Shown here one piece after another: positions 1-64,000 of a stretch of DNA of 64,000 nt; positions within the stretch are counted from its first letter, which is position 1, and every line of letters starts with the position of its first letter. The DNA lies in NCBI GenBank assembly GCA_963775465.1, contig CAVZIW010000008.1:1-64000 (forward strand), given 5' to 3'. This stretch comes from Candidatus Bathyarchaeota archaeon (GTDB lineage Archaea; Thermoproteota; Bathyarchaeia; Bathyarchaeales; Bathycorpusculaceae). The notes below the pieces were generated by a model, which made no database searches, was not told the DNA's origin, and saw nothing but the letters and a program-made list of their open reading frames with translations. The translations under genes were made by a program, and so were the position numbers.

Positions 1-588
1 TGTGGGATCAATGTAGAGAAAGACATTGAGAATATTCTTGCAATTCGTGAAACAGTTGGTTCAGAAGTCAAGTTGAGACTTGATGCTAATGAGGGCTACT
101 CGGTAGAAGAGGCTCTCAGAATGATCAAAGCTATCGAGGAGAAGGGTGCCGATGTAGAATTGTTGGAGCAGCCGACTAAGGCAAATTACCTTTATTCTTT
201 AAAAGAAGTTACACACCAAAGCCCTGTTCCAATAATGGCTGATGAGACTGCTCTGACCTTGAAAGATAGTGTTAAGCTCTTGAAGCATGAAGTTGCAGAT
301 ATGATTAACATCAAGTTGATGAAGATTGGAGGATTAACCAACGCTATTAAAGCCAATGTGCTTGCGGAGTTAGCTGATGTTCCCATTATGGTTGGATGTA
401 TGAATGAATCCATGGCTGCCATGTCAGCGGGCGTTCATTTTGCTTGCGCTTTTAGAAATGTACAGTACGCGGATCTAGATTCAGCATTAGACTTTGTTAA
501 CGATATTGCTAAGGGTGGTGCACGATACGAAAAAGGCTTCGTTGTTCCTTCAGAAAAACCGGGATTAGGTGTCGATGTCCAACTTTGA
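1..588 (+). CDS. Enolase-superfamily dipeptide epimerase (L-Ala-D/L-Glu epimerase-like), 5'-truncated by the window edge
   Basis: Frame is open from base 1; LRLDANEG, LEQP, MADE, NIKLMKIGG, GCM and YADLD motifs of the MLE/AEE subgroup. Confidence 0.85.
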   Translation, partial: CGINVEKDIENILAIRETVGSEVKLRLDANEGYSVEEALRMIKAIEEKGADVELLEQPTKANYLYSLKEVTHQSPVPIMADETALTLKDSVKLLKHEVADMINIKLMKIGGLTNAIKANVLAELADVPIMVGCMNESMAAMSAGVHFACAFRNVQYADLDSALDFVNDIAKGGARYEKGFVVPSEKPGLGVDVQL

Positions 589-1949
589 ATGATTACCATT
601 TCGCTAAAATCTTAAAAGAAGTCCCAGATTATAGACGATTCTTAAGAGTGAATGAGATTGAGAAGTTGTCTGAACGTTTAGAGTGTTATCCATGTGTTAA
701 AAAAAGAACTGTTGGAAAGACTGCTGAAAACAAGCCGCTAAATATGCTCACGATGGGTGACGGAGAGAAAACTGCGCTAATAATCGGGGTACCTCATAGC
801 GACGAGCCTTTGGGTAGTCTGGTGACGACTTATTTTATTGATTGGATGGCAAAGCATCCAGAAGCGAATTTTTTTGGTTGGAAATGGTTAATAATTCCTG
901 TCCTTGAACAGCGAGGTATGCGAATGAATGAGGGGTGGTTTAGCAATATTACCTCTCTTGTTGACACTGCAAAGTCCTATTTTCGAGAGCCAACTGAAAA
1001 CCAGTATGAATGGACGTTTCCTTTTGAGTACAAAGACTACAAATGGATTCAGTCAAGACCTGAATCCGACGCGATAAAAGAAATTCTTAAGGACGAAAAA
1101 CCTGACCTCTTATGCAATTTACATCATTGCGGTTATTATGATACTTACTTTTACTTCAGCAGGGATCTACCTGAGGCTTATCCGCGGTTAAAAGAGCTAT
1201 CCAGTAGTTTGGATTTGCCTCTTTCCACTTCTAGTCCGGATGTTCCTTTTGGAAAAATTCTGCACCCTGGTTTCTATCAGATGTATGGTCTAAAAGATTA
1301 CATTGATTACTATGCTAAGCATGAGCCGGATAATCTCTTAACCATGAGGCGAGGTGCAAGCAGTGATGAATGGTACCAGAATGCAATTGGTGGTTTTAGC
1401 TTCAATTGCGAAGTTCCACTTTTTAGCACATCGATGAGGACAGATGAGAACTTTTCTAATCGCAAACTAAAGAATGTACTTCAAAATAGAAGAGACAAAA
1501 TCGCGAACACTATTGAATATTGCACAGAAGTGTTGAATGTGTTGGAGCCTTTTTTCAAGTTTTGTGATCCGGTGCTTTTGGGTTCTGTACTTAAGCATGT
1601 GGCTAACGCAAAGTTGGATTTAGAAAATACTAATTCAGAGAGAAAGACGGAAAAAAATCCCAATGCTACTAATTTTGAGGTTTTCGAAAACGATTTAATG
1701 GTTGATGTTGTTAATTTGCTGATGATAGGTCAGATAAGACGTGTTACGGAGACTATTGATCGTAATATTAAGAAAATTAGTACTGGGCATATAATTGAAA
1801 GAACTGACAAAAAAATAGTGGATCTTGCCCAGAAGATTGATAGTCGGGGAGAATTCAAGTTAATTCCGCTTCAAAAACTGGTTAAAATGCAGTTAGGCAG
1901 CATTTTGATTGTTGCTGACGTTTTATCGAATGGTAAGCGGTCAGATTAA
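585..1949 (+). CDS. M14 family zinc carboxypeptidase-like protein
   Basis: HSDE (HxxE) zinc motif, RPES..I, NLHH third ligand and late NCEVP Glu; overlaps the upstream stop codon. Confidence 0.75.
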   Translation: MNDYHFAKILKEVPDYRRFLRVNEIEKLSERLECYPCVKKRTVGKTAENKPLNMLTMGDGEKTALIIGVPHSDEPLGSLVTTYFIDWMAKHPEANFFGWKWLIIPVLEQRGMRMNEGWFSNITSLVDTAKSYFREPTENQYEWTFPFEYKDYKWIQSRPESDAIKEILKDEKPDLLCNLHHCGYYDTYFYFSRDLPEAYPRLKELSSSLDLPLSTSSPDVPFGKILHPGFYQMYGLKDYIDYYAKHEPDNLLTMRRGASSDEWYQNAIGGFSFNCEVPLFSTSMRTDENFSNRKLKNVLQNRRDKIANTIEYCTEVLNVLEPFFKFCDPVLLGSVLKHVANAKLDLENTNSERKTEKNPNATNFEVFENDLMVDVVNLLMIGQIRRVTETIDRNIKKISTGHIIERTDKKIVDLAQKIDSRGEFKLIPLQKLVKMQLGSILIVADVLSNGKRSD

Positions 1950-2007
1950 ACTAGAAAGGTTATTTAATTCTTAAGTTAACAGCATCCACATCCATGGAGA
2001 AATAATT

Positions 2008-2805
2008 ATGGAATGGGGAATGAAAAACCGGTTAAGTAGACTTATCCAAAAAGACGGCAAAGCTCTCTTTTTGCCAATTGACCACGGGTATTTCCAAGGA
2101 CCAACACATGGTCTTGAACATCCAGGTGAAACAATAAAACCTATAGTTCAATATGCCGATGGGCTCATGTTGACCCGGGGTGTTTTACGCAATTGCATTG
2201 ACCCTGCCCTTGAAAAACCAGTAATTATGAGGGTCAGTGGTGCTGTTTCGGTTGTCGGTGAGGACCTCGCTAACGAAAGCGTAGTTACATCTATCCAAGA
2301 AATTCTTCGGCTAAACGCTTCCGCTGTTTCTATGTCAGTCTTCGTCGGATCCAAATACGAAAACAAAAGCCTGACCAACCTTGCTAAACTCGTTGACGAC
2401 TGCGAAGACTACGGGGTTCCAGTTATGGCTGTTTGTGCAGTTGGAAAAGAACTTGAAAAACGAGAAGCACGATACTTAGCATTAGCCGCCCGTATAACGG
2501 CGGAAGTTGGAGCACGCGTTGTTAAAACTTACTACTGCAAAGAACATTTTGAAAAAGTCGTTGATGGCTGTCCAGTGCCAATTGTGATTGCAGGTGGACC
2601 AAAAACAGAGACGCAAAGGGAAGTCTTCGATTTTGTATATGACGGTATCCAAAAAGGTGCAATTGGGGTTAACTTGGGAAGAAACATCTGGCAAACTGAG
2701 TACCCTGTTGGGGCAATCAGAGCCATACGCGCTATAATTCATGAAAATTATACGCCCAAAGAAGCTGAAGATCTCTACAACCAAATTCTAATCAACAAAG
2801 CCTAA
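2008..2805 (+). CDS. lsrF: LsrF-like class I aldolase/thiolase (DhnA family)
   Basis: MEWGMKNRLSR N-terminus, IDHGYFQGP, VKTYY Schiff-base Lys, IAGGPK, GRNIWQ. Confidence 0.85.
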   Translation: MEWGMKNRLSRLIQKDGKALFLPIDHGYFQGPTHGLEHPGETIKPIVQYADGLMLTRGVLRNCIDPALEKPVIMRVSGAVSVVGEDLANESVVTSIQEILRLNASAVSMSVFVGSKYENKSLTNLAKLVDDCEDYGVPVMAVCAVGKELEKREARYLALAARITAEVGARVVKTYYCKEHFEKVVDGCPVPIVIAGGPKTETQREVFDFVYDGIQKGAIGVNLGRNIWQTEYPVGAIRAIRAIIHENYTPKEAEDLYNQILINKA

Positions 2806-2820
2806 TTTTTTGTGATTAGT

Positions 2821-3849
2821 ATGCTTGCTGCCTTCTACTACAACAACCATGATGTGCGTGTTGAAGAGATACAGATTCCAAAAATCGGTGAAGAAGAGGT
2901 TTTGCTAAAAGTGATGGCAAGCGGCATTTGTGGTAGTGACGTTATCGAGTGGTATCGTGTGCCTAAAGCTCCGCGTGTGCTTGGGCACGAAGCCACTGGA
3001 GTTATAACCCAAGTGGGTGGCAAAGTTGAAAATGTAAAAGTGGGTGACCGTGTTTTTGTTTCTCACCATGTTCCCTGCAATAAATGCCGCTATTGCAAAA
3101 GAGGTTTCCACACAGCTTGTCACACTCTGCACACAACTAACTATTACCCTGGCGGCTTTTCCCAGTACATTCAAGTTCCCAAAATTAACGTGGAATTAGG
3201 GATTTATAAACTGCCGGATAGCATGAGCTTTGAAGAAGGCACATTTATAGAACCCTTAGCTTGCGTGTCCCGGGGTCAACGGTTATCAAACTTGAAAAAA
3301 AGTGACTCACTGCTAATCATTGGAAGCGGGATCTCTGGAATTTTACATGTACAACTTGCAAAGTTCAAGGGAGTTAAGAAAATTATCGTTGCTGACATTA
3401 ACGATTACAGGTTGGAACTTGCCAAGAAATTCGGTGCGAAATTTGGACTTGATGCAAAAGCTAATTTGCCTGAGCAACTTAAGGAAGTAAACGATGGACA
3501 CTTAGCCGATCAGGTTATCGTTTGTACCGGTGCATTACCTGCTGCAATGTCAACGTTAGATTGTGTCGATAATGGTGGAAGCATTCTGTTTTTTGCGGTA
3601 CCCGATCCTTCTGTTAAGTTGCCCGTGCCGATCAACGCGTTTTGGCGCAACGAAATAACTATGCGCACTAGTTATGGTGCCGCCTCCAATGATTTGGACA
3701 ACTCTTTTAAAGTGTTAGCAACAGGTTCGTTGAACGTCAAGGATATGATTACGCACAGGTTGAGTTTGGGCGATGCTCAAGAAGGCTTCCGATTAATGGC
3801 TGAAGCAGGTTCATCTTTGAAAGTGATTTTAAAGCCAAATGGGGCTTAA
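2821..3849 (+). CDS. Zinc-dependent medium-chain dehydrogenase (sorbitol/L-iditol dehydrogenase-like)
   Basis: GICGSD, GHEATG, CxxCxxC..C structural Zn site, GSGISG Rossmann motif. Confidence 0.9.
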   Translation: MLAAFYYNNHDVRVEEIQIPKIGEEEVLLKVMASGICGSDVIEWYRVPKAPRVLGHEATGVITQVGGKVENVKVGDRVFVSHHVPCNKCRYCKRGFHTACHTLHTTNYYPGGFSQYIQVPKINVELGIYKLPDSMSFEEGTFIEPLACVSRGQRLSNLKKSDSLLIIGSGISGILHVQLAKFKGVKKIIVADINDYRLELAKKFGAKFGLDAKANLPEQLKEVNDGHLADQVIVCTGALPAAMSTLDCVDNGGSILFFAVPDPSVKLPVPINAFWRNEITMRTSYGAASNDLDNSFKVLATGSLNVKDMITHRLSLGDAQEGFRLMAEAGSSLKVILKPNGA

Positions 3850-3851
3850 GA

Positions 3852-4469
3852 ATGCCTATGTCAATTAAAGATGCCGTCAAGAAGCGCCGAAGCATAAGAA
3901 AATATTTACCCCGTCAAGTTACAGACAAGGTTGTTTTGGAATGCTTAGCAGCTGCCGGTTGGGCTCCTTCGGCTCATAACAGCCAACCTTGGCGTTTCAT
4001 AATTGTGTCTGATTTGGCGTTGAAACGCGATTTGGCATCTGCTTTGGTAAAATCTTGGGCGTCGGATTTGGCAAAAGATGGTTTACCTCTACGAGAAGAA
4101 GATAAGAAAGAGCGATTTGAAAGATATGTTGATGCACCCGTTCTAATTCTTGCCTGCTTTACAATGGAGGGCCTAAGAAAATTCTCTGACTCTGCTCGGC
4201 GAAGTTTTGAACGCGATTTAGCACTGCAAAGTCTGGGAGCTTCACTACAGACACTGCTCTTGGCAATTCATGAAGCTGGGTTGGGTGCATGTTGGTTTTG
4301 TGCTCCCGGCTTCTGTAAACAAACCGTTCGTAAAATTCTGAATATTCCCGATGAAGTGGAGCCAGAAGCTTTTATCATAATGGGTTACCCAGATGAGAAA
4401 CCACCGGTACCCAATAAAAAATCGGTTGACCAGTATTGCTTCAAGAATAAATGGGAAGAAAAGCTTTAG
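3852..4469 (+). CDS. Nitroreductase family protein (FbiB C-terminal-like)
   Basis: RRSIRKY, APSAHNSQPWRF, GLGACW, MGYP. Confidence 0.85.
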   Translation: MPMSIKDAVKKRRSIRKYLPRQVTDKVVLECLAAAGWAPSAHNSQPWRFIIVSDLALKRDLASALVKSWASDLAKDGLPLREEDKKERFERYVDAPVLILACFTMEGLRKFSDSARRSFERDLALQSLGASLQTLLLAIHEAGLGACWFCAPGFCKQTVRKILNIPDEVEPEAFIIMGYPDEKPPVPNKKSVDQYCFKNKWEEKL

Positions 4470-4801
4470 GATTTTATCATCGTTAGGAGCATTTTGAACT
4501 TAGTTTTTGCGGTCAAAGCGTGTGGTTGGTTTGCTGGCATTATCGTGATTTCGCCCTTCTTTAGTTCAACAGGCTTTCCTGATATTATAATTCGGACTTC
4601 TCCGTCGAGCGCCTGAACCATCGCGTCATAGGACGCGGTGTGTTCACTTAAACCTTGATTCTTGTCAAATGCAAACAAAGTTACGGTTCCAGTTTCTTTG
4701 TCGATAAGAGTGCGGCTTACAACTGAGCCATCCTGATAATCGATTAAGCTTTCTAAGTTAGAGGTTTTGGCAATCAATAAATTAGATTCAGACTCTTTCA
4801 T
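4466..4801 (-). CDS. Cupin domain protein
   Basis: TLFAFDKNQGLSEHTA and MPANQPHAL cupin motifs. Confidence 0.85.
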   Translation of the reverse strand: MKESESNLLIAKTSNLESLIDYQDGSVVSRTLIDKETGTVTLFAFDKNQGLSEHTASYDAMVQALDGEVRIIISGKPVELKKGEITIMPANQPHALTAKTKFKMLLTMIKS

Positions 4802-4856
4802 GACTTATATTGTCCTGACAAGAAATTTAGGCTTATCTGTAAACCTCAGCGAGCAA

Positions 4857-5240
4857 TTATTTGTCAGGGATAAAATCCATCGACATGGAGTTAACACAGT
4901 GTCTTGTATTTTTTTCTGTTAAGTGCTCCCCAATAAAGACATGTCCCAAGTGAGCTCCACAATTAGCGCATTGGATTTCCGTTCTTACCCCGTCAGAGTC
5001 TGGTATTCGTTTTACTGCGCCAGGGATTTCATCATCAAAGCTTGGCCAGCCACAATCAGCTTCGAATTTGTTTTCAGAACGGTAGAGTTTTGCACCGCAA
5101 CGTTTGCAAACGTAGGTTCCTTTTTGCCAGAACGCGAAATATTTGCCGGTAAAGGGCATTTCGGTCCCTTTATGTACTATAACCTGTTCCTCTTCGGGGG
5201 TTAGTTCTTTTAGGTTAGATGGCTTTTTAGATTCAGTCAA
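4857..5240 (-). CDS. msrB: Methionine-R-sulfoxide reductase
   Basis: GTEMPFTG, CxxC, GWPSF, CxxCGAHLGHVF, RHCVNS. Confidence 0.95.
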   Translation of the reverse strand: MTESKKPSNLKELTPEEEQVIVHKGTEMPFTGKYFAFWQKGTYVCKRCGAKLYRSENKFEADCGWPSFDDEIPGAVKRIPDSDGVRTEIQCANCGAHLGHVFIGEHLTEKNTRHCVNSMSMDFIPDK

Positions 5241-5352
5241 TAAAACACCTATACATCATTCTCTTGGAAAGTAAAAAACAATTCTCCATAAGAAGCATTC
5301 AAAAAAACAGATATAAGGATGCGCTTAATATTTATTAGATAAAGGTTTTTTT

Positions 5353-5634
5353 ATGGTTGAAATTACGAAATTATTTTGGAGAAACGCTTACACTTCAGAT
5401 AGTTTTTTACTTGGTGAAGTGCATAGCGCGGAATTAGACACCAGCAATTGGCAAATAATCAATTTGTTCGTTGCATTATCAGAGGAAGCGTCAAAAAAAC
5501 TCGGGTTCAAGCATCCCTATCTTGGTAAAGTTATCGTTTGTTTGCCGGTTTCAAATGTCGAATCCATATCCGAAAAAGTAGTCTTAAATAAAACTATCGA
5601 GGAACTTAAAACCCTCAGACAATGCAGAGAATAA
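5353..5634 (+). CDS. PRC-barrel domain protein
   Basis: AYTSD..LGEV...ELDTSNWQI and LPVSNVESISEKVVL pattern. Confidence 0.7.
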   Translation: MVEITKLFWRNAYTSDSFLLGEVHSAELDTSNWQIINLFVALSEEASKKLGFKHPYLGKVIVCLPVSNVESISEKVVLNKTIEELKTLRQCRE

Positions 5635-5642
5635 GACTGATT

Positions 5643-5846
5643 CTAATCTTTTCTATTTTTTCCTCTTTTTCTTAGCATCAACGAAAAGATTGTTCCGAAG
5701 ACTGCCACTAAACCTACAATTGAAGCCGCTATTACGAGTGGTGAGGGAAGGACTGTTAGTTTTACATGTAGCAAAAGTGGAACAGGTGTTAAGACTAAAA
5801 CGGAGACAAGTAAGAGGGTTGCATCTTTGTGCATTTGTTTCACCAT
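5643..5846 (-). CDS. Small two-TM membrane protein, hypothetical
   Basis: Two hydrophobic segments and a basic tail; ATG start. Confidence 0.55.
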   Translation of the reverse strand: MVKQMHKDATLLLVSVLVLTPVPLLLHVKLTVLPSPLVIAASIVGLVAVFGTIFSLMLRKRGKNRKD

Positions 5847-5880
5847 TTATTCTTGGCAGATAATTCGGTTAAAAGCGTTG

Positions 5881-5933
5881 TTGTCAAGCTTTCTTGACTA
5901 ATTAACAATTTTTTAGTCAAGAAACTTTGACAA
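5881..5933. promoter_or_regulatory. Tandem palindromic operator-like sites T(T/A)GTCAA-N6-TTGAC(T/A)A between the small membrane gene and hdrC
   Basis: TTGTCAAGCTTTCTTGACTA (5881-5900) and TAGTCAAGAAACTTTGACAA (5914-5933); each is an imperfect palindrome and they are near reverse complements of each other. Confidence 0.6.
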
Positions 5934-6139
5934 GATTAAGATTCATAAGTTTCTTGTGTTTTTTCTTGCACACTTCCTTTAAAGATATTGTGCATTAATC
6001 TAATTTGATCGTTACTCGCTGGGAACGTTGGAAGATTATGCGTTGAATTGACTGAATCTTTATGTAGTTGAAATAGGCTTTCTGAAATAACAAGCACATT
6101 GTAGTGCTATTGAATTTAATCAGTGCAAGGTTAAACCTT

Positions 6140-6703
6140 ATGACTGAGATAGCAACTGATTCAATCCAAAACAAAAATAAACCAATTAAAGCTTCCGAAC
6201 TTGACCCAAAATTCAAGTATGAATTGCAAAAGATGCATGGAAGCGAAAAAATTCTTAAATGTTTCCAGTGTGGGACATGCACTTCTGACTGTCCAGTAGC
6301 CCGCTACAGCGACGACTATAGACCAAGAACCCTAATTCATATGGCTCAACTAGGATTGAAAGATCGTGTGCTAAACTGCAACACTCTTTGGCTATGTGCA
6401 GCTTGCTTCACATGCACAGACCGTTGCCCACAAGACGTTGAAGTGGCTGCTGTAATCCGTGTTTTCAGAAATCTAGCAGTTGAAAAAGGATGTATCCCCC
6501 AGGTCTTTAAAGATCAAGCTCAAAGCCTAATCGAATCCGGATACGCTTACAAAATTCCGGATCTTCGCATAAAGAAACGTGAATCTCAAGGACTTCCCCC
6601 TCTGCCAAAAGGTAACGCTGAAAACGTCAAGAAAGCTCTCAAAGGCGTGAAATTCATCGAAGCACTCCAAAAACCATCAGGAGAAAAACCAAGTGACCAA
6701 TAA
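6140..6703 (+). CDS. hdrC: Heterodisulfide reductase subunit C-like
   Basis: CFQCGTCTSDCP and WLCAACFTCTDRCP 4Fe-4S motifs; ATG at 6140. Confidence 0.9.
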   Translation: MTEIATDSIQNKNKPIKASELDPKFKYELQKMHGSEKILKCFQCGTCTSDCPVARYSDDYRPRTLIHMAQLGLKDRVLNCNTLWLCAACFTCTDRCPQDVEVAAVIRVFRNLAVEKGCIPQVFKDQAQSLIESGYAYKIPDLRIKKRESQGLPPLPKGNAENVKKALKGVKFIEALQKPSGEKPSDQ

Positions 6704-7586
6704 ATACCTGATTTTTCTTGGATGCGCAATTCCCTATCGAGTTTCAAGCTTTGAAATTTCATCCCGCAAAGTTCTGGATAGACTCGGAGTTGAGCTAGTG
6801 GAAATGCCAGAATTCAACTGTTGTGGATTGCCGTTGGATCCTGTTAGCCACGAAACCATGCTTATTATGGCAGCAAAAAACTTGGCTTTAGCCGAACGGC
6901 AGGGCTTAAACATCCTTACTCTTTGTCCCGGATGCGCGGGAACTTTAAAGAAAGTTAACAAAATCCTAAAGGCTGACAAAGTCCTAAAGGAAGAAATCAA
7001 CACTCACCTAAAAGAAGTAAACTTGGAGTTTGAAGGAACAATCGAAGCTAAACATCTTCTTCAGTTGCTAAAAGAAGATGTTGGAATTGAAAAAATCAAA
7101 GACTCTGTCGTTAAACCACTAACTAACCTCAAAGTTGCTGAACATAACGGCTGCCATATACTCCGACCCAAAGAATTCATGGGATTTGATGATCCTGAGG
7201 ACCCCCAAACCCTAAAAATGCTTATTGAAGCTACAGGTGCAACTTGCCTTGACTATATAGATGAAACTGAATGTTGTGGAGCTCCAAGCGTTGGCGTAAG
7301 CGATAAAGTCGCTTTAGCGCTGGCAAAAGACAAGCTGAGCCACGTAAAGCAAGTTGACGCGCAAGCTCTAATAACAATATGTCCTTTTTGCCACATAATG
7401 TATGACACAAACGAACTTCGAATAGAGAAACTGTTTAATGAAACCTATGGTATTCCAATACTACATTATCCGCAGTTACTCGGATTAGCAATGGGCATTT
7501 CACCTGAAGAACTAGCCTTCAGTGACCTACGGGTGAGCCCATCAAATATATTAAGACAAATAACTCAAGGAGCAAACGAACCATGA
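6693..7586 (+). CDS. hdrB: Heterodisulfide reductase subunit B-like
   Basis: Two CCG domains (FLGC..CCG..CPGC; HNGCH..CCG..CPFC), PILHYPQLLGLAMG. Confidence 0.92.
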   Translation: MTNKYLIFLGCAIPYRVSSFEISSRKVLDRLGVELVEMPEFNCCGLPLDPVSHETMLIMAAKNLALAERQGLNILTLCPGCAGTLKKVNKILKADKVLKEEINTHLKEVNLEFEGTIEAKHLLQLLKEDVGIEKIKDSVVKPLTNLKVAEHNGCHILRPKEFMGFDDPEDPQTLKMLIEATGATCLDYIDETECCGAPSVGVSDKVALALAKDKLSHVKQVDAQALITICPFCHIMYDTNELRIEKLFNETYGIPILHYPQLLGLAMGISPEELAFSDLRVSPSNILRQITQGANEP

Positions 7587-8569
7587 GCCAAAAATTAAAA
7601 ATAGCCTTCTATTGGGCTGCAAGTTGTGGCGGTTGCGAAATCGCCGTCTTGGACTTAAACGAAAAAATCCTCGATATAGTAAAAATCGCTGACATAGTCT
7701 TCTGGCCCGTAGCCATAGACATCAAATACAAAGATGTAGAAAACCTTCCTGATAAATACATAGACATTACATTCTTCAACGGGTCCATCCGAAACTCGGA
7801 ACAAGAACATATGGCAAAACTTCTACGTGAAAAATCAAAAACCTTGGTTGCATTTGGTTCATGTGCCCACGAAGGATGTGTACCCGGTCTAGCTAATCTT
7901 AGTGACAAGAAAGAAATTTTTGAGCAAGTCTACATTAAAGACAAATCCAACGTCAACCCCAATGCAACTATGCCAAAAACTCAGTCTCAAGTCAAAGAAG
8001 GTTTACTAAAAATCCCAGAGTTCTACGACACAGTCAAAACTCTTGGACAAACAGTAGATGTCGACTATTACCTGCCAGGTTGCCCGCCCCCTGTTAAATT
8101 AATCGCAGCCGCGGTGGATGCAATCGCTTCAAACAAACTTCCGCCAAAAGGTTCGGTGCTCGCACCACTCAAAGCAGTGTGTGACGAATGCCCAAGAACG
8201 CGTGAGAACAAAAAAATCGACAAAATCTATCGCGTTTATGAGAGAGCTCCTGAACCAGAAAAATGCCTCATGGAACAAGGCATTATCTGCATGGGAATGG
8301 CAACCAGAAGCGGCTGTGGCGCTCAATGCCTAAAGGTTGATATGCCCTGCACAGGTTGTGGAGGAGCGGCTCCCAATGTTCCTGAGCAAGGCGCCGCCAT
8401 GATTACTGCCTTGGGTTCAATTCTTGGCTATGACGGTGTAGAAGGAAAGAACAAGTACACTGAAAAAGAAATTGAAGACTTGATTAATCAAATCAAAGAT
8501 CCAGTTGGCACGGTGTACATGTACAGTTTGCCAGCATCAATTTTGAAAAGAAAGGTGATTAAAAAATGA
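7583..8569 (+). CDS. mvhG: Group 3c [NiFe] hydrogenase small subunit
   Basis: ASCGGC, AFGSCA, LPGCPP, VCDEC, CLMEQGIICMG, CTGCGG. Confidence 0.9.
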   Translation: MSQKLKIAFYWAASCGGCEIAVLDLNEKILDIVKIADIVFWPVAIDIKYKDVENLPDKYIDITFFNGSIRNSEQEHMAKLLREKSKTLVAFGSCAHEGCVPGLANLSDKKEIFEQVYIKDKSNVNPNATMPKTQSQVKEGLLKIPEFYDTVKTLGQTVDVDYYLPGCPPPVKLIAAAVDAIASNKLPPKGSVLAPLKAVCDECPRTRENKKIDKIYRVYERAPEPEKCLMEQGIICMGMATRSGCGAQCLKVDMPCTGCGGAAPNVPEQGAAMITALGSILGYDGVEGKNKYTEKEIEDLINQIKDPVGTVYMYSLPASILKRKVIKK

Positions 8570-10020
8570 AAGAAATAATTATAGATCCTATAACTCGCCT
8601 TGAAGGGCATGGAAACGTTTCCATATTCCTGAACGACAATGGCGAAGTGGAAAACGCTTACCTAAAAATCCCAGAACTTCGCGGCTTTGAGAAATTCTGC
8701 ATCGGAAGAAGAGCCGAACTAATGCCGCAACTAACCACAAGAATATGTGGTGTCTGCCCTGTTGCTCATCACATGGCTGCCGCTAAAGCCTTAGACGCCG
8801 CATTTAACGTTGAACCGCCGGCACCTGCACAAAAACTCCGCGAACTAATGTACAGCGCCTATTTCATTTACGACCATATATTACACTTCTACTTCCTCGG
8901 CGGTCCTGACTTTGTTGTTGGACCCGATGCACCAGCGGAAAAACGCAATATTTTAGGTGTCATCGAAAAGGTAGGTATACCAGTCGCGTCGGAAGTCATA
9001 AAACATCGAGCTTATGGTCAAAAAATTACTGAAATACTCGGAGGAAAAGCTACCCATCCAGTTTGTGCTTTGCCTGGTGGAATCTCTAAAGCTCTCAGCG
9101 AAGAGAACCGCCAAGAAATCGAGAAAATGGCTTCTTCATGCGTAGACTTTGCTCAGTTCAGCCTTAAACTTTTTCACGACGTTGTTTTAGGCAACACCAA
9201 ATATGTTGACTTGATCAAAAGCCCAGCCTACACAATGCCAACCTACTACATGGGAACTGTTGATGAAAACAACAAAGTCAACTTCTATGATGGCAAAATC
9301 CGCGTAGTTGATCCTAACGGTAAAGAATTCTTAAAGTTTGAATCTAAAGATTATCTCAAGCATATAGGTGAACACGTCGAAGAATGGACGTATAGCAAAT
9401 TCCCATACCTCAAAGGAATTGGCTGGAAAGGACAAGTTTACGGTTCTGACAGCGGCGTTTACCGAGTAGGTCCGCTTGGACGCTTGAATGCTTCGGACGG
9501 TATGGCAACACCTTTAGCGCAAGCAGAATACGAAGTCATGTACAAGACCCTTGGCGGCAAACCAGTCCACAGTACTTTAGCTTTCCACTGGGCAAGACTC
9601 ATTGAACTGCTCTACGCAACTGAACGCGCTATGGAACTTGTTAAAGATCCAGAAATCACAAGTACCAACGTTCGTAACAAACCTGGCGAACCAGGACAAG
9701 GAGTCGGAATCGTTGAAGCCGCACGAGGCACACTCATACACGACTACACTCTTGATAAAGATGCGTTGGTCAAAGATGTTAACCTGATCGTTGCAACAAC
9801 CAACAATTACCCCGCAATCTGCATGAGCATACGCGACGCCGCAAAGGGCTTAATCCACAAAGGCAAAGTAGACCAAGGCATACTGAATAAAGTTGAAATG
9901 TCATTTAGAGCTTACGACCCATGCTTTGGCTGCGCAACACACTTTGCAGTCGGTCAAATGCCACTGACCATTGAAGTATTTAATGCAGACAAAAAATTGG
10001 TAGGTACTGTTAGTCGATAA
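8566..10020 (+). CDS. mvhA: Group 3c [NiFe] hydrogenase large subunit
   Basis: TRLEGHG, L1 RICGVC, L2 DPCFGCATH followed by a cleavable C-terminal extension. Confidence 0.93.
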   Translation: MKEIIIDPITRLEGHGNVSIFLNDNGEVENAYLKIPELRGFEKFCIGRRAELMPQLTTRICGVCPVAHHMAAAKALDAAFNVEPPAPAQKLRELMYSAYFIYDHILHFYFLGGPDFVVGPDAPAEKRNILGVIEKVGIPVASEVIKHRAYGQKITEILGGKATHPVCALPGGISKALSEENRQEIEKMASSCVDFAQFSLKLFHDVVLGNTKYVDLIKSPAYTMPTYYMGTVDENNKVNFYDGKIRVVDPNGKEFLKFESKDYLKHIGEHVEEWTYSKFPYLKGIGWKGQVYGSDSGVYRVGPLGRLNASDGMATPLAQAEYEVMYKTLGGKPVHSTLAFHWARLIELLYATERAMELVKDPEITSTNVRNKPGEPGQGVGIVEAARGTLIHDYTLDKDALVKDVNLIVATTNNYPAICMSIRDAAKGLIHKGKVDQGILNKVEMSFRAYDPCFGCATHFAVGQMPLTIEVFNADKKLVGTVSR

Positions 10021-10124
10021 AACAGTTTATCTATTTTTTTACACTTTTTTAACAAAAATCCCTTATATTTTAGGGTAAAGTCTTATTTGGGTACATGCCA
10101 ACTATTCATTAGGCCTGAAAGTTA

Positions 10125-10487
10125 ATGCAACGGCAACCACCCAACCCTGAACATAAAAGAATGAAACGCGAAAAGAAAACCATAGGTTACATGGTCGATA
10201 TCTATTGTAAAAACCACCACGGAACTAAAGATGAAATCTGCTCAGAATGTAGCCAATTCAAAGAATACGCCTTCATGCGACTTGACAATTGCCCTTTTCA
10301 AGACAAAAAAAGCACATGCGGAAAATGTCTTATTCACTGCTATAAGCCAGATATGAAAGAAAAAGCTAAAATTGTAATGCGTTACGCTGGTCCACGCATG
10401 CTAATTCATCATCCAAGCTTGGCGTCGCATCACGTTTGGGATGCGCGACGAAAACCTCCCGTGCTTTCAAAGAAAACATCATCTTAG
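10125..10487 (+). CDS. YgbA / nitrous-oxide-stimulated-promoter family protein
   Basis: REKKTI..MV.IYC..HH, C..C, RLD.CPF..K.TC.KC.IHCY, MRYAGPRM. Confidence 0.85.
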   Translation: MQRQPPNPEHKRMKREKKTIGYMVDIYCKNHHGTKDEICSECSQFKEYAFMRLDNCPFQDKKSTCGKCLIHCYKPDMKEKAKIVMRYAGPRMLIHHPSLASHHVWDARRKPPVLSKKTSS

Positions 10488-10534
10488 TGGCAAACTTTTT
10501 CTAGTCTTTATCACTTATTTTCATTTGATACCTC

Positions 10535-11017
10535 ATGTTTGATGTTGAATCTGAACTAAAGACCTGGTTCTTTGGAGCTAAGAAAATTGTTGTAGCAGGC
10601 ATTGGAAATCCTATTCGCTGCGACGATTATGTTGGCTTGAAAATTGTTGAGTCTATGCACGGAAAAGTTCCTGGAAATGTTCGACTTATGGAATGTGAAA
10701 CGGTTCCTGAAAGCTTCATTTTAGATATCGAAGAGTTTGCTCCCACTCATGTACTATTGATTGATGCTGCCTTACTGGGGTTGAAGCCAGGGCAAATTCA
10801 GCTTGTGGCGCCTGAAAAGGTAGTGGATTTTTCAACGCTCACCTCGCATGTTTTGCCCTTAAGGGTGTTTTGTGAATATGTAAATAAGGTAACTAGAGCA
10901 AAAATTGCTTTATTGCTTGTCGAACCCAATCGCACGGAGTTTGGTGAAGGCTTAAGCATTGAAGTCGCGGAAACTGCAGATACTCTAACAAAGATTTTGC
11001 TAAAGTTGCTCATATAA
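10535..11017 (+). CDS. hycI: Hydrogenase maturation protease (HycI-like)
   Basis: GIGNPIRCDDYVG, ETVPE, LLIDAA, TSH; lies just after mvhA. Confidence 0.88.
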   Translation: MFDVESELKTWFFGAKKIVVAGIGNPIRCDDYVGLKIVESMHGKVPGNVRLMECETVPESFILDIEEFAPTHVLLIDAALLGLKPGQIQLVAPEKVVDFSTLTSHVLPLRVFCEYVNKVTRAKIALLLVEPNRTEFGEGLSIEVAETADTLTKILLKLLI

Positions 11018-11236
11018 TTCCTTTCTGTAAAAACGACCAATGATCAACGTTTAGCAGGGTGACTTCCTCAAACTCTTTTTTTATTCATTTTCGTTAATTC
11101 TATTTAACCTGAACGTTTGAAGTTGAATGTAAGGCAATTTGGATGCTGAAATGTAACAACGGAAAACTTGTCAAAGAAAACTATTCAAAAATCGATTTAA
11201 GCATACTCGGAACAACTAGGTTTTGAGGAATGCAGC

Positions 11237-11807
11237 GTGTTGTACAAAAACGCAGAAATTGAAAACGTTACCTTCCAAGCTTTGGCGCATCCAACTCGCA
11301 GAACGATAATCCGAATTCTTCAGTCAAGAAATCAAGGAGTCTCTTACACTGAACTAATCACAGAACTAGGATTATCATCAGGCAAACTGAACTATCATCT
11401 AGAACATTTAAAAGGCCTAATCGAGAAAAACAGCAACCATTATTATGTTTTGACGCCATTTGGAAAAAAAGGCGTTTGAACACTTAAAACTCGTCGATCA
11501 ACGAATTAGTTCAGAAGACGAGAAATATGTCAAGGTTGCTTCCTCTGCTAAAAATGCAATTCTGCAACCAATAATGAAAGCATTCTTATCAATTGGCATC
11601 GTGGCAATGACTTTTCTGCTTTTCTTTTGGATCTACATAGGCTACATAGCCATATCCGAAGGTGTGCCCCTCATCATTTACATTGTTTTACCTGTCTTAA
11701 CCTCTCTTGGTTTATGTGTTCTCATTTTACTGGTTTACGCATTACTTAGATCGCCTTTGTGGATCAGGCGAATGGAACGAAGATATTTTGGCGAAAACTA
11801 TACTTAA
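11237..11807 (+). pseudogene. ArsR-family wHTH plus two-TM protein split by a +1 frameshift in an A7 run (11464-11470)
   Basis: ALAHPTRRTII...SSGKLNYHL...LTPFGK continues as KAFEHLK after removing one A; may be a sequencing error. Confidence 0.7.
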
Positions 11808-11882
11808 ACGACTTTGCTTTTTCTTTGTGCTTGTAGAATATTAATTAGATAGTTTTTTGTAAACATTGATAAGTGAAATGTT

Positions 11883-12362
11883 ATGGCTGGAAAAGCAGTA
11901 GTCATTATGGGTTCAGAGCGCGATTTAGATTTTAGTCGCGAGATAGCTAAATACCTAAAGCTTCTTGGTGTTGCTTACGAGTTTCGTGTTGCTTCAGCCC
12001 ATAAAACTCCTGAAAAAGTGCTAGAAATATTAAAAGAATTCGAAAATGAAAAAATTATTTATGTCACAGTTGCCGGGCGCTCCAACGCTTTGAGTGCTTT
12101 CGTTGATGGCAACACAGCAAAACCCGTTATTGCTTGCCCACCGTATAGCGAAAAATTTGGCGGCGCCGACATCTATTCTTCCCTTCGCCTTCCAAGCGGC
12201 ATCGGGTCAGTTGTAACAATTGAACCCGAAGGAGCTGCGATCGCAACAGCAAAAATATTCTCTCTGCAAGACCCAGAAATAGAGGTCAACATCAAAAACT
12301 ATCAAGACGGTAAACGCAAAGAAATCGAAAGATCCAATGACTCGGTCAAAAACCTAACATAG
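11883..12362 (+). CDS. purE: N5-CAIR mutase / AIR carboxylase
   Basis: IMGSERD, SAHKTP, AGRSNAL, PVIACPP, SSLRLPSG. Confidence 0.93.
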   Translation: MAGKAVVIMGSERDLDFSREIAKYLKLLGVAYEFRVASAHKTPEKVLEILKEFENEKIIYVTVAGRSNALSAFVDGNTAKPVIACPPYSEKFGGADIYSSLRLPSGIGSVVTIEPEGAAIATAKIFSLQDPEIEVNIKNYQDGKRKEIERSNDSVKNLT

Positions 12363-12631
12363 AACCGAATGCCAACTTGTATATTTACCAATAGCTAGAA
12401 ATTCCTCAACTTTTCTAACCTTTCACAGCTTTCTTGTGACGATCATAGACGTTTTAACCCTTTTTATGACGCACCCTGCAGAAGAAACAAACCCTAATAC
12501 AAAAAGCAAGCCCAAAACAAACTACACAAAATTAAAAAACAAACTACGTTTTTCTATCAGAAAGGTTTCAAAACCTCACAAAATCGATATAAGGACAAAT
12601 ACAAATAATCAAAGCATTCGAGGGAACCAAG

Positions 12632-13690
12632 ATGGGTAGCGTAAAAGATCTGCAAATAATCCAAAAACCATCGCAAAACACGATGGGAACTGGCAGATTC
12701 CTTTTTTCAGACCGTTACAGCGTTTTTGACTGGGGAGAGATGCCTGATCACATAGAAGGCAAAGGCGCCGCTCTCTGTCTTATGGGCGCTTACTGTTTTG
12801 AACAACTTGAAATGATGGGAGTTAAAACACATTACAAAGGTCTAGTAAACGAGAAAGACAAAGGTGTCCAAGTCAAAGAACTCAAGGCGCCTTCAAACAT
12901 CATGGAAGTTGCTCTAGTTAATGTTCATAAACCTAAAACAAACGTAACTGGCGGTAAAATAGTGCATGATTACGGCATGTACAATTCAACGCTTAAGAAC
13001 TGCTTAATCCCCCTTGAAATCATCTATCGAAATGGATTACCTGAAGGTTCCTCAGTTTTCAAACGTTTAGCCCAAGGAAAAGCCACCTTAACAGACCTTG
13101 GTTTAGATCACCAGCCAATCCCAGGGGAAACACTAACTAAACCAATCTTTGATGTCAGCACAAAACTTGAAGAAACAGACCGTTACATAACATGGAATGA
13201 AGCCAAAAAAATAGCAGGACTAACAAACCAAGAACTCAACAACATCAAAGATGTCCTGTTAAAAGCAGATGAAACCATAACCAAAGCCGCTCAAAACGCT
13301 GGTTTAAAAAATGAAGATGGAAAAATCGAGTTAGCCTTTGACGACAAACGAGACCTCATGCTCGTTGACGTATTGGGGACTCTTGACGAATGCCGATTCA
13401 CTTACAACGGAATGCACGTCAGTAAAGAAGTTGCAAGACAATTCTATAAAACAACGACTTGGTATAATGATTTGGAACAAGCAAAAAAAGAAGGCGAAGC
13501 CAAAGGAATCCAAGACTGGAAAACCCTCAGCAAATTACAACCTCCAAAACTCGACGCTAAACTAAAAAATGTCATCAGCGAAATGTACATGGCAGCCGCC
13601 AACGAAATGACCAAAATCAAGCTTTTTGACGTTGCTAAACTTGCAAAAGTAATTAACGAGTACAAAGAGTATATGGGTGAAAAAGCATGA
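12632..13690 (+). CDS. purC: SAICAR synthetase (archaeal long type)
   Basis: MGSVKD, FSDRYSVFDWG, IPLEIIYRN, STKLE, DGKIE, GTLDECRF, SKE. Confidence 0.93.
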   Translation: MGSVKDLQIIQKPSQNTMGTGRFLFSDRYSVFDWGEMPDHIEGKGAALCLMGAYCFEQLEMMGVKTHYKGLVNEKDKGVQVKELKAPSNIMEVALVNVHKPKTNVTGGKIVHDYGMYNSTLKNCLIPLEIIYRNGLPEGSSVFKRLAQGKATLTDLGLDHQPIPGETLTKPIFDVSTKLEETDRYITWNEAKKIAGLTNQELNNIKDVLLKADETITKAAQNAGLKNEDGKIELAFDDKRDLMLVDVLGTLDECRFTYNGMHVSKEVARQFYKTTTWYNDLEQAKKEGEAKGIQDWKTLSKLQPPKLDAKLKNVISEMYMAAANEMTKIKLFDVAKLAKVINEYKEYMGEKA

Positions 13691-14787
13691 CTATGAAAAA
13701 CAAAATCCAAGAGACAATCGCCGACTACAACCAAGAGAAAATCCACATCGGCGTCTTAGGCTCACACAGCGCACTGGAAATTGCTTCAGGCGCAAAACAA
13801 GAAGGCTTCAAAACAGTAGTAGTGTGCCAAAACGGCAGAGAAAAAACCTACGCCCGCTACTACCGAAACATCTTTGACAAATTTATATTTCTCGACAAAT
13901 TCTCAGATATTACCACCCCCGAGATTGTGCAACAACTAAAAGAACTTAACATAATCTTTGTCCCTAACCGATCATTCAGTGTTTACGCAGGCTACGACGC
14001 AATTGAACAAAAATTCACCGTGCCAATAATAGGTAACAGATACCTGCTACGAACCGAGGAACGCAACATCCCCAAAAACCAGCTTTGGCTCCTCAAAGAA
14101 GCAGGCATAAAAATCCCCAAAGCCTTCCAATCACCAAAAGACATCAATTGCCCAGTCATAATCAAAGTAGCCGAAAAAGGCAGAACAATCGAACGCGCAT
14201 TCTTCTACGCCTCAACCCCCGAAGAATACGAACGCGAAGCTCAAAAACGAATTAAAGCAGGCATAATCAGTCGTGAGGCACTCGAAGAATCCATAATCGA
14301 AGAATACGTCCTAGGCGCCAAATTCAACGCCAACTACTTTTACTCCCCACTAAATGACGAAATCGACCTGCTAGGCTTTGACCGACGCATCCAAACAGAC
14401 CTAGACGGCGTCTTAGACTTACCAGCCCAAGAACAACTAGAATTAAAAGTTTCAACCCAGAACATCGAAATCGGACACATGGGCGCAACCATGCGAGAAA
14501 GTCAGCTCGAAAAAATCTTCGATGCTGCCGAACGTTTCGTGCAAATCTGCAAAAAAGAGTTCCCTCCAGGTATGATAGGCCTCTTTGCACTTCAAGGGGC
14601 AGTAACCAAAGAGTTAGAATTCCGCGTTTTCGACGTAAGCCCCCGTGTACCAGGATGCCCATGTGTTGAACCAACATCCCCCTACATGAAATATAAATAC
14701 GGCATAGAAGTTGGACCCGGTAAACGAGTCGCAATGGAAATCAAACGTGCAGTTCGAAAACACCGACTTGCAGACGTGGTCACATGA
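13687..14787 (+). CDS. purP: PurP-family ATP-grasp formate ligase, paralog 1
   Basis: LGSHSALEI, VPNRSF, ERAFF, NANYFYSP, DRRIQT, DVSPRVPG. Confidence 0.88.
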   Translation: MTMKNKIQETIADYNQEKIHIGVLGSHSALEIASGAKQEGFKTVVVCQNGREKTYARYYRNIFDKFIFLDKFSDITTPEIVQQLKELNIIFVPNRSFSVYAGYDAIEQKFTVPIIGNRYLLRTEERNIPKNQLWLLKEAGIKIPKAFQSPKDINCPVIIKVAEKGRTIERAFFYASTPEEYEREAQKRIKAGIISREALEESIIEEYVLGAKFNANYFYSPLNDEIDLLGFDRRIQTDLDGVLDLPAQEQLELKVSTQNIEIGHMGATMRESQLEKIFDAAERFVQICKKEFPPGMIGLFALQGAVTKELEFRVFDVSPRVPGCPCVEPTSPYMKYKYGIEVGPGKRVAMEIKRAVRKHRLADVVT

Positions 14788-15869
14788 TAACAAGCCCCGA
14801 CGTTGGCAAAATAGTCAGCAAATACGACCAAAAAAATCTCACCGTCGGCACTTTGGGCTCCCATAGTTCTTTAAACATATTTAAAGGCGCTAAAGAAGAA
14901 GGCTTCAAAACCGTTTGTATCTGCAAAGAAAAAGACGCCATAATGTACCAAAAATATCCGCTGGTTGATGAGTTAATCATAGTTAAAGATTTCACAGAGT
15001 TGCTCAACGAAAAACTCCAAGAAAGACTGCGCAACCTTAACGTAGTTTTAATTCCACACGGCTCCTTCACAGCATACTTGAGCACAGAGCAATTAACAAA
15101 CAAACTGTATGTGCCCATGTTCGGAAACCGTCAACTACTGCACTGGGAAGCAAACCGAAAAAGCCAAGAAGAATGGCTAAGACAAGCAGGACTCAGACTA
15201 CCCGCAACCTTCAAAACCCCCGAAGACATCGACCGCTTAATAATTGCCAAACTTCAAGGTGCCAAAGGTGGAAGAGGCTACTTCCTTGCCAATTCACCTG
15301 AAAACTTCTATAAACAGTTTAACGAAATGGTCAAACGCGGCATGCTAACAAAAGATGAACTCTCAAGCATCCATCTCCAAGAATACGCGTTGGGCGTCAA
15401 TGTCTACCCCAGCTACTTCAGCTCCATCATAAACAACGATGTCGAGATGCTCTGCATAGACAGACGCTACGAATCAGCAGTCGACTCTATCGGCAAAATC
15501 CCAGCAAGCCAACAACTTGAAATCGACATAAACCCAACATACACCGTTGTTGGAAACTTTCCAGTTGTGCTTCGAGAATCTCTATTGCCCGAAATCATAC
15601 GGATGGGAGAAAACGTACACAAAAAAGCACGCGAACTTGCACCGCCAGGAATCATCGGACCGTTCTGCCTTGAAACAGTTATCACCGACGAAGCCAAAAT
15701 ATACACCTTCGAAATCTCAGCACGCATCGTTGCTGGAACAAACGTTGGCATCGGTACCTCTCCTTATGCCTATCTAAAATACGGCGAAAACATGTACATG
15801 GGCAGACGTATAGCAATGGAATTCAAAGAAGCCATCAAACAAAAACGACTGCAAGACATAGTAGCCTAA
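14784..15869 (+). CDS. purP: PurP FAICAR synthetase, paralog 2 (canonical type)
   Basis: GSHSSL, IPHGSF, GAKGGRGYF, DRRYES, GPFCLE, FEISARIVAGTN. Confidence 0.9.
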   Translation: MITSPDVGKIVSKYDQKNLTVGTLGSHSSLNIFKGAKEEGFKTVCICKEKDAIMYQKYPLVDELIIVKDFTELLNEKLQERLRNLNVVLIPHGSFTAYLSTEQLTNKLYVPMFGNRQLLHWEANRKSQEEWLRQAGLRLPATFKTPEDIDRLIIAKLQGAKGGRGYFLANSPENFYKQFNEMVKRGMLTKDELSSIHLQEYALGVNVYPSYFSSIINNDVEMLCIDRRYESAVDSIGKIPASQQLEIDINPTYTVVGNFPVVLRESLLPEIIRMGENVHKKARELAPPGIIGPFCLETVITDEAKIYTFEISARIVAGTNVGIGTSPYAYLKYGENMYMGRRIAMEFKEAIKQKRLQDIVA

Positions 15870-15874
15870 TACTG

Positions 15875-16636
15875 CTATTCAAGACATAACTTCAAGAGCT
15901 CTTCAAAATTCTTGCGGCTTCTTTCTTTTTTGTAACTCTTCAAAGCAACAACAAGCTTAACTTTGTTTCTTTGTCCCAAGATTTTAGCAATCTTTTTTCC
16001 AGCGTCGCTGTTGCCTTGGAAGAGGAATTGGCACACAGAAGTAACGTTAGAAGCTTTTCGAGATAGACTGGCGGTTTCAAAGTCCACGATGAAAGGCTCT
16101 CCAGTGGTATCAACAAGCAAATGTTTTGGCGCTTTGCTGAGTTCTCCGTGGTCTAAGTATATTTCATCTAGTCGCCAACATTGCTCCAAAATTTCCTCCA
16201 AGACCTTGCGCAAAAAAGCTATATCCGCTTGAGCTTCAACCCAATCGGGGAAAACGTTTCCATCAATCAGCTGCATCAATAAAAAATCCTTCGTGACTGC
16301 AACAAACTTCGGCCCAACTTCAACGCTGTTTGCTTTTAGAAGCAGCTCTGCTTCATGCTCGAGGCTTTCTCTATCAGCATCACTTCTACGCATCTTAAGC
16401 GCAAATCGCTTTCCATTGATATGAGCTACCGCTACTATGCCGACATAACCTTTGCCTAAAACAGGAAGTGTAAAAGCAGTCGACTTGCCAGTAAACTCCA
16501 CAGATTGGACACCGAGACATTGCAATTGTTCAAGGCGACTATCCATTTGCGTTGGGGTTGCTCGTGGATAACAAATGACTAAAGCGTAAGGTTCAGCTCT
16601 GACGTTTTCGACCTGCACAATGGTTGGTGGTTTCAC
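15875..16636 (-). CDS. Archaeal Ser/Thr kinase-like protein (COG2112-like)
   Basis: LGKGYVGIV, ALKMRR, HGELS, IVDFETAS. Confidence 0.8.
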   Translation of the reverse strand: MKPPTIVQVENVRAEPYALVICYPRATPTQMDSRLEQLQCLGVQSVEFTGKSTAFTLPVLGKGYVGIVAVAHINGKRFALKMRRSDADRESLEHEAELLLKANSVEVGPKFVAVTKDFLLMQLIDGNVFPDWVEAQADIAFLRKVLEEILEQCWRLDEIYLDHGELSKAPKHLLVDTTGEPFIVDFETASLSRKASNVTSVCQFLFQGNSDAGKKIAKILGQRNKVKLVVALKSYKKERSRKNFEELLKLCLE

Positions 16637-16810
16637 CTTTAAATCCTCTTGTCCATAAACATGAGGCTAGTTAATTAAAGCTTAAGTGGATATTGAAAAA
16701 TTTGCTTTAAAACACAATTTTGGCGAAGCACCTCTCGGATATTTGTTCTATCTTTTAGTTTATAATAAAAAAGATAATATGCATATCAGAACTATCCTAA
16801 ACAGTCACTA

Positions 16811-18943
16811 ATGCCGCACTTTAAGCAAATACCCCAAATTCAACAACTGATGAGCAACAAAGAACTCATCCGAAACATAGGCATAATTGCGCACATCGAT
16901 CACGGAAAAACCACTCTTGCTGATTCCCTACTGGCTGGAACAGGTTTGCTATCTCCAAGAATGGCGGGTTCCGCACGTGTGCTGGATTACCTTGAAGAAG
17001 AGCAGAAACGTAAAATTACAATAAAAACAGCTAACATTAGTCTGCTCTACAAAACAGACGGAAATCCTTTCCTAATCAACTTAGTTGATACACCCGGACA
17101 TGTGGACTTTACAGGGAAAGTCACTCGAGCCCTGCGGGTAATTGACGGTGCAGTGGTTATTGTAGATGCAGTCGAGGAGATTATGGCGCAAACAGAAATC
17201 CTTACAAGGCAAGCGCTTCAAGAACGGGTGTGCCCAGTGCTATTCATCAACAAAGTTGACCGTCTAATAGTTGAACTGCAGCTTAACGAAGAACAAATCC
17301 AAAAAAAGCTTAACTATATAATCGGATCGTTCAATGACCTCATAGAACTTTATGCGGATGCTTCTTTTAAAAAGCAATGGAAAATTGACCCTTCAGTTGG
17401 CAATTTGGCTTTTGGTTCAGCTTTGCACGGTTGGGGATTTACATTAAACATGGTAAAACGTCGAGGAGTAAAATTTTCCGACATAATCAAAGCCTATGGA
17501 GAGGGCAGACAGATAGAGCTGCAGAGAAACCTCCCTGTTTCAGAAGCCGTTTTTAAAATGGCTATTGAATCGCTTCCGAATCCCCGTAAAGCACAATCTT
17601 ACCGAGTTGAAAAAATCTGGGCTGGACACACAGACTCTAAAGTTGGTAGGGCATTGGTCGCTTGCAGAGACGATGGACCAACTGTAACATTCATTACAGA
17701 TGTACATTCAGAAATAGACGGTAGCACTATCGCCACTGGAAGAATTTTCGCCGGCAAAATCAAGGTGGGTGATAAGTTACATCTTGTTGACGCCTTAATC
17801 GAAACAGATGTTAAGCAAGTTTCTATTAATATGGGATCGTTCCGAGAAGAGGTCACTGAAGTTTCTGCTGGAAACTTAACTTCCTTGACCCTGTCTGGTC
17901 AGGTTGAGATTGGTGAAACCATCGTTGATATGTCGCATAAGGCTGGTATGGTGCCCTTCGAAGGAATATCCTATCTTTCAGAGACTGTTATCACATTAGC
18001 TGTTGAACCTAAAAACCCCCAAGAATTGCCACTTTTAACATCGGGGCTTGAGAAGCTTACCGTTGAAGACCCAAATCTAAAAATGGATGTGGACAAAGAA
18101 ACAGGAGAATACTTACTAAGCGGTATGGGCGAGCTGCATCTGGAAATAGCTATAACTCAGCTCAAGAACGCTTGTGGTATTGATATTGCAGTCTCATCTC
18201 CAAGAGTTGTTTACAAAGAAGCTGTTTCAAAGAAGGGCGTTGTTGCTTTGGCAAAAAGTCCCAACAAGCTGAATTGCTTTTGGTTGCAAGTTGAGCCTGA
18301 AGCTGAAGAACAAGCTGCGCCTCTAGAAGCCGAAGAATTAGGAAACATACTTGCAATTGATGAAAACCGAAATGTACTTTTAGATTGCAGGAGAAAACCC
18401 GACAGAGTTTCTGATGAAGTTTTAGAAGCAATTATCGCTGGGTTTGAGTATGCTTGCAAAGCAGGTCCGTTGTGTGGGGAGCCGATAAGGCATTTACAAA
18501 TAAAGCTTATTGATATGCAGCTTGAAGAAGTAGAATCAGCTCTATCCGAAGTTATGCACGGAGTCGGAAAAGCAATCTTTGGTAGTTTCCTAACAGCTCA
18601 ACCAACTCTACTTGAACCCATTTATAAAATCACAATAACCGTAGCTACAGAATTGTCCGGTGAATCCTCAAGAATCCTAAGCACTCGAAGAGGCAAAATC
18701 ACCTTATTTGAACAAAAAGGACTGCTCACACACATCAGCGGTTTCATCCCTGTTTCCGAAACCTTCGGTTTCTCCAAAGAATTGCGCTCGGCAACCTCGG
18801 GACGTGCGTTTTGGCAATCCTTCTTTGACCACTGGGAAAAGATGCCCCAAAAGTTGGCGACGAATGTAATTAACGATTTACGTCAGCGGAAAGGGCTTGC
18901 TCCTAAAGTGCCTAAACCAGAGAAATTTATGGAGCCTCAATAA
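16811..18943 (+). CDS. Elongation factor 2 paralog (aEF-2p-like) lacking the diphthamide loop
   Basis: AHIDHGKTT, RKITI, DTPGHVDF, NKVD, GMGELHLE, GPLCGEP, LRSATSGRA; the domain IV HRG loop is replaced by LEEVESALSEV. Confidence 0.9.
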   Translation: MPHFKQIPQIQQLMSNKELIRNIGIIAHIDHGKTTLADSLLAGTGLLSPRMAGSARVLDYLEEEQKRKITIKTANISLLYKTDGNPFLINLVDTPGHVDFTGKVTRALRVIDGAVVIVDAVEEIMAQTEILTRQALQERVCPVLFINKVDRLIVELQLNEEQIQKKLNYIIGSFNDLIELYADASFKKQWKIDPSVGNLAFGSALHGWGFTLNMVKRRGVKFSDIIKAYGEGRQIELQRNLPVSEAVFKMAIESLPNPRKAQSYRVEKIWAGHTDSKVGRALVACRDDGPTVTFITDVHSEIDGSTIATGRIFAGKIKVGDKLHLVDALIETDVKQVSINMGSFREEVTEVSAGNLTSLTLSGQVEIGETIVDMSHKAGMVPFEGISYLSETVITLAVEPKNPQELPLLTSGLEKLTVEDPNLKMDVDKETGEYLLSGMGELHLEIAITQLKNACGIDIAVSSPRVVYKEAVSKKGVVALAKSPNKLNCFWLQVEPEAEEQAAPLEAEELGNILAIDENRNVLLDCRRKPDRVSDEVLEAIIAGFEYACKAGPLCGEPIRHLQIKLIDMQLEEVESALSEVMHGVGKAIFGSFLTAQPTLLEPIYKITITVATELSGESSRILSTRRGKITLFEQKGLLTHISGFIPVSETFGFSKELRSATSGRAFWQSFFDHWEKMPQKLATNVINDLRQRKGLAPKVPKPEKFMEPQ

Positions 18944-19803
18944 TGTTTATTGATATTCCATTTGACTTGAATTTTTCGCTATGCTGCGGGCAGGTGTTCA
19001 GATGGAAAAAAATTGGCGACTGGTGGTACGGTGTCGTCGGCGAAACTGTATTCAAAATCCATCAATTCGACTATAACTTAGAATTTGAAGGCGTCAGCGA
19101 AGAGTTTGTACGGAATTATTTTAGATTAGACGACGATTTACCTAAAATCAGCCGAAATATCGCTAAAGACCCACACATCGGCAAAGCTCTGAAGAGGTTT
19201 GAGGGGTTACGGATAGTGCGGCAAGAACCTTGGGAATGCCTCATCGGTTTTATATGCTCCATTTACAAGAACATCGCCGCCATCGAAAAAATGCTCCAGC
19301 GACTTTCAGAAAAATACGGAGAAAAATGCTCATTTGACGGTCTTGAATTCTATTTGTTTCCCGCTATCGACAGATTGGCTAATTTAAGTGAGGATAAACT
19401 GCGAGAATGTGGATTGGGTTTTAGGGCAAAATATGTTCTGACAACTGCACGAAAAATTCATGAAGAAGACCTGAATCTTCAAAACCTTAAAACTTTGTCC
19501 TATTTGGACGCCCGAAAAAAACTTCTAGAATGCCCTGGTGTAGGCTTGAAAGTGGCAGATTGTGTGCTGCTATTTTCGTTAAACAAAATGGAGGCTTTCC
19601 CAGTGGATGTTTGGGTTAAACGGGTCATTCTAAACCATTACGCAGACAAATTTCCCTTCGATCTGGTAAACAAAATGCGAAGCCACAACTCCCTAACCAA
19701 CGGAGAATACCTAAAAATTGGAGAGTTCGCCAGAAACTATTTTGGAGCCTATGCTGGTTATGCACAAGAATATCTCTACCATTTTGAAAGAACACAATAT
19801 TAA
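18943..19803 (+). CDS. ogg: 8-oxoguanine DNA glycosylase (Ogg1-like, HhH-GPD)
   Basis: CGQVFRW, GLRIVRQEPWECL, GLGFRAKY, PGVGLKVADC, FPVDVW, AGYAQEYLY. Confidence 0.9.
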   Translation: MFIDIPFDLNFSLCCGQVFRWKKIGDWWYGVVGETVFKIHQFDYNLEFEGVSEEFVRNYFRLDDDLPKISRNIAKDPHIGKALKRFEGLRIVRQEPWECLIGFICSIYKNIAAIEKMLQRLSEKYGEKCSFDGLEFYLFPAIDRLANLSEDKLRECGLGFRAKYVLTTARKIHEEDLNLQNLKTLSYLDARKKLLECPGVGLKVADCVLLFSLNKMEAFPVDVWVKRVILNHYADKFPFDLVNKMRSHNSLTNGEYLKIGEFARNYFGAYAGYAQEYLYHFERTQY

Positions 19804-19841
19804 ATTGCAAAAAACAACATTTCCCTAACCGGTGAATATTG

Positions 19842-20093
19842 ATGAGTGAGGGCAAACTTAATCAATTAATAAAACAAAAAAGAATTTTCCTACGACAAAC
19901 TATGAAAGATTACGCTTCAGGAGGCAACGATATGCTTGACGATCTGGAAACAATCATTGTTGAGGCAAAAACAGAAATTATGCATAATTTAGAGCTCGCT
20001 AGCTGTCTAAAAGAAGAAAACGAAGAATCATACAAAAAAGAATGTCTATCCATGTTTGATGCATGGTACGAGAAATGGTTCGGCAAAACCTGA
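19842..20093 (+). CDS. Hypothetical small helical protein (W-x-x-KWFG family)
   Basis: GGTGA RBS; resembles 34738-35001. Confidence 0.65.
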   Translation: MSEGKLNQLIKQKRIFLRQTMKDYASGGNDMLDDLETIIVEAKTEIMHNLELASCLKEENEESYKKECLSMFDAWYEKWFGKT

Positions 20094-20186
20094 TTTCACC
20101 ATTTTTTGTTACGACATTCCTTTGCATTAGGCAAGGCGGAAAATGTTTAAATGCTGTACGAACAGCAATTATTAAGAACAAGCAAT

Positions 20187-20265
<79 letters not shown>

Positions 20266-20436
20266 TTTTAACTTATCATAGAACACCGAATATATACCCT
20301 CAACTCCTCTTTTAGATCACTATTATTTTTTTGCAAAACCCTGCAGAGAAATGAATTTTTGACTCTTTAGAAATTAAGTTATTGGGTAAGTGGAAATAAC
20401 AAAAAACCTTATCAATAATTCAATATCGGCTTTTAG

Positions 20437-20709
20437 TTACCGTTTTAACTTATAGAGCAAGACTGTTGTGGCCGCAATCATTATCCCGATCCAAAATACA
20501 AGGTCAATGAGGAGGTTTGCAATGTTTACGTTCCATTGGTTAACTGGTCCTGCAATTGTGCTCTGGGCGTTTGTTGCCCATACAAGTGGCAATCCGTAAT
20601 CCACATGTACAAAGTCTGGCCAGTTGTATGTTATGCCCCACAGCAAAGCTGCAGCAGTAATGATCAACCAGATGATCATGAAGCTTAGGATATACACTAT
20701 CTTTCGCAT
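20437..20709 (-). CDS. Hypothetical two-TM membrane protein
   Basis: TM - NWPDFVHVDYGLPLVW loop - TM. Confidence 0.7.
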   Translation of the reverse strand: MRKIVYILSFMIIWLIITAAALLWGITYNWPDFVHVDYGLPLVWATNAQSTIAGPVNQWNVNIANLLIDLVFWIGIMIAATTVLLYKLKR

Positions 20710-20872
20710 ATGGAAATTTGGAAGAATGTAACCCTAATAAGTTTTAGTTTTTGAGTTATCTCTAGACCATGAATTAAATTAGTCAAACCTCAAGGTAAAT
20801 TAAACATAGCCTCTTTAATTGAAGCTATATTTTTATGTGACAGATATAAATGCTAATCCTGATTGATTAGCA

Positions 20873-21968
20873 ATGTCTGAAGTCGTTGCAGAAAGTCTTT
20901 CTGGTCTCCTGCGAGGTTTAATATCTGGAACCATCGCTTTTTTCTTGGTGATGTTATTATCAATAGTGTACCGCTATTTTACAAACGAAAAATTATCTTC
21001 TTTCATCGGCATCGTTTTTGGATTAGGCTTTTTGGGATTTTCAGGAGGACTACTAGGCAATTTTAGAGCAACCCACTGTGGGAGGCGTGATCGAAATCGT
21101 GGCAGTAGCAATAATGATCGTTTGGGGTCTTAACACTGGCGACAAAATAGCCGAAAAGATTCCGAGAAAAAGCGCCTCTTCAATATTAGAGGGAATTAGA
21201 GGAGGAAAAGTAACTTACACCACGATCAAAATGCCTATTTCACGGCTAATACGTGACATGGTCGGAAAGCCTAGAGTTCCTGATTCATTGAAAGCGGAAT
21301 TATCAGAACGCGAATTCACCTTGCCAAGTGACCTTCCACTCGAAGAAATCACCAATAGAGTAAAGAGACGTTTAATTACAGATTGGGGCATAGGGGATGT
21401 GGAACTTGAATTGGACCAAGAACACAAAGTAATCCATCTAGGAATATCTGCAAAGGAAAGAGGCTTAAGCGAGACTATACCCGAAGGCAGCGTGGCTATA
21501 CCGATCGAATGTAATGTCATTCCGTCCAACCTAGTTTCGGGTGATTTGGTAAAACTTTTCTTTGAAAATAACGAAGTCATAGAGAAAATAGAAATAAAAG
21601 GCGTAGATGAAGAACACAAAGTAATAACCATAGTCACCGATTTGGGTTTACTTGACACAATTCGGGGCAAGAAAGCATCGTTGGTGGTGGCTCTGCCGTC
21701 CGACACACCCAAACAAGCAATTAGTGTAGAACAAATTTCAGGTGAAATTGAAGATTTTAAATTTCAAAGAATTGTCAGCTCTCTAAAAAAAGTCGGGGTA
21801 AATAACGAACTCGCGAGCAAGATTGTTATGAATGTTCAAGATAGACTAAGCAAATTAGATCCGCCAGTTTCTACGAGGTTAATTAAAGTGGCAGTTGTAG
21901 AAGAATTGGAAAAGGTAGACCCAGAGGCGACAAAAAAATTGAGAAAACGAAAAATATTTGGTCCATAA
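20873..21968 (+). pseudogene. Membrane protein resembling haloarchaeal TrkA-C-type proteins with a C-terminal ATP-cone; +1 frameshift at about 21056
   Basis: GGLL continues as AILEQPTVGG after deleting one G; REFTLPSDLP..RL..DWGIGDV core; C-terminal SGEIEDF..RIVSSL..G...ASKI...VST..I...V.EEL. Confidence 0.65.
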
Positions 21969-22091
21969 GAACAGTATTTTGCAAACACCTTTTGAAGAAT
22001 CATTTGTTGCATAAATATTATTAAATAGGTATTTCTTCCTTATGCAAGCGACCAAGTTTTTTTTAGATCGCGTAAGGAGGAGCCATTCAGC

Positions 22092-22421
22092 TTGCATTTG
22101 GAACAGATGAAGAAAGAAATTGAAGTACTAGTTATTAAGAAGGGTTTTTACAACAAGCCTGAAGACATACCAAAAAAACTGCTCTTTGCCTTCATCGAAC
22201 TAGGTGAAGCAAGTGATGCATGGAAAAAAGGATTGCCTGAGGAAAAAATCGCAGAAGAATTAATAGACGTAATCTTTTATGTTTTAGATGCCAGCCGCTT
22301 AGCTTGCCCAAACATGAACATGGATGAAATATTCAAAAAGAAACTAAAAAAAAACCTTGACAGGCCTTTCCAGTACGGCGAAGGACACCGTATCAAACGG
22401 CTTGAAGAAACACAAAAATAA
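22092..22421 (+). CDS. MazG-like nucleotide pyrophosphohydrolase
   Basis: IELGEASDAWKK and EELIDVIFY acidic helices. Confidence 0.8.
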   Translation: MHLEQMKKEIEVLVIKKGFYNKPEDIPKKLLFAFIELGEASDAWKKGLPEEKIAEELIDVIFYVLDASRLACPNMNMDEIFKKKLKKNLDRPFQYGEGHRIKRLEETQK

Positions 22422-22466
22422 CCTCAAAGATTATTTTAAACTACAAATAACTGCTGTGGACATAAA

Positions 22467-22892
22467 GTGGAATTTACTTACCCAACCAATATGCTGTTTC
22501 ATTGTAGCAAATGTGGCTTATGCTGTGGTGATACAAAACAAAAATCACGATGCATCTTGCTCTTGGAGTCAGAAGCAAACGACATATCAAACCTAACACA
22601 TCAACCAAAACAACATTTCGCCACAGAGGTGAGAAACAAAGCACCTTACCTCTATGAAATGAAAAAAACCAGTCAAGGTAGATGCTTGTTTCTAGAAGAC
22701 AACAATTGCGCTATTTACGAGCATAGACCGTTAATCTGTAGGTTCTATCCTTTTGAGCTAAAATTTTCACAGGACAAAGAAAACTATACTTTTGAATTCA
22801 CGCTTGAATGTCCAGAAATAGGTAAAGGCAAAAAACTCGCCAAAAAGGATTTTGAAAAAATGTTTACAATGGCAAAAGAAAGACTATGTTAG
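22467..22892 (+). CDS. YkgJ family cysteine-cluster protein
   Basis: CSKCGLCC, CLFL, CAIYEHRPLICRFYPF, CPEIG. Confidence 0.88.
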   Translation: MEFTYPTNMLFHCSKCGLCCGDTKQKSRCILLLESEANDISNLTHQPKQHFATEVRNKAPYLYEMKKTSQGRCLFLEDNNCAIYEHRPLICRFYPFELKFSQDKENYTFEFTLECPEIGKGKKLAKKDFEKMFTMAKERLC

Positions 22893-23353
22893 AGTTGCTT
22901 CAAAACATTAGTCTGTTCTATTGTGAAACCGCAATAATGGCATTTCAAAACTATTGGCTCTTCTTGTTTTGCATGAAACTTTGTGGTTATTGGCTCATCA
23001 CTGTTACTTATGCAGCATGGATTAACACATTTTAATATGCCTTCAAAAGTGATAGGTAACTTTACCTCTAACTTTTCAATCACAGCATAATCTCGAATAA
23101 TGTTTATAGACGCATGAGGTGCAACTAACGCTATTCTGTTAACTTCTTGTGAGTTGAGCTCTTTTCCCTCAATCTTTACAATATCCTTAACCCTAAAACG
23201 TTTACTAGGAACATTAATTGCAATAGTCATAACTCTCTTCTCTTTGCCAGTTATCCCCAAAATCTTTACAACATCCAAGGCAAATCCTCCTCGAATATGG
23301 TCAATAACTGTGCCATCTTTAATTTTGGTAACCCTCAGCTCACGATCACTCAT
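22889..23353 (-). CDS. pyrI: Aspartate carbamoyltransferase regulatory subunit
   Basis: IKDGTVIDHI, KDIVKIE, CVNPCCIS, CHYCG. Confidence 0.95.
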   Translation of the reverse strand: MSDRELRVTKIKDGTVIDHIRGGFALDVVKILGITGKEKRVMTIAINVPSKRFRVKDIVKIEGKELNSQEVNRIALVAPHASINIIRDYAVIEKLEVKLPITFEGILKCVNPCCISNSDEPITTKFHAKQEEPIVLKCHYCGFTIEQTNVLKQL

Positions 23354-23418
23354 ATAGGATCATCTCTCGTAAAGGCTACACAAAGGGAACAGATAAAATT
23401 TTACTTAAAGCTCCACTC

Positions 23419-24138
23419 TTATGGAATACGGGAAAGCAAATCTATAACAGTTGTTCCAGCAAACTTGTCAAAATACCTCAAGAACATTTGGTTCTTTAAA
23501 CGCCACCCTAATAGTAAGTCAAAGGGTAATATAGGTAACAGCTTGCCAAAATTCCGGACAGCTGCATGGTCGTAAGACATTTTTCTGCCGTCAGTTCGGA
23601 CAACTTTAACTCCGAAGATACGTTTTCCTATGCTTTGGCCGTTAAATCCTTCTAATAGTGTAGAATAAACCCAAAGAAGAACTATGGTTATGAAAAGTAT
23701 GGTGCTACTTTCTCCAAATAAGTCCGTGGATGTAAAAGGAAAAATGTATGGAAAATAGGTAATTGCCAAGGTAATAGCCAGCATAAACGCAAAATCTACT
23801 AAGAAAGCGCCAACTCTATATTCGATGGATGCAACAGGAAGTAAACTTGCCCTGCCATGTACATCAGCAGCTTCAACCCAGCCTTCAACATCATGGATAA
23901 CTCTCACAGCGTTTTCGCCTGCTCTGCTTAGCTTATATTTTCCGTTTGGAGTTTGTTCGATGAAAGAAGATAAAGCGCGGAGATGAAAACTTAGCTTTCC
24001 AGTATCTGCCTTTAACAAGTTTAATAAATCGGTGAAGGAAGACTCTCCATTTTCACTTAGATCTAGCAATATTTCTCTTCGCATTGGATGCGCAAGAACT
24101 GAAAGTACTTTTGAAACATTTTCTTGTTCGATGCTCAT
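23419..24138 (-). CDS. ArsR-type wHTH fused to an RDD membrane domain
   Basis: LAHPMRREIL..GKLSFHL; RVGAFLVD, GQSIGKRIFGVKVV, DKFAGTTV. Confidence 0.85.
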   Translation of the reverse strand: MSIEQENVSKVLSVLAHPMRREILLDLSENGESSFTDLLNLLKADTGKLSFHLRALSSFIEQTPNGKYKLSRAGENAVRVIHDVEGWVEAADVHGRASLLPVASIEYRVGAFLVDFAFMLAITLAITYFPYIFPFTSTDLFGESSTILFITIVLLWVYSTLLEGFNGQSIGKRIFGVKVVRTDGRKMSYDHAAVRNFGKLLPILPFDLLLGWRLKNQMFLRYFDKFAGTTVIDLLSRIP

Positions 24139-24280
24139 TTGCTAAACCATGGTTTAATAATTAACAATATTTTTTTTGAGTACCATACAAAACTTCTGTC
24201 TTCAATATAAGTTCCACTCAAAAATGACCTCGAATAAATATCTAATCTAAATAGCAGAATACAACTTATTAAATAATTGT

Positions 24281-25180
24281 ATGTCCAGCGCTGACGTTGC
24301 AGTAAAAGTGTTCCGTGAATTAGAAAACGAAGACTTAAGAATACTGCATGTAATCGAAGCGGCAATGAGTAAACGCGAATTCGTTCCAACTGAACAAATC
24401 CAAAAATACGCCAAAGTCCCCATGGATCGAATAAATTTTACATTGAGCAAACTAAACAAGCTGGGTCTAATATTTCAAAACAAAGGCGCCTATACTGGGC
24501 ACACTTTGATCTATGCTGGTTACGATTGTCTTGCGATAAACAGTCTTGTCAAAGCCGGAGTCATTTCGTCTTTTGGGCAGACATTGGGAGTTGGAAAAGA
24601 AGCGGATGTTTATGATGCGCTTAGCCCAACAGGAAACCGCGTGGCTGTAAAATTTCACAGATTAGGAAGAACTAGTTTTAGGCAAACCAGGCGAAAAAGA
24701 GGATACATAAGAGAACATTCTACATGGCTATTTCAATCGCATTTGGCAGCTGAAAGAGAGTATCAAGCTATTCAACTGGCTTATAAAAACGCTGTTTCTG
24801 TTCCTGAACCAATAAGCCAAAATCGTCACGTATTAGTGATGGGGATAATTGCAGGAGCTCAATTATCTAAATACACGGATGTGGGCAACCCGAAGACGCT
24901 TATTAGAGCGATCTTGCGCAACGTTAGAAAAACCTACCTGAAAGCTCATCTTATTCACGGTGACTTGAGTGAATACAATATCATCTTAGAACCTGATGGA
25001 AATTTGCTTATCATCGATTGGCCTCAAGCGGTAAAAACAGATCACCCAAATGCAAAGGAACTGCTTGAAAGAGACATTAAGAATGTGTTGATTTTTTTCA
25101 GCCGAAAATTCAACATAGAGCTAACTTTGAAAGAAGCCTACGGATATGTAGTCGGTGAAACCAGGGGTCTAAAGTTTTAG
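24281..25180 (+). CDS. rio2: RIO2 serine/threonine kinase
   Basis: N-terminal wHTH, GYDCLA, GVGKEADVY, KFHRLGRTSF, HGDLSEYNI, IDWPQ. Confidence 0.93.
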   Translation: MSSADVAVKVFRELENEDLRILHVIEAAMSKREFVPTEQIQKYAKVPMDRINFTLSKLNKLGLIFQNKGAYTGHTLIYAGYDCLAINSLVKAGVISSFGQTLGVGKEADVYDALSPTGNRVAVKFHRLGRTSFRQTRRKRGYIREHSTWLFQSHLAAEREYQAIQLAYKNAVSVPEPISQNRHVLVMGIIAGAQLSKYTDVGNPKTLIRAILRNVRKTYLKAHLIHGDLSEYNIILEPDGNLLIIDWPQAVKTDHPNAKELLERDIKNVLIFFSRKFNIELTLKEAYGYVVGETRGLKF

Positions 25181-25425
25181 TGCTTGTTAGCGTCCATTAC
25201 TATGTACAGAATGTTGTTTCCTCGAAGTAACACATTACCGTAGTTTGTCATTAGTTGGTCTTCTTTGATTTCAGTAGCGCCTTCCAACAGTATGTTCATG
25301 TGCCCATCGCACTTTATCATTTTTCCTTTGTATTCATATCCATTTTTCAGTACAACTTCAATGTTGCCATGCAGCTGTTTGATGAGTACGTTGAGAGGTT
25401 TTTTACTTGGTTCCATCATTGACAT
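25177..25425 (-). CDS. Sm-like (Lsm/SmAP) RNA-binding protein
   Basis: LKNG.EY.G....DGHMNI.L and GNVLLRGNNI Sm1/Sm2 motifs. Confidence 0.92.
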   Translation of the reverse strand: MSMMEPSKKPLNVLIKQLHGNIEVVLKNGYEYKGKMIKCDGHMNILLEGATEIKEDQLMTNYGNVLLRGNNILYIVMDANKH

Positions 25426-25631
25426 TTTATAGAGTCACTGTCCATACCTATTATATCTGCAAGAACCTCTTACCAAATATAAAAGCCTTATGAAAAAGGG
25501 TTCTTGTAATTTCATGGTCGATGGCAAAAGTTGTTAAAAATCGGTCGACAAATCGATTTTTTTCTGTTCTCAAAAATGACTTTTAACTTTCGGGTGATCG
25601 CCTGCCTTTCTATCTGAACTACAAATAAAAG

Positions 25632-26144
25632 TTAACTGCATATTTTGGCCTTTATTCTGGGGAAAACTTCTTTCTGAGCTTGAACGATTCCAAAAGTTGT
25701 TATTTTGAATTTATTATTAGTATCCCTAGTTGCTAACTCATTTTTTGCCAGTTCGCCTAATCTTGTACAGGTGATTTTACCGTTTTTTCCTATTTTCGCT
25801 TGCAATGTCTTTTTTGAAACAGAATCGCTGTCAACTAAACCAAGTCTATAACCTAAATGGTAAGCAGTTAGCAAGATCAGAAGAGCTTCATTGTCCGTAA
25901 GTTTGGTTTTAGGGACCAACAAATTTGGGCATTCAGTTGAGAAAGCTATTATTCCTGCAAGATCTTGGGCAAGCTGTTTTAAATCAACGTTAAGCTGAAG
26001 TTTCTGGGCAATCTCAAACGAGGGGACTATCTCTTTAAAGAACTTGGTTAGCAATAGCCATGCTTCTTGGGGGTCAGATGAAAATTGTTGTTCAATGTTG
26101 TGGTATTTTATAAGGAAATGAATTTTTTCTGGTTTTTGGTTCAA
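25632..26144 (-). CDS. Hypothetical protein with a C-terminal wHTH-like region
   Basis: LTDNEALLILL..RLGEL..FKITTFG; similar to the neighbouring gene. Confidence 0.7.
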   Translation of the reverse strand: MNQKPEKIHFLIKYHNIEQQFSSDPQEAWLLLTKFFKEIVPSFEIAQKLQLNVDLKQLAQDLAGIIAFSTECPNLLVPKTKLTDNEALLILLTAYHLGYRLGLVDSDSVSKKTLQAKIGKNGKITCTRLGELAKNELATRDTNNKFKITTFGIVQAQKEVFPRIKAKICS

Positions 26145-26614
26145 CTCATTTTTCCTCTGAGTTTAGAGAGAACCTCATCTTCAATCCACTGTTCACCTTG
26201 AATTGTAAGCTTGAATTCCGGTTTATTTGGATCAGGCTTGAAGACTTGTCCGCGTTTGGTCATTTCGTTGAGTCTTGCTGGAACCATGCTTTTTATGCCG
26301 CTAGATTCCAAGAGTTTTTGGATTTGAGCTGCCGTGTTTTTTCGTTCATCCGAAGCGTATAAAACCAATCCAACCGCTTCGTAATGAGTTAGATTTTCGC
26401 GGGTAACTATTACTGGTCCTTCAGTTGTTGCCTCGACGATTCCCTTGAGTTGAGCCCCTGACGGATTTAAACGGCTAGAAACAAAGTCAGACAGTTTCTC
26501 AACAAAATTTTCTGGAATTTCGCTAAGCATGTCAAGTATTTCCTGCGAGTTTTCTCCCTCAATTACAACTTCACCGAAAGGTGTTTTTATGCGCGCCTCA
26601 ATCCGTTTCATCAA
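26141..26614 (-). CDS. Hypothetical protein with a C-terminal wHTH-like region
   Basis: LTHYEAVGLVL..ARLNEM..FKLTIQG; stop overlaps the next start. Confidence 0.75.
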   Translation of the reverse strand: MMKRIEARIKTPFGEVVIEGENSQEILDMLSEIPENFVEKLSDFVSSRLNPSGAQLKGIVEATTEGPVIVTRENLTHYEAVGLVLYASDERKNTAAQIQKLLESSGIKSMVPARLNEMTKRGQVFKPDPNKPEFKLTIQGEQWIEDEVLSKLRGKMS

Positions 26615-26700
26615 TCCAACGCCCCGTCTTATAGGTAATACTCTGTGCTAGTGCTTTTTAGTATTTGTTACAAGAAAGATGTTAAAAAAACAAAATGGGG

Positions 26701-28596
26701 CTAATTTAGCTTTTCTTTTAAGAGTTTGACAACAAGTTCAGGTTTGGCTTTTCCACGGACTTCTTTCATAACCACACCTATGAGCATTCCAAACGCGTTC
26801 TTGCCAAGCTTGTCGACTTGTTCTTTGTTTTCTTCGATAACTCGGTTTATTATAGGTGTTAAGTCAGATTCAGTGAACATTTTCAATCCCAAAGCTGCGA
26901 CTGCAGACTGCAGAGTCTCGCCTTCGTTCTTTGAGAGCCAGTTGAATACTTCTGCAATGGCTTCTTTTGCGAGTTCACCTGAGCCAACAGCTTTGAATAT
27001 GCTCAAGATTTGGCTATCAGTAACATTATCCACTTCTACGCTATCCCGTTTTAGTGCCTTTACCGTTTCAGTTAAGAATGCCGCAACTGTAGAGCCTGAA
27101 ACTCCACTATCCTTTGCTGCTACTTCAAAGAGGCTGTTGTATTCTGAATCAATCAATTGTTTAGCAAGTTTTTCATTCAAGTTGTATTCTTTAATTAAAC
27201 GTGCAAGCTTTGTATCTGCAGGTTCTGGCAAATTGGCTTTAATCTTCTCGACTAATTGGTCAGTTATGATTTGGGGGGGAATGTCTGTTTCAGGGTACAT
27301 TCGAGCTGCACCGGGTCTTGGACGCATGTAGTGGGTTGTGCCGTCATCTTTTGCAGTGCGTGTTTCTGCTGGGACTCCAACAAGGGCTTCTTGGCAACGT
27401 TCTACGACCGCTTTCAAAGCATCCGTCGTGTTTTCTGCTGTGTCAGCAACTAAAACGACTGCGTCTCCTTCATTGGCTGCAACTGCTTTACGGGTTGCTT
27501 GGACTTCTTCTGGTGTTATGCCGTAATTTGGCATTTCGTCGGTGTGGAATATTCCGCCGACTCTGCCCCAGAATTTTGCGCGATCAGATAGTTCTGTGCC
27601 GAAGCGGAAATTGGGCATCAATTCAAGCCCTAGCAGTCCAGCGAAACAAGACAACTTAACAGCCATAACTTTTTGATTTTTTTCTATTGCTTTTCTGATT
27701 ACTTTGGATTTGGTTTCTTTGAAAATTGCAGATACATCAATGAAATCGGGTCTAATCAATTCTGCAACTATACCGCGTTTTGTCAGTTCCTCTTTGATGC
27801 TGATTAATCCGAGTTGTCTTTGAACTTCGTATTCAACAACTGCTGAAATTAGCTCCAATTCCTGGACTCCTTTAATCTCGATCAAGGCACCGTTAGGCAA
27901 AGAAACATTCAGATCTTGACGAATTGTGCCTAATCCACGCATAACTTTGCCTGTGTCTCGTAGTATTCTGCCAATTGCATATGCAACTTCCTGAGCTTCT
28001 TGTGGTGAATAAATCACTGGTGCAGTTGCAACTTCAATTAATGGGATGCCTAAGCGATCAATTCGATATCGGATTGTTTTTCCGTTATCTTGGGTTCCTG
28101 TTTTCCGTGCGGCGTCTTCTTCGAGGCTTGCAGCTTGCATTGGGATGATTTTTTCGCTGACTTTAATCCAGCCATCAAGAGCGATTATGCAGGTACGTTG
28201 AAAACCTGTCGTGTTTGAGCCGTCGATGACGGTTTTACGCATAACGTGGACTTCATTTGCAGGTTGCATGTTCATCATAAGAGATGCAGTTAAAACGACT
28301 TCAACTGCATCGATATTAATGGGGTGTGGAGGTTCCTCGTCCATCTCAACAAGGCATGAGTTTTTGCGGTTGGCTTCGTAGAGGATTCTTATACCCTTTT
28401 GGAATTCAAAGTAAGCTGCTGGGTCAACTTGGCCGAGTTCGCTTTGTGTGGGTCTAAGTCGTCGCAAGAACGTGATTTCTGGGTTTTCTTTGAATAGTTC
28501 GGGAGGACAATTGCAGAAGAGTTTGCTGTTTACGTTTAGTTGTTGGTGGATTTCTAAACCGACTTTTAAGCCCACTTTAGCGTAATCAATGGTCAT
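26701..28596 (-). CDS. gatE: Glu-tRNA(Gln) amidotransferase subunit E
   Basis: GLKVGLEIHQQL, DGSNTTGFQRT, RGLGTIRQD, PGAARMYPETD; start at ATG 28596. Confidence 0.96.
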   Translation of the reverse strand: MTIDYAKVGLKVGLEIHQQLNVNSKLFCNCPPELFKENPEITFLRRLRPTQSELGQVDPAAYFEFQKGIRILYEANRKNSCLVEMDEEPPHPINIDAVEVVLTASLMMNMQPANEVHVMRKTVIDGSNTTGFQRTCIIALDGWIKVSEKIIPMQAASLEEDAARKTGTQDNGKTIRYRIDRLGIPLIEVATAPVIYSPQEAQEVAYAIGRILRDTGKVMRGLGTIRQDLNVSLPNGALIEIKGVQELELISAVVEYEVQRQLGLISIKEELTKRGIVAELIRPDFIDVSAIFKETKSKVIRKAIEKNQKVMAVKLSCFAGLLGLELMPNFRFGTELSDRAKFWGRVGGIFHTDEMPNYGITPEEVQATRKAVAANEGDAVVLVADTAENTTDALKAVVERCQEALVGVPAETRTAKDDGTTHYMRPRPGAARMYPETDIPPQIITDQLVEKIKANLPEPADTKLARLIKEYNLNEKLAKQLIDSEYNSLFEVAAKDSGVSGSTVAAFLTETVKALKRDSVEVDNVTDSQILSIFKAVGSGELAKEAIAEVFNWLSKNEGETLQSAVAALGLKMFTESDLTPIINRVIEENKEQVDKLGKNAFGMLIGVVMKEVRGKAKPELVVKLLKEKLN

Positions 28597-28597
28597 T

Positions 28598-29950
28598 TTA
28601 TGCGTCTCCTTCAAATTGGAGGTTTTCTTCCTGTGGAAGACTTCGAGGCGAATATTCGCCTGCAATGTCAGTTTTAAGCAGTATTATTGCTTCCTTGGGG
28701 TTGCTAGTTTGTCCCAGTGCCCACATGAGCTTAACAAGGGCAGTTTCTGGAAACATGTCATCAAGCGGGACTACGCCAAAGGAGAGCAAATCGCGCCCCG
28801 TGTCGTAAATGTTCATGTTTACTCTTCCCCAGATACATTGAGATGCTAGGGCAACAACGACGCCTTTTGTCACTGCGTTTTTTATGGCCTCAAAGCAGAA
28901 TTTGCTCACGTGTCCGAGTCCAGACCCCTCCAACAAAATGCCTTTCATACCTTTTTCTACGTAATAATCGATAATGGTTGGGTTTAACCCTGGATAAAAT
29001 TTCAATAATGCAACTTTTTCGCTGAAACTTGATTTAAGAATTAGCTTCTTGTTTGGATCTCGACGTTGGTATTTTTCTGTCTGCATGGTGACTTGTAGGT
29101 CTTTGACTCTAGCGATGGGAAAACCGTTTATGGATTTAAAGGTATCACGGCGACTGGTGTGGCACTTGCGCACTTTAGTGCCCCGATGAACAACTATTGC
29201 CGAATCTGAAACAGTTTCATGCATGGCTAAACCCACCTCGGCAAATGGCGCTTCACCTGCAGTTTTTACTGCGCCAATGAGGTTTGTTGCTGCATCACTG
29301 CTTGGTCGGTCAGAAGAACGTTGAGCACCAACAAGGACGACTGGAACGGGCAAATTCTGCAAAGCAAAACTCAAAGCGGCTGAAGTGTAGGCCATAGTAT
29401 CTGTACCGTGTGCAATAACCACTCCATCCACGCCTTGCTCGATGCGTTTTGCAACAGTTTGGGCAAGTTCAGTCCAATGTTGTTGTGCAATGTTTTCGCT
29501 GTATAGGCTAAATACGATTTCTGTGTCAACTTGAGCTACATCGCTTAGTTCAGGAACTACACCATATAGGTCGCTGGCTGAGATTGCTGAACGTACAGCT
29601 CCAGTGCGATAGTCCACGCGGCTAGCTATCGTTCCGCCTGTACTCATGATGACTACATGGGGCAACTTTGGGTTTGGTTTTGGTAGGGGTGGGGAAGCAA
29701 AAGTGGGTTTGGTGCCTTTGCCCATTTTTTCGATTTTAACTTCGGGTGAGGCTTGGATGCCAATGTTGTAGCCGCTTTTCATTTTAATAATAATGGCTGT
29801 GTGTTCGCCGAGCCCTGAGCGAGGAATCAGTATGCCCTCGTAGATCTTGCTTTTACGTGTTATTTTTATGATGTCACCGATGTTACAGTCGGCTTCTTTA
29901 AGCAGATTCAACGCTTGACCTTTGTAGCCTGAATTTTCGAGTTGCGTCAT
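28598..29950 (-). CDS. gatD: Glu-tRNA(Gln) amidotransferase subunit D
   Basis: STGGTIASRVDYRTG, HGTDTM, GAQRSSDRPSSD. Confidence 0.96.
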   Translation of the reverse strand: MTQLENSGYKGQALNLLKEADCNIGDIIKITRKSKIYEGILIPRSGLGEHTAIIIKMKSGYNIGIQASPEVKIEKMGKGTKPTFASPPLPKPNPKLPHVVIMSTGGTIASRVDYRTGAVRSAISASDLYGVVPELSDVAQVDTEIVFSLYSENIAQQHWTELAQTVAKRIEQGVDGVVIAHGTDTMAYTSAALSFALQNLPVPVVLVGAQRSSDRPSSDAATNLIGAVKTAGEAPFAEVGLAMHETVSDSAIVVHRGTKVRKCHTSRRDTFKSINGFPIARVKDLQVTMQTEKYQRRDPNKKLILKSSFSEKVALLKFYPGLNPTIIDYYVEKGMKGILLEGSGLGHVSKFCFEAIKNAVTKGVVVALASQCIWGRVNMNIYDTGRDLLSFGVVPLDDMFPETALVKLMWALGQTSNPKEAIILLKTDIAGEYSPRSLPQEENLQFEGDA

Positions 29951-31548
29951 GAATTATTCAACCTTTTTGAAACGTAAACTCCATCGCGTTCGTAACCGAA
30001 ACGCATGTAGTATCTCCTTGTTCCTAACGCACTGATAACTAAAAGCTTTTTCAAACCAAACTGCTCAGTTGCTAAACGCTCAGCTTCTTTTAGCAGCTCG
30101 GAGCCATATCCCTTATGCTGCCATGCGCTCTCAGAATGCTTCCCCACGGGGACTAATTGACCATAAACATGAAGTTCCCGTACAATCGCCGACGGAACTG
30201 CTGTGATTTCTGCTCGGTGCGCCTTTTCGGAAGGAATCCGCATGCGTAAATACCCCAATAACACGTTGTTTTCTGGGTCTTCTGCTGAAATGAACAGTTC
30301 TTGCCCTTCCGAAGCTTCATACTGTTTGGTCAAAATCTCGACTTTTTCCAAGACAGGTTTAATGTTGTCAACTGCCAAACGATGCCCAACTTCACGACAG
30401 CGTATACACTGGCATTGGATGCCTTGTTCTTTGAGTTTTTTCTGAGCCAATTCTCGTACGTCGCTTCGCTTTACTCCGGCTAAAATCAACCTTGCAGGGA
30501 TATCGCGTTGCACCCGCATAACTCGAATCCAGGGAGGGATGTCTTTTTTGATTTCGGCGATAAGATTTGTGGCTTCTTGAGTGGTGTAGGGTTGGTAAGT
30601 GCCGTTTTGGTACCATTCATATGCTCTAGTTCCTGCGATGGCTAAGCAGGGGTAAATCTTTATCATGTCAGGTTTGAACGCCTCGTCAGTGAAGATGCGT
30701 TTGAATGCTGCGAGGTCTTTTTGGGGGTTGGAACCTGGCATTCCAGGCATCAGGTGGTAAACAATTTTCAAGCCTGAATCTTTGGCAATTTGTGTAGCTT
30801 CGATTACATCTGCAACAGAATGTGTTCTGCCAACTAATCGGTAAATTTCGTCATTAGGATTCTGCACGCCAAGCTCAATGCGTGTAACTCCCATTTTTAG
30901 CATTGCGTCAATGTGTGGTTGTTTAGCCCAATCGGGGCGCGTTTCCACGGTGATGCCTACATTACGTGTTTTGCTGACTTCAGCGTTAGCTTTTGCCTCT
31001 TCCAGGCTCTTAGATGTTTTATCTGTTAGAGCATCCAGACAACGTTGGATGAACTTTGTTTGGTACTCAATCGGGGTAGCTGGGAATGTTCCTCCCATCA
31101 CAATTAATTCGACTTTATCCACCTTGTGCCCTATGGCTGTGAGTTGGCGTATACGGCTCTGAACTTGCTCATATGGGTCAAAGCTATTTTGAGAGCCGCG
31201 AAGTGCGGCTGGTTCAAACCCTGTATAACTTTGAGGTGAGCCTTGGATTGGTCCACCCGGGCAATAAGCACAAGGTTCAGGTTGCGGGCAAGGGTAAGGT
31301 TGGGTCATGATAGCAATTACGGATACTCCTGAAATTGTTCGTGTTGCTTTTCTGCGAATAATCGGTAGTAACTTTTTTGCTTCGCTGTGGCTAAGAGCAC
31401 TAATTAAATCTGCGTTAGCTGGCACTGCCTCTAAATGGTACTTTGCCGCTACTTTGATTTTTAAACGGTTAACATCTTCATGTGTGGCTAATGAATTAGA
31501 AAGTAAAGTGTCGATTATTTCGCGGAGAGCTTTAGTGTTCAAAGCCAA
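29947..31548 (-). CDS. elp3: Elp3 tRNA uridine(34) acetyltransferase (radical SAM + KAT)
   Basis: RTISGV, CP...CAYCPGG, QSYTG.EPA, MGGTF, ETRPD, RELHVYG, QHKGYG. Confidence 0.95.
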   Translation of the reverse strand: MALNTKALREIIDTLLSNSLATHEDVNRLKIKVAAKYHLEAVPANADLISALSHSEAKKLLPIIRRKATRTISGVSVIAIMTQPYPCPQPEPCAYCPGGPIQGSPQSYTGFEPAALRGSQNSFDPYEQVQSRIRQLTAIGHKVDKVELIVMGGTFPATPIEYQTKFIQRCLDALTDKTSKSLEEAKANAEVSKTRNVGITVETRPDWAKQPHIDAMLKMGVTRIELGVQNPNDEIYRLVGRTHSVADVIEATQIAKDSGLKIVYHLMPGMPGSNPQKDLAAFKRIFTDEAFKPDMIKIYPCLAIAGTRAYEWYQNGTYQPYTTQEATNLIAEIKKDIPPWIRVMRVQRDIPARLILAGVKRSDVRELAQKKLKEQGIQCQCIRCREVGHRLAVDNIKPVLEKVEILTKQYEASEGQELFISAEDPENNVLLGYLRMRIPSEKAHRAEITAVPSAIVRELHVYGQLVPVGKHSESAWQHKGYGSELLKEAERLATEQFGLKKLLVISALGTRRYYMRFGYERDGVYVSKRLNNS

Positions 31549-31628
31549 AGTACCAAGTATGGTTTATCCTGGGGATAAATAAACTGCACTAGCTAAAGAA
31601 GATAAATAATGTCTGAAAAGAAATGAAG

Positions 31629-31790
31629 TTACATCCAGTTTTGCCCGGCTTTCCGTTGCAGAATCACACGCTTCTCATAGTTGCGTCTGGTTCGGTTTTT
31701 GGGGCTTGGAGATGTCCTTTCTTGAGCTTGGATTTTTGGGGTTTGGGTCCTTACTTTTCCAGCTTTCGAGAGTGAACCGTGAGTTGGCAT
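31629..31790 (-). CDS. rps30e: Ribosomal protein eS30 (S30e); too short for the ORF track
   Basis: Translates to [53 protein letters not shown] (53 aa). Confidence 0.95.
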
Positions 31791-31888
31791 ATTTTACACC
31801 TTTGGCTCATTAAGCAGAAACGTTACACTTAAACCTTTACCCATAAATGTTGCCTTTAAAAAAACTGCATTTGTCTTATTGGGAAAAC

Positions 31889-32181
31889 AAAAAAGTGGAA
31901 ATTTACGGTTTCCCGTGAAGTCTTTTATTCCACTAAATTCTTATTTGCAGGTCAAGTCTGAGCCTTATTGTTGACACGGCCCACCTAAGCAAAGTCTTAA
32001 CCGTTACAGATCTTTGTACCGTTTTGAATCTGCAACTCAAATGCTTAGCTGCTTCAACACAATGCATGTTCAGCCCAAAGAGGCAAAGTCTTAGTCGCGC
32101 ACCAATTTTTCGCTGTTTTAATCAGCGCGCATCTATGCCTCAATGCATTGCATCTAAAGCTTACTCCCTGACCTGCAAATA
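31889..32181 (-). ncRNA. Candidate novel structured ncRNA with two homologous pseudoknot-like domains
   Basis: Perfect 13-bp closing helix (31942-31954/32169-32181), duplicated domains 94 nt apart, G-U pairs on the minus strand, upstream TATA, 3' GAAA hairpin plus U6. Confidence 0.7.
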
Positions 32182-32201
32182 GTACTTTGCAATATGCTAA
32201 G

Positions 32202-32214
32202 TATAAATTTTGCG
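32202..32214 (-). promoter_or_regulatory. BRE/TATA promoter for the candidate ncRNA
   Basis: Minus strand CGCAAAA-TTTATA, ending about 20 nt before the first base of the closing helix. Confidence 0.6.
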
Positions 32215-32292
32215 ACAATTATGGTGCAAAATAGGACAATTTTGCATCATTTGTGACTAAGCTTTAAGTGGCGAAACAACAGCTAACCGTCT

Positions 32293-32661
32293 TTAGTTTT
32301 TTGGAAGTTGAGGTTTTTTTGCTACTTTTTCTTCTTCTGTTGGGTTGCAACTAATCTGTTCTATGACTTCTTTTTGTAAAACGTTGATGACTTCAGGGGT
32401 CAAGGCGTCAACTGCGCTGTGGACTCGGGGGTCGACGATTGAATACATTCGCTTGGTTCCGTCTTTTCTGCACCTTATTAATCCGGTGTCTTTGAGGATT
32501 TTGAGATGGCGGGAAACAACTGGTTGGATTAGACTTAAGTGGGGAATTATTTCGCAGACGCATTTTTCTCCTTCTCGGAGGTATTCGAGTATTTCCAGGC
32601 GGTCGGGTGATGAGAGTGCGTGGAAGATTTGTGCTTTGAAGCGTTGTTGGGATTGGGACAT
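32293..32661 (-). CDS. arsR: ArsR/SmtB metalloregulator
   Basis: IFHALSSPDRLEIL, EKCVCEI, VSRHLKILK. Confidence 0.88.
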   Translation of the reverse strand: MSQSQQRFKAQIFHALSSPDRLEILEYLREGEKCVCEIIPHLSLIQPVVSRHLKILKDTGLIRCRKDGTKRMYSIVDPRVHSAVDALTPEVINVLQKEVIEQISCNPTEEEKVAKKPQLPKN

Positions 32662-32752
32662 GGCTTCCAGAGAAGTATATAGCAATATTTAAATATTTAC
32701 ATGAATTAGTTTGTATCTAACAATACTGCCCAAAACTAAGTAAGGGATAATA

Positions 32753-33076
32753 TTGACAGACGGTAACATACACATCCGAAGCTGGCAAAAATTCAAAGAT
32801 GTAATCAACCAAAAAAATCCCGCCTCAATAGTTTTTATCCTCGAACAAAACGGATTTTCCAAAAACAAAGAACTCTCCACCCTAAAACTAATAATGCTAC
32901 ATGACAAACGTTACTACATCTTCTACGATTTCTCCAAAGGCGACAACCTCAGAGAAACAAACATACCACTCCACAAAGATAAAAACGGAATCTCTAACCT
33001 TGACGAAGAGGAAGTAAAAGACTACCTCAAAGCCCAGTTCCCAAACTTAGAAGTTTACTCGTTTTGGACAACATAA
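32753..33076 (+). CDS. Hypothetical protein
   Basis: 107-aa ORF with coding-like composition; first gene of the ferredoxin-arsC run. Confidence 0.65.
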   Translation: MTDGNIHIRSWQKFKDVINQKNPASIVFILEQNGFSKNKELSTLKLIMLHDKRYYIFYDFSKGDNLRETNIPLHKDKNGISNLDEEEVKDYLKAQFPNLEVYSFWTT

Positions 33077-33094
33077 ACAAAGGTGAAAGAAATC

Positions 33095-33382
33095 ATGTCT
33101 GAAGAAACATATGAAGGAATACCAAGAGAAAAAATACCTTGGGATCCAAAGATAAACTACGAAAAATGTATTTCTTGCGGAAAATGTGTCGATTTCTGCC
33201 ATATGAATGCATTTAAATTCGAAGAGAAAGAAGGCAAAAAAAAATCTGTCGTGAACCCGAACAAATGTGTTGTTTTCTGTAGAGGTTGTGAAGAGATATG
33301 TCCCGAAGGCGCTTTAACGCATCCATCTGAAGAGGAAACCCAAAAGCTTATTGAAAAACTGCAAAATGCTGCCTTGTCTTAG
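33095..33382 (+). CDS. 2x[4Fe-4S] ferredoxin family protein
   Basis: CISCGKCVDFC and CVVFCRGCEEICP. Confidence 0.88.
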   Translation: MSEETYEGIPREKIPWDPKINYEKCISCGKCVDFCHMNAFKFEEKEGKKKSVVNPNKCVVFCRGCEEICPEGALTHPSEEETQKLIEKLQNAALS

Positions 33383-33394
33383 AAGAGGGCGTCA

Positions 33395-33790
33395 ATGAAG
33401 AAGGTTCTGTTTGTTTGTGTTGAGAACGCTGGTCGAAGCCAGATGGCAGAAGCTTTTGCCAAAAAATACGGTGTAGACAGATTTAGCGTATCTAGTGCGG
33501 GTAACAAACCAGCTGAAAAAGTCAATCCGGTAGTAGTTAAGGTTATGAAAGAAAAAGGTATCGACCTCTCCCAAAACAAGCCGAAGCTGATAAGCGCAAA
33601 AATGGCGATGGATGTGGACTTGATTGTTACCATGGGCTGTAACGATCAGGGAATTTGTCCTGGGCCTTTCTTTAAGCCAGCCATTGATTGGAGACTTGAA
33701 GACCCAAAAGGCAAACCTATTGAGAAAGTGAGAGAGATACGGGATGAAATCGAGCGTTTGGTGCAAGCTTTGGTAGCGAAGGAACTTTGA
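33395..33790 (+). CDS. arsC: Thioredoxin-type arsenate reductase (LMW-PTP fold)
   Basis: CVENAGRSQMAE, TMGC....CP, WRLEDP. Confidence 0.9.
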   Translation: MKKVLFVCVENAGRSQMAEAFAKKYGVDRFSVSSAGNKPAEKVNPVVVKVMKEKGIDLSQNKPKLISAKMAMDVDLIVTMGCNDQGICPGPFFKPAIDWRLEDPKGKPIEKVREIRDEIERLVQALVAKEL

Positions 33791-34047
33791 AAGGGTTTGC
33801 CACTAATCTTGACTTCTCACCCTGTCATAAATCAAACGAATTTCTTTCTTAAATGTTGCTTCACTTTTAGTTTTTAGAACTGATTAAACTGTTCAATGGC
33901 ATGTCCATGTTGTAGTCTGGGTTAGTTTCGGGCAAGTTTTTCGTTTTTGCTTATATTTCGATTCAAGTTTTCCATTAAGCTACAAACAAGTTTGGTAACA
34001 TATTTATCAGTAAGCATTAATTTTCATTAAACGCTCGGAATTTGTTT

Positions 34048-34135
34048 GCAGAGGTCGCCGAGCATGGTCAAAGGCGTAGGCTTCAGGAGCCTATCCTGTA
34101 GAGGTTCGTGGGTTCAAATCCCACCCTCTGCACCA
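34048..34135 (+). tRNA. tRNA-Leu (CAG), long variable arm, CCA encoded
   Basis: GCAGAGG/CCTCTGC acceptor stem, TAGGC-TTCAGGA-GCCTA anticodon arm, GTGGG-TTCAAAT-CCCAC T-arm. Confidence 0.96.
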
Positions 34136-34737
34136 GTATTAAAATTCGAATTCAGAAAAGTTTCTTTTAGAAACAACAAACTCTGGTTTATCCGATAGCG
34201 GGTGAAATCAATTGACTTATGGTGTGATTTCAATTCAGGCGTAAGAGGTTACACTTTTTCTATTGATTCAGTAAATTCCAACTTCTGCATTTTTTCTTTA
34301 TCTGCTAGAACAACAACACCTAAAAAATTCTTGTTGTTGTTCTTCCAACCTTCTATGTGCGGAGGGAAGGCTTTTGTGCCTGTCGCTGCAAAATTTTTCA
34401 TGGAGCTTTCGCTTTTCTACAAGATAATTTGGGGGTTTCGTTTTGGGGTAGATACTCTTAGATGCCTATATCCAGGATTTTCCGTCTTTGATGAAGCGAT
34501 TTCTTTGTTGACGAGCAAACTAACAACTTCACTGGTTTTCAGTTTCACTGAACGGTACTTCTGGGTAAAGCAATTTTTTCAAATTTCCTTTTTATCGATT
34601 AAGTAAATCTAACTCAATCTCTCCAATCTAAACCAAGTTTGATTTTGAAATTTGCATCTTAGATGAGGTTGACTTTACTTATGGTCGCTAAATGGTACAT
34701 GAGGATAATTGAGAATTGGACGATAAGAAAAGTGATT

Positions 34738-35001
34738 TTATTTTTGTTCACCAAACCATTTAATGAACCATTTTTCCCTTGCTATCGTTCTTTCGTTCAT
34801 AGCTTCACAAGTTGCTTTCCAATCAGGGTTATCATATTCAGTATTAACCCATTTTTCCGTGAAAGGCGGCATTTCTTTTTTAACCTCATCTAAAATTTGT
34901 TTTATTCTAGCATTTGCCAGTTCAGAAGTATTGTAACCTTTGTATGTTAATTGTTCTATTGGAATTAGTTCTTCGTAAAGCCTACCTTTATTCATTTTCA
35001 T
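34738..35001 (-). CDS. Hypothetical small helical protein (W-x-x-KWFG family)
   Basis: GRL...ILDEVKKE...KWFIKWFG; resembles 19842-20093. Confidence 0.65.
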   Translation of the reverse strand: MKMNKGRLYEELIPIEQLTYKGYNTSELANARIKQILDEVKKEMPPFTEKWVNTEYDNPDWKATCEAMNERTIAREKWFIKWFGEQK

Positions 35002-35188
35002 CGTCTCTTTTTCTTATCTGTTTTATAATGGTTTTAAGCGTTACCTCAAAGAACAATGTTTGGCTTAGACTTTTCAAATGCACAATACTATTCCGATCAG
35101 GGTTTGCTGACTTGGAACGAAGATTTTTGAATTGTTCAAAAAGCTTTCTAATAAGGATGGAACTATTTCTAGTTATTGAGGCGATGAA

Positions 35189-35917
35189 ATGTCTGTAGGA
35201 ATAGGTGACGAGTTTCAAATCCAAACCAAACATACTCGAATGAATCTCGGCGGCTATCTCGATTGGTCAAACAGGCCCAGCACCTACAAAAAATACCCAG
35301 CTGTAAGAAAAATTAGATTGAGCAAAGAGTTTCCAAAACAATCCCTTTCAATAGTTGAGATTCTTTCAAAGCGAAAGAGTATACGTTCATTTTCGAATAA
35401 ATCAATTACACTAAATGAGTTTGCTTTTCTTCTTTGGGCTTCTACTGGTATTCAGAGAGTTGAACAAGGTTACGAGTTTCGAACAGCTCCTTCGGCTGGG
35501 GCTCTGTATCCAATTGAAACCTATGTATTGGTAAATAGAGTTGATAGCGTAGCGAAAGGTTTGTATCATTATAACATTGAAGAGCACGCCCTGGAAGTAC
35601 TGAAACTCGGAGATTTTGGTGATGAGTTGTCTGATGCAGCTTTGGGGCAAGAGATGATTGCGATGGCACCTGTTGTTTTTATTTGGTCTGCAGTCTTTGC
35701 GAGATCAAAATGGAAGTATAGACAACGGGCTTTTCGATATGTGTATTTGGACGCTGGAATTATTGGGCAGAACCTTGCGCTGTCGGCGACTGGTATAGGT
35801 TTAGGGTCTTGTCAAATTGGCGCTTTCTTTGATGACGAAGTTAATCAGATTTTAAGTTTGGATGGAATAGCTGAAAGTGCACTATACCTTAGTGTGGTAG
35901 GTTGTCCTTCTACTTGA
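35189..35917 (+). CDS. SagB/ThcOx-family nitroreductase-like dehydrogenase
   Basis: RKSIRSF, RTAPSAGALYPIE, KYRQRAFRYVYLDAG, GSCQIGAFFD. Confidence 0.9.
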   Translation: MSVGIGDEFQIQTKHTRMNLGGYLDWSNRPSTYKKYPAVRKIRLSKEFPKQSLSIVEILSKRKSIRSFSNKSITLNEFAFLLWASTGIQRVEQGYEFRTAPSAGALYPIETYVLVNRVDSVAKGLYHYNIEEHALEVLKLGDFGDELSDAALGQEMIAMAPVVFIWSAVFARSKWKYRQRAFRYVYLDAGIIGQNLALSATGIGLGSCQIGAFFDDEVNQILSLDGIAESALYLSVVGCPST

Positions 35918-35977
35918 TTAAGCTTCCCAATTGTTGGAAATTTGTAAATAGCATAATGTTCTAATTGGATACAGGTT

Positions 35978-36469
35978 TTATTGAAGATCTTTAAGATCGG
36001 TTAACGATATGTTTTTTTTGAGATCTAAGAGGCAAGTCTTTGCGTGTTCTTGGGCTTTGAGTTTTCGATAAATCTTCTTTACAATTCCTTTTTCATCAAT
36101 TAGAAACGTTGTTCGTTCGGTACCCATGTAACTTCTTCCATAGAGGTTTTTCTGCTTCCACACACCATACTGCTTAAGAACAGCCGCTTCCGGATCGCTA
36201 AGCAAAGTGAAAGGCAGACTTTGTTTTTCCTTGAATTTTCGATGTGATTCCACGCTGTCCTTGCTTACGCCCAAAATTACAGCATCTTCTTTTTCAAATT
36301 CAGACAGAGCTTCTTTAAATCCAAGAGCTTCCGCAGTGCATCCAGACGTTCCGTCTTTGGGATAGAAATAGAGTACAACTTTCTTGCCTCTATAATTACT
36401 CAGTGAAATCTGAGTTTCGTCGTCTGATTGAAGCGTAAAATCTGGTGCTATATCTCCTTCAATAACCAA
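35978..36469 (-). CDS. bcp: Peroxiredoxin (BCP/PrxQ)
   Basis: VLYFYPKDGTSGCTAEA, GVSKD, LLSD, ERTTFLID. Confidence 0.92.
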   Translation of the reverse strand: MVIEGDIAPDFTLQSDDETQISLSNYRGKKVVLYFYPKDGTSGCTAEALGFKEALSEFEKEDAVILGVSKDSVESHRKFKEKQSLPFTLLSDPEAAVLKQYGVWKQKNLYGRSYMGTERTTFLIDEKGIVKKIYRKLKAQEHAKTCLLDLKKNISLTDLKDLQ

Positions 36470-36695
36470 CTTATTTACCTCCTGAGCGTAGCTTGGTTTT
36501 CAGGAAAATTATAGGGCTTCATCTTGTAAAAGCTTAACTCTTCAACAATACCGTTTTTAATTATTAACTACAGTTTGAATCTGTTCGAAACCAGTGCAAG
36601 GATTAGGGTGAATTTCTTTCTTTTCTTGGAATAAAAATAAACTTTGAACAAAAAATGATAAATACAATAGAAACAAAGTGTTATTAGCGATTTTT

Positions 36696-37058
36696 ATGAA
36701 AGATGAAAAATTCATTTTGTATGTGCAGACAAGTGACTCTCCGGAACGGCAGTATTCTCCTTTAGTTTTAGCTCAAACTGCCAAAGCTATGGGGCTGAAT
36801 CCTCGAGTTTACTATCTAGGTCAAAGCCTACGGGTTCTTCTTCCAGGTATGGCAGAGAAAATAAAACTAGGCAGTTTTCCTTCAGTTCTTGAAATGATTC
36901 AAAAGACTCTGCAGATGGGTATTGAAATCGATGTGTGTGAGGCTTCTAAGAGAATGTTCGGCTGGGAGAGTGTTGAGTTGATTCCTGGACTTAAAATCGT
37001 AGGAGCTGCAACCCTAAACGACCTAGCACTAAGTGCCAACGCAACCATGTGGTTCTAA
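36696..37058 (+). CDS. DsrE/DsrF-like family protein
   Basis: PERQYSPLVLA..A.AM, VCEAS, GAATL. Confidence 0.8.
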   Translation: MKDEKFILYVQTSDSPERQYSPLVLAQTAKAMGLNPRVYYLGQSLRVLLPGMAEKIKLGSFPSVLEMIQKTLQMGIEIDVCEASKRMFGWESVELIPGLKIVGAATLNDLALSANATMWF

Positions 37059-37083
37059 CCTAAATCCAAAAGGAGCAAATAAT

Positions 37084-37320
37084 ATGAGTACAAAAACCGA
37101 CAAAAAACTCGATTGTATAGGTCTTTATTGTCCTGAACCAGTTTTTAATACAAGACTAGCCCTTGACGAGATGAATGTAGGAGAAACAATTGAAGTCAGT
37201 GCTGACGACCCAGCTGCAGAATCGGATATTCAAAACCTCGTAAAACATCTTGGTCAGGAAATAATTAGCACCACAAAAGAAAAAAACACCGTTAAAATAG
37301 TAATAAAGAAGATAAAATGA
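37084..37320 (+). CDS. tusA: TusA-family sulfur carrier
   Basis: LDCIGLYCPEP, ADDPAAESDI; ATG at 37084. Confidence 0.9.
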   Translation: MSTKTDKKLDCIGLYCPEPVFNTRLALDEMNVGETIEVSADDPAAESDIQNLVKHLGQEIISTTKEKNTVKIVIKKIK

Positions 37321-37351
37321 GTATTATGTTTGTTCTTTCAAGTTGAAGTTT

Positions 37352-38545
37352 ATGGTGACAAAAAAAATAATTAATTTGGATTACGCAGCTGGAAAACCAG
37401 TTGACAGTCGAGTATTAGATTCAATGTTGCCCTACATGAACCGCTTATACGGTAATCCTTCTTCGCTACATTCTATGGGGCAAGAAGCAAAGAAGGCTCT
37501 CTATCAGGCCAGAAAACAAGTTTCTGAGCTAATCAATGCTGAAAGACCTGAAAACATAATATTTACTTCTAGCGCAACTGAAAGCAATAATTTGGCTATC
37601 AAAGGAGTAGCCAATAGAAATAAAGAACAGGGTACAAAGATTATCGCTTCCAACGTCGAACATATATCCGTTATCAATCCAATAAAATACTTAACCACAA
37701 AAGGATTCGAATCGATTTATTTGCCCGTGAACAATTACGGAGAAATAGATCTAACAGTTCTCGAAAAAGAACTGGATGACAAAACCATCCTTGTAACCAC
37801 TACATATGCAAACGGAGAAATAGGGACAATTGAACCAATAAAAGAAATCAGCAAACTCATTCATGCCAAAAACGCTGTTTTACATGTTGACGCAACTGCA
37901 GCTGCCGGTCAAGTCCCAATCGACGTGCAAGACCTCGGTGTTGATCTGATGACAATCTCCTCAAATGACATTTATGGTCCAAAAGGTGTAGGAGCACTAT
38001 ATGTTAAAGACGGAGTACGTATAGAACCTTTAATCCACGGTGGAGGACAAGAAAAAGGCATAAGATCAGGAACAGAAAATATGCCTGGAATCATTGGGTT
38101 TGGAATGGCAGCTGAAATAGCAAAACAAGAAATGCAAACTAACCTCCAAAAACTTACAAAACTCAGAGATAGATTCATAGAGGGTCTTTTAGGGCAACTT
38201 CCATATACCTTCTTAAACGGGCACCCAACGAAAAGATTACCCGATAACGTATCAGTCAGATATAGCTTCATAGAAGGAGAGTCAATGTTACTAAGCTTGG
38301 AAATGAATGGTATTCTCGTTTCCTCAGGTTCAGCTTGTGCATCAAAAACTCTTGAGCCTTCACGAACACTTTTGGCAACAGGATTAAAACATGAAGAAGC
38401 ACATGGCTCAATAATGTTTACTCTGGGACGAGAAAGTAAAATGGAAGATATCGAATATGTTATAGGTGTGATGCCTAGCATAATTAATAGGTTAAGAGAT
38501 ATGTCACCTCTAACCCCAAAGGAGCTAAAAAATGTACTCAGATAA
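37352..38545 (+). CDS. iscS: IscS-like cysteine desulfurase homolog (Asp at the PLP-Lys position)
   Basis: GNPSSLH, TESNN, EHISV, HVDA, SSNDIYGPKG, RSGTEN, SSGSAC. Confidence 0.9.
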   Translation: MVTKKIINLDYAAGKPVDSRVLDSMLPYMNRLYGNPSSLHSMGQEAKKALYQARKQVSELINAERPENIIFTSSATESNNLAIKGVANRNKEQGTKIIASNVEHISVINPIKYLTTKGFESIYLPVNNYGEIDLTVLEKELDDKTILVTTTYANGEIGTIEPIKEISKLIHAKNAVLHVDATAAAGQVPIDVQDLGVDLMTISSNDIYGPKGVGALYVKDGVRIEPLIHGGGQEKGIRSGTENMPGIIGFGMAAEIAKQEMQTNLQKLTKLRDRFIEGLLGQLPYTFLNGHPTKRLPDNVSVRYSFIEGESMLLSLEMNGILVSSGSACASKTLEPSRTLLATGLKHEEAHGSIMFTLGRESKMEDIEYVIGVMPSIINRLRDMSPLTPKELKNVLR

Positions 38546-38921
38546 AGTTATGGAAAACTTCAAGAATCCAAAAAACACCGGGGAAATTCCTGATGCAGAC
38601 GGCGTTGGAACAGTGGGAAACCCTGTTTGTGGCGATATGATGACAATGTACATAAAAGTAAAGGACAACCGAATAGAGGATATTAAATTCAAAACATTTG
38701 GCTGTGGAGCAGCCATAGCTACAAGCAGTATGACGACGGAAATGGCTAAAGGAAAAACTCTTGATGAAGCTTTAAAGATCACGCGAAAGGATGTTGCAAC
38801 AGAACTAAATGGTTTGCCCCCAGTTAAGATGCATTGCTCTAACTTAGCTGCAGATGCTTTGCATGCTGCAATTGAAGATTACTATAAAAAACAAGGCGCA
38901 TCTTCCGAGGTGAAAAAATGA
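38532..38921 (+). CDS. iscU: Fe-S scaffold IscU/NifU
   Basis: GNPVCGD, FGCGAAIA, LPPVKMHCS. Confidence 0.95.
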   Translation: MYSDKVMENFKNPKNTGEIPDADGVGTVGNPVCGDMMTMYIKVKDNRIEDIKFKTFGCGAAIATSSMTTEMAKGKTLDEALKITRKDVATELNGLPPVKMHCSNLAADALHAAIEDYYKKQGASSEVKK

Positions 38922-39112
38922 AAGAATCACAAGACTCAAAAGAAAACAAATGCCACTGTTGTACCTCTGAAAATACAGCTGATGAATGCATTTTGGCTAC
39001 TGCAAAAACCGTAATTAATGGCAAAGAATACTCCGCATGTTGTTCAAATATTACAAAAACTTCAATAGAAAAAAACAAGAAAAGCGATCAAAAGAGCACT
39101 AACGAAAAATAA
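38918..39112 (+). CDS. Small Cys-rich hypothetical protein
   Basis: GAGGTG RBS, ATGA overlap with iscU; CHCC...C...CC. Confidence 0.55.
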   Translation: MKESQDSKENKCHCCTSENTADECILATAKTVINGKEYSACCSNITKTSIEKNKKSDQKSTNEK

Positions 39113-39255
39113 TTACTTTTGATCTGTTATTTGTCGCTTAGGCTGATTTCCCTTTCTTAAGCGTGCCCTTATTTTCTTTAGCAAAGCCATATTTTTAATA
39201 GCTAAATAAACGAACATTAGCTATTAGTGGTTAATAAGCGAGGTTCAGGAAAAAT

Positions 39256-39927
39256 ATGGACCATAACACTAAGTTATTTGTTTCTGCAGTTGTACTTCTT
39301 TTATTTTTCTTAATTGCCGAAACTTATGTAATAGTTATCTTTCAAGCTCAGAACGCAAAAGATAGCGCTATTCGGGTTGCTTGTGTGGGTGACAGTATAA
39401 CTGCTGGTACCGAATACCCCGTTGATCTTTGGCAGTTGTTGGGTCCTAATTATGTTGTGGGAAACTTTGGTATCGGGGGAGCAACAGTTGCCTTAGGTAC
39501 GCACAGCTCTTGGATAAATGAAACTGGCTTTGGAGTTGCCATGCAATTTCAACCAGAAATAGTAGTCATTACTTTGGGAACAAATGATGCTAATTCCAAT
39601 TACAATGAGACAAATGGGCTTTTTAGTGAAGACTATTCTTTACTAATAACCGAATTTCAAGCACTTGTTAGCAAACCTAAAATTTTTCTCGTTTTGCCAC
39701 CTCCAATATTTGAAAATGACGCAAACCTAAGCCAATCTTTGTTTACACAACATGTAATTCCAAGCATTCGACAAGTTGCTATCCAAACTGGTTTGCAGCT
39801 TATTGATGCCTATACACCTTTGATTGATCATCCTGAGTATTTTGCTGATGGTGTACATCCAGACGTCGAGGGTGCCCACAAAATTGCGGAGGTTGTATAC
39901 GCTGCAATGACTTTAGATAACACATAA
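39256..39927 (+). CDS. Membrane-anchored SGNH/GDSL esterase 1
   Basis: N-terminal TM; GDSIT, NFGIGG, LGTND, DGVHP. Confidence 0.9.
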   Translation: MDHNTKLFVSAVVLLLFFLIAETYVIVIFQAQNAKDSAIRVACVGDSITAGTEYPVDLWQLLGPNYVVGNFGIGGATVALGTHSSWINETGFGVAMQFQPEIVVITLGTNDANSNYNETNGLFSEDYSLLITEFQALVSKPKIFLVLPPPIFENDANLSQSLFTQHVIPSIRQVAIQTGLQLIDAYTPLIDHPEYFADGVHPDVEGAHKIAEVVYAAMTLDNT

Positions 39928-40016
39928 TCGTCTTTTTTTTATAATCGTTTTTTCCAAAAAGCCTAAAACCATGATGCTTTAGGTATAATATAAAAAGCAT
40001 ATTTGAAAGTGGGCAT

Positions 40017-41129
40017 TTGACAGAAACGATAAAAAGTTGTCAAGAAAACAGACTATCTATTCCAGTTGATCTAATCCGAACATTAGCTATTGTAGGGGTA
40101 ATCTTTCTTCATGCTACTAACGATTTGACGCCGGACTCTATGAGTCAATTAGAAGTTGTTCGTTGGATCACGGTTGATGTTTATCAAAGCTTTGCTAGAA
40201 TAGGTGTTCCATTATTTGTGATGTTATCTGGCGCTCTTCTGCTTCAACCTTCAAAAAAGGAAAGCCTTCGCGTATTTTTCAAGAAACGCTGGGCTAGGAT
40301 TGGTTTGCCGTTCTTTTTCTGGGGGGCGCTTTATTTTGTGTGGCAATATTTCGCAAACAATCAAGAACTGACGGTAAATTCAGTCATCCAAGGTTATCTG
40401 GTTAGTCCTTATTTCCAGTTTTGGTATATCTACATGCTTGCTGGACTGTACTTGATCACTCCGATCTTGCGAATAGTGATCGCTTACGCAGGTGATAAAC
40501 TCATAAAATATTTTCTTGTCTTATGGTTTTTGGGTGCATCGATTATTCCTGTAATTAGTTACTTTACAGTTTATGATTTAAACAGTCTAGTTTTTACAAT
40601 AACTGGTTGGGTTGGCTACTATGTATTAGGGATATACCTTCTAAAAATTAGAATTCCTCGTATCATGATGGTCTCTTTACTGATTTTGGGGGTAGTTCTA
40701 GCTGCAATTGGGACAATCTATATGTCTTTTAATGTTGGAGGCACTGCATCCTATTACTTCCAAGAATATTTGAGTCCAACAATGATTCTTGCTTCTGTTA
40801 TGGCTTATCTTCTTTTGAATACGATCAAAATGCCTTCATATATAAAAAGATCTGATCTGACAATAACAGTGGCAGATCCGCAACAAAGCAAACCTTCCAA
40901 ATTAGGAAAAATGCTAAAGCTGATAAGCGAAAACACTCTTCCAATATTTCTGTTTCATTTAATGGTGCTTGAAACTCTTCAAAGAGGATACTTGGGCTTT
41001 GCCATTAACGGGTCCACCATTAATTCCATAATTGGGGTTCCTCTAATTACAGTTATTGCTCTGTTTCTTTGCTTGGCCGTTATTGTGCCTTTAAAAAAGG
41101 TGCCGGTCTTAAAGAAATTGATTGGTTAA
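40017..41129 (+). CDS. Acyltransferase-3 family (WecH/OafA-like) membrane O-acyltransferase 1
   Basis: DLIRTLAI..V...H, VPLFVMLSG, KKRWARI..PF, FWYIY, IFLFH; about 10 TM segments. Confidence 0.9.
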   Translation: MTETIKSCQENRLSIPVDLIRTLAIVGVIFLHATNDLTPDSMSQLEVVRWITVDVYQSFARIGVPLFVMLSGALLLQPSKKESLRVFFKKRWARIGLPFFFWGALYFVWQYFANNQELTVNSVIQGYLVSPYFQFWYIYMLAGLYLITPILRIVIAYAGDKLIKYFLVLWFLGASIIPVISYFTVYDLNSLVFTITGWVGYYVLGIYLLKIRIPRIMMVSLLILGVVLAAIGTIYMSFNVGGTASYYFQEYLSPTMILASVMAYLLLNTIKMPSYIKRSDLTITVADPQQSKPSKLGKMLKLISENTLPIFLFHLMVLETLQRGYLGFAINGSTINSIIGVPLITVIALFLCLAVIVPLKKVPVLKKLIG

Positions 41130-41155
41130 ACCATTAATGCAAAATTGGGCTCCAA

Positions 41156-41818
41156 ATGAACGATAAAAAGAAATGGTCAGTAGCGATAATTGCCACATTT
41201 ATAGTTGCAACTGTAATTGCTAGTTTTGGAATTATGGATATGCAACAAAAAAATTCACTCGTGCCGATTCGGGTCGCATGTGTTGGTGATAGTCTTACTG
41301 AAGGGACTGAATATCCTAATGACCTTTGGATGTTGTTGGGTTCAAATTATTCAGTTGGGAATTTTGGCAAAGGGGGCACAATGGTTTTTCTGAAATCTCC
41401 TAATAGCTATTTGAATGAGACTGTTTTTGAAGATGCTAAAGCCTTTCAGCCAAACATCATAGTCATCATGCTGGGAACTAACGATGCTTTGCCGGGTCTA
41501 AACGAATCCATTGATGAATTCGTACAGGACTATGAGGTGCTCATCTGCGAGTTTCAAGCTCTTGCCAGCAAGCCTCAAGTGTGGATTGTAAAACCGCCTC
41601 CAATTTTCAATAATGGAACAGGGTTAAGCACTCTGTTTTTTGAGGAAAATGTCTTGCCAGGTATCGAGAAGGTTGCTAACGAAACATCACTTCCCTTGAT
41701 TGATGTTTATTCCCGATTGATTAATCATCCAGATTACTTTGTCGATGGAGTTCATCCATACAAGAGAGGCGCGCAAATCATCGCAGACCAAGTATACAAG
41801 TCTCTTATTTTGAAGTAA
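41156..41818 (+). CDS. Membrane-anchored SGNH/GDSL esterase 2
   Basis: N-terminal TM; GDSLT, LGTND, DGVHP. Confidence 0.9.
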   Translation: MNDKKKWSVAIIATFIVATVIASFGIMDMQQKNSLVPIRVACVGDSLTEGTEYPNDLWMLLGSNYSVGNFGKGGTMVFLKSPNSYLNETVFEDAKAFQPNIIVIMLGTNDALPGLNESIDEFVQDYEVLICEFQALASKPQVWIVKPPPIFNNGTGLSTLFFEENVLPGIEKVANETSLPLIDVYSRLINHPDYFVDGVHPYKRGAQIIADQVYKSLILK

Positions 41819-41903
41819 ACGTCGAACAAGTTTTCGCTTTTCAACCGTAAAGCACAATTATTAGAACGCCATTTTACTCGGAAAATAAAATTGGTACCGC
41901 AGT

Positions 41904-42611
41904 ATGAAGGCTAACACAAAACAGTCGATTGCTTTGGCGTTGCTAATCTTGATACTATTGTTTGCTACTGTAACTTTTTTTGTTGTAGCTGCTATGAATC
42001 AAACCAAGCAAATTCGGGTTGCATGTGTTGGTGATAGTATAACTGAAGGAAGCGGGTATCCGTATGAACTTCAGTTAATGTTGGGTTCAAATTATGTTGT
42101 GGGAAATTTTGGAGTAAGTGGGTCCACAGTATCGCAAAATTCCATTCGACCCTACATGAATCAGCCCGCTTTTCAGCAAGCCAAGAATTTTAACCCCGAT
42201 ATCATCGTAATTATGCTAGGAACAAATGATGCTAACCCAGAAATTACTCAAGACGAGGATACATTTGATGCGGATTATTTGGAGCTAATCAATTCTTTTC
42301 AGCAGCTCGACGGTCGACAACTAATCTGGGTCATAAAGTCGCCGCCAATTTTTAGTACGACTTCAAGTTGGAACAATACGTACCTTACAAGTACCGTAAT
42401 TCCTCGGATAGATAGTTTGGCCAATCAAATGAACCTGCCAATTATCGACATGTATGAGACTTTTGGTGATCACGCAGATTTTTTTGCTGATGGAATTCAT
42501 CCCAATCATGCTGGAGCTTTATTGATCGCTTTCACGGTCTTTAATACTATAACAATGCCTGACGGTTCTCCTGATTGTTCTTATTTTGATATGGAAAACT
42601 TTGACTTTTAG
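41904..42611 (+). CDS. Membrane-anchored SGNH/GDSL esterase 3
   Basis: N-terminal TM; GDSIT, NFGVSG, LGTND, DGIHP. Confidence 0.9.
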   Translation: MKANTKQSIALALLILILLFATVTFFVVAAMNQTKQIRVACVGDSITEGSGYPYELQLMLGSNYVVGNFGVSGSTVSQNSIRPYMNQPAFQQAKNFNPDIIVIMLGTNDANPEITQDEDTFDADYLELINSFQQLDGRQLIWVIKSPPIFSTTSSWNNTYLTSTVIPRIDSLANQMNLPIIDMYETFGDHADFFADGIHPNHAGALLIAFTVFNTITMPDGSPDCSYFDMENFDF

Positions 42612-42693
42612 TTAGCCCTTTTTGATAATCTGTAGATTAGCCGTTTTATGCAAACTATTAATAGTAAATGCAATAGAAAGAGAATAGGTGTTA

Positions 42694-43782
42694 ATGGAGC
42701 AGAAAGCGTATCCCGATGAGGGCATCGCTCTTCCCGTTGACCTCATCCGCACAGTAGCCATCATTTTAGTTATTTTGCTCCATGCATCAATTGAACCCAA
42801 CCTCAATCTTAGCCAAATGTCGGCAGAAGGAGTTCAACTCTGGTGGGCATCCAACGTTTACGATTCCATTTCACGCACATCGGTTCCATTATTTGTGATG
42901 CTAACTGGGGCTCTTTTGCTTCAACCATTCAAGACTAATGAGCCTTTGCGGGTTTTCTTTAAGAAACGTTGGAACCGAATTGGCATACCTGTTCTGTTTT
43001 GGGGCGCGATATTTTTTATCTATGATTTTTCTGTAAAGGGACAAACATTAACTTTAACGTCTGTTTTGCAAGGGTTGCTTGCTGGACCGTATGTGCATTT
43101 TTGGTACTTGTATCTTTTAGTCGGTTTATATCTTATAACACCACTTGTGCGAATTTTAGTTGCTTATTCAGATTGGCGGCTCATAAAATATTTCTTGATC
43201 ATTTGGTTTGTGGGGACCGGAATTGTTTCTTTGCTTACTCTAAATGCATCAATCAGTCCTCAGGCAGTGTGGTTTGGAGACAACGTCTTTATTTTAACGG
43301 GGATAATTGGATATTTTGTTTTTGGTGCTTACGTGACCCGGCTGCGTGTCCGTCCATTACTTCTTTATTTGGGTTTAATTTCTAGTTCAATCTTTACGAT
43401 TTTTGGGACCTATTTTGTTATTCGCATACTAGGTGAAGCATATAGCCAGTTTTTCCTTACCGCTATTAGTTTTAACGTTATAATTGCTTCTATAACTTTG
43501 TTCTTAATTTTGGCAACTGTCCAAAACCGGACAATTGAAACGAAAATCCCTCGTGGAAACATTGTGCTTAGAGTAATAAGCGAAAATACACTTCCAATAT
43601 ATCTATTCCACATAATTGTGCTTGAAACGCTTCAGAGAGGCATTTTTGGCTTTAAACTAAGTGTAACAACGATAAATCCAGTAATAGAAATTCCATTGGT
43701 AACGGTCGTGACTTTGTTAATCTGCCTTGCTATTATCGTTCCATTGAAGAAGCTGCCTTATGTTAAGAGAATAATAGGGTAG
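42694..43782 (+). CDS. Acyltransferase-3 family membrane O-acyltransferase 2
   Basis: DLIRTVAI..VILLH, VPLFVMLTG, HFWYLY, IYLFH; paralog of 40017-41129. Confidence 0.9.
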   Translation: MEQKAYPDEGIALPVDLIRTVAIILVILLHASIEPNLNLSQMSAEGVQLWWASNVYDSISRTSVPLFVMLTGALLLQPFKTNEPLRVFFKKRWNRIGIPVLFWGAIFFIYDFSVKGQTLTLTSVLQGLLAGPYVHFWYLYLLVGLYLITPLVRILVAYSDWRLIKYFLIIWFVGTGIVSLLTLNASISPQAVWFGDNVFILTGIIGYFVFGAYVTRLRVRPLLLYLGLISSSIFTIFGTYFVIRILGEAYSQFFLTAISFNVIIASITLFLILATVQNRTIETKIPRGNIVLRVISENTLPIYLFHIIVLETLQRGIFGFKLSVTTINPVIEIPLVTVVTLLICLAIIVPLKKLPYVKRIIG

Positions 43783-43859
43783 CTGTAGTTAACCTTTTTA
43801 GGTTAGCCTCAAAAACAAGTCTTATGTACTTGGGTGAGTCATAGAGGAAGCGATGCAAA

Positions 43860-44231
43860 ATGCAAAACGATGCGGAAGGAAAAATTAAGCAAGATCTTCT
43901 CTTTGAGATACAAAATCTAGAACAAAATTATGGAGTTATCAAAGGTTTTGTTGCAGGAGCAGAGTACGATGTTGTAGTTTTAGGTACTAGTTTACAGACT
44001 TTTAAGGACAGTTTGAGTCGAGCAAGTGCATTTGTGCTTGCATTATACAATTTGAAGGGTAAACGGGTAAATATTCCGTGGGAGTCACTTTTCACAAGTT
44101 TAGATTATGCATTGGCAACATTGTCAACGGCGCCAAAGAAGGCTGCTGTTCAAGCTATATTGGCGATGGCTGATCCTCAAATGGAACAGGTGCTTTCATA
44201 TTTTGCTGCGTTAAAAGAATCTTTGAAATAG
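43860..44231 (+). CDS. Hypothetical helical protein
   Basis: 123-aa ORF, ATG start, no motif recognised. Confidence 0.7.
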   Translation: MQNDAEGKIKQDLLFEIQNLEQNYGVIKGFVAGAEYDVVVLGTSLQTFKDSLSRASAFVLALYNLKGKRVNIPWESLFTSLDYALATLSTAPKKAAVQAILAMADPQMEQVLSYFAALKESLK

Positions 44232-44331
44232 AAATCTCGGCTGAGCTTTCAGCTTCAACATTTTGGAGAAGATGGTTTTCATAATTCAAAGTTCAATGGA
44301 AAGTTTTTATTTAATAATGAGCAGTTAATTT

Positions 44332-45123
44332 TTGATGTTTTTTGTGAGCAAAATGAGTTTCAGTTTGTTACGTTTAGGTAACGTTGCTGCTTTTTTGATA
44401 ACGCTTGTCATTAATGGTTTAGCAGGAACTGCAATTCTAAACAACAGAACAACTGTGCAGGTGTCAGATTTGTATTCAAATCCTTTTACTCCCGCTGGGT
44501 ACGTTTTCGCTATATGGGGAATAATCTATGCTTTGCTTGCAGTTTTTATTATTTTTCAGGCTTTGCCTATAAAAAAAGAAGGTTTGTTCCAAAAGCAAAT
44601 TGGAGTTCTTTTCATCTTGAGTTGTGTTTTCAACTGTGTTTGGCTTTTTCTTTGGCAATATGATTACATAACCTTTTCAGTTGTGGCAATGTTTGGGCTC
44701 TTTTTGTCTCTATTGGCTATTTACTGGCGTTTAGCTATTGGGAAATCCAATGCTTCTCGAACTGAAAAAATATGTGTTCATTTGCCTTTTAGCGTATACA
44801 TTGGTTGGATAACTGTTGCGTCAATAGCTAATGTTGCTGCTGCTTTGGTTTCAGTGGGATGGGATGGATTTGGTTTAGGCGTTGAAGCATGGGCTATAAT
44901 AGCGATGGGTGTTGCGTTAATCTCAACTTTAATAGTTATCATTGCTCGAAGAGACTATGCCTTTAGTTTGGTCGTTATTTGGGCATTTGTGGGAATAGCA
45001 GTTAGACAAATCTCAAATCCAACTATAGTTTTAATTGCTGAAGAAGCCGTTGCTTTGATTCTGGTTGTGGCTGGACTTTCGCTTGTTGCGTCGATATTGA
45101 AACGTAGAGCCCTTAGGTCTTGA
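44332..45123 (+). CDS. TspO/MBR-like tryptophan-rich membrane protein
   Basis: FTPAGYVFAIWGIIY, N..W.F.W, PFSVYIGWITVA. Confidence 0.75.
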   Translation: MMFFVSKMSFSLLRLGNVAAFLITLVINGLAGTAILNNRTTVQVSDLYSNPFTPAGYVFAIWGIIYALLAVFIIFQALPIKKEGLFQKQIGVLFILSCVFNCVWLFLWQYDYITFSVVAMFGLFLSLLAIYWRLAIGKSNASRTEKICVHLPFSVYIGWITVASIANVAAALVSVGWDGFGLGVEAWAIIAMGVALISTLIVIIARRDYAFSLVVIWAFVGIAVRQISNPTIVLIAEEAVALILVVAGLSLVASILKRRALRS

Positions 45124-45177
45124 AAACACTTGATGCTAGAGTTAAGTATAACCCAAGCAAACATTTCTTGACTGAAT

Positions 45178-45531
45178 ATGGCTTATGTGCGTGACGAAAA
45201 AGAAAAATTTGAAATAGATTACCCGTTAGAAGTGATTTGGCAAGCAATCCCTGATGTTATTAAGACTTTAGATTGGGCGATTGAAGAGAAAGATGAAGTG
45301 GAGCATAGAGTCAAAATTAAGACCCAAAGGGGGTTTTTAGCTTACAGCACTATTATCCATTTAGACGTAAAGTCAGTAGATCAGAATAGGACGGTTATGT
45401 CCATAAACGGCGAAACGCCAGTAACCACTATAACCTCGATTCTGGATTTTGGTAGAACTCGTGATCGCATTGGGTTGTTTATTGGGGCTTTAGCTAAGAA
45501 AATGGAAGAGGAAAAAAAGGGAAATAAGTAG
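45178..45531 (+). CDS. Hypothetical protein
   Basis: 117-aa ORF with alpha/beta pattern. Confidence 0.7.
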   Translation: MAYVRDEKEKFEIDYPLEVIWQAIPDVIKTLDWAIEEKDEVEHRVKIKTQRGFLAYSTIIHLDVKSVDQNRTVMSINGETPVTTITSILDFGRTRDRIGLFIGALAKKMEEEKKGNK

Positions 45532-45675
45532 TTTTTACACAACATCAGTCTTAATTATTCAGCGTGAACTTGAGTTTTAGAAAATGTTAATTTTGTCATA
45601 TGAGCGTTAGCTGCTTAAGCATGCAAAAGAAGAGAAGGCTCTTTGGTATCTCAAATTAATACATAGGGGAAGCAT

Positions 45676-46089
45676 ATGAATAGTAAACCGCCAGTGCTGG
45701 TTAAGGATAGAATATTAGGTCTCATAATTTTAATTGCTGCCCAATTGCTCATCGGCGGTATCCATGTTTTCTTTGGTTTATTGCTTCTGTTATCTGAAAA
45801 CTTATCTTTTCTGTCTTCTTCAGTTGTCTATGATGTTTATACTTTCTTTTTTGGATTGCTGAGTTTAGTTTTTGCAGTTTTTCTTTGGAGAGGCGAAAAA
45901 GTGGGTTGGGTTGGCACAGTTGGGATTTCTTTTTTTGTAATTGTTGCTGATTCTCTTACGCTTTTGGATATGCCGAGCATTCCTGGGATTCCAAAGCTTC
46001 CATCCTATGCAGAGATTGCTTACAGCGTTTTAGTTGTTAGTTACTTGTCTTTGAGGCATCTGAGAAAGAGTTTCTTTAAGGAAAATTAG
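45676..46089 (+). CDS. Hypothetical four-TM membrane protein
   Basis: Four hydrophobic segments. Confidence 0.7.
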   Translation: MNSKPPVLVKDRILGLIILIAAQLLIGGIHVFFGLLLLLSENLSFLSSSVVYDVYTFFFGLLSLVFAVFLWRGEKVGWVGTVGISFFVIVADSLTLLDMPSIPGIPKLPSYAEIAYSVLVVSYLSLRHLRKSFFKEN

Positions 46090-46753
46090 GTGGAATTGAA
46101 GCGTTATTTGGATAACCTTGCTTTTCCCATGTTCCAAGGTAATCTGGGTTGTCGGATAATTCGATTTTTGTTGGCCATTTTATCCATTTGTAGCCGAATT
46201 GGCTTTCCGCAACAAGTTGGAAGGGGAAACCTCTTTCGGGTGGAAGCGTTATTCCGTTCATCTTGTAGGCCATGATTATGTTTTTGCTTGTCAGGTAATC
46301 GAGCGGGAGAGAGGTTGAGTAGCCATCGCTGGCGTAAAAGATTGCCGCAACTGCATTGGAGTTAACTCCTACTTCATTTAATAGGTCGCTTACAAGGAAC
46401 CCTTCCCAGAGGATTTTTGCAGACCACCCTTGAACGCAGTGGAGAGTCACGACTTTTTGATAGCTCTGAAAACCATCAAGCACTTCATTATAAGATAATT
46501 CTAATGTTTTGTTCACTAATCCAGTGACTTCCAACCGATAGGTTGAGATATTGAAGTGTTGGGTTCCTCTGATTGCGTTGTTAACAACGTCGTTGATTAA
46601 TGACAAGTTTTGGCCTTGATAGTCGGTGACTTCCCCTGGATAGAGCATTTTGGGTTGGTTCTGATAGTAGTTAACTCCCACGAAGAACAGGGCTAAAAAT
46701 GCAAAGGCGAAGAAAACTGCAATCCATTGTCGAAAACGCTTAATCTTTTCCAT
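46076..46753 (-). CDS. Membrane-anchored molybdopterin oxidoreductase (sulfite oxidase/MsrP family)
   Basis: LEVTGLV, LHCVQGWS, W.G, DGYSTSLP, NG..LPPERGFP, GYKWIKW, G.WE..GY. Confidence 0.88.
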   Translation of the reverse strand: MEKIKRFRQWIAVFFAFAFLALFFVGVNYYQNQPKMLYPGEVTDYQGQNLSLINDVVNNAIRGTQHFNISTYRLEVTGLVNKTLELSYNEVLDGFQSYQKVVTLHCVQGWSAKILWEGFLVSDLLNEVGVNSNAVAAIFYASDGYSTSLPLDYLTSKNIIMAYKMNGITLPPERGFPFQLVAESQFGYKWIKWPTKIELSDNPDYLGTWEKQGYPNNASIPPNFP

Positions 46754-46874
46754 AAAAGCTTCAATTATAAAAACGGGAAGACAAGGGTTTAAACATACCT
46801 GAAAGATGTTTCGGAAGAAATCTTTCTGTTAGAGAGCAGTTTCCGTTTTTGTAGGCAGAACTTTTTAGTATGCG

Positions 46875-47096
46875 CTATTTTGCTGTTGTTCGTTTCATCC
46901 AATCATGAGCAAAGATCTCTGATTTGCCGTTTTCGATTCCTTCAACTTTGCGTTGGGCGATGTTTTCGGATATATCTGCTTTTGCCCATACTTCTTGTGC
47001 TTCTGAGTTTTCCTCCCATTGTTGGGTTGAAGCGTCTTTGATCGTGTTTTTTTCAAAGTCAGTTAGAGTAATGTTAGGGTAGCGCGCGCGTCCCAA
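46875..47096 (-). CDS. Possible small hypothetical protein
   Basis: TTG start 2 nt after the toprim gene stop; no motif recognised. Confidence 0.35.
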   Translation of the reverse strand: MGRARYPNITLTDFEKNTIKDASTQQWEENSEAQEVWAKADISENIAQRKVEGIENGKSEIFAHDWMKRTTAK

Positions 47097-47098
47097 AA

Positions 47099-47515
47099 TT
47101 AAAGTGCTTGAGCTTTTTCGCGGAGGGTTTGAAGATAGTTGGGTAAGCTCTCAATGAACTGATTTTCATGTCCAGTTAACCCACGCAGGTCCTTCCAGAA
47201 CCGTAAGTTAACCTTGATTTTTAATCGTTCCAAATCACATTTTAAGCGTTTTGTGCCTTCTCTGCCGCGTCTATCAAAATCTAACAATAGTATAATCTGG
47301 GGGCTGTGGAGCTTTTCTATTTCTGTTGTTGCTTCAAGAAAGCTTTTGCCACCTGTTTTCACGGTTAAAACTTTTCCTCTAACGCCTAAGTCTATTAGGG
47401 CTTGGGCGTCTTTTTTGCCTTCAACAACAATGGGCTTGTTTTTCGCTGTTTCTTCGGCGAGTTTAGCTATGATTTGTTCGATTTTTTCAACTTTCTCTTT
47501 AAGATGAGTTGACAA
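47099..47515 (-). CDS. Small Toprim-domain protein (RNase M5/primase-like)
   Basis: IVVEGKKD, LLDFDRRG, IESL. Confidence 0.88.
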   Translation of the reverse strand: MSTHLKEKVEKIEQIIAKLAEETAKNKPIVVEGKKDAQALIDLGVRGKVLTVKTGGKSFLEATTEIEKLHSPQIILLLDFDRRGREGTKRLKCDLERLKIKVNLRFWKDLRGLTGHENQFIESLPNYLQTLREKAQAL

Positions 47516-47519
47516 TATT

Positions 47520-48608
47520 CTACCTTGTAATTTTTGCTTTTCGAACCGTCTCTAGGCATTCTTTGGCTTGCTCGTTGTTTTCGAAGTAGCGTCTAACTGG
47601 TTCTAGGATTTCTGCGAGTTCTGAAGCGACACCATTTTTAAGATCCATTGGATGTAGTTTGCCTTCGGTGAATGCGTTTTCAAGTTCTTGGATGTTCTGA
47701 AATTCTATGTTTCCGCCGAATTTTGTTGGGCGCTCGATTTTAAAGACTGATTTTTCTCGGAATATTATATATCGGCAGATGTCGATGATGGGGTTGAATT
47801 TGATGGTTCGTTCTGGGCAGAAGGCTTTTCCCATTTTTTGTTTGATCTCTTGGGGGGAGTCGTAGATGAATATGCATGTGTCAGGTTTGCTTTTTGACAT
47901 TTTGGCTGATGCCACTGCTTCTTTTTCTTGTCCTTCGGGGATTGGCCAGACTTTTGGTTTCTCTAAGCCTTGAAGTAGATGGTGGTGGACGCATACGGGT
48001 TTCCAGCAGCCGATTTTTTCGCCGATTTCCCTGCCGACCATGTTGGCTTTTCGTTGGTCCATGCCTAGCTGGCAGATTTTGACTTTCATGTGGAATATGT
48101 CGGCAACTTGCATTGGCGTGTAGAGGTAGTCGCTTACGTAGTGGGCTTCGCCTTCTTTTCTACCTGCGATTTCAAGTGTTCGGGTTGTTCGGGCCAGAGT
48201 TAGGTTTTTGGCGATTATGACGGTTTTTGCCCAGTAGTCTATGTCTTTGTATAGCTCGTCTGAGTAAATGAATTCTATTTTGTCTTCTGGGACTCCGAGT
48301 GCTATCCATGAGTGGCGAAATAGGTCAGCGGCTTTTCGAATAAGTTCGAGGTCGCCGCCTAATTTGTTGTTTAACCAAGCGTGCCATGTGGCGAGGAAAG
48401 CCTTGAAGTGTAGGCCTGCTTCTGCGAAGTCTTTCATTTTGTAGGCGCAGATTACTCCTGTTCCTAGGTGGGCAAGTCCTGAGGGTTCCCAGCCGTTGTA
48501 GGCGATGGGATGTTCTTCGTTTTCTAAGAGTTGGCGCAGGTCATCTGGGGTTACGACTTCTTCGGTTGGGGGTCTGCAGATTAATTCGATTTTCTTTTCT
48601 ATGTCCAA
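47520..48608 (-). CDS. tyrS: Tyrosine--tRNA ligase
   Basis: YNGWEPSG..HLG, YTPMQVADI, GMDQRK, KMSKS, LHPMDLK. Confidence 0.96.
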   Translation of the reverse strand: MDIEKKIELICRPPTEEVVTPDDLRQLLENEEHPIAYNGWEPSGLAHLGTGVICAYKMKDFAEAGLHFKAFLATWHAWLNNKLGGDLELIRKAADLFRHSWIALGVPEDKIEFIYSDELYKDIDYWAKTVIIAKNLTLARTTRTLEIAGRKEGEAHYVSDYLYTPMQVADIFHMKVKICQLGMDQRKANMVGREIGEKIGCWKPVCVHHHLLQGLEKPKVWPIPEGQEKEAVASAKMSKSKPDTCIFIYDSPQEIKQKMGKAFCPERTIKFNPIIDICRYIIFREKSVFKIERPTKFGGNIEFQNIQELENAFTEGKLHPMDLKNGVASELAEILEPVRRYFENNEQAKECLETVRKAKITR

Positions 48609-48742
48609 GTGGATCAGCTCTTGTAGTTGTTAGCTGTAATTGTTTTGTTGAACTTATAATTTTAGTGTGGGTTTCTATCTTGGAAGGTTAGCAGCCTCTT
48701 TTTGCTTTTTTTCTTTAATGCCGCTTGAAATCTTCAAGAAGA

Positions 48743-48995
48743 ATAACAACATTTAACCAACACCACACGCCTCTTTTAGTTGTCTCACCGAAATTGAGCA
48801 CCCATAACGACGGACTCAACAGAGGAACGTAAGAAACACAAATCTTGCACCAATGACGAGCGAGTTCTACCCAATTATGGAACAGGTGAGACACGGGCGC
48901 AAAAAATTCCCGCGCCGAGAGAGCTTAACCAAGCTAAAAGCGACGCTCAGCTATGAGGTTAAGTGTTTGGTTACGTCGGGAGACAAACAGCCCGG
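48743..48995. ncRNA. Possible structured non-coding RNA (nested helices), strand unresolved
   Basis: Nested complementarities 48748-58/48957-67, 48773-80/48933-40 and 48781-89/48885-93, plus internal hairpins; no credible ORF. Confidence 0.45.
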
Positions 48996-49280
48996 AAGAT
49001 TAGGGATTGAAGGGAAAATCTGGAAAATTTGTTATCTGGTGGAAGAAGAAACTTTAATTTTTCTATATTATGTGGGGGCTATTAAGTTGGCTTTTTATAT
49101 TGGGGTTTGGTGCGTTTGCAGGTTTAGGTTTAACGATTTAGAAAGGTGGGCACGCTTCGGTTTTTCTAGTTGTCGACAAATGCAGGACAAAGGTTGAGAC
49201 AACTCTAATTGTGCAGTATTTATCAAGCCGATATTTTATTAAGCGAAAAATCTTTTTCCATTAAAGAGAGGGGGTAGTTA

Positions 49281-49844
49281 ATGGACATCGGGAAAACGCT
49301 CTTTCTTTCTGATAGAAAAGCTTGGCGTGCATGGCTTTCTGAAAACTTTGATAAAGAAAAAGAAATCTGGTTGATTTACCCCAAAAAAGCCAGCGGAAAA
49401 CCACGTATACCATACAATGATGCTGTTGAAGAAGCCCTATGCTTTGGCTGGATTGATAGCACTGCCAAAAGAATCGACCAGACCTACTATGCCCAACGCT
49501 TCACGCCCAGAAACCCAAAAAGCAAATATTCAGAAGCCAACAAACAACGACTAAGAGAGCTCGTTAAAAAAGGCATGGTAATGCCCTCAGTTAAAGAAAA
49601 ACTTGCAGATATTCTCTCAGAAGAATTCTCCATTCCATCCGATATTTTGGACAAGATTAAAGCCAACAAAAAAGCATGGGAAAACTTTCAACGGTTCTCT
49701 TCTGACTACCAAAGAATCCGAATAGCTTTCATCGAAGGCGCAAGAAACCGACCGGAAGAATTCGAGAAACGACTCGGTTACTTCATTAAGAAGACAGAAA
49801 AAAACAAGCAATTTGGGTTTGGAGGAATCGAAAAATACTATTAA
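49281..49844 (+). CDS. YdeI/OmpD-associated family protein
   Basis: WRAWL, AVEEALCFGWIDS, FTPR.PKS.YS..NK. Confidence 0.9.
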   Translation: MDIGKTLFLSDRKAWRAWLSENFDKEKEIWLIYPKKASGKPRIPYNDAVEEALCFGWIDSTAKRIDQTYYAQRFTPRNPKSKYSEANKQRLRELVKKGMVMPSVKEKLADILSEEFSIPSDILDKIKANKKAWENFQRFSSDYQRIRIAFIEGARNRPEEFEKRLGYFIKKTEKNKQFGFGGIEKYY

Positions 49845-49874
49845 GTTTTACAAAACGGGGAGATTGAATTGCGG

Positions 49875-49951
49875 TGGGGCCGGGGCCGAGATTTGAACTC
49901 GGGCGAAAGGCTCCACAGGCCTCTATGCTGCCAAGCTACATCACCCCGGCC
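49875..49951 (-). tRNA. tRNA-His (GTG) with encoded G-1, C73 and CCA
   Basis: Minus strand G-GCCGGGG...GAGGC-CTGTGGA-GCCTT...CCGAG-TTCAAAT-CTCGG-CCCCGGC-C-CCA. Confidence 0.95.
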
Positions 49952-50252
49952 ACTTTTCCTTTCAAAACTTGCACCTCGGCCGTTTTTGCCGAGTTTTAGG
50001 CTTGGCTTCCATATTGTCATTGCAAACACCTTATTTTCGTTTGCGGAATTTTTTCCCTATACTGTTGTAATTGCTTGGGGTATATTCATTGCTAACGTCG
50101 ATTGGGATATATGTTTGTTTAATAGAGAAGGCTATTTGTGTTGTGATTTGTTTTTTTCACAATATGTGACGTGATTTTATTAAAATATTTTGTAATTGCA
50201 AAATTATATATATTAAAAATGATAAAGATGGTAGATTGGTTGGGCAAAAATT

Positions 50253-52889
50253 TTGTTTTTGCTCAATACAAAAAAATGGAGAAATACAAAAATAAGAACA
50301 ATAAAAAATAAAAAAACAACTATTTTGATTGCGTTATTTCTGGTGATTTCTATGGGCGCATCGACTCTTCTACTGCCAAGTACTAGTGCACATACTCCCG
50401 CATGGCAAATTCCAACATGGGCTTTCGTTCAACCTGTTATTGATCCTGTTGGTGTTGGTCAATCAACTTACATCTATATGTGGATCGACAAAACCTTTGG
50501 TACAGACACAGCTTTAACCAACGATTGGAGGTTCCATAACTACAAGCTAACAATCACCAAACCAGATGGAACAACAGAAATCCACACCTTTGAAACAGTT
50601 ATTGACACTACATCATCGCAAAGTTACTCCTACACTCCAGACATGGTTGGTGAGTACAAACTCAAGTTCGAATTCCCAGGACAAGACTACAACACATACA
50701 GTCACAACCCGAATTCAGCATACGTAAACGATACTTTCCTTCCAAGTAGTGCAGAAGCAACCTTAACTGTGCAAGAAGAACAAATACCCACCTTGGGCAG
50801 TTATCCACTTCCAACTGAATATTGGACACGCCCAATATACGGTGAAAACACAGACTCATGGGTAATTGCATCAGACTGGCTCGGCAGCGGCTCTCCGATG
50901 TTCGTTAATTCCAAAAACAGAGTATACGTTCCAGACGGCGTTGGACCTCTCACTCCTCACATTATGTGGACAAAACCAATTGACTCGGGAGGAGTAGTTG
51001 GAGGAAACCACTTCGTAATTCAATCAGACACATACTTTGACGGTTCAGCATACCTCAACCGATTCGTTAACCCAATCATAATGGCTGGAAAACTTTACTA
51101 CAAATCACCTATAGGCTTCCAGAGTGCTGCCGGCGGCCCCCTTAACTGCGTTGACTTACGAACCGGAGAAGTTCTTTGGTCAAACCCAGACATCGGGAGT
51201 CTATCCTTCGGCTACATAGAAGCTATTCATAATCCCCAGCAACACGGAGTTGCTCAACCCATGTTAGTTTCAACCTCTGGAACCACCTGGAGGGTTTATG
51301 ACGGCGACACAGGAACATCAATGTTCAACTTCACTAACGTTCCCAGAGGCGCAGCAGCAATGGGAACAAACGGCGAATACATGCAATATATCATTTACAA
51401 CCAAGGTACATCATCAAACCCCGATTATATCTTACGCGAGTGGAACTCATCACTAGCTTTCTTCCAATATAATGGAGGAATCAGACCAGCTCAATCAGGC
51501 GAATTCGATGTAAGCACCCCGGACTATTACAACTGGAATGTTTCAATACCGTGGCGAAATACAATGCCAAACAATCCAACTATAGTAGCAGCATGGTACA
51601 ATGATATAATGCTCTGCTATAACGGAAGTTTACCCAACAGCGGCTTCACAGGCTTCGGCGGCAACCCTGTAAGACAAGATCCCTACACTTACTTCGCAGT
51701 TGATCTTACATCAGGTCATGAAGGTCAAATACTTTGGATGAAAACCTACGACCCAGCGATAGAAAACATCACTGTCATATCTGGTGGAGCCGATGCAACG
51801 CAAGGAATCTTTGTTGAAAAAATGAAGGAAACCAATCAATGGGTCGCATACAACTTAAGAACAGGCGACAAAATGTGGGGTCCAGTGGGTGACCAACCCG
51901 CTCTTGACTACTACGGCAACCCAGGACACGAACAAGTATTCGCTTTCATCGCCTACGGCAACGTCTATGCCAGTGGCTATGGTGGAATAATATTCTGCTA
52001 CGACGGATTAACTGGAGACCTAAAATGGAGCTACGGTAATGGAGGACCAGGAAACACCACCAACAGTGGTTTCGCAGTACCCGGCCACTATCCAACATCA
52101 ATAAACGCAATTGCCAACGGAGTACTATACACCGTTACAACAGAACACACAATCCAAACCCCAATCTACAAAGGCGCATTATGCCGCGCAATTAACGCAA
52201 CCACTGGAGAAGAAATTTGGACTCTTTCAGCCAATGTCGCTGAATTCAACAACATGAACTATGCTTTAGCAGATGGCTTTTCAACATGGTTCAACAGCTA
52301 CGACAACCAAATCTATAGCGTTGGCAGAGGACCCAGCGCAATGACAATTAGCGCATCGCCAAAAGTGACCACGCTAAGCAACAGTGTGCTGATAGAAGGC
52401 ACAGTTACTGACATCGCCGCAGGCACAAAACAAAACGAGCAAGCAGCACGATTCCCCAACGGTGTACCAGCAGTAGCTGACGAAAGCATGAGCGACTGGA
52501 TGCGATACATATACATGCAGGGACCACGCCCAACTGATGCGACAGGCGTTCCAATTACAATTAGTGTAGTGGATGCTAACGGTAACTACAGAGACATTGG
52601 AACAACAACAAGCGATGCTGATGGATTCTTTAGCTTTAATTGGATGCCCGACATAGACGGTAAATACACTGTTTATGCGTCCTTTGGAGGATCTGAAGGT
52701 TACTGGCCTTCACATGCTGTAACCGCATTTGCAGTCGACCCAGCAGCAGCAACACCCGCACCAACCGAAGGTATTCAGACAGGTCTCGCAACCACTGCAG
52801 ATCTAATGATGTTCCTAGCAATCGGAGTTATCGCTATAATCATCGCAATAGCAATAGTTGGATTACTTATTCTCAGAAAAAGACCGTAA
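50253..52889 (+). CDS. Secreted PQQ-like beta-propeller repeat surface protein with C-terminal TM anchor
   Basis: Signal peptide, LPTEYWTRPI, repeated (V/Y)D..TGE.LW motifs, Ig-like ends, TM + RKR tail; start codon uncertain. Confidence 0.85.
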   Translation: MFLLNTKKWRNTKIRTIKNKKTTILIALFLVISMGASTLLLPSTSAHTPAWQIPTWAFVQPVIDPVGVGQSTYIYMWIDKTFGTDTALTNDWRFHNYKLTITKPDGTTEIHTFETVIDTTSSQSYSYTPDMVGEYKLKFEFPGQDYNTYSHNPNSAYVNDTFLPSSAEATLTVQEEQIPTLGSYPLPTEYWTRPIYGENTDSWVIASDWLGSGSPMFVNSKNRVYVPDGVGPLTPHIMWTKPIDSGGVVGGNHFVIQSDTYFDGSAYLNRFVNPIIMAGKLYYKSPIGFQSAAGGPLNCVDLRTGEVLWSNPDIGSLSFGYIEAIHNPQQHGVAQPMLVSTSGTTWRVYDGDTGTSMFNFTNVPRGAAAMGTNGEYMQYIIYNQGTSSNPDYILREWNSSLAFFQYNGGIRPAQSGEFDVSTPDYYNWNVSIPWRNTMPNNPTIVAAWYNDIMLCYNGSLPNSGFTGFGGNPVRQDPYTYFAVDLTSGHEGQILWMKTYDPAIENITVISGGADATQGIFVEKMKETNQWVAYNLRTGDKMWGPVGDQPALDYYGNPGHEQVFAFIAYGNVYASGYGGIIFCYDGLTGDLKWSYGNGGPGNTTNSGFAVPGHYPTSINAIANGVLYTVTTEHTIQTPIYKGALCRAINATTGEEIWTLSANVAEFNNMNYALADGFSTWFNSYDNQIYSVGRGPSAMTISASPKVTTLSNSVLIEGTVTDIAAGTKQNEQAARFPNGVPAVADESMSDWMRYIYMQGPRPTDATGVPITISVVDANGNYRDIGTTTSDADGFFSFNWMPDIDGKYTVYASFGGSEGYWPSHAVTAFAVDPAAATPAPTEGIQTGLATTADLMMFLAIGVIAIIIAIAIVGLLILRKRP

Positions 52890-52898
52890 AAAAACACA

Positions 52899-52920
52899 CC
52901 CTTTCCTTTTTTTTATTTTT
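52899..52920 (+). terminator. Oligo-T terminator after the beta-propeller gene
   Basis: CCCTTTCCTTTTTTTTATTTT about 10 nt after the stop. Confidence 0.55.
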
Positions 52921-53183
52921 ATTACATTCGGAAAAATAGGGCTGATAAGACCTATGGTTAGATTTCACAAATAGCTATAGCTATTGAAAGAGTTTGCATT
53001 TTCTTTTTTCTCCTTTGTTCGATCCAAGCTCCAGCAAACCTTATTCTCAAATTATCTATTTTTAACCTTGCTAATAGGGTTAAAGCGCGTAAATTAAAGT
53101 GATTCAACTTTTTTGAAATTGCCCTTTTATTGCGGAGCGATATTTTTTTATTCAACAAAAACACTCGTGTTCTAGGTGATTTT

Positions 53184-53684
53184 TTGGATTTTTTTGAGAC
53201 AATTAGGAACAGAAGAAGTATTCGAAAATATGAAGACAAAAACGTGGAAAATGAAAAAGTGCAGAAAGTTTTGGAAGCTGCACGACTTGCCCCTTCTGCT
53301 ATGAATCGCCAACCTTACCAGCTATATGTAGTTTCAAACAAAGAGATTCTTGCCAGAATAAATTCTGCCTGCAATCAAGATTGGAAGGCGCCTATAATGA
53401 TTGCTATGGTTTCCTCACCCAAGGAGGCTTGGGTTCGAGATGATGGTGAGACATTTTGGAAGGCTGATGCTGCTATAGCGATGAATCAAATTTCGTTGGC
53501 TGCTTATGCAGAAGGGTTGGGAACTTGCTGGATTGCAGCATTTAAGGAAAATGAGGTAAAAGATATCTTGGGCATAGATTCTAGTTATCGGGTTCTCTTG
53601 CTGTCGCCTTTGGGTTACCCTGCAGAAAATAAAGGAGCAGTAACAAACAGGAAAACAATAGATTCCCTAGTTCGATATGTTTAA
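53184..53684 (+). CDS. Nitroreductase family protein
   Basis: AGGTGA RBS then TTG; RRSIRKY, APSAMNRQP, GLGTCWI, LGYP. Confidence 0.9.
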   Translation: MDFFETIRNRRSIRKYEDKNVENEKVQKVLEAARLAPSAMNRQPYQLYVVSNKEILARINSACNQDWKAPIMIAMVSSPKEAWVRDDGETFWKADAAIAMNQISLAAYAEGLGTCWIAAFKENEVKDILGIDSSYRVLLLSPLGYPAENKGAVTNRKTIDSLVRYV

Positions 53685-53759
53685 CATTGGTTTTCTCTTC
53701 CAATATGCATTACGAATGGTACGCTTATTACCAAGATCTGTTGAAAATGAGGTTGATGC

Positions 53760-54260
53760 ATGAGTTCCCAATTAAGAGGCAATAGATCTCTAAAGTATAT
53801 GCCCATTAATGAGCTTGAGAAACGTATTATTGAATTTCTCGAAGGGCAGAACATGTGTGTCCTTGCAACATGCAGCAACGACGTTCCGCGAGCGACTCCA
53901 ATTGAGTACCACTCAAAAGGAATCACAATTTATTTCGTGGGTGAACCAGGCATAAAATTAAAGAATTTAAGGCGTAATCCGAAAGTTAGCATTGGCATTT
54001 TTCACCCATACGTAGGTTGGGACAGTGCCAAAGGCGCTCAAATCAGCGGAAATGCAAAGATACTCTCAAGAAAGAATTCTGTCGAATTTAAAGAAGGCTT
54101 GGACGCATATCAATGGGAAAAAACTGCAAAGGAACTTGGCCTTAAGGTATTTCCCGAAACTGGGGTAGAATTAGTAAGAATTGAGCCTAAAAAAATTGAA
54201 TTCATTGATATGTCTTTCAAAAAAATGGGCTACAGCCCTCGGCAAATACTCAAGTGTTAA
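53760..54260 (+). CDS. Pyridoxamine 5'-phosphate oxidase-like split-barrel flavoprotein
   Basis: CVLATC...PRATP, K.KNL..NPKVSI, GAQISG.A. Confidence 0.85.
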   Translation: MSSQLRGNRSLKYMPINELEKRIIEFLEGQNMCVLATCSNDVPRATPIEYHSKGITIYFVGEPGIKLKNLRRNPKVSIGIFHPYVGWDSAKGAQISGNAKILSRKNSVEFKEGLDAYQWEKTAKELGLKVFPETGVELVRIEPKKIEFIDMSFKKMGYSPRQILKC

Positions 54261-54651
54261 ACGTTTTATGGAATTTGTTTTACTTAGACTCTAAAGCCTC
54301 TTTTCTTTTTTTATTGACGCTTAAAATGGCCAGTAATCAAATGATGTCTATTAGAGCGCGTTGAAAACAAGAAAAATGGAAAAGAAATGGTTGACAACAA
54401 ACTGCAATAAAATACATCACCAGCCACTTTGCTTTTGTTCTAAAACTTAGTTATTGTTTACTTTCTTTCTTCAAGAACATAAAGTTGTCTTTTTAACACA
54501 CTTACTCGAATCTAACTTCTAACAATTTTTTTTCTTCTGGGTCCAGTAACACTTTTGCATTAAAGTTATTGCCATATGCTTCAAAGATTTGTTTGGTTCG
54601 GCAAATCTTATATCAACTTTCACTCGAAATAACGTATTGAGAGTACGCAAG

Positions 54652-54916
54652 ATGCTAAGAAAGCAGATTTTAGGACTTTTCTTAGTCTCCATCGCATGGT
54701 TTGTTCTAGCTGGGTCATTTTTATCGCGTACACCTACGAACAAACAACTATTGGAACTATGCCAGGAGTTGTACTTGACGGCGTCCAAATCAATCAACCC
54801 GTATACAATGAAGCAATCACAACCCATCCAAAGAATACACATTGCCTCTGATTATGTTTAGCGTTGCATTGTTTATTGCTGGTTTTGTACTTTATTTTCT
54901 TCGTTTACATGATTGA
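54652..54916 (+). pseudogene. Possible frameshifted two-TM small protein
   Basis: MLRKQILGLFLVSIAWFVLA / VIFIAYTYEQTT...ITTHP / KEYTLPLIMFSVALFIAGFVLYFLRLHD* only joins across frame changes. Confidence 0.35.
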
Positions 54917-55141
54917 TCTTTGACAAAATAATGTCTCTCAAAGACAGACAACTAAAGAAGGGGATTGGATATTTTATTTTTTGACCAATAGTTTAACGTG
55001 AGGGACTTATATGCTCTTTTAGAAATGTTCGTGGAAAGACTTAGCAGTGTCTTGATATATCTCAATACTGCATGGGCAATAGCCGATTGGTTATATCTAT
55101 AGTCAGAACGCTTTTATAGTCAACTTTTCAGAGTTGTACCG

Positions 55142-55444
55142 GTGATATTTTTGTCGAATTTTGTAATTTTAGGGAACTGGACCGATCAAGGCATAAAAAA
55201 TGTTGCAGAACTTCCGGAAAGACTCAAGCAAAGTAGAAAAATGATTGAAAACGCCGGTGGAAAAATGCAGTATTTCACAACCATGGGGAAATATGATTTT
55301 GTGGTTGTAGTTGAAATCCCCAAGGATGAAGACATGGCAGCAATTGCTTTGTGCACAGGCAGCATGGGAAACATCCGCACGACAACTATGAAGGCATGGA
55401 CAGAGGCGGAAACAACAAAGCTACTCACGGCGCCTCATGCTTAA
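55142..55444 (+). CDS. GYD domain protein
   Basis: WTDQGIKNV, GG......TMGKYD.V, GNIRTTTMKA. Confidence 0.88.
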   Translation: MIFLSNFVILGNWTDQGIKNVAELPERLKQSRKMIENAGGKMQYFTTMGKYDFVVVVEIPKDEDMAAIALCTGSMGNIRTTTMKAWTEAETTKLLTAPHA

Positions 55445-55501
55445 CCTCAACTTCTTACCTTTCTTTTTTTCCTTCTGTATTTTGCCTGTGCACCTTTAAC
55501 T

Positions 55502-56035
55502 TTACCATTTTTCGTAATGAACAATTTCTTTGAGAGGTTTTCTTTTAGCACTTCCGATTACAGTCTTTATGAGTTTGCTACCGACACCCTCTTTTTCTGC
55601 GGGGTAACCTAAAGGCGTCATCGCCACAACCTTGATGTTTTCCGGGACTTGTAGAGCCTTTTTGACTTTAGCTTCATCAAAAGCGCCAATCCAGCATGTT
55701 CCGAGATCCAAATTGGTTGCCGTCAAAACCAACTGCTGCATTGCTATGCCCACATCCACAAGGAAATATTTCATGCCGTTGCGATCACCTGAATCTTTCG
55801 GATCAGCGCAAGCAACAACCACAACGGGTGCCTGCTTAAGCCAGCCAAAGCTTCCCGACAGTTCTTGAATTTTGGTTTTGTCTTTAACAACTATATACTT
55901 GCAACATTGTTTGTTTGCCCATGACGGAGCCAACCTTGCAGCCTCAAGGACTTTTAAGAGCTTTTCTTCTTCAACTGGTTTATCCGCGTATCCGCGAACG
56001 CTTTTCCTTGCAGATATGACCTCAATAAAATCCAT
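55502..56035 (-). CDS. Nitroreductase family protein
   Basis: RKSVRGY, APSWANKQ, LGTCWIGAF, PLGYP, RKPL. Confidence 0.9.
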   Translation of the reverse strand: MDFIEVISARKSVRGYADKPVEEEKLLKVLEAARLAPSWANKQCCKYIVVKDKTKIQELSGSFGWLKQAPVVVVACADPKDSGDRNGMKYFLVDVGIAMQQLVLTATNLDLGTCWIGAFDEAKVKKALQVPENIKVVAMTPLGYPAEKEGVGSKLIKTVIGSAKRKPLKEIVHYEKW

Positions 56036-56201
56036 AAATATTCCTCATAAACAACTAAAATAACAATCTTAAAAAGATTCATTTCTTGAAACGAGATTGC
56101 TTCCAAAAATTGGTTTCCAAAGAAATCGCTGATTTAGATATCCATGGATCAAAAAGGATATTAATAGAAACCTAAGACCTCAACTTAGGAGAAAAATCAA
56201 T

Positions 56202-56516
56202 ATGCCCTTTTGTAATAAATGTGGAAATGAGATATCTGAAGGCATGAAGTTCTGCCCAAATTGCGGAACTCCCGTTGGAATGGAGGAAGAGAGTTTTTCT
56301 GTTTCTTCCGAGGACTTAGTTCAGAAAGTTAAAGAGTTGTTTCACGAAGGAAATGTTCGGCGCATAACCATAAAAAGTGAAGAGGGTAAAACTCTGCTTG
56401 ACATTCCTGTTACGGTCGGCGTCATAGGAATTGTCCTAGTTCCCTGGTTAGCCGCGATAGGGGTTATAGCTGCTTTAGCCACGAATTGTACTATAGTTGT
56501 TCAAAGGCAGAAATGA
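56202..56516 (+). CDS. Zinc-ribbon + DUF4342 protein
   Basis: FCNKCG...FCPNCG; VKEL.HEGNVRRI.IK...LLDIPVT.G. Confidence 0.85.
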   Translation: MPFCNKCGNEISEGMKFCPNCGTPVGMEEESFSVSSEDLVQKVKELFHEGNVRRITIKSEEGKTLLDIPVTVGVIGIVLVPWLAAIGVIAALATNCTIVVQRQK

Positions 56517-56960
56517 GCTTAAACAGCTCTGTGCTGATGTAGCGTAGATTTTGATCATGCTAATTCTCGAAAGCTTTGTTTCAATCGTCAACAAAAGGTA
56601 GGCTTCGTAAAACGGATAGACCGAATTTCGTGGCACAATGTAAGGCAGACGCTGTGGGGTCGGTTATGTCAGTTTCAATGATTAGATCTCATTGAAATAT
56701 TTCTTAGCATTACAAACGACAAGATCTGAATTTTCTAGCACTAGTGAGATAACCTACTTTGAATATCTTGCAAAAGTTGTTTGCGATTAGAATTAGTTTT
56801 TTGTAAAGTGTTTTTTCACTAGTATAAAGAAGGAAATTAAAGGTAAATTTCTAACATGTTTGTTTTTTGAATATCGTCGAAAAACAATATAGCTTAAATC
56901 ACTTTATGCTAACCTTTGGTACCTTCGAAATTTCAAACTATATTAGAAAAGGCAAAGAGA

Positions 56961-57977
56961 ATGAGCAAGCTAAAATCATTAATTTCCGGAATCATTTTTT
57001 GTCTTGCTGTCTCCGTGCCAGCATGGCTTTTAGGCAATTACTTTGTTGTCATCGGAGGACCGATTTTCGGAATGTTATTTGGAATAGCACTTCGAGTCGC
57101 TTATCCTAATGTTCTAACCCGATTTAGTTCAGGCGTTAAATTCACCTCTCGAACGCTTCTGCAAATATCCATTATTCTTCTGGGGTTTGGAATGAACTTG
57201 TTTCTAGTTTTCCAAGTTGGCAGCCAATCACTTTTTGTTATGCTTTTTACTTTGTCTACCGCTTTTTTTGTGGCTTTCTTTGTGGGTAAAGTGCTGAAAA
57301 TTAATGGAAAAACAACAACGTTGATCGGTGTAGGGACAGCTATTTGCGGAGCTTCAGCCGTTGCAGCTGCTGCTCCTGCGGTCAGAGCGAACGACACTGA
57401 TATAGCTCATGCCATATCAACAATATTTCTTTTTAATGTAATTGCAGTGTTTATTTTTCCTGCTTTAGGTCACCTACTGGGTATGAATGACACGGGTTTT
57501 GGAATATGGGCAGGAACAGCAATAAATGACACTTCGTCGGTTGTTGCTGCAGCAGCTTCTTGGAGTGCATCCGCTGGAAATAACGTCGCTTTGGCTTTTG
57601 CAACAATTGTTAAACTTACAAGAACATTAATGATTATTCCAATAACTTTTGCACTGGCCGTTGTTACATCAAGAAAAACCAGGACATGTGAGAAGAGAGC
57701 TTCGTTCAATTTGTTTAAAGTTTTTCCGTGGTTTATTATAGGATTCATTTTAGCGGCAGTTATCAACACGTTTGTGGGCTTCTCTTCAAATATCTCTATT
57801 TTGCTTTTTGACGTTGGAAAATTCATGATCATTATGGCGATGATGGCAATAGGACTGAATACAAATGTGAAAAGTCTGCTTACTAATGGATTCAAACCCA
57901 TACTTCTGGGACTTTGTTGCTGGTTTGCTGTTGCAGGGGTGTCACTGTTTGTTCAATTCTTCATGAGGCCATTATAA
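56961..57977 (+). CDS. YeiH / putative sulfate exporter (PSE) family transporter
   Basis: IILLGFG, GTAICGASAVAA, WAGTAINDTSSVVAA, VKLTRTL, PWFIIGF. Confidence 0.9.
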   Translation: MSKLKSLISGIIFCLAVSVPAWLLGNYFVVIGGPIFGMLFGIALRVAYPNVLTRFSSGVKFTSRTLLQISIILLGFGMNLFLVFQVGSQSLFVMLFTLSTAFFVAFFVGKVLKINGKTTTLIGVGTAICGASAVAAAAPAVRANDTDIAHAISTIFLFNVIAVFIFPALGHLLGMNDTGFGIWAGTAINDTSSVVAAAASWSASAGNNVALAFATIVKLTRTLMIIPITFALAVVTSRKTRTCEKRASFNLFKVFPWFIIGFILAAVINTFVGFSSNISILLFDVGKFMIIMAMMAIGLNTNVKSLLTNGFKPILLGLCCWFAVAGVSLFVQFFMRPL

Positions 57978-58112
57978 GCAGTACTGTTTATAGTTGCCGT
58001 GGTATTTTTCGAACACGCAATTTTTTAACAATTTAAACTTTTAGTTTAGAACCTAAAGGAAAACTAATTATTCCTCAAGGAGTCTTTTTTTCTAGACGAG
58101 GTTTTTGTTTGT

Positions 58113-59885
58113 ATGTTTGTCAAAGATCCTGTTTGTGGAATGCCTTTAGATTCATCCACAGCTCAGTTTACAGCTAATTTTTTGTCTAAGCAATATTATT
58201 TTGACAGCGAGTATTGCTTAAGCAGCTTTATAGAAGGCGCCAAAATTGCTTATTTTTCCATGGAAATCGGCATGAACTCCGCAATTCCGACTTACAGTGG
58301 AGGACTAGGGGTTCTTGCCGGAGATGTGATTAGATCAAGTGCAGATTTAAGAATTCCCTTAGTTGCAGTAACGTTGATCAGCAAGAAAGGTTACCTCAAG
58401 CAAAAAATTTCCGCCGACGGATGGCAAATCGAATTTCCTGAAGAGTGGGATCCTTCAGATTATATGAAACTGTTACCAGAAACTGCGAACGTCAAGATTG
58501 GTGGGCGAGATGTAAAAATCGGTGTATGGGTTTATGAGCAAGAGAGCTTAACGGGTGGAACTATTCCTGTGCTGTTCCTCACGACTGATGTTGAAGGGAA
58601 CTCTCAAGAGGATAGGGAAATTACAGATTTCCTCTATGGAGGCGACGAAAAATACAGATTGAAGCAAGAAATTGTGTTGGGTATAGGTGGGTTACGTATT
58701 CTAGACGCGCTGAAAGTTAATGTTAAGAAATATCATATGAATGAGGGTCATAGCAGCCTCCTTACCCTTGAACTTTTAAAGAACAACGATTTGAACGCTG
58801 ACAAAGTAAAAAACCAATGTGTCTTCACAACTCACACTCCTGTAGCTGCCGCATTTGACAAATTCTCCTATGACTTCCTTTTGAAAATTCTGGAAACAGA
58901 AGTACCTGAAGAAAAATTGAAAGAATATGGCGGAACTGACAAATTAAACATGACTCTTCTGGCGTTAAACTTGAGCAAATATACAAACGGTGTAACAGAA
59001 GCACATATGGAATACTCTAGAAAACTCTTTCCAGGATATCATATACAGGAAATAACCAACGGTGTTCATTCCTACACCTGGACATGTTCACAGTTTAGAC
59101 GACTTTTTGACAAATGTATTCCCAGATGGGCCAACGAGCCTGAGCTTCTTGTAAGAGTTGACACCATTACAGATGAGGAGTTGTGGGAAGCACACATTGA
59201 AGCAAAGCACGAATTGCTCGATTTTGTTCACAGTAGTTCGGGGTTGCAACTGGATACTGATGCTTTGACTTTAGGTTTTGCGAGGAGAGCAACAGAGTAC
59301 AAAAGAGCGACAATGATTTTCTCAGATTTGGAAAAGCTTAAAGAAGTTAACAGCCGAGGTAAGATCCAGCTGATTTTTGCTGGAAAGGCTCATCCAAAAG
59401 ACGAGCTGGGGAAGAAACTCATCCAAGAAATTTACGAGTACAAAACTCGTTTGAAAGACGAAATCCAAATAGTTTATCTTGAGAATTACAACATGGGGAT
59501 AGCGCAAAAATTAACTTCAGGTGTTGACGTTTGGCTAAATACGCCTATGCCGCCTATGGAAGCTTCTGGAACAAGCGGAATGAAGGCAGCACATAATGGA
59601 GTAATCAACTTTAGCGTTTTAGATGGATGGTGGATAGAAGGCTGTGTTGAAGGTCTTACAGGGTGGGCGATAGGCCCATCGCCTGATCAAGTGCTTAGTG
59701 AAGATAAAAGAAGAAAAAGAGAAATCGCCGATATTTACAGTAAGCTGGAATACGTAATTATTCCAAAATTCTACCAAGAACGCGACAGTTGGATAAGCTT
59801 AATGAGAAACTCTATAGGCAAAGTAGCGTATTACTTTAATACGCATCGAATGATGCGAAGATACGCAACAGACGCATATTTGTAA
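58113..59885 (+). CDS. glgP: Alpha-glucan phosphorylase with an N-terminal YHS-like domain
   Basis: AYFSMEIG, YSGGLGVLAGD, MNEGH, ARRATEYKR, AGKAHP, EASGTSGMKAA; N-terminal KDPVCGM...YYFDSEYC. Confidence 0.92.
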   Translation: MFVKDPVCGMPLDSSTAQFTANFLSKQYYFDSEYCLSSFIEGAKIAYFSMEIGMNSAIPTYSGGLGVLAGDVIRSSADLRIPLVAVTLISKKGYLKQKISADGWQIEFPEEWDPSDYMKLLPETANVKIGGRDVKIGVWVYEQESLTGGTIPVLFLTTDVEGNSQEDREITDFLYGGDEKYRLKQEIVLGIGGLRILDALKVNVKKYHMNEGHSSLLTLELLKNNDLNADKVKNQCVFTTHTPVAAAFDKFSYDFLLKILETEVPEEKLKEYGGTDKLNMTLLALNLSKYTNGVTEAHMEYSRKLFPGYHIQEITNGVHSYTWTCSQFRRLFDKCIPRWANEPELLVRVDTITDEELWEAHIEAKHELLDFVHSSSGLQLDTDALTLGFARRATEYKRATMIFSDLEKLKEVNSRGKIQLIFAGKAHPKDELGKKLIQEIYEYKTRLKDEIQIVYLENYNMGIAQKLTSGVDVWLNTPMPPMEASGTSGMKAAHNGVINFSVLDGWWIEGCVEGLTGWAIGPSPDQVLSEDKRRKREIADIYSKLEYVIIPKFYQERDSWISLMRNSIGKVAYYFNTHRMMRRYATDAYL

Positions 59886-59916
59886 TTGTATCTCAAAAAA
59901 TCGTGTGTGAAAGAAA

Positions 59917-61239
59917 ATGGGCATTTTTAGAGCCTATGACATTAGAGGAATTTACGGCAAAGATTTAACAGAAGACATCATGACTCGCATAGGTGAAGCT
60001 GCAGGAACCCTATATTCTGGCACTTTTACGGTCGGACGGGATTTCAGAGAGCATGGAGCTAAACTTGAGAATGCATTCATTTTAGGATTGAAAAAAACGG
60101 GGTCAAATGCAGTTCTACTCGGACCTTGCCCTGCAAGTCTTTGTGTCTTTGCCAACTGGAAAATGGAGAATAATGCGACAGCTTATATAACCGCGTCTCA
60201 TCTGCCAGCGGAGTGGAACGGCGTTAAATTCTTCCATGAAAACGGAGTCGGTTTTTTCGAAGATGAAAACAAAAAACTGGGCGAGATAAGCTCCTCAAAA
60301 ATTTTTAAAATAGGGACAGGAACAACAAGAAAACTTGAAGGAATGGACGTCGAATACGCTAATTTCATTGCTGAAAAAATAAAACCTGCAAGAATAACTG
60401 TAGTCGCCGACTTCGGAAACGGGGCGGCATGTCTATTGGTGCCTAAAATACTCAAGAAAATAGGAGTCAAAGCCACTTTCCTTTTTGATTGGCCCGACCC
60501 AAAATTCTCGAATAGAGACCCTGAACCGAAACCAGAATCGCTAACCGCTCTGTGTGACAAAGTTGTTATGCAGAAGGCCGATCTTGGAATAGCATTTGAT
60601 GGCGATGGCGACAGAGCTATTTTCGTCGATGACACAGGCAAGGTCATTAGAACTGAGCAAAGCGCGATCCTCTTCATTAGAGACATAATGAAAACTCAAA
60701 GAGGACCTGTAGTCGCCAACATTGAATGCTCAGACATTATAGAGGATGAGGTTAAGAAATATGGGGAACAGGTGTTTCGAGTACCAGTTGGCCACACTTT
60801 TTTGGTGCAGGAAACCAAAAAACATAAAGCTGTAATTGGTATTGAAGAATCTGGGCACATTTGTGTTCCAAAGTTCTATTGGTTCGATGATGCAATAATA
60901 AACAGTATGTACATGGCAGAAATCGTCTCAAAAATGGGGCAGAAACTGTCAGAAGTCGTGAAAGAGCTACCATCAAGGCTTTTCAAAAGAATCGAAATAA
61001 AGAGCTCTGACGAATCAAAGTTTCATGTTATCAATAAGGTAAAAGAAAAAGCAATGGAAACTTACAGAAACCTAAATACCCTTGACGGTGTCAAAATTGT
61101 TTTATCAGATTCGTGGGCTCTGATCAGAGCATCAAACACATCACCAATACTACGTTTATCGATCGAAGCAAGAGATCAAAAAAGGCTTGATGAACTCGAG
61201 AGTGAAATGAGAAAACTAATAGAGAGTGTCGATGAATGA
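59917..61239 (+). CDS. Phosphomannomutase/phosphoglucomutase
   Basis: IFRAYDIRG, TASHLP, FDGDGDR, GIEESGH, RASNTSP. Confidence 0.93.
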   Translation: MGIFRAYDIRGIYGKDLTEDIMTRIGEAAGTLYSGTFTVGRDFREHGAKLENAFILGLKKTGSNAVLLGPCPASLCVFANWKMENNATAYITASHLPAEWNGVKFFHENGVGFFEDENKKLGEISSSKIFKIGTGTTRKLEGMDVEYANFIAEKIKPARITVVADFGNGAACLLVPKILKKIGVKATFLFDWPDPKFSNRDPEPKPESLTALCDKVVMQKADLGIAFDGDGDRAIFVDDTGKVIRTEQSAILFIRDIMKTQRGPVVANIECSDIIEDEVKKYGEQVFRVPVGHTFLVQETKKHKAVIGIEESGHICVPKFYWFDDAIINSMYMAEIVSKMGQKLSEVVKELPSRLFKRIEIKSSDESKFHVINKVKEKAMETYRNLNTLDGVKIVLSDSWALIRASNTSPILRLSIEARDQKRLDELESEMRKLIESVDE

Positions 61240-63683
61240 GTAAAGTTCTTTTAACTACGGAAGAGGCAAAGAAAGCTAATATCGATGAACTGCTCCGCAG
61301 ACTTTCTGCAGGTAGGGAAGGTCTTTCTTCCTCAGAAGCTGAAGAAAGACTTGTACGATATGGTCCTAATGAAATTCAGGAGAAAAAAACTAACCCGCTG
61401 CTAAAGTTTCTGCGCTATTTTTGGGGTCCAATTCCTTGGATGATTGAGGCAGCAGTAATAATGTCAGCTGTCATCCAACGATGGCCTGATTTTGCAATAA
61501 TTTTAACATTACTATTAGTCAACGCTATAGTAGGTTCTTGGCAGGAACGCAAAGCAGGAAACGCCATTGACTTATTGAAACAAAGGCTAGCCATAAAAGC
61601 GAGAGTCCTGCGGGACAGAAAATGGCAAGAAATGCCGGCAGAAAAACTAGTGCCAGGCGACATTGTTCGATTACGTTTGGGAGAAATTATTCCCGCAGAT
61701 GTCAAAATAGTTGAAGGAGATTACCTCTTAACTGATGAATCTGCTCTAACAGGTGAATCGCTCCCTGTTGAGAAGCATCTCTCCGACATAGGATACGCAA
61801 GTTCAATTGTCAAACAAGGTGAAATGAACGCGGTTGTTGTAAATACCGCTGCAAGAACTTTTTTCGGTAAGACTGCCAAACTTGTGGAACAAGCCCGAAC
61901 ACCTAGCCACTTCCAAAAAGCCATCGGAAAAATAGGTGACTACCTGATTTTCCTGGCGATTGGACTCGTATTAATTATCGCTGTGGCATCGATTCTTCGT
62001 GGTCAAAACATTTTAGACATTATTCAATTTTCATTGATTTTAACTGTTGCTGGAATACCTGCGGCTCTCCCTGCGGTTTTGTCAGTAACTATGGCTATAG
62101 GTGCTATTGCCCTCGCTAAAAAGGAAGCGATAGTTAGCAAATTGGTTGCAATTGAAGAAATGGCGAGCATGGACGTGTTATGCTCAGATAAGACAGGTAC
62201 TATAACTGAGAATTCTCTAACTATGGGCGGAACAAAACAATACGGTGAATTCAAAGAAAACGACATACTGTTAGCTAGTGCACTTGCTTCACGCGAAGAA
62301 GATCAAGATCCGATTGATAAAGCAATCTTTGCAAAAACAAAGACTTACCCCGCTATTTCTGATCAACTTAACCACATTAAAGCGAAGAGTTTTAAACCCT
62401 TTGATCCAGTCATCAAGAGAACTGAAGCAACTGTGCAAGAAGATGACGGAACACAATTTAAGGTTTCAAAAGGCGCCCCTCAAGTGATTTTATCATTGAT
62501 TGAAGATAAGGAATCAATTAGCGCCAAATTGGCGGAAGATGTTGACGAATTTGCTAAAAAAGGATATAGAGCTCTTGGTGTGGCTCGAACTAACAGAATC
62601 AATAAATGGCAATTTATGGGCTTAATTGCTTTATTTGATCCACCGAGAGCGGATTCTGCCCAAACAATAAAAACTGCCCAATCGATGGGTGTTGAAGTGA
62701 AGATGGTTACAGGCGATCATGTAGCTATCGCTAGAGAAATATCGTCCGAAGTAAATTTGGGAACTAACATTGTTCTTCCTGATGTTCTTATGGGACCGCA
62801 TGAAAAAGACTCGCAAGAAGCAGTTGAAAAAGCTGAAGGGTTTGCAGAGGTCTTTCCTGAACACAAGTATCATATTGTCGAACTCCTCCAAAATAGTGGA
62901 CATATTGTAGGCATGACTGGCGATGGTGTTAATGATGCTCCTGCTTTAAAGAAAGCTAATGCGGGAATTGCTGTAGAGGGCGCCACCGACGCTGCAAAAT
63001 CAGCGGCAGATATTGTTCTAACAAAACCAGGTCTCTCTGTCATAATTGACGCTATAAAGGAAAGCCGCAAGATTTTCCAGCGCATGACTAACTATTGTAC
63101 TTATCGAATTGCTGAAACTATCAGGATTCTTCTTTTTATGACTGCATCAATTCTCGTTTTTCAGTTTTTCCCAATTAGTGCTCTGATGCTTGTTTTGCTA
63201 GCACTTCTAAATGATTTGCCAATAATGACCATAGCTTATGATAGAGTGAAATATTCAAATAAACCTGAAAAATGGGACATGCGAACTCTGTTGGGAATAG
63301 CAACGTTTCTTGGTGTAATTGGGGTCTTCTCAACTTTTGGGATTCTTTATATCGGATTAGTTGTGCTGAAGTTAGACCCTCTTGTGCTTCAATCTTTCAT
63401 ATATCTTAAGCTTGCAGTGGCGGGAAATATGACTGTATTTGTCGCGAGAACAAAAGGTCACTTTTGGTCTGTGAAACCGGCGAAGCAGCTTCTTTTTGCC
63501 TCCATAGCTGTTCAATTAACTGCTCTAATAATTACTGTATATGGGATTTTGCTTCCTGCAATGGGTTGGGGACTTGCTGCTCTTGTTTGGGGTTACGCGT
63601 TTACACTTTTCTTTATAACTGACATTGCAAAAGTAGGGCTATATAAACTACTGGATCACACTGGCATAAAGTTCCATAATTAA
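61236..63683 (+). CDS. Plasma-membrane proton-efflux P-type ATPase (type IIIA)
   Basis: FWGPIPWMIE, TGES, IPAALPAV, DKTGT, KGAPQ, GDGVNDAP, TM6 LLND. Confidence 0.93.
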   Translation: MSKVLLTTEEAKKANIDELLRRLSAGREGLSSSEAEERLVRYGPNEIQEKKTNPLLKFLRYFWGPIPWMIEAAVIMSAVIQRWPDFAIILTLLLVNAIVGSWQERKAGNAIDLLKQRLAIKARVLRDRKWQEMPAEKLVPGDIVRLRLGEIIPADVKIVEGDYLLTDESALTGESLPVEKHLSDIGYASSIVKQGEMNAVVVNTAARTFFGKTAKLVEQARTPSHFQKAIGKIGDYLIFLAIGLVLIIAVASILRGQNILDIIQFSLILTVAGIPAALPAVLSVTMAIGAIALAKKEAIVSKLVAIEEMASMDVLCSDKTGTITENSLTMGGTKQYGEFKENDILLASALASREEDQDPIDKAIFAKTKTYPAISDQLNHIKAKSFKPFDPVIKRTEATVQEDDGTQFKVSKGAPQVILSLIEDKESISAKLAEDVDEFAKKGYRALGVARTNRINKWQFMGLIALFDPPRADSAQTIKTAQSMGVEVKMVTGDHVAIAREISSEVNLGTNIVLPDVLMGPHEKDSQEAVEKAEGFAEVFPEHKYHIVELLQNSGHIVGMTGDGVNDAPALKKANAGIAVEGATDAAKSAADIVLTKPGLSVIIDAIKESRKIFQRMTNYCTYRIAETIRILLFMTASILVFQFFPISALMLVLLALLNDLPIMTIAYDRVKYSNKPEKWDMRTLLGIATFLGVIGVFSTFGILYIGLVVLKLDPLVLQSFIYLKLAVAGNMTVFVARTKGHFWSVKPAKQLLFASIAVQLTALIITVYGILLPAMGWGLAALVWGYAFTLFFITDIAKVGLYKLLDHTGIKFHN

Positions 63684-64000
63684 AAGCATGGAACTTCTCA
63701 AAAATAATAGCTTGTTTAACTGAATAGTAAGTGCAAGGAATTTGAAAACCTTCTTTTTACTTTTAGTATCTTGAATTTTTCACTTCTAGTGCCATCAACT
63801 ACCTGATTTATTTATCAGTCTATAAAGTAACTATCTAACACACAAACCAATCTTGTATCACTGGCATCAGGGTTATGTTTAAGAAGATAATCAATTTATT
63901 TTTAGAAATTGATGAGTAATGAGAATAGGTTATCCTTGCATAAATCGAACAATTGACTGCACTGCAAACAGCACTTTTCGTCTAAAATCTTACTCTGAAA

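Follow-up and report, generated by a model that had tools for sequence, protein, structure and literature searches.

The window, the whole 64,000-nucleotide stretch of Candidatus Bathyarchaeota DNA analysed here, carries on its minus strand a genuine gene for an archaeal RNA that is highly structured and so far undescribed. The gene probably stands alone, and its non-coding RNA is probably excised at a bulge-helix-bulge (BHB) splice motif of the tRNA-intron type and joined end to end into a circle. An earlier note, made from the letters alone, had listed six features of this gene, all of which are present in the minus-strand sequence where they had been placed; the identity and the length of the mature RNA turn out to be different from those proposed there.

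The BRE/TATA-like promoter element CGCAAAA-UUUAUA (CGCAAAAUUUAUA; 32202-32214, minus strand) ends 20 nt ahead of the start of the P1 helix at 32181, just as had been claimed. In most of the 54 homologous genes listed, a TATA-like hexamer lies at a fixed spacing, 45-50 nt upstream of the 5' cut. The earlier description of a stand-alone RNA gene under a promoter of its own is supported. Immediately upstream of the BRE and overlapping it, the window carries three copies of GCAAAAU/AUUUUGC, both inverted and direct (32210-32255), and related TTTTG..CAAAA palindromes precede the TATA element in other lineages; these copies may serve as an operator or as part of a strong promoter. At the opposite end, the trailer hairpin AGUGGAA..CGG-GAAA-CCG..UUCCACU followed by U6 (31889-31934, minus strand) is present as reported, and a GUGG..CCAC hairpin with a U-run recurs in 17 of the 32 homologous stretches, in which the inner stem covaries. 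The hairpin and U6 likely mark the end of the transcript, presumably as a terminator. The sequence of the outer stem AGUGGAA/UUCCAC is itself conserved, in the window and in 16 homologous stretches, and the conservation of the hairpin exceeds what a plain terminator would need. The minimum free energy (MFE) of the minus strand is -100.6 kcal/mol (z -5.05, with none of 100 shuffles as good) vs -80.8 kcal/mol for the plus strand, so that G.U pairs favour the minus strand, in line with the wobbles pointed out before.

The RNA evidence consists of assembled contigs from four metatranscriptome runs of four studies (sediment, two salt marsh and aquatic), examined out of the 24 metatranscriptome runs that contain part of the 64-kb stretch. 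These contigs, which were placed on positions 31600-32500, do not report on strand, abundance or the circular fraction. Contigs of runs X2 (189 nt) and X11 (151 nt), which come from different studies, join 32160 to 31958 and so go back 203 nt; the joint is unambiguous (both = 0) and connects non-repeated sequence. The loose contig ends of runs X1 and X6, from two further studies, spell the same 32160/31958 junction, and the identity of the junction contigs is 99-100% across the four studies. Read in the RNA sense, G32160 is joined to G31958, and the cuts fall at GGGAGUAA^GCUUUAG and GGCUCAG^ACUUGACC, each after the second base of a 3-nt bulge (AAG and AGA, respectively) that flanks the 4-bp helix GAGU/GCUC. 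Neither a 28-mer nor a 16-mer across the junction occurs in the DNA of the source genome or in any of the 239 loci examined.

Because the joint lies inside both bulges, we take the mature RNA to be a 203-nt circle (31958-32160, minus strand) that runs from G32160 to G31958 end to end. Given that the inner 203 nt are joined head to tail, the closing helix, the leader and the 3' hairpin would be the discarded "exon" parts. The linear RNA of ~290 nt (or 240 nt) with a 13-bp closing helix that had been proposed is thus replaced by the 203-nt head-to-tail joint seen in contigs of four studies. The suggested search of metatranscriptomes for a discrete transcript of ~240-290 nt yielded transcript-derived contigs that carry the 203-nt joint. 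In contigs, a circle cannot be told apart from the head-to-tail copies that reverse transcription makes on it. The circles predicted in relatives measure 195-207 nt with two modules and 106-111 nt with one. The 203-nt circle sequence contains no RUGAUGA box C.

The stalk of the precursor consists of an outer helix, P1, and the BHB. The 5' strand of P1 (32167-32181, minus strand), which belongs to the leader or "5' exon", pairs with the 3' strand in the trailer or "3' exon" (31942-31956, minus strand). P1 shows changes on both sides at 9 of the 12 counted pairs in alignment A1, which comprises 29 two-domain homologues, and at 12 of 13 pairs in the single-domain alignment A4. The closing helix noticed in the sequence is therefore real and covarying; what it closes is a splice site, not the mature RNA. 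The adjoining GAGUA/CAGA loop and AGCUUUA/UAAGGCU helix are present as described and almost invariant in the homologues; a BHB explains why the loop barely varies, which a plain internal loop does not. The 5' half of the BHB comprises the central strand GAGU (32163-32166) and the bulge AAG (32160-32162), with the cut between 32161 and 32160 (32160-32166 overall, minus strand); the 3' half comprises GCUC (31960-31963) and the bulge AGA (31957-31959), with the cut between 31958 and 31957 (31957-31963 overall, minus strand). Both cuts are placed by the contig junction.

All four pairs of the central helix form in 60 of the 61 family members, and only pairing-compatible variants occur (G-C, G.U and A-U at pair 1; A-U and G.U at pair 2; C-G and U.G at pair 4). 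The bulge of the 5' strand reads A-N-G in 60 of 60 sequences, and that of the 3' strand AGA in 59 and UGA in one. The BHB is defined as a 4-bp helix between two 3-nt bulges and is a substrate of the splicing endonuclease, and the heteromeric endonuclease of TACK archaea accepts relaxed forms of this motif, as given in the text of the cited paper (PMC7714728). The inner helix in the BHB register has ~3 bp in the window RNA and 1 bp in some lineages, with the outer helix P1 strong and covarying; the BHB-constrained fold of the precursor lies 5.9 kcal/mol above the nested MFE. Given the short inner helix and this energetic cost, the motif appears to be of the relaxed type and would need kinetic capture or capture by the enzyme. 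The RNAalifold and MFE folds show two competing registers of the stalk, and the GAGU/GCUC helix had already appeared as an alternative pairing in RNAalifold. Canonical tRNA introns, located between positions 37 and 38, are cut after the second base of the bulge, and the tRNA-Trp gene of the source genome agrees with a cut at this point. The same genome encodes two tRNA_int_endo proteins (splicing-endonuclease subunits) and RtcB.

Other readings of the same bases were considered and dropped. The stalk reads GGG-GA-GC opposite GGC-UYA-GA-CCC, which we take to resemble Kt-7; in the register of a K-turn, the type of site bound by L7Ae, however, the C helix has only 2 bp, and the BHB covers the same bases. 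The 1x8 bulge of the module has the wrong size for a simple K-turn. The alternative GCUUUA/UGAAGC pairing that RNAalifold and MFE folding give for the window is not conserved in subfamily B.

Inside the stalk, the RNA consists of two copies of one pseudoknot module. A model of the single-domain relatives matches both halves of the window RNA, at 71 and 43.9 bits, so that the two homologous domains recognized by eye are indeed duplicates of a single module. Module 1 (32068-32145, minus strand; 83.2 bits with the module-only model R3, and covariation) is built from stem Da (32136-32141/32080-32085, extended by CAU/UUG), stem Db (32120-32130/32097-32107) and a pseudoknot of CAGC (32112-32115) with GCUG (32071-32074). 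Module 2 (31974-32051, minus strand; 62.1 bits with R3) contains Da at 32042-32048/31985-31991, Db at 32028-32036/32003-32011 and a pseudoknot of ACGGU (32018-32022) with GCCGU (31976-31980). The two arms meet at a hinge (32054-32067, minus strand), where the 3' strand of helix P3 (32060-32067, pairing with 32143-32150) is followed directly by the 5' strand of helix P4 (32054-32059, pairing with 31969-31974). The helix described around domain 1 exists as P3 (32143-32150/32060-32067), its outer four pairs competing with P4, and is partially conserved, with 72% of the cells paired. P4 (UGUUGA/UCAACA), which had been missed, encloses domain 2 and covaries, appearing as UGCUGAA/UUCAGCA and UGCAGAA/UUUUGCA in relatives.

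Stem 1 of the module has ~13 bp and is extended by CAU/AUG, which covaries as CGU/ACG; an A-rich 1x8 bulge containing a near-invariant AAAGA comes next, and then stem 2 of 11 bp. The apical loop consists of (G/A)AAAC, the pseudoknot strand and an A-rich return such as UGAAG or GAAAA, and the tail carries GG and then the pseudoknot partner. Many of the unpaired bases are invariant, which is compatible with a ligand pocket or with a purely structural role. The 3' strand runs unbroken through stem 1, the pseudoknot and the enclosing helix, so that stem 2 must fold back; hence, the ~77-nt module is predicted to adopt a paperclip-like geometry.

The covariation check proposed at the outset gave a strong signal in all three alignments. 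In the alignment of 29 two-domain genes, with both pseudoknots included, 75 pairs were counted, 87.7% of the cells are paired and 44 pairs are changed on both sides, compared with 33-36% of the cells paired when the partners are slid. The single-domain alignment (26 sequences from several orders) has 51 pairs, with 89.3% of the cells paired and 42 pairs changed on both sides, and in the pooled alignment of 84 modules, both-side changes are found at 27 of the 28 pairs. Overall, 87-89% of the cells are paired in the three alignments vs 29-43% in slid ones, and none of 500 shuffles reaches the observed values. Taken together, the z of -5.05 for the fold, the excess of paired cells and the shuffles exclude chance. 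The two pseudoknots, suggested before on the basis of a single compensatory difference, are upheld by the 84 modules, in which the second pair occurs as G-C in 40 and as A-U in 38, and the fourth as C-G in 65 and as U-A in 10; within the genus (alignment A1), compensatory changes occur at four of the five pairs of the module 2 pseudoknot.

The source genome contains a second, two-module copy of the gene (contig C10:67243-67474, minus strand; locus L002), which is 73% identical in a blastn comparison, does not have the 3' hairpin, and whose 3' bulge reads UGA rather than AGA. Within the genus, blastn finds 1-3 copies in about 30 of the 36 genomes, and relatives overall carry 1-4 copies per genome; beyond the genus, blastn gives no convincing match, and the wider reach is that of covariance models only. 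The whole-RNA covariance model detects the family in 75 of the 151 genomes of the order and in 25 of the 151 genomes of the class. In the other classes of the phylum, the single-domain model matches none of the 131 genomes. Among the genomes searched, the family was found only in Bathyarchaeia, in several orders. The number of modules varies from one to three inside the same stalk. A single-domain form of 142-148 nt is present in many lineages, for example, in one genus in which all 20 genomes have one copy each, and a three-module gene occurs in genome G013 (contig C12:34741-35064; L034/L054), in which module 1 is tandemly duplicated inside one stalk. All 38 matches of the module-only model R3 in the 151 class genomes fall within stalk-bounded genes; no module was detected outside such genes in this set.

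The RNA matches no known family in the searches performed. At gathering thresholds, Rfam 15 identifies only three tRNAs in the 64-kb window, all elsewhere in it. A permissive scan (E<=10) of 31600-32500 in genomic order has a best E of 0.79, for an implausible microRNA family, and 14 homologous loci that cover all family forms match nothing at E<=0.01. The covariance scans thus agree with the earlier by-eye judgement that the signatures of known RNAs are lacking, and no description of this RNA was found in the literature searched, a search with supplementary files and subscription journals outside its scope. A divergent SRP RNA and a divergent RNase P RNA were rejected as identities because the source genome encodes a canonical SRP RNA (157.7 bits) and an RNase P RNA (193.1 bits) elsewhere. 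A Y RNA acting with Ro was rejected as well, there being no TROVE protein in the source genome. A MITE or dispersed repeat, which the earlier note had named as an alternative, does not fit a 2.4-Mb genome in which only two copies, 73% identical, are present (1-4 in relatives), and the differences between copies of the gene are compensatory.

Could the functional molecule be the linear transcript of ~240-290 nt, with the circle a minor by-product of processing or decay? The conservation of the promoter, P1 and the 3' hairpin with its U-run, the strong covariation of P1, and the preference of the nested MFE fold of the precursor for a non-BHB register all speak for a linear form. However, all the contigs placed, from four studies, fall within 31954-32160 and carry the junction (the uncovered flanks, namely, P1, the promoter, the 3' hairpin, arsR and rps30e, are uninformative), the covariation of P1 is equally expected of the outer helix of a splice motif, and the near-invariant loop is accounted for by the BHB; we regard the linear alternative as unlikely. 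That the junction itself arose by mis-assembly, or stems from a tandem duplication in the DNA of a sampled strain, appears highly improbable. De Bruijn assemblers can indeed mis-join repeats, the two modules are alike and only contigs are at hand, but the same junction was seen independently in four studies (99-100% identity), connects non-repeated sequence (both = 0) exactly inside both bulges of a conserved BHB, and is missing from the DNA of the source genome and from all 239 loci.

A different question is whether a spliced circle has a cellular role. The gene might be a selfish BHB element resembling an intron, or the remnant of a tRNA or rRNA intron of which only the stalk is left, as the presence of 1-4 copies per genome in differing contexts and the duplication of modules, including the three-module gene in G013, could suggest. 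Such an origin is quite improbable given the promoter at a fixed distance, the compensatory changes that keep about 50 pairs and the pseudoknot across several orders of the class, the presence of exactly one copy in all 20 genomes of one genus, and the fact that no host gene is interrupted. Finally, the RNA might be a cis-acting tandem riboswitch or a ribosomal protein leader that controls rps30e through the terminator-like hairpin and U6, given that rps30e lies ~100 nt downstream of the RNA gene in the window and in five other loci. In most relatives, however, a gene other than rps30e, or one on the opposite strand, lies downstream (DNA ligase and HypD are examples), the second copy of the source genome has other neighbours, and the aptamer-like part is excised as a circle. 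Thus, the gene is not an rps30e leader, and we give this possibility almost no weight. The excised circle produced by a stand-alone gene remains the reading that we pursue.

In the window, the gene is preceded by an ArsR-type regulator and followed by the genes for ribosomal protein S30e (Pfam S30) and Elp3. The location "between arsR and rps30e" pointed out earlier holds for the window; it carries no functional weight, the neighbours differing between relatives. In many lineages from several orders, an uncharacterised gene, c1 (~210-225 aa), is divergently transcribed roughly 80-525 nt upstream of the RNA gene. In the source genome, c1 (225 aa) is on a different contig (C2:21184-21858; L090:1477-2154, minus strand), with no such RNA adjoining. 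The gene is conserved and single-copy, is found in 74 of the 151 class genomes, and is present in 23 of the 25 RNA-bearing genomes of the same draw. The c1 protein has no match in Pfam, NCBIfam, PDB sequences or PADLOC. Its structure model (pLDDT 90.6) contains a PD-(D/E)XK/XisH-like core with Z of 8.6-9.2, which is near the background level of that search, and c1 is, accordingly, a predicted nuclease-fold protein.

In other lineages, c1 is accompanied by a second type of RNA with the same P1 and BHB stalk and a different interior, with predicted circles of 125-136 nt and no Rfam match. It was detected at loci L110, L113, L114, L133, L124 and L089, and at 21 of the loci L148-L227, for example, L212:1549-1720 (minus strand). 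The second RNA type is present at 21 of the best 80 c1 loci, always upstream of c1 and divergent from it.

The following pathway is consistent with these observations. Transcription would start ~20 nt before the first cut, driven from the BRE/TATA at 32202-32214. The ~21-nt leader pairs with the trailer to form P1 and the BHB, as the sequence and the covariation of the stalk indicate. The archaeal splicing endonuclease, suggested by the motif and by the genes present, would then cut both 3-nt bulges after their second base, with RtcB, again suggested by its gene, joining the ends to give the product observed in the contigs. The resulting 203-nt circle would have two arms, each with one ~77-nt paperclip module enclosed by P3 or P4. 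Once the ends are ligated, the strand released from the central helix could re-pair as GCUUUA/UAAGGC, a register that competes with the BHB in the precursor, with the junction tetraloop UCAG as a cap.

What the circle does is a matter of conjecture. Being circular, the RNA would be resistant to exonucleases, and our guess, which we consider possible and still appreciably more apt to be wrong than right, is that it is an exonuclease-resistant modular scaffold or decoy that binds one protein copy per module, the number of modules setting the valency. A trans-acting ligand binder or a catalytic RNA is another possibility. More speculatively, and with a rather small chance of being correct, the circle might form a new ribonucleoprotein with c1, as its RNA subunit or as its regulator, one c1 docking on each module and the second RNA type serving c1 in other lineages.

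Bathyarchaeia are a globally abundant group of sediment archaea, and, to our knowledge, large ornate non-coding RNA classes are few in archaea and almost absent from uncultured lineages. Here, a whole gene family would exist only to make a small circular RNA, via the tRNA-splicing machinery, which extends the "moonlighting" of BHB splicing, as in rRNA and the SRP RNA of Thermoproteus, to an RNA that matches no known family. The compact pseudoknot fold, in the single-module form of 106-111 nt, suits structure determination, and the family makes directly testable what archaea use stable circular RNAs for. Should the proposed ribonucleoprotein with c1 prove correct, this would be a dedicated circular RNA/protein system without a described counterpart.

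Tandem riboswitch aptamers, such as that for glycine, also place two homologous folds that resemble ligand pockets side by side. Like these, the present RNA combines two adjoining pocket-like folds with many invariant unpaired bases; unlike them, it has no expression platform and no constant downstream gene, yields a circular product, and varies from one to three modules. Multi-module RNAs that sequester proteins, namely, CsrB/RsmZ and the ToxI pseudoknot repeats of type III toxin-antitoxin systems, in which ToxN is encoded beside ToxI, are similar in their repeated structured units of variable number, and a nuclease-fold gene adjoins the RNA in many lineages, as with ToxN and ToxI. In contrast to the partners of such RNAs, c1 is conserved and single-copy, has no PADLOC match and is not adjacent to the RNA in the source genome; in contrast to the ToxI repeats, the units here measure 77 nt and are not cut apart.

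The nearest precedent, as far as the cited account goes, is the permuted SRP RNA of Thermoproteus, which is circularised by a BHB between leader and trailer, with a leader of 23 nt (Plagens et al. 2015, PMC4731332). That gene, too, is a stand-alone gene for a stable non-coding RNA with a TATA box, a leader-trailer BHB and a circle detected by RNA-seq, and its leader of 23 nt compares with ~21 nt here. In the Thermoproteus case, the splicing endonuclease was shown to cut (PMC4731332), and the circle, as presented there, restores a known universal RNA from a permuted gene; the Bathyarchaeia RNA, in contrast, matches no family, circularisation is not needed for its sequence order, and canonical SRP RNA is encoded elsewhere. 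The precursors of 16S and 23S rRNA also give rise to circular intermediates that are cut at BHB motifs in their processing stems, according to the relevant text of PMC7714728 and PMC12918454. There, as here, long flanking inverted repeats form a BHB-carrying helix, and the RNA is excised and circularised; the rRNAs, however, are in these accounts later re-opened or built into ribosomes, whereas the circles described here are 106-207 nt long and show no rRNA similarity in Rfam at E<=10.

Circular tRNA introns, including the intron of tRNA-Trp that is a C/D box sRNA (as mentioned in PMC12558985), resemble the circle in their cut geometry and in that it is the piece cut out which is functional or stable, and the tRNA-Trp gene of the source genome contains such an intron. 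They differ in that the "exons" of the present gene are a stalk and a terminator hairpin, with no tRNA or other functional exon, and in that the circle lacks a box C. The tRNA-Trp gene of the source genome (C6:291457-291632, complement) has a long intron after position 37 that carries C/D-box-like AUGACGA and CUGA motifs; the 3' boundary of this intron given by ARAGORN seems incorrect, and the gene may hold a second insert. At C4:96916-97506 (complement) in the same genome, ARAGORN predicts a tRNA-Ser with a 504-nt intron.
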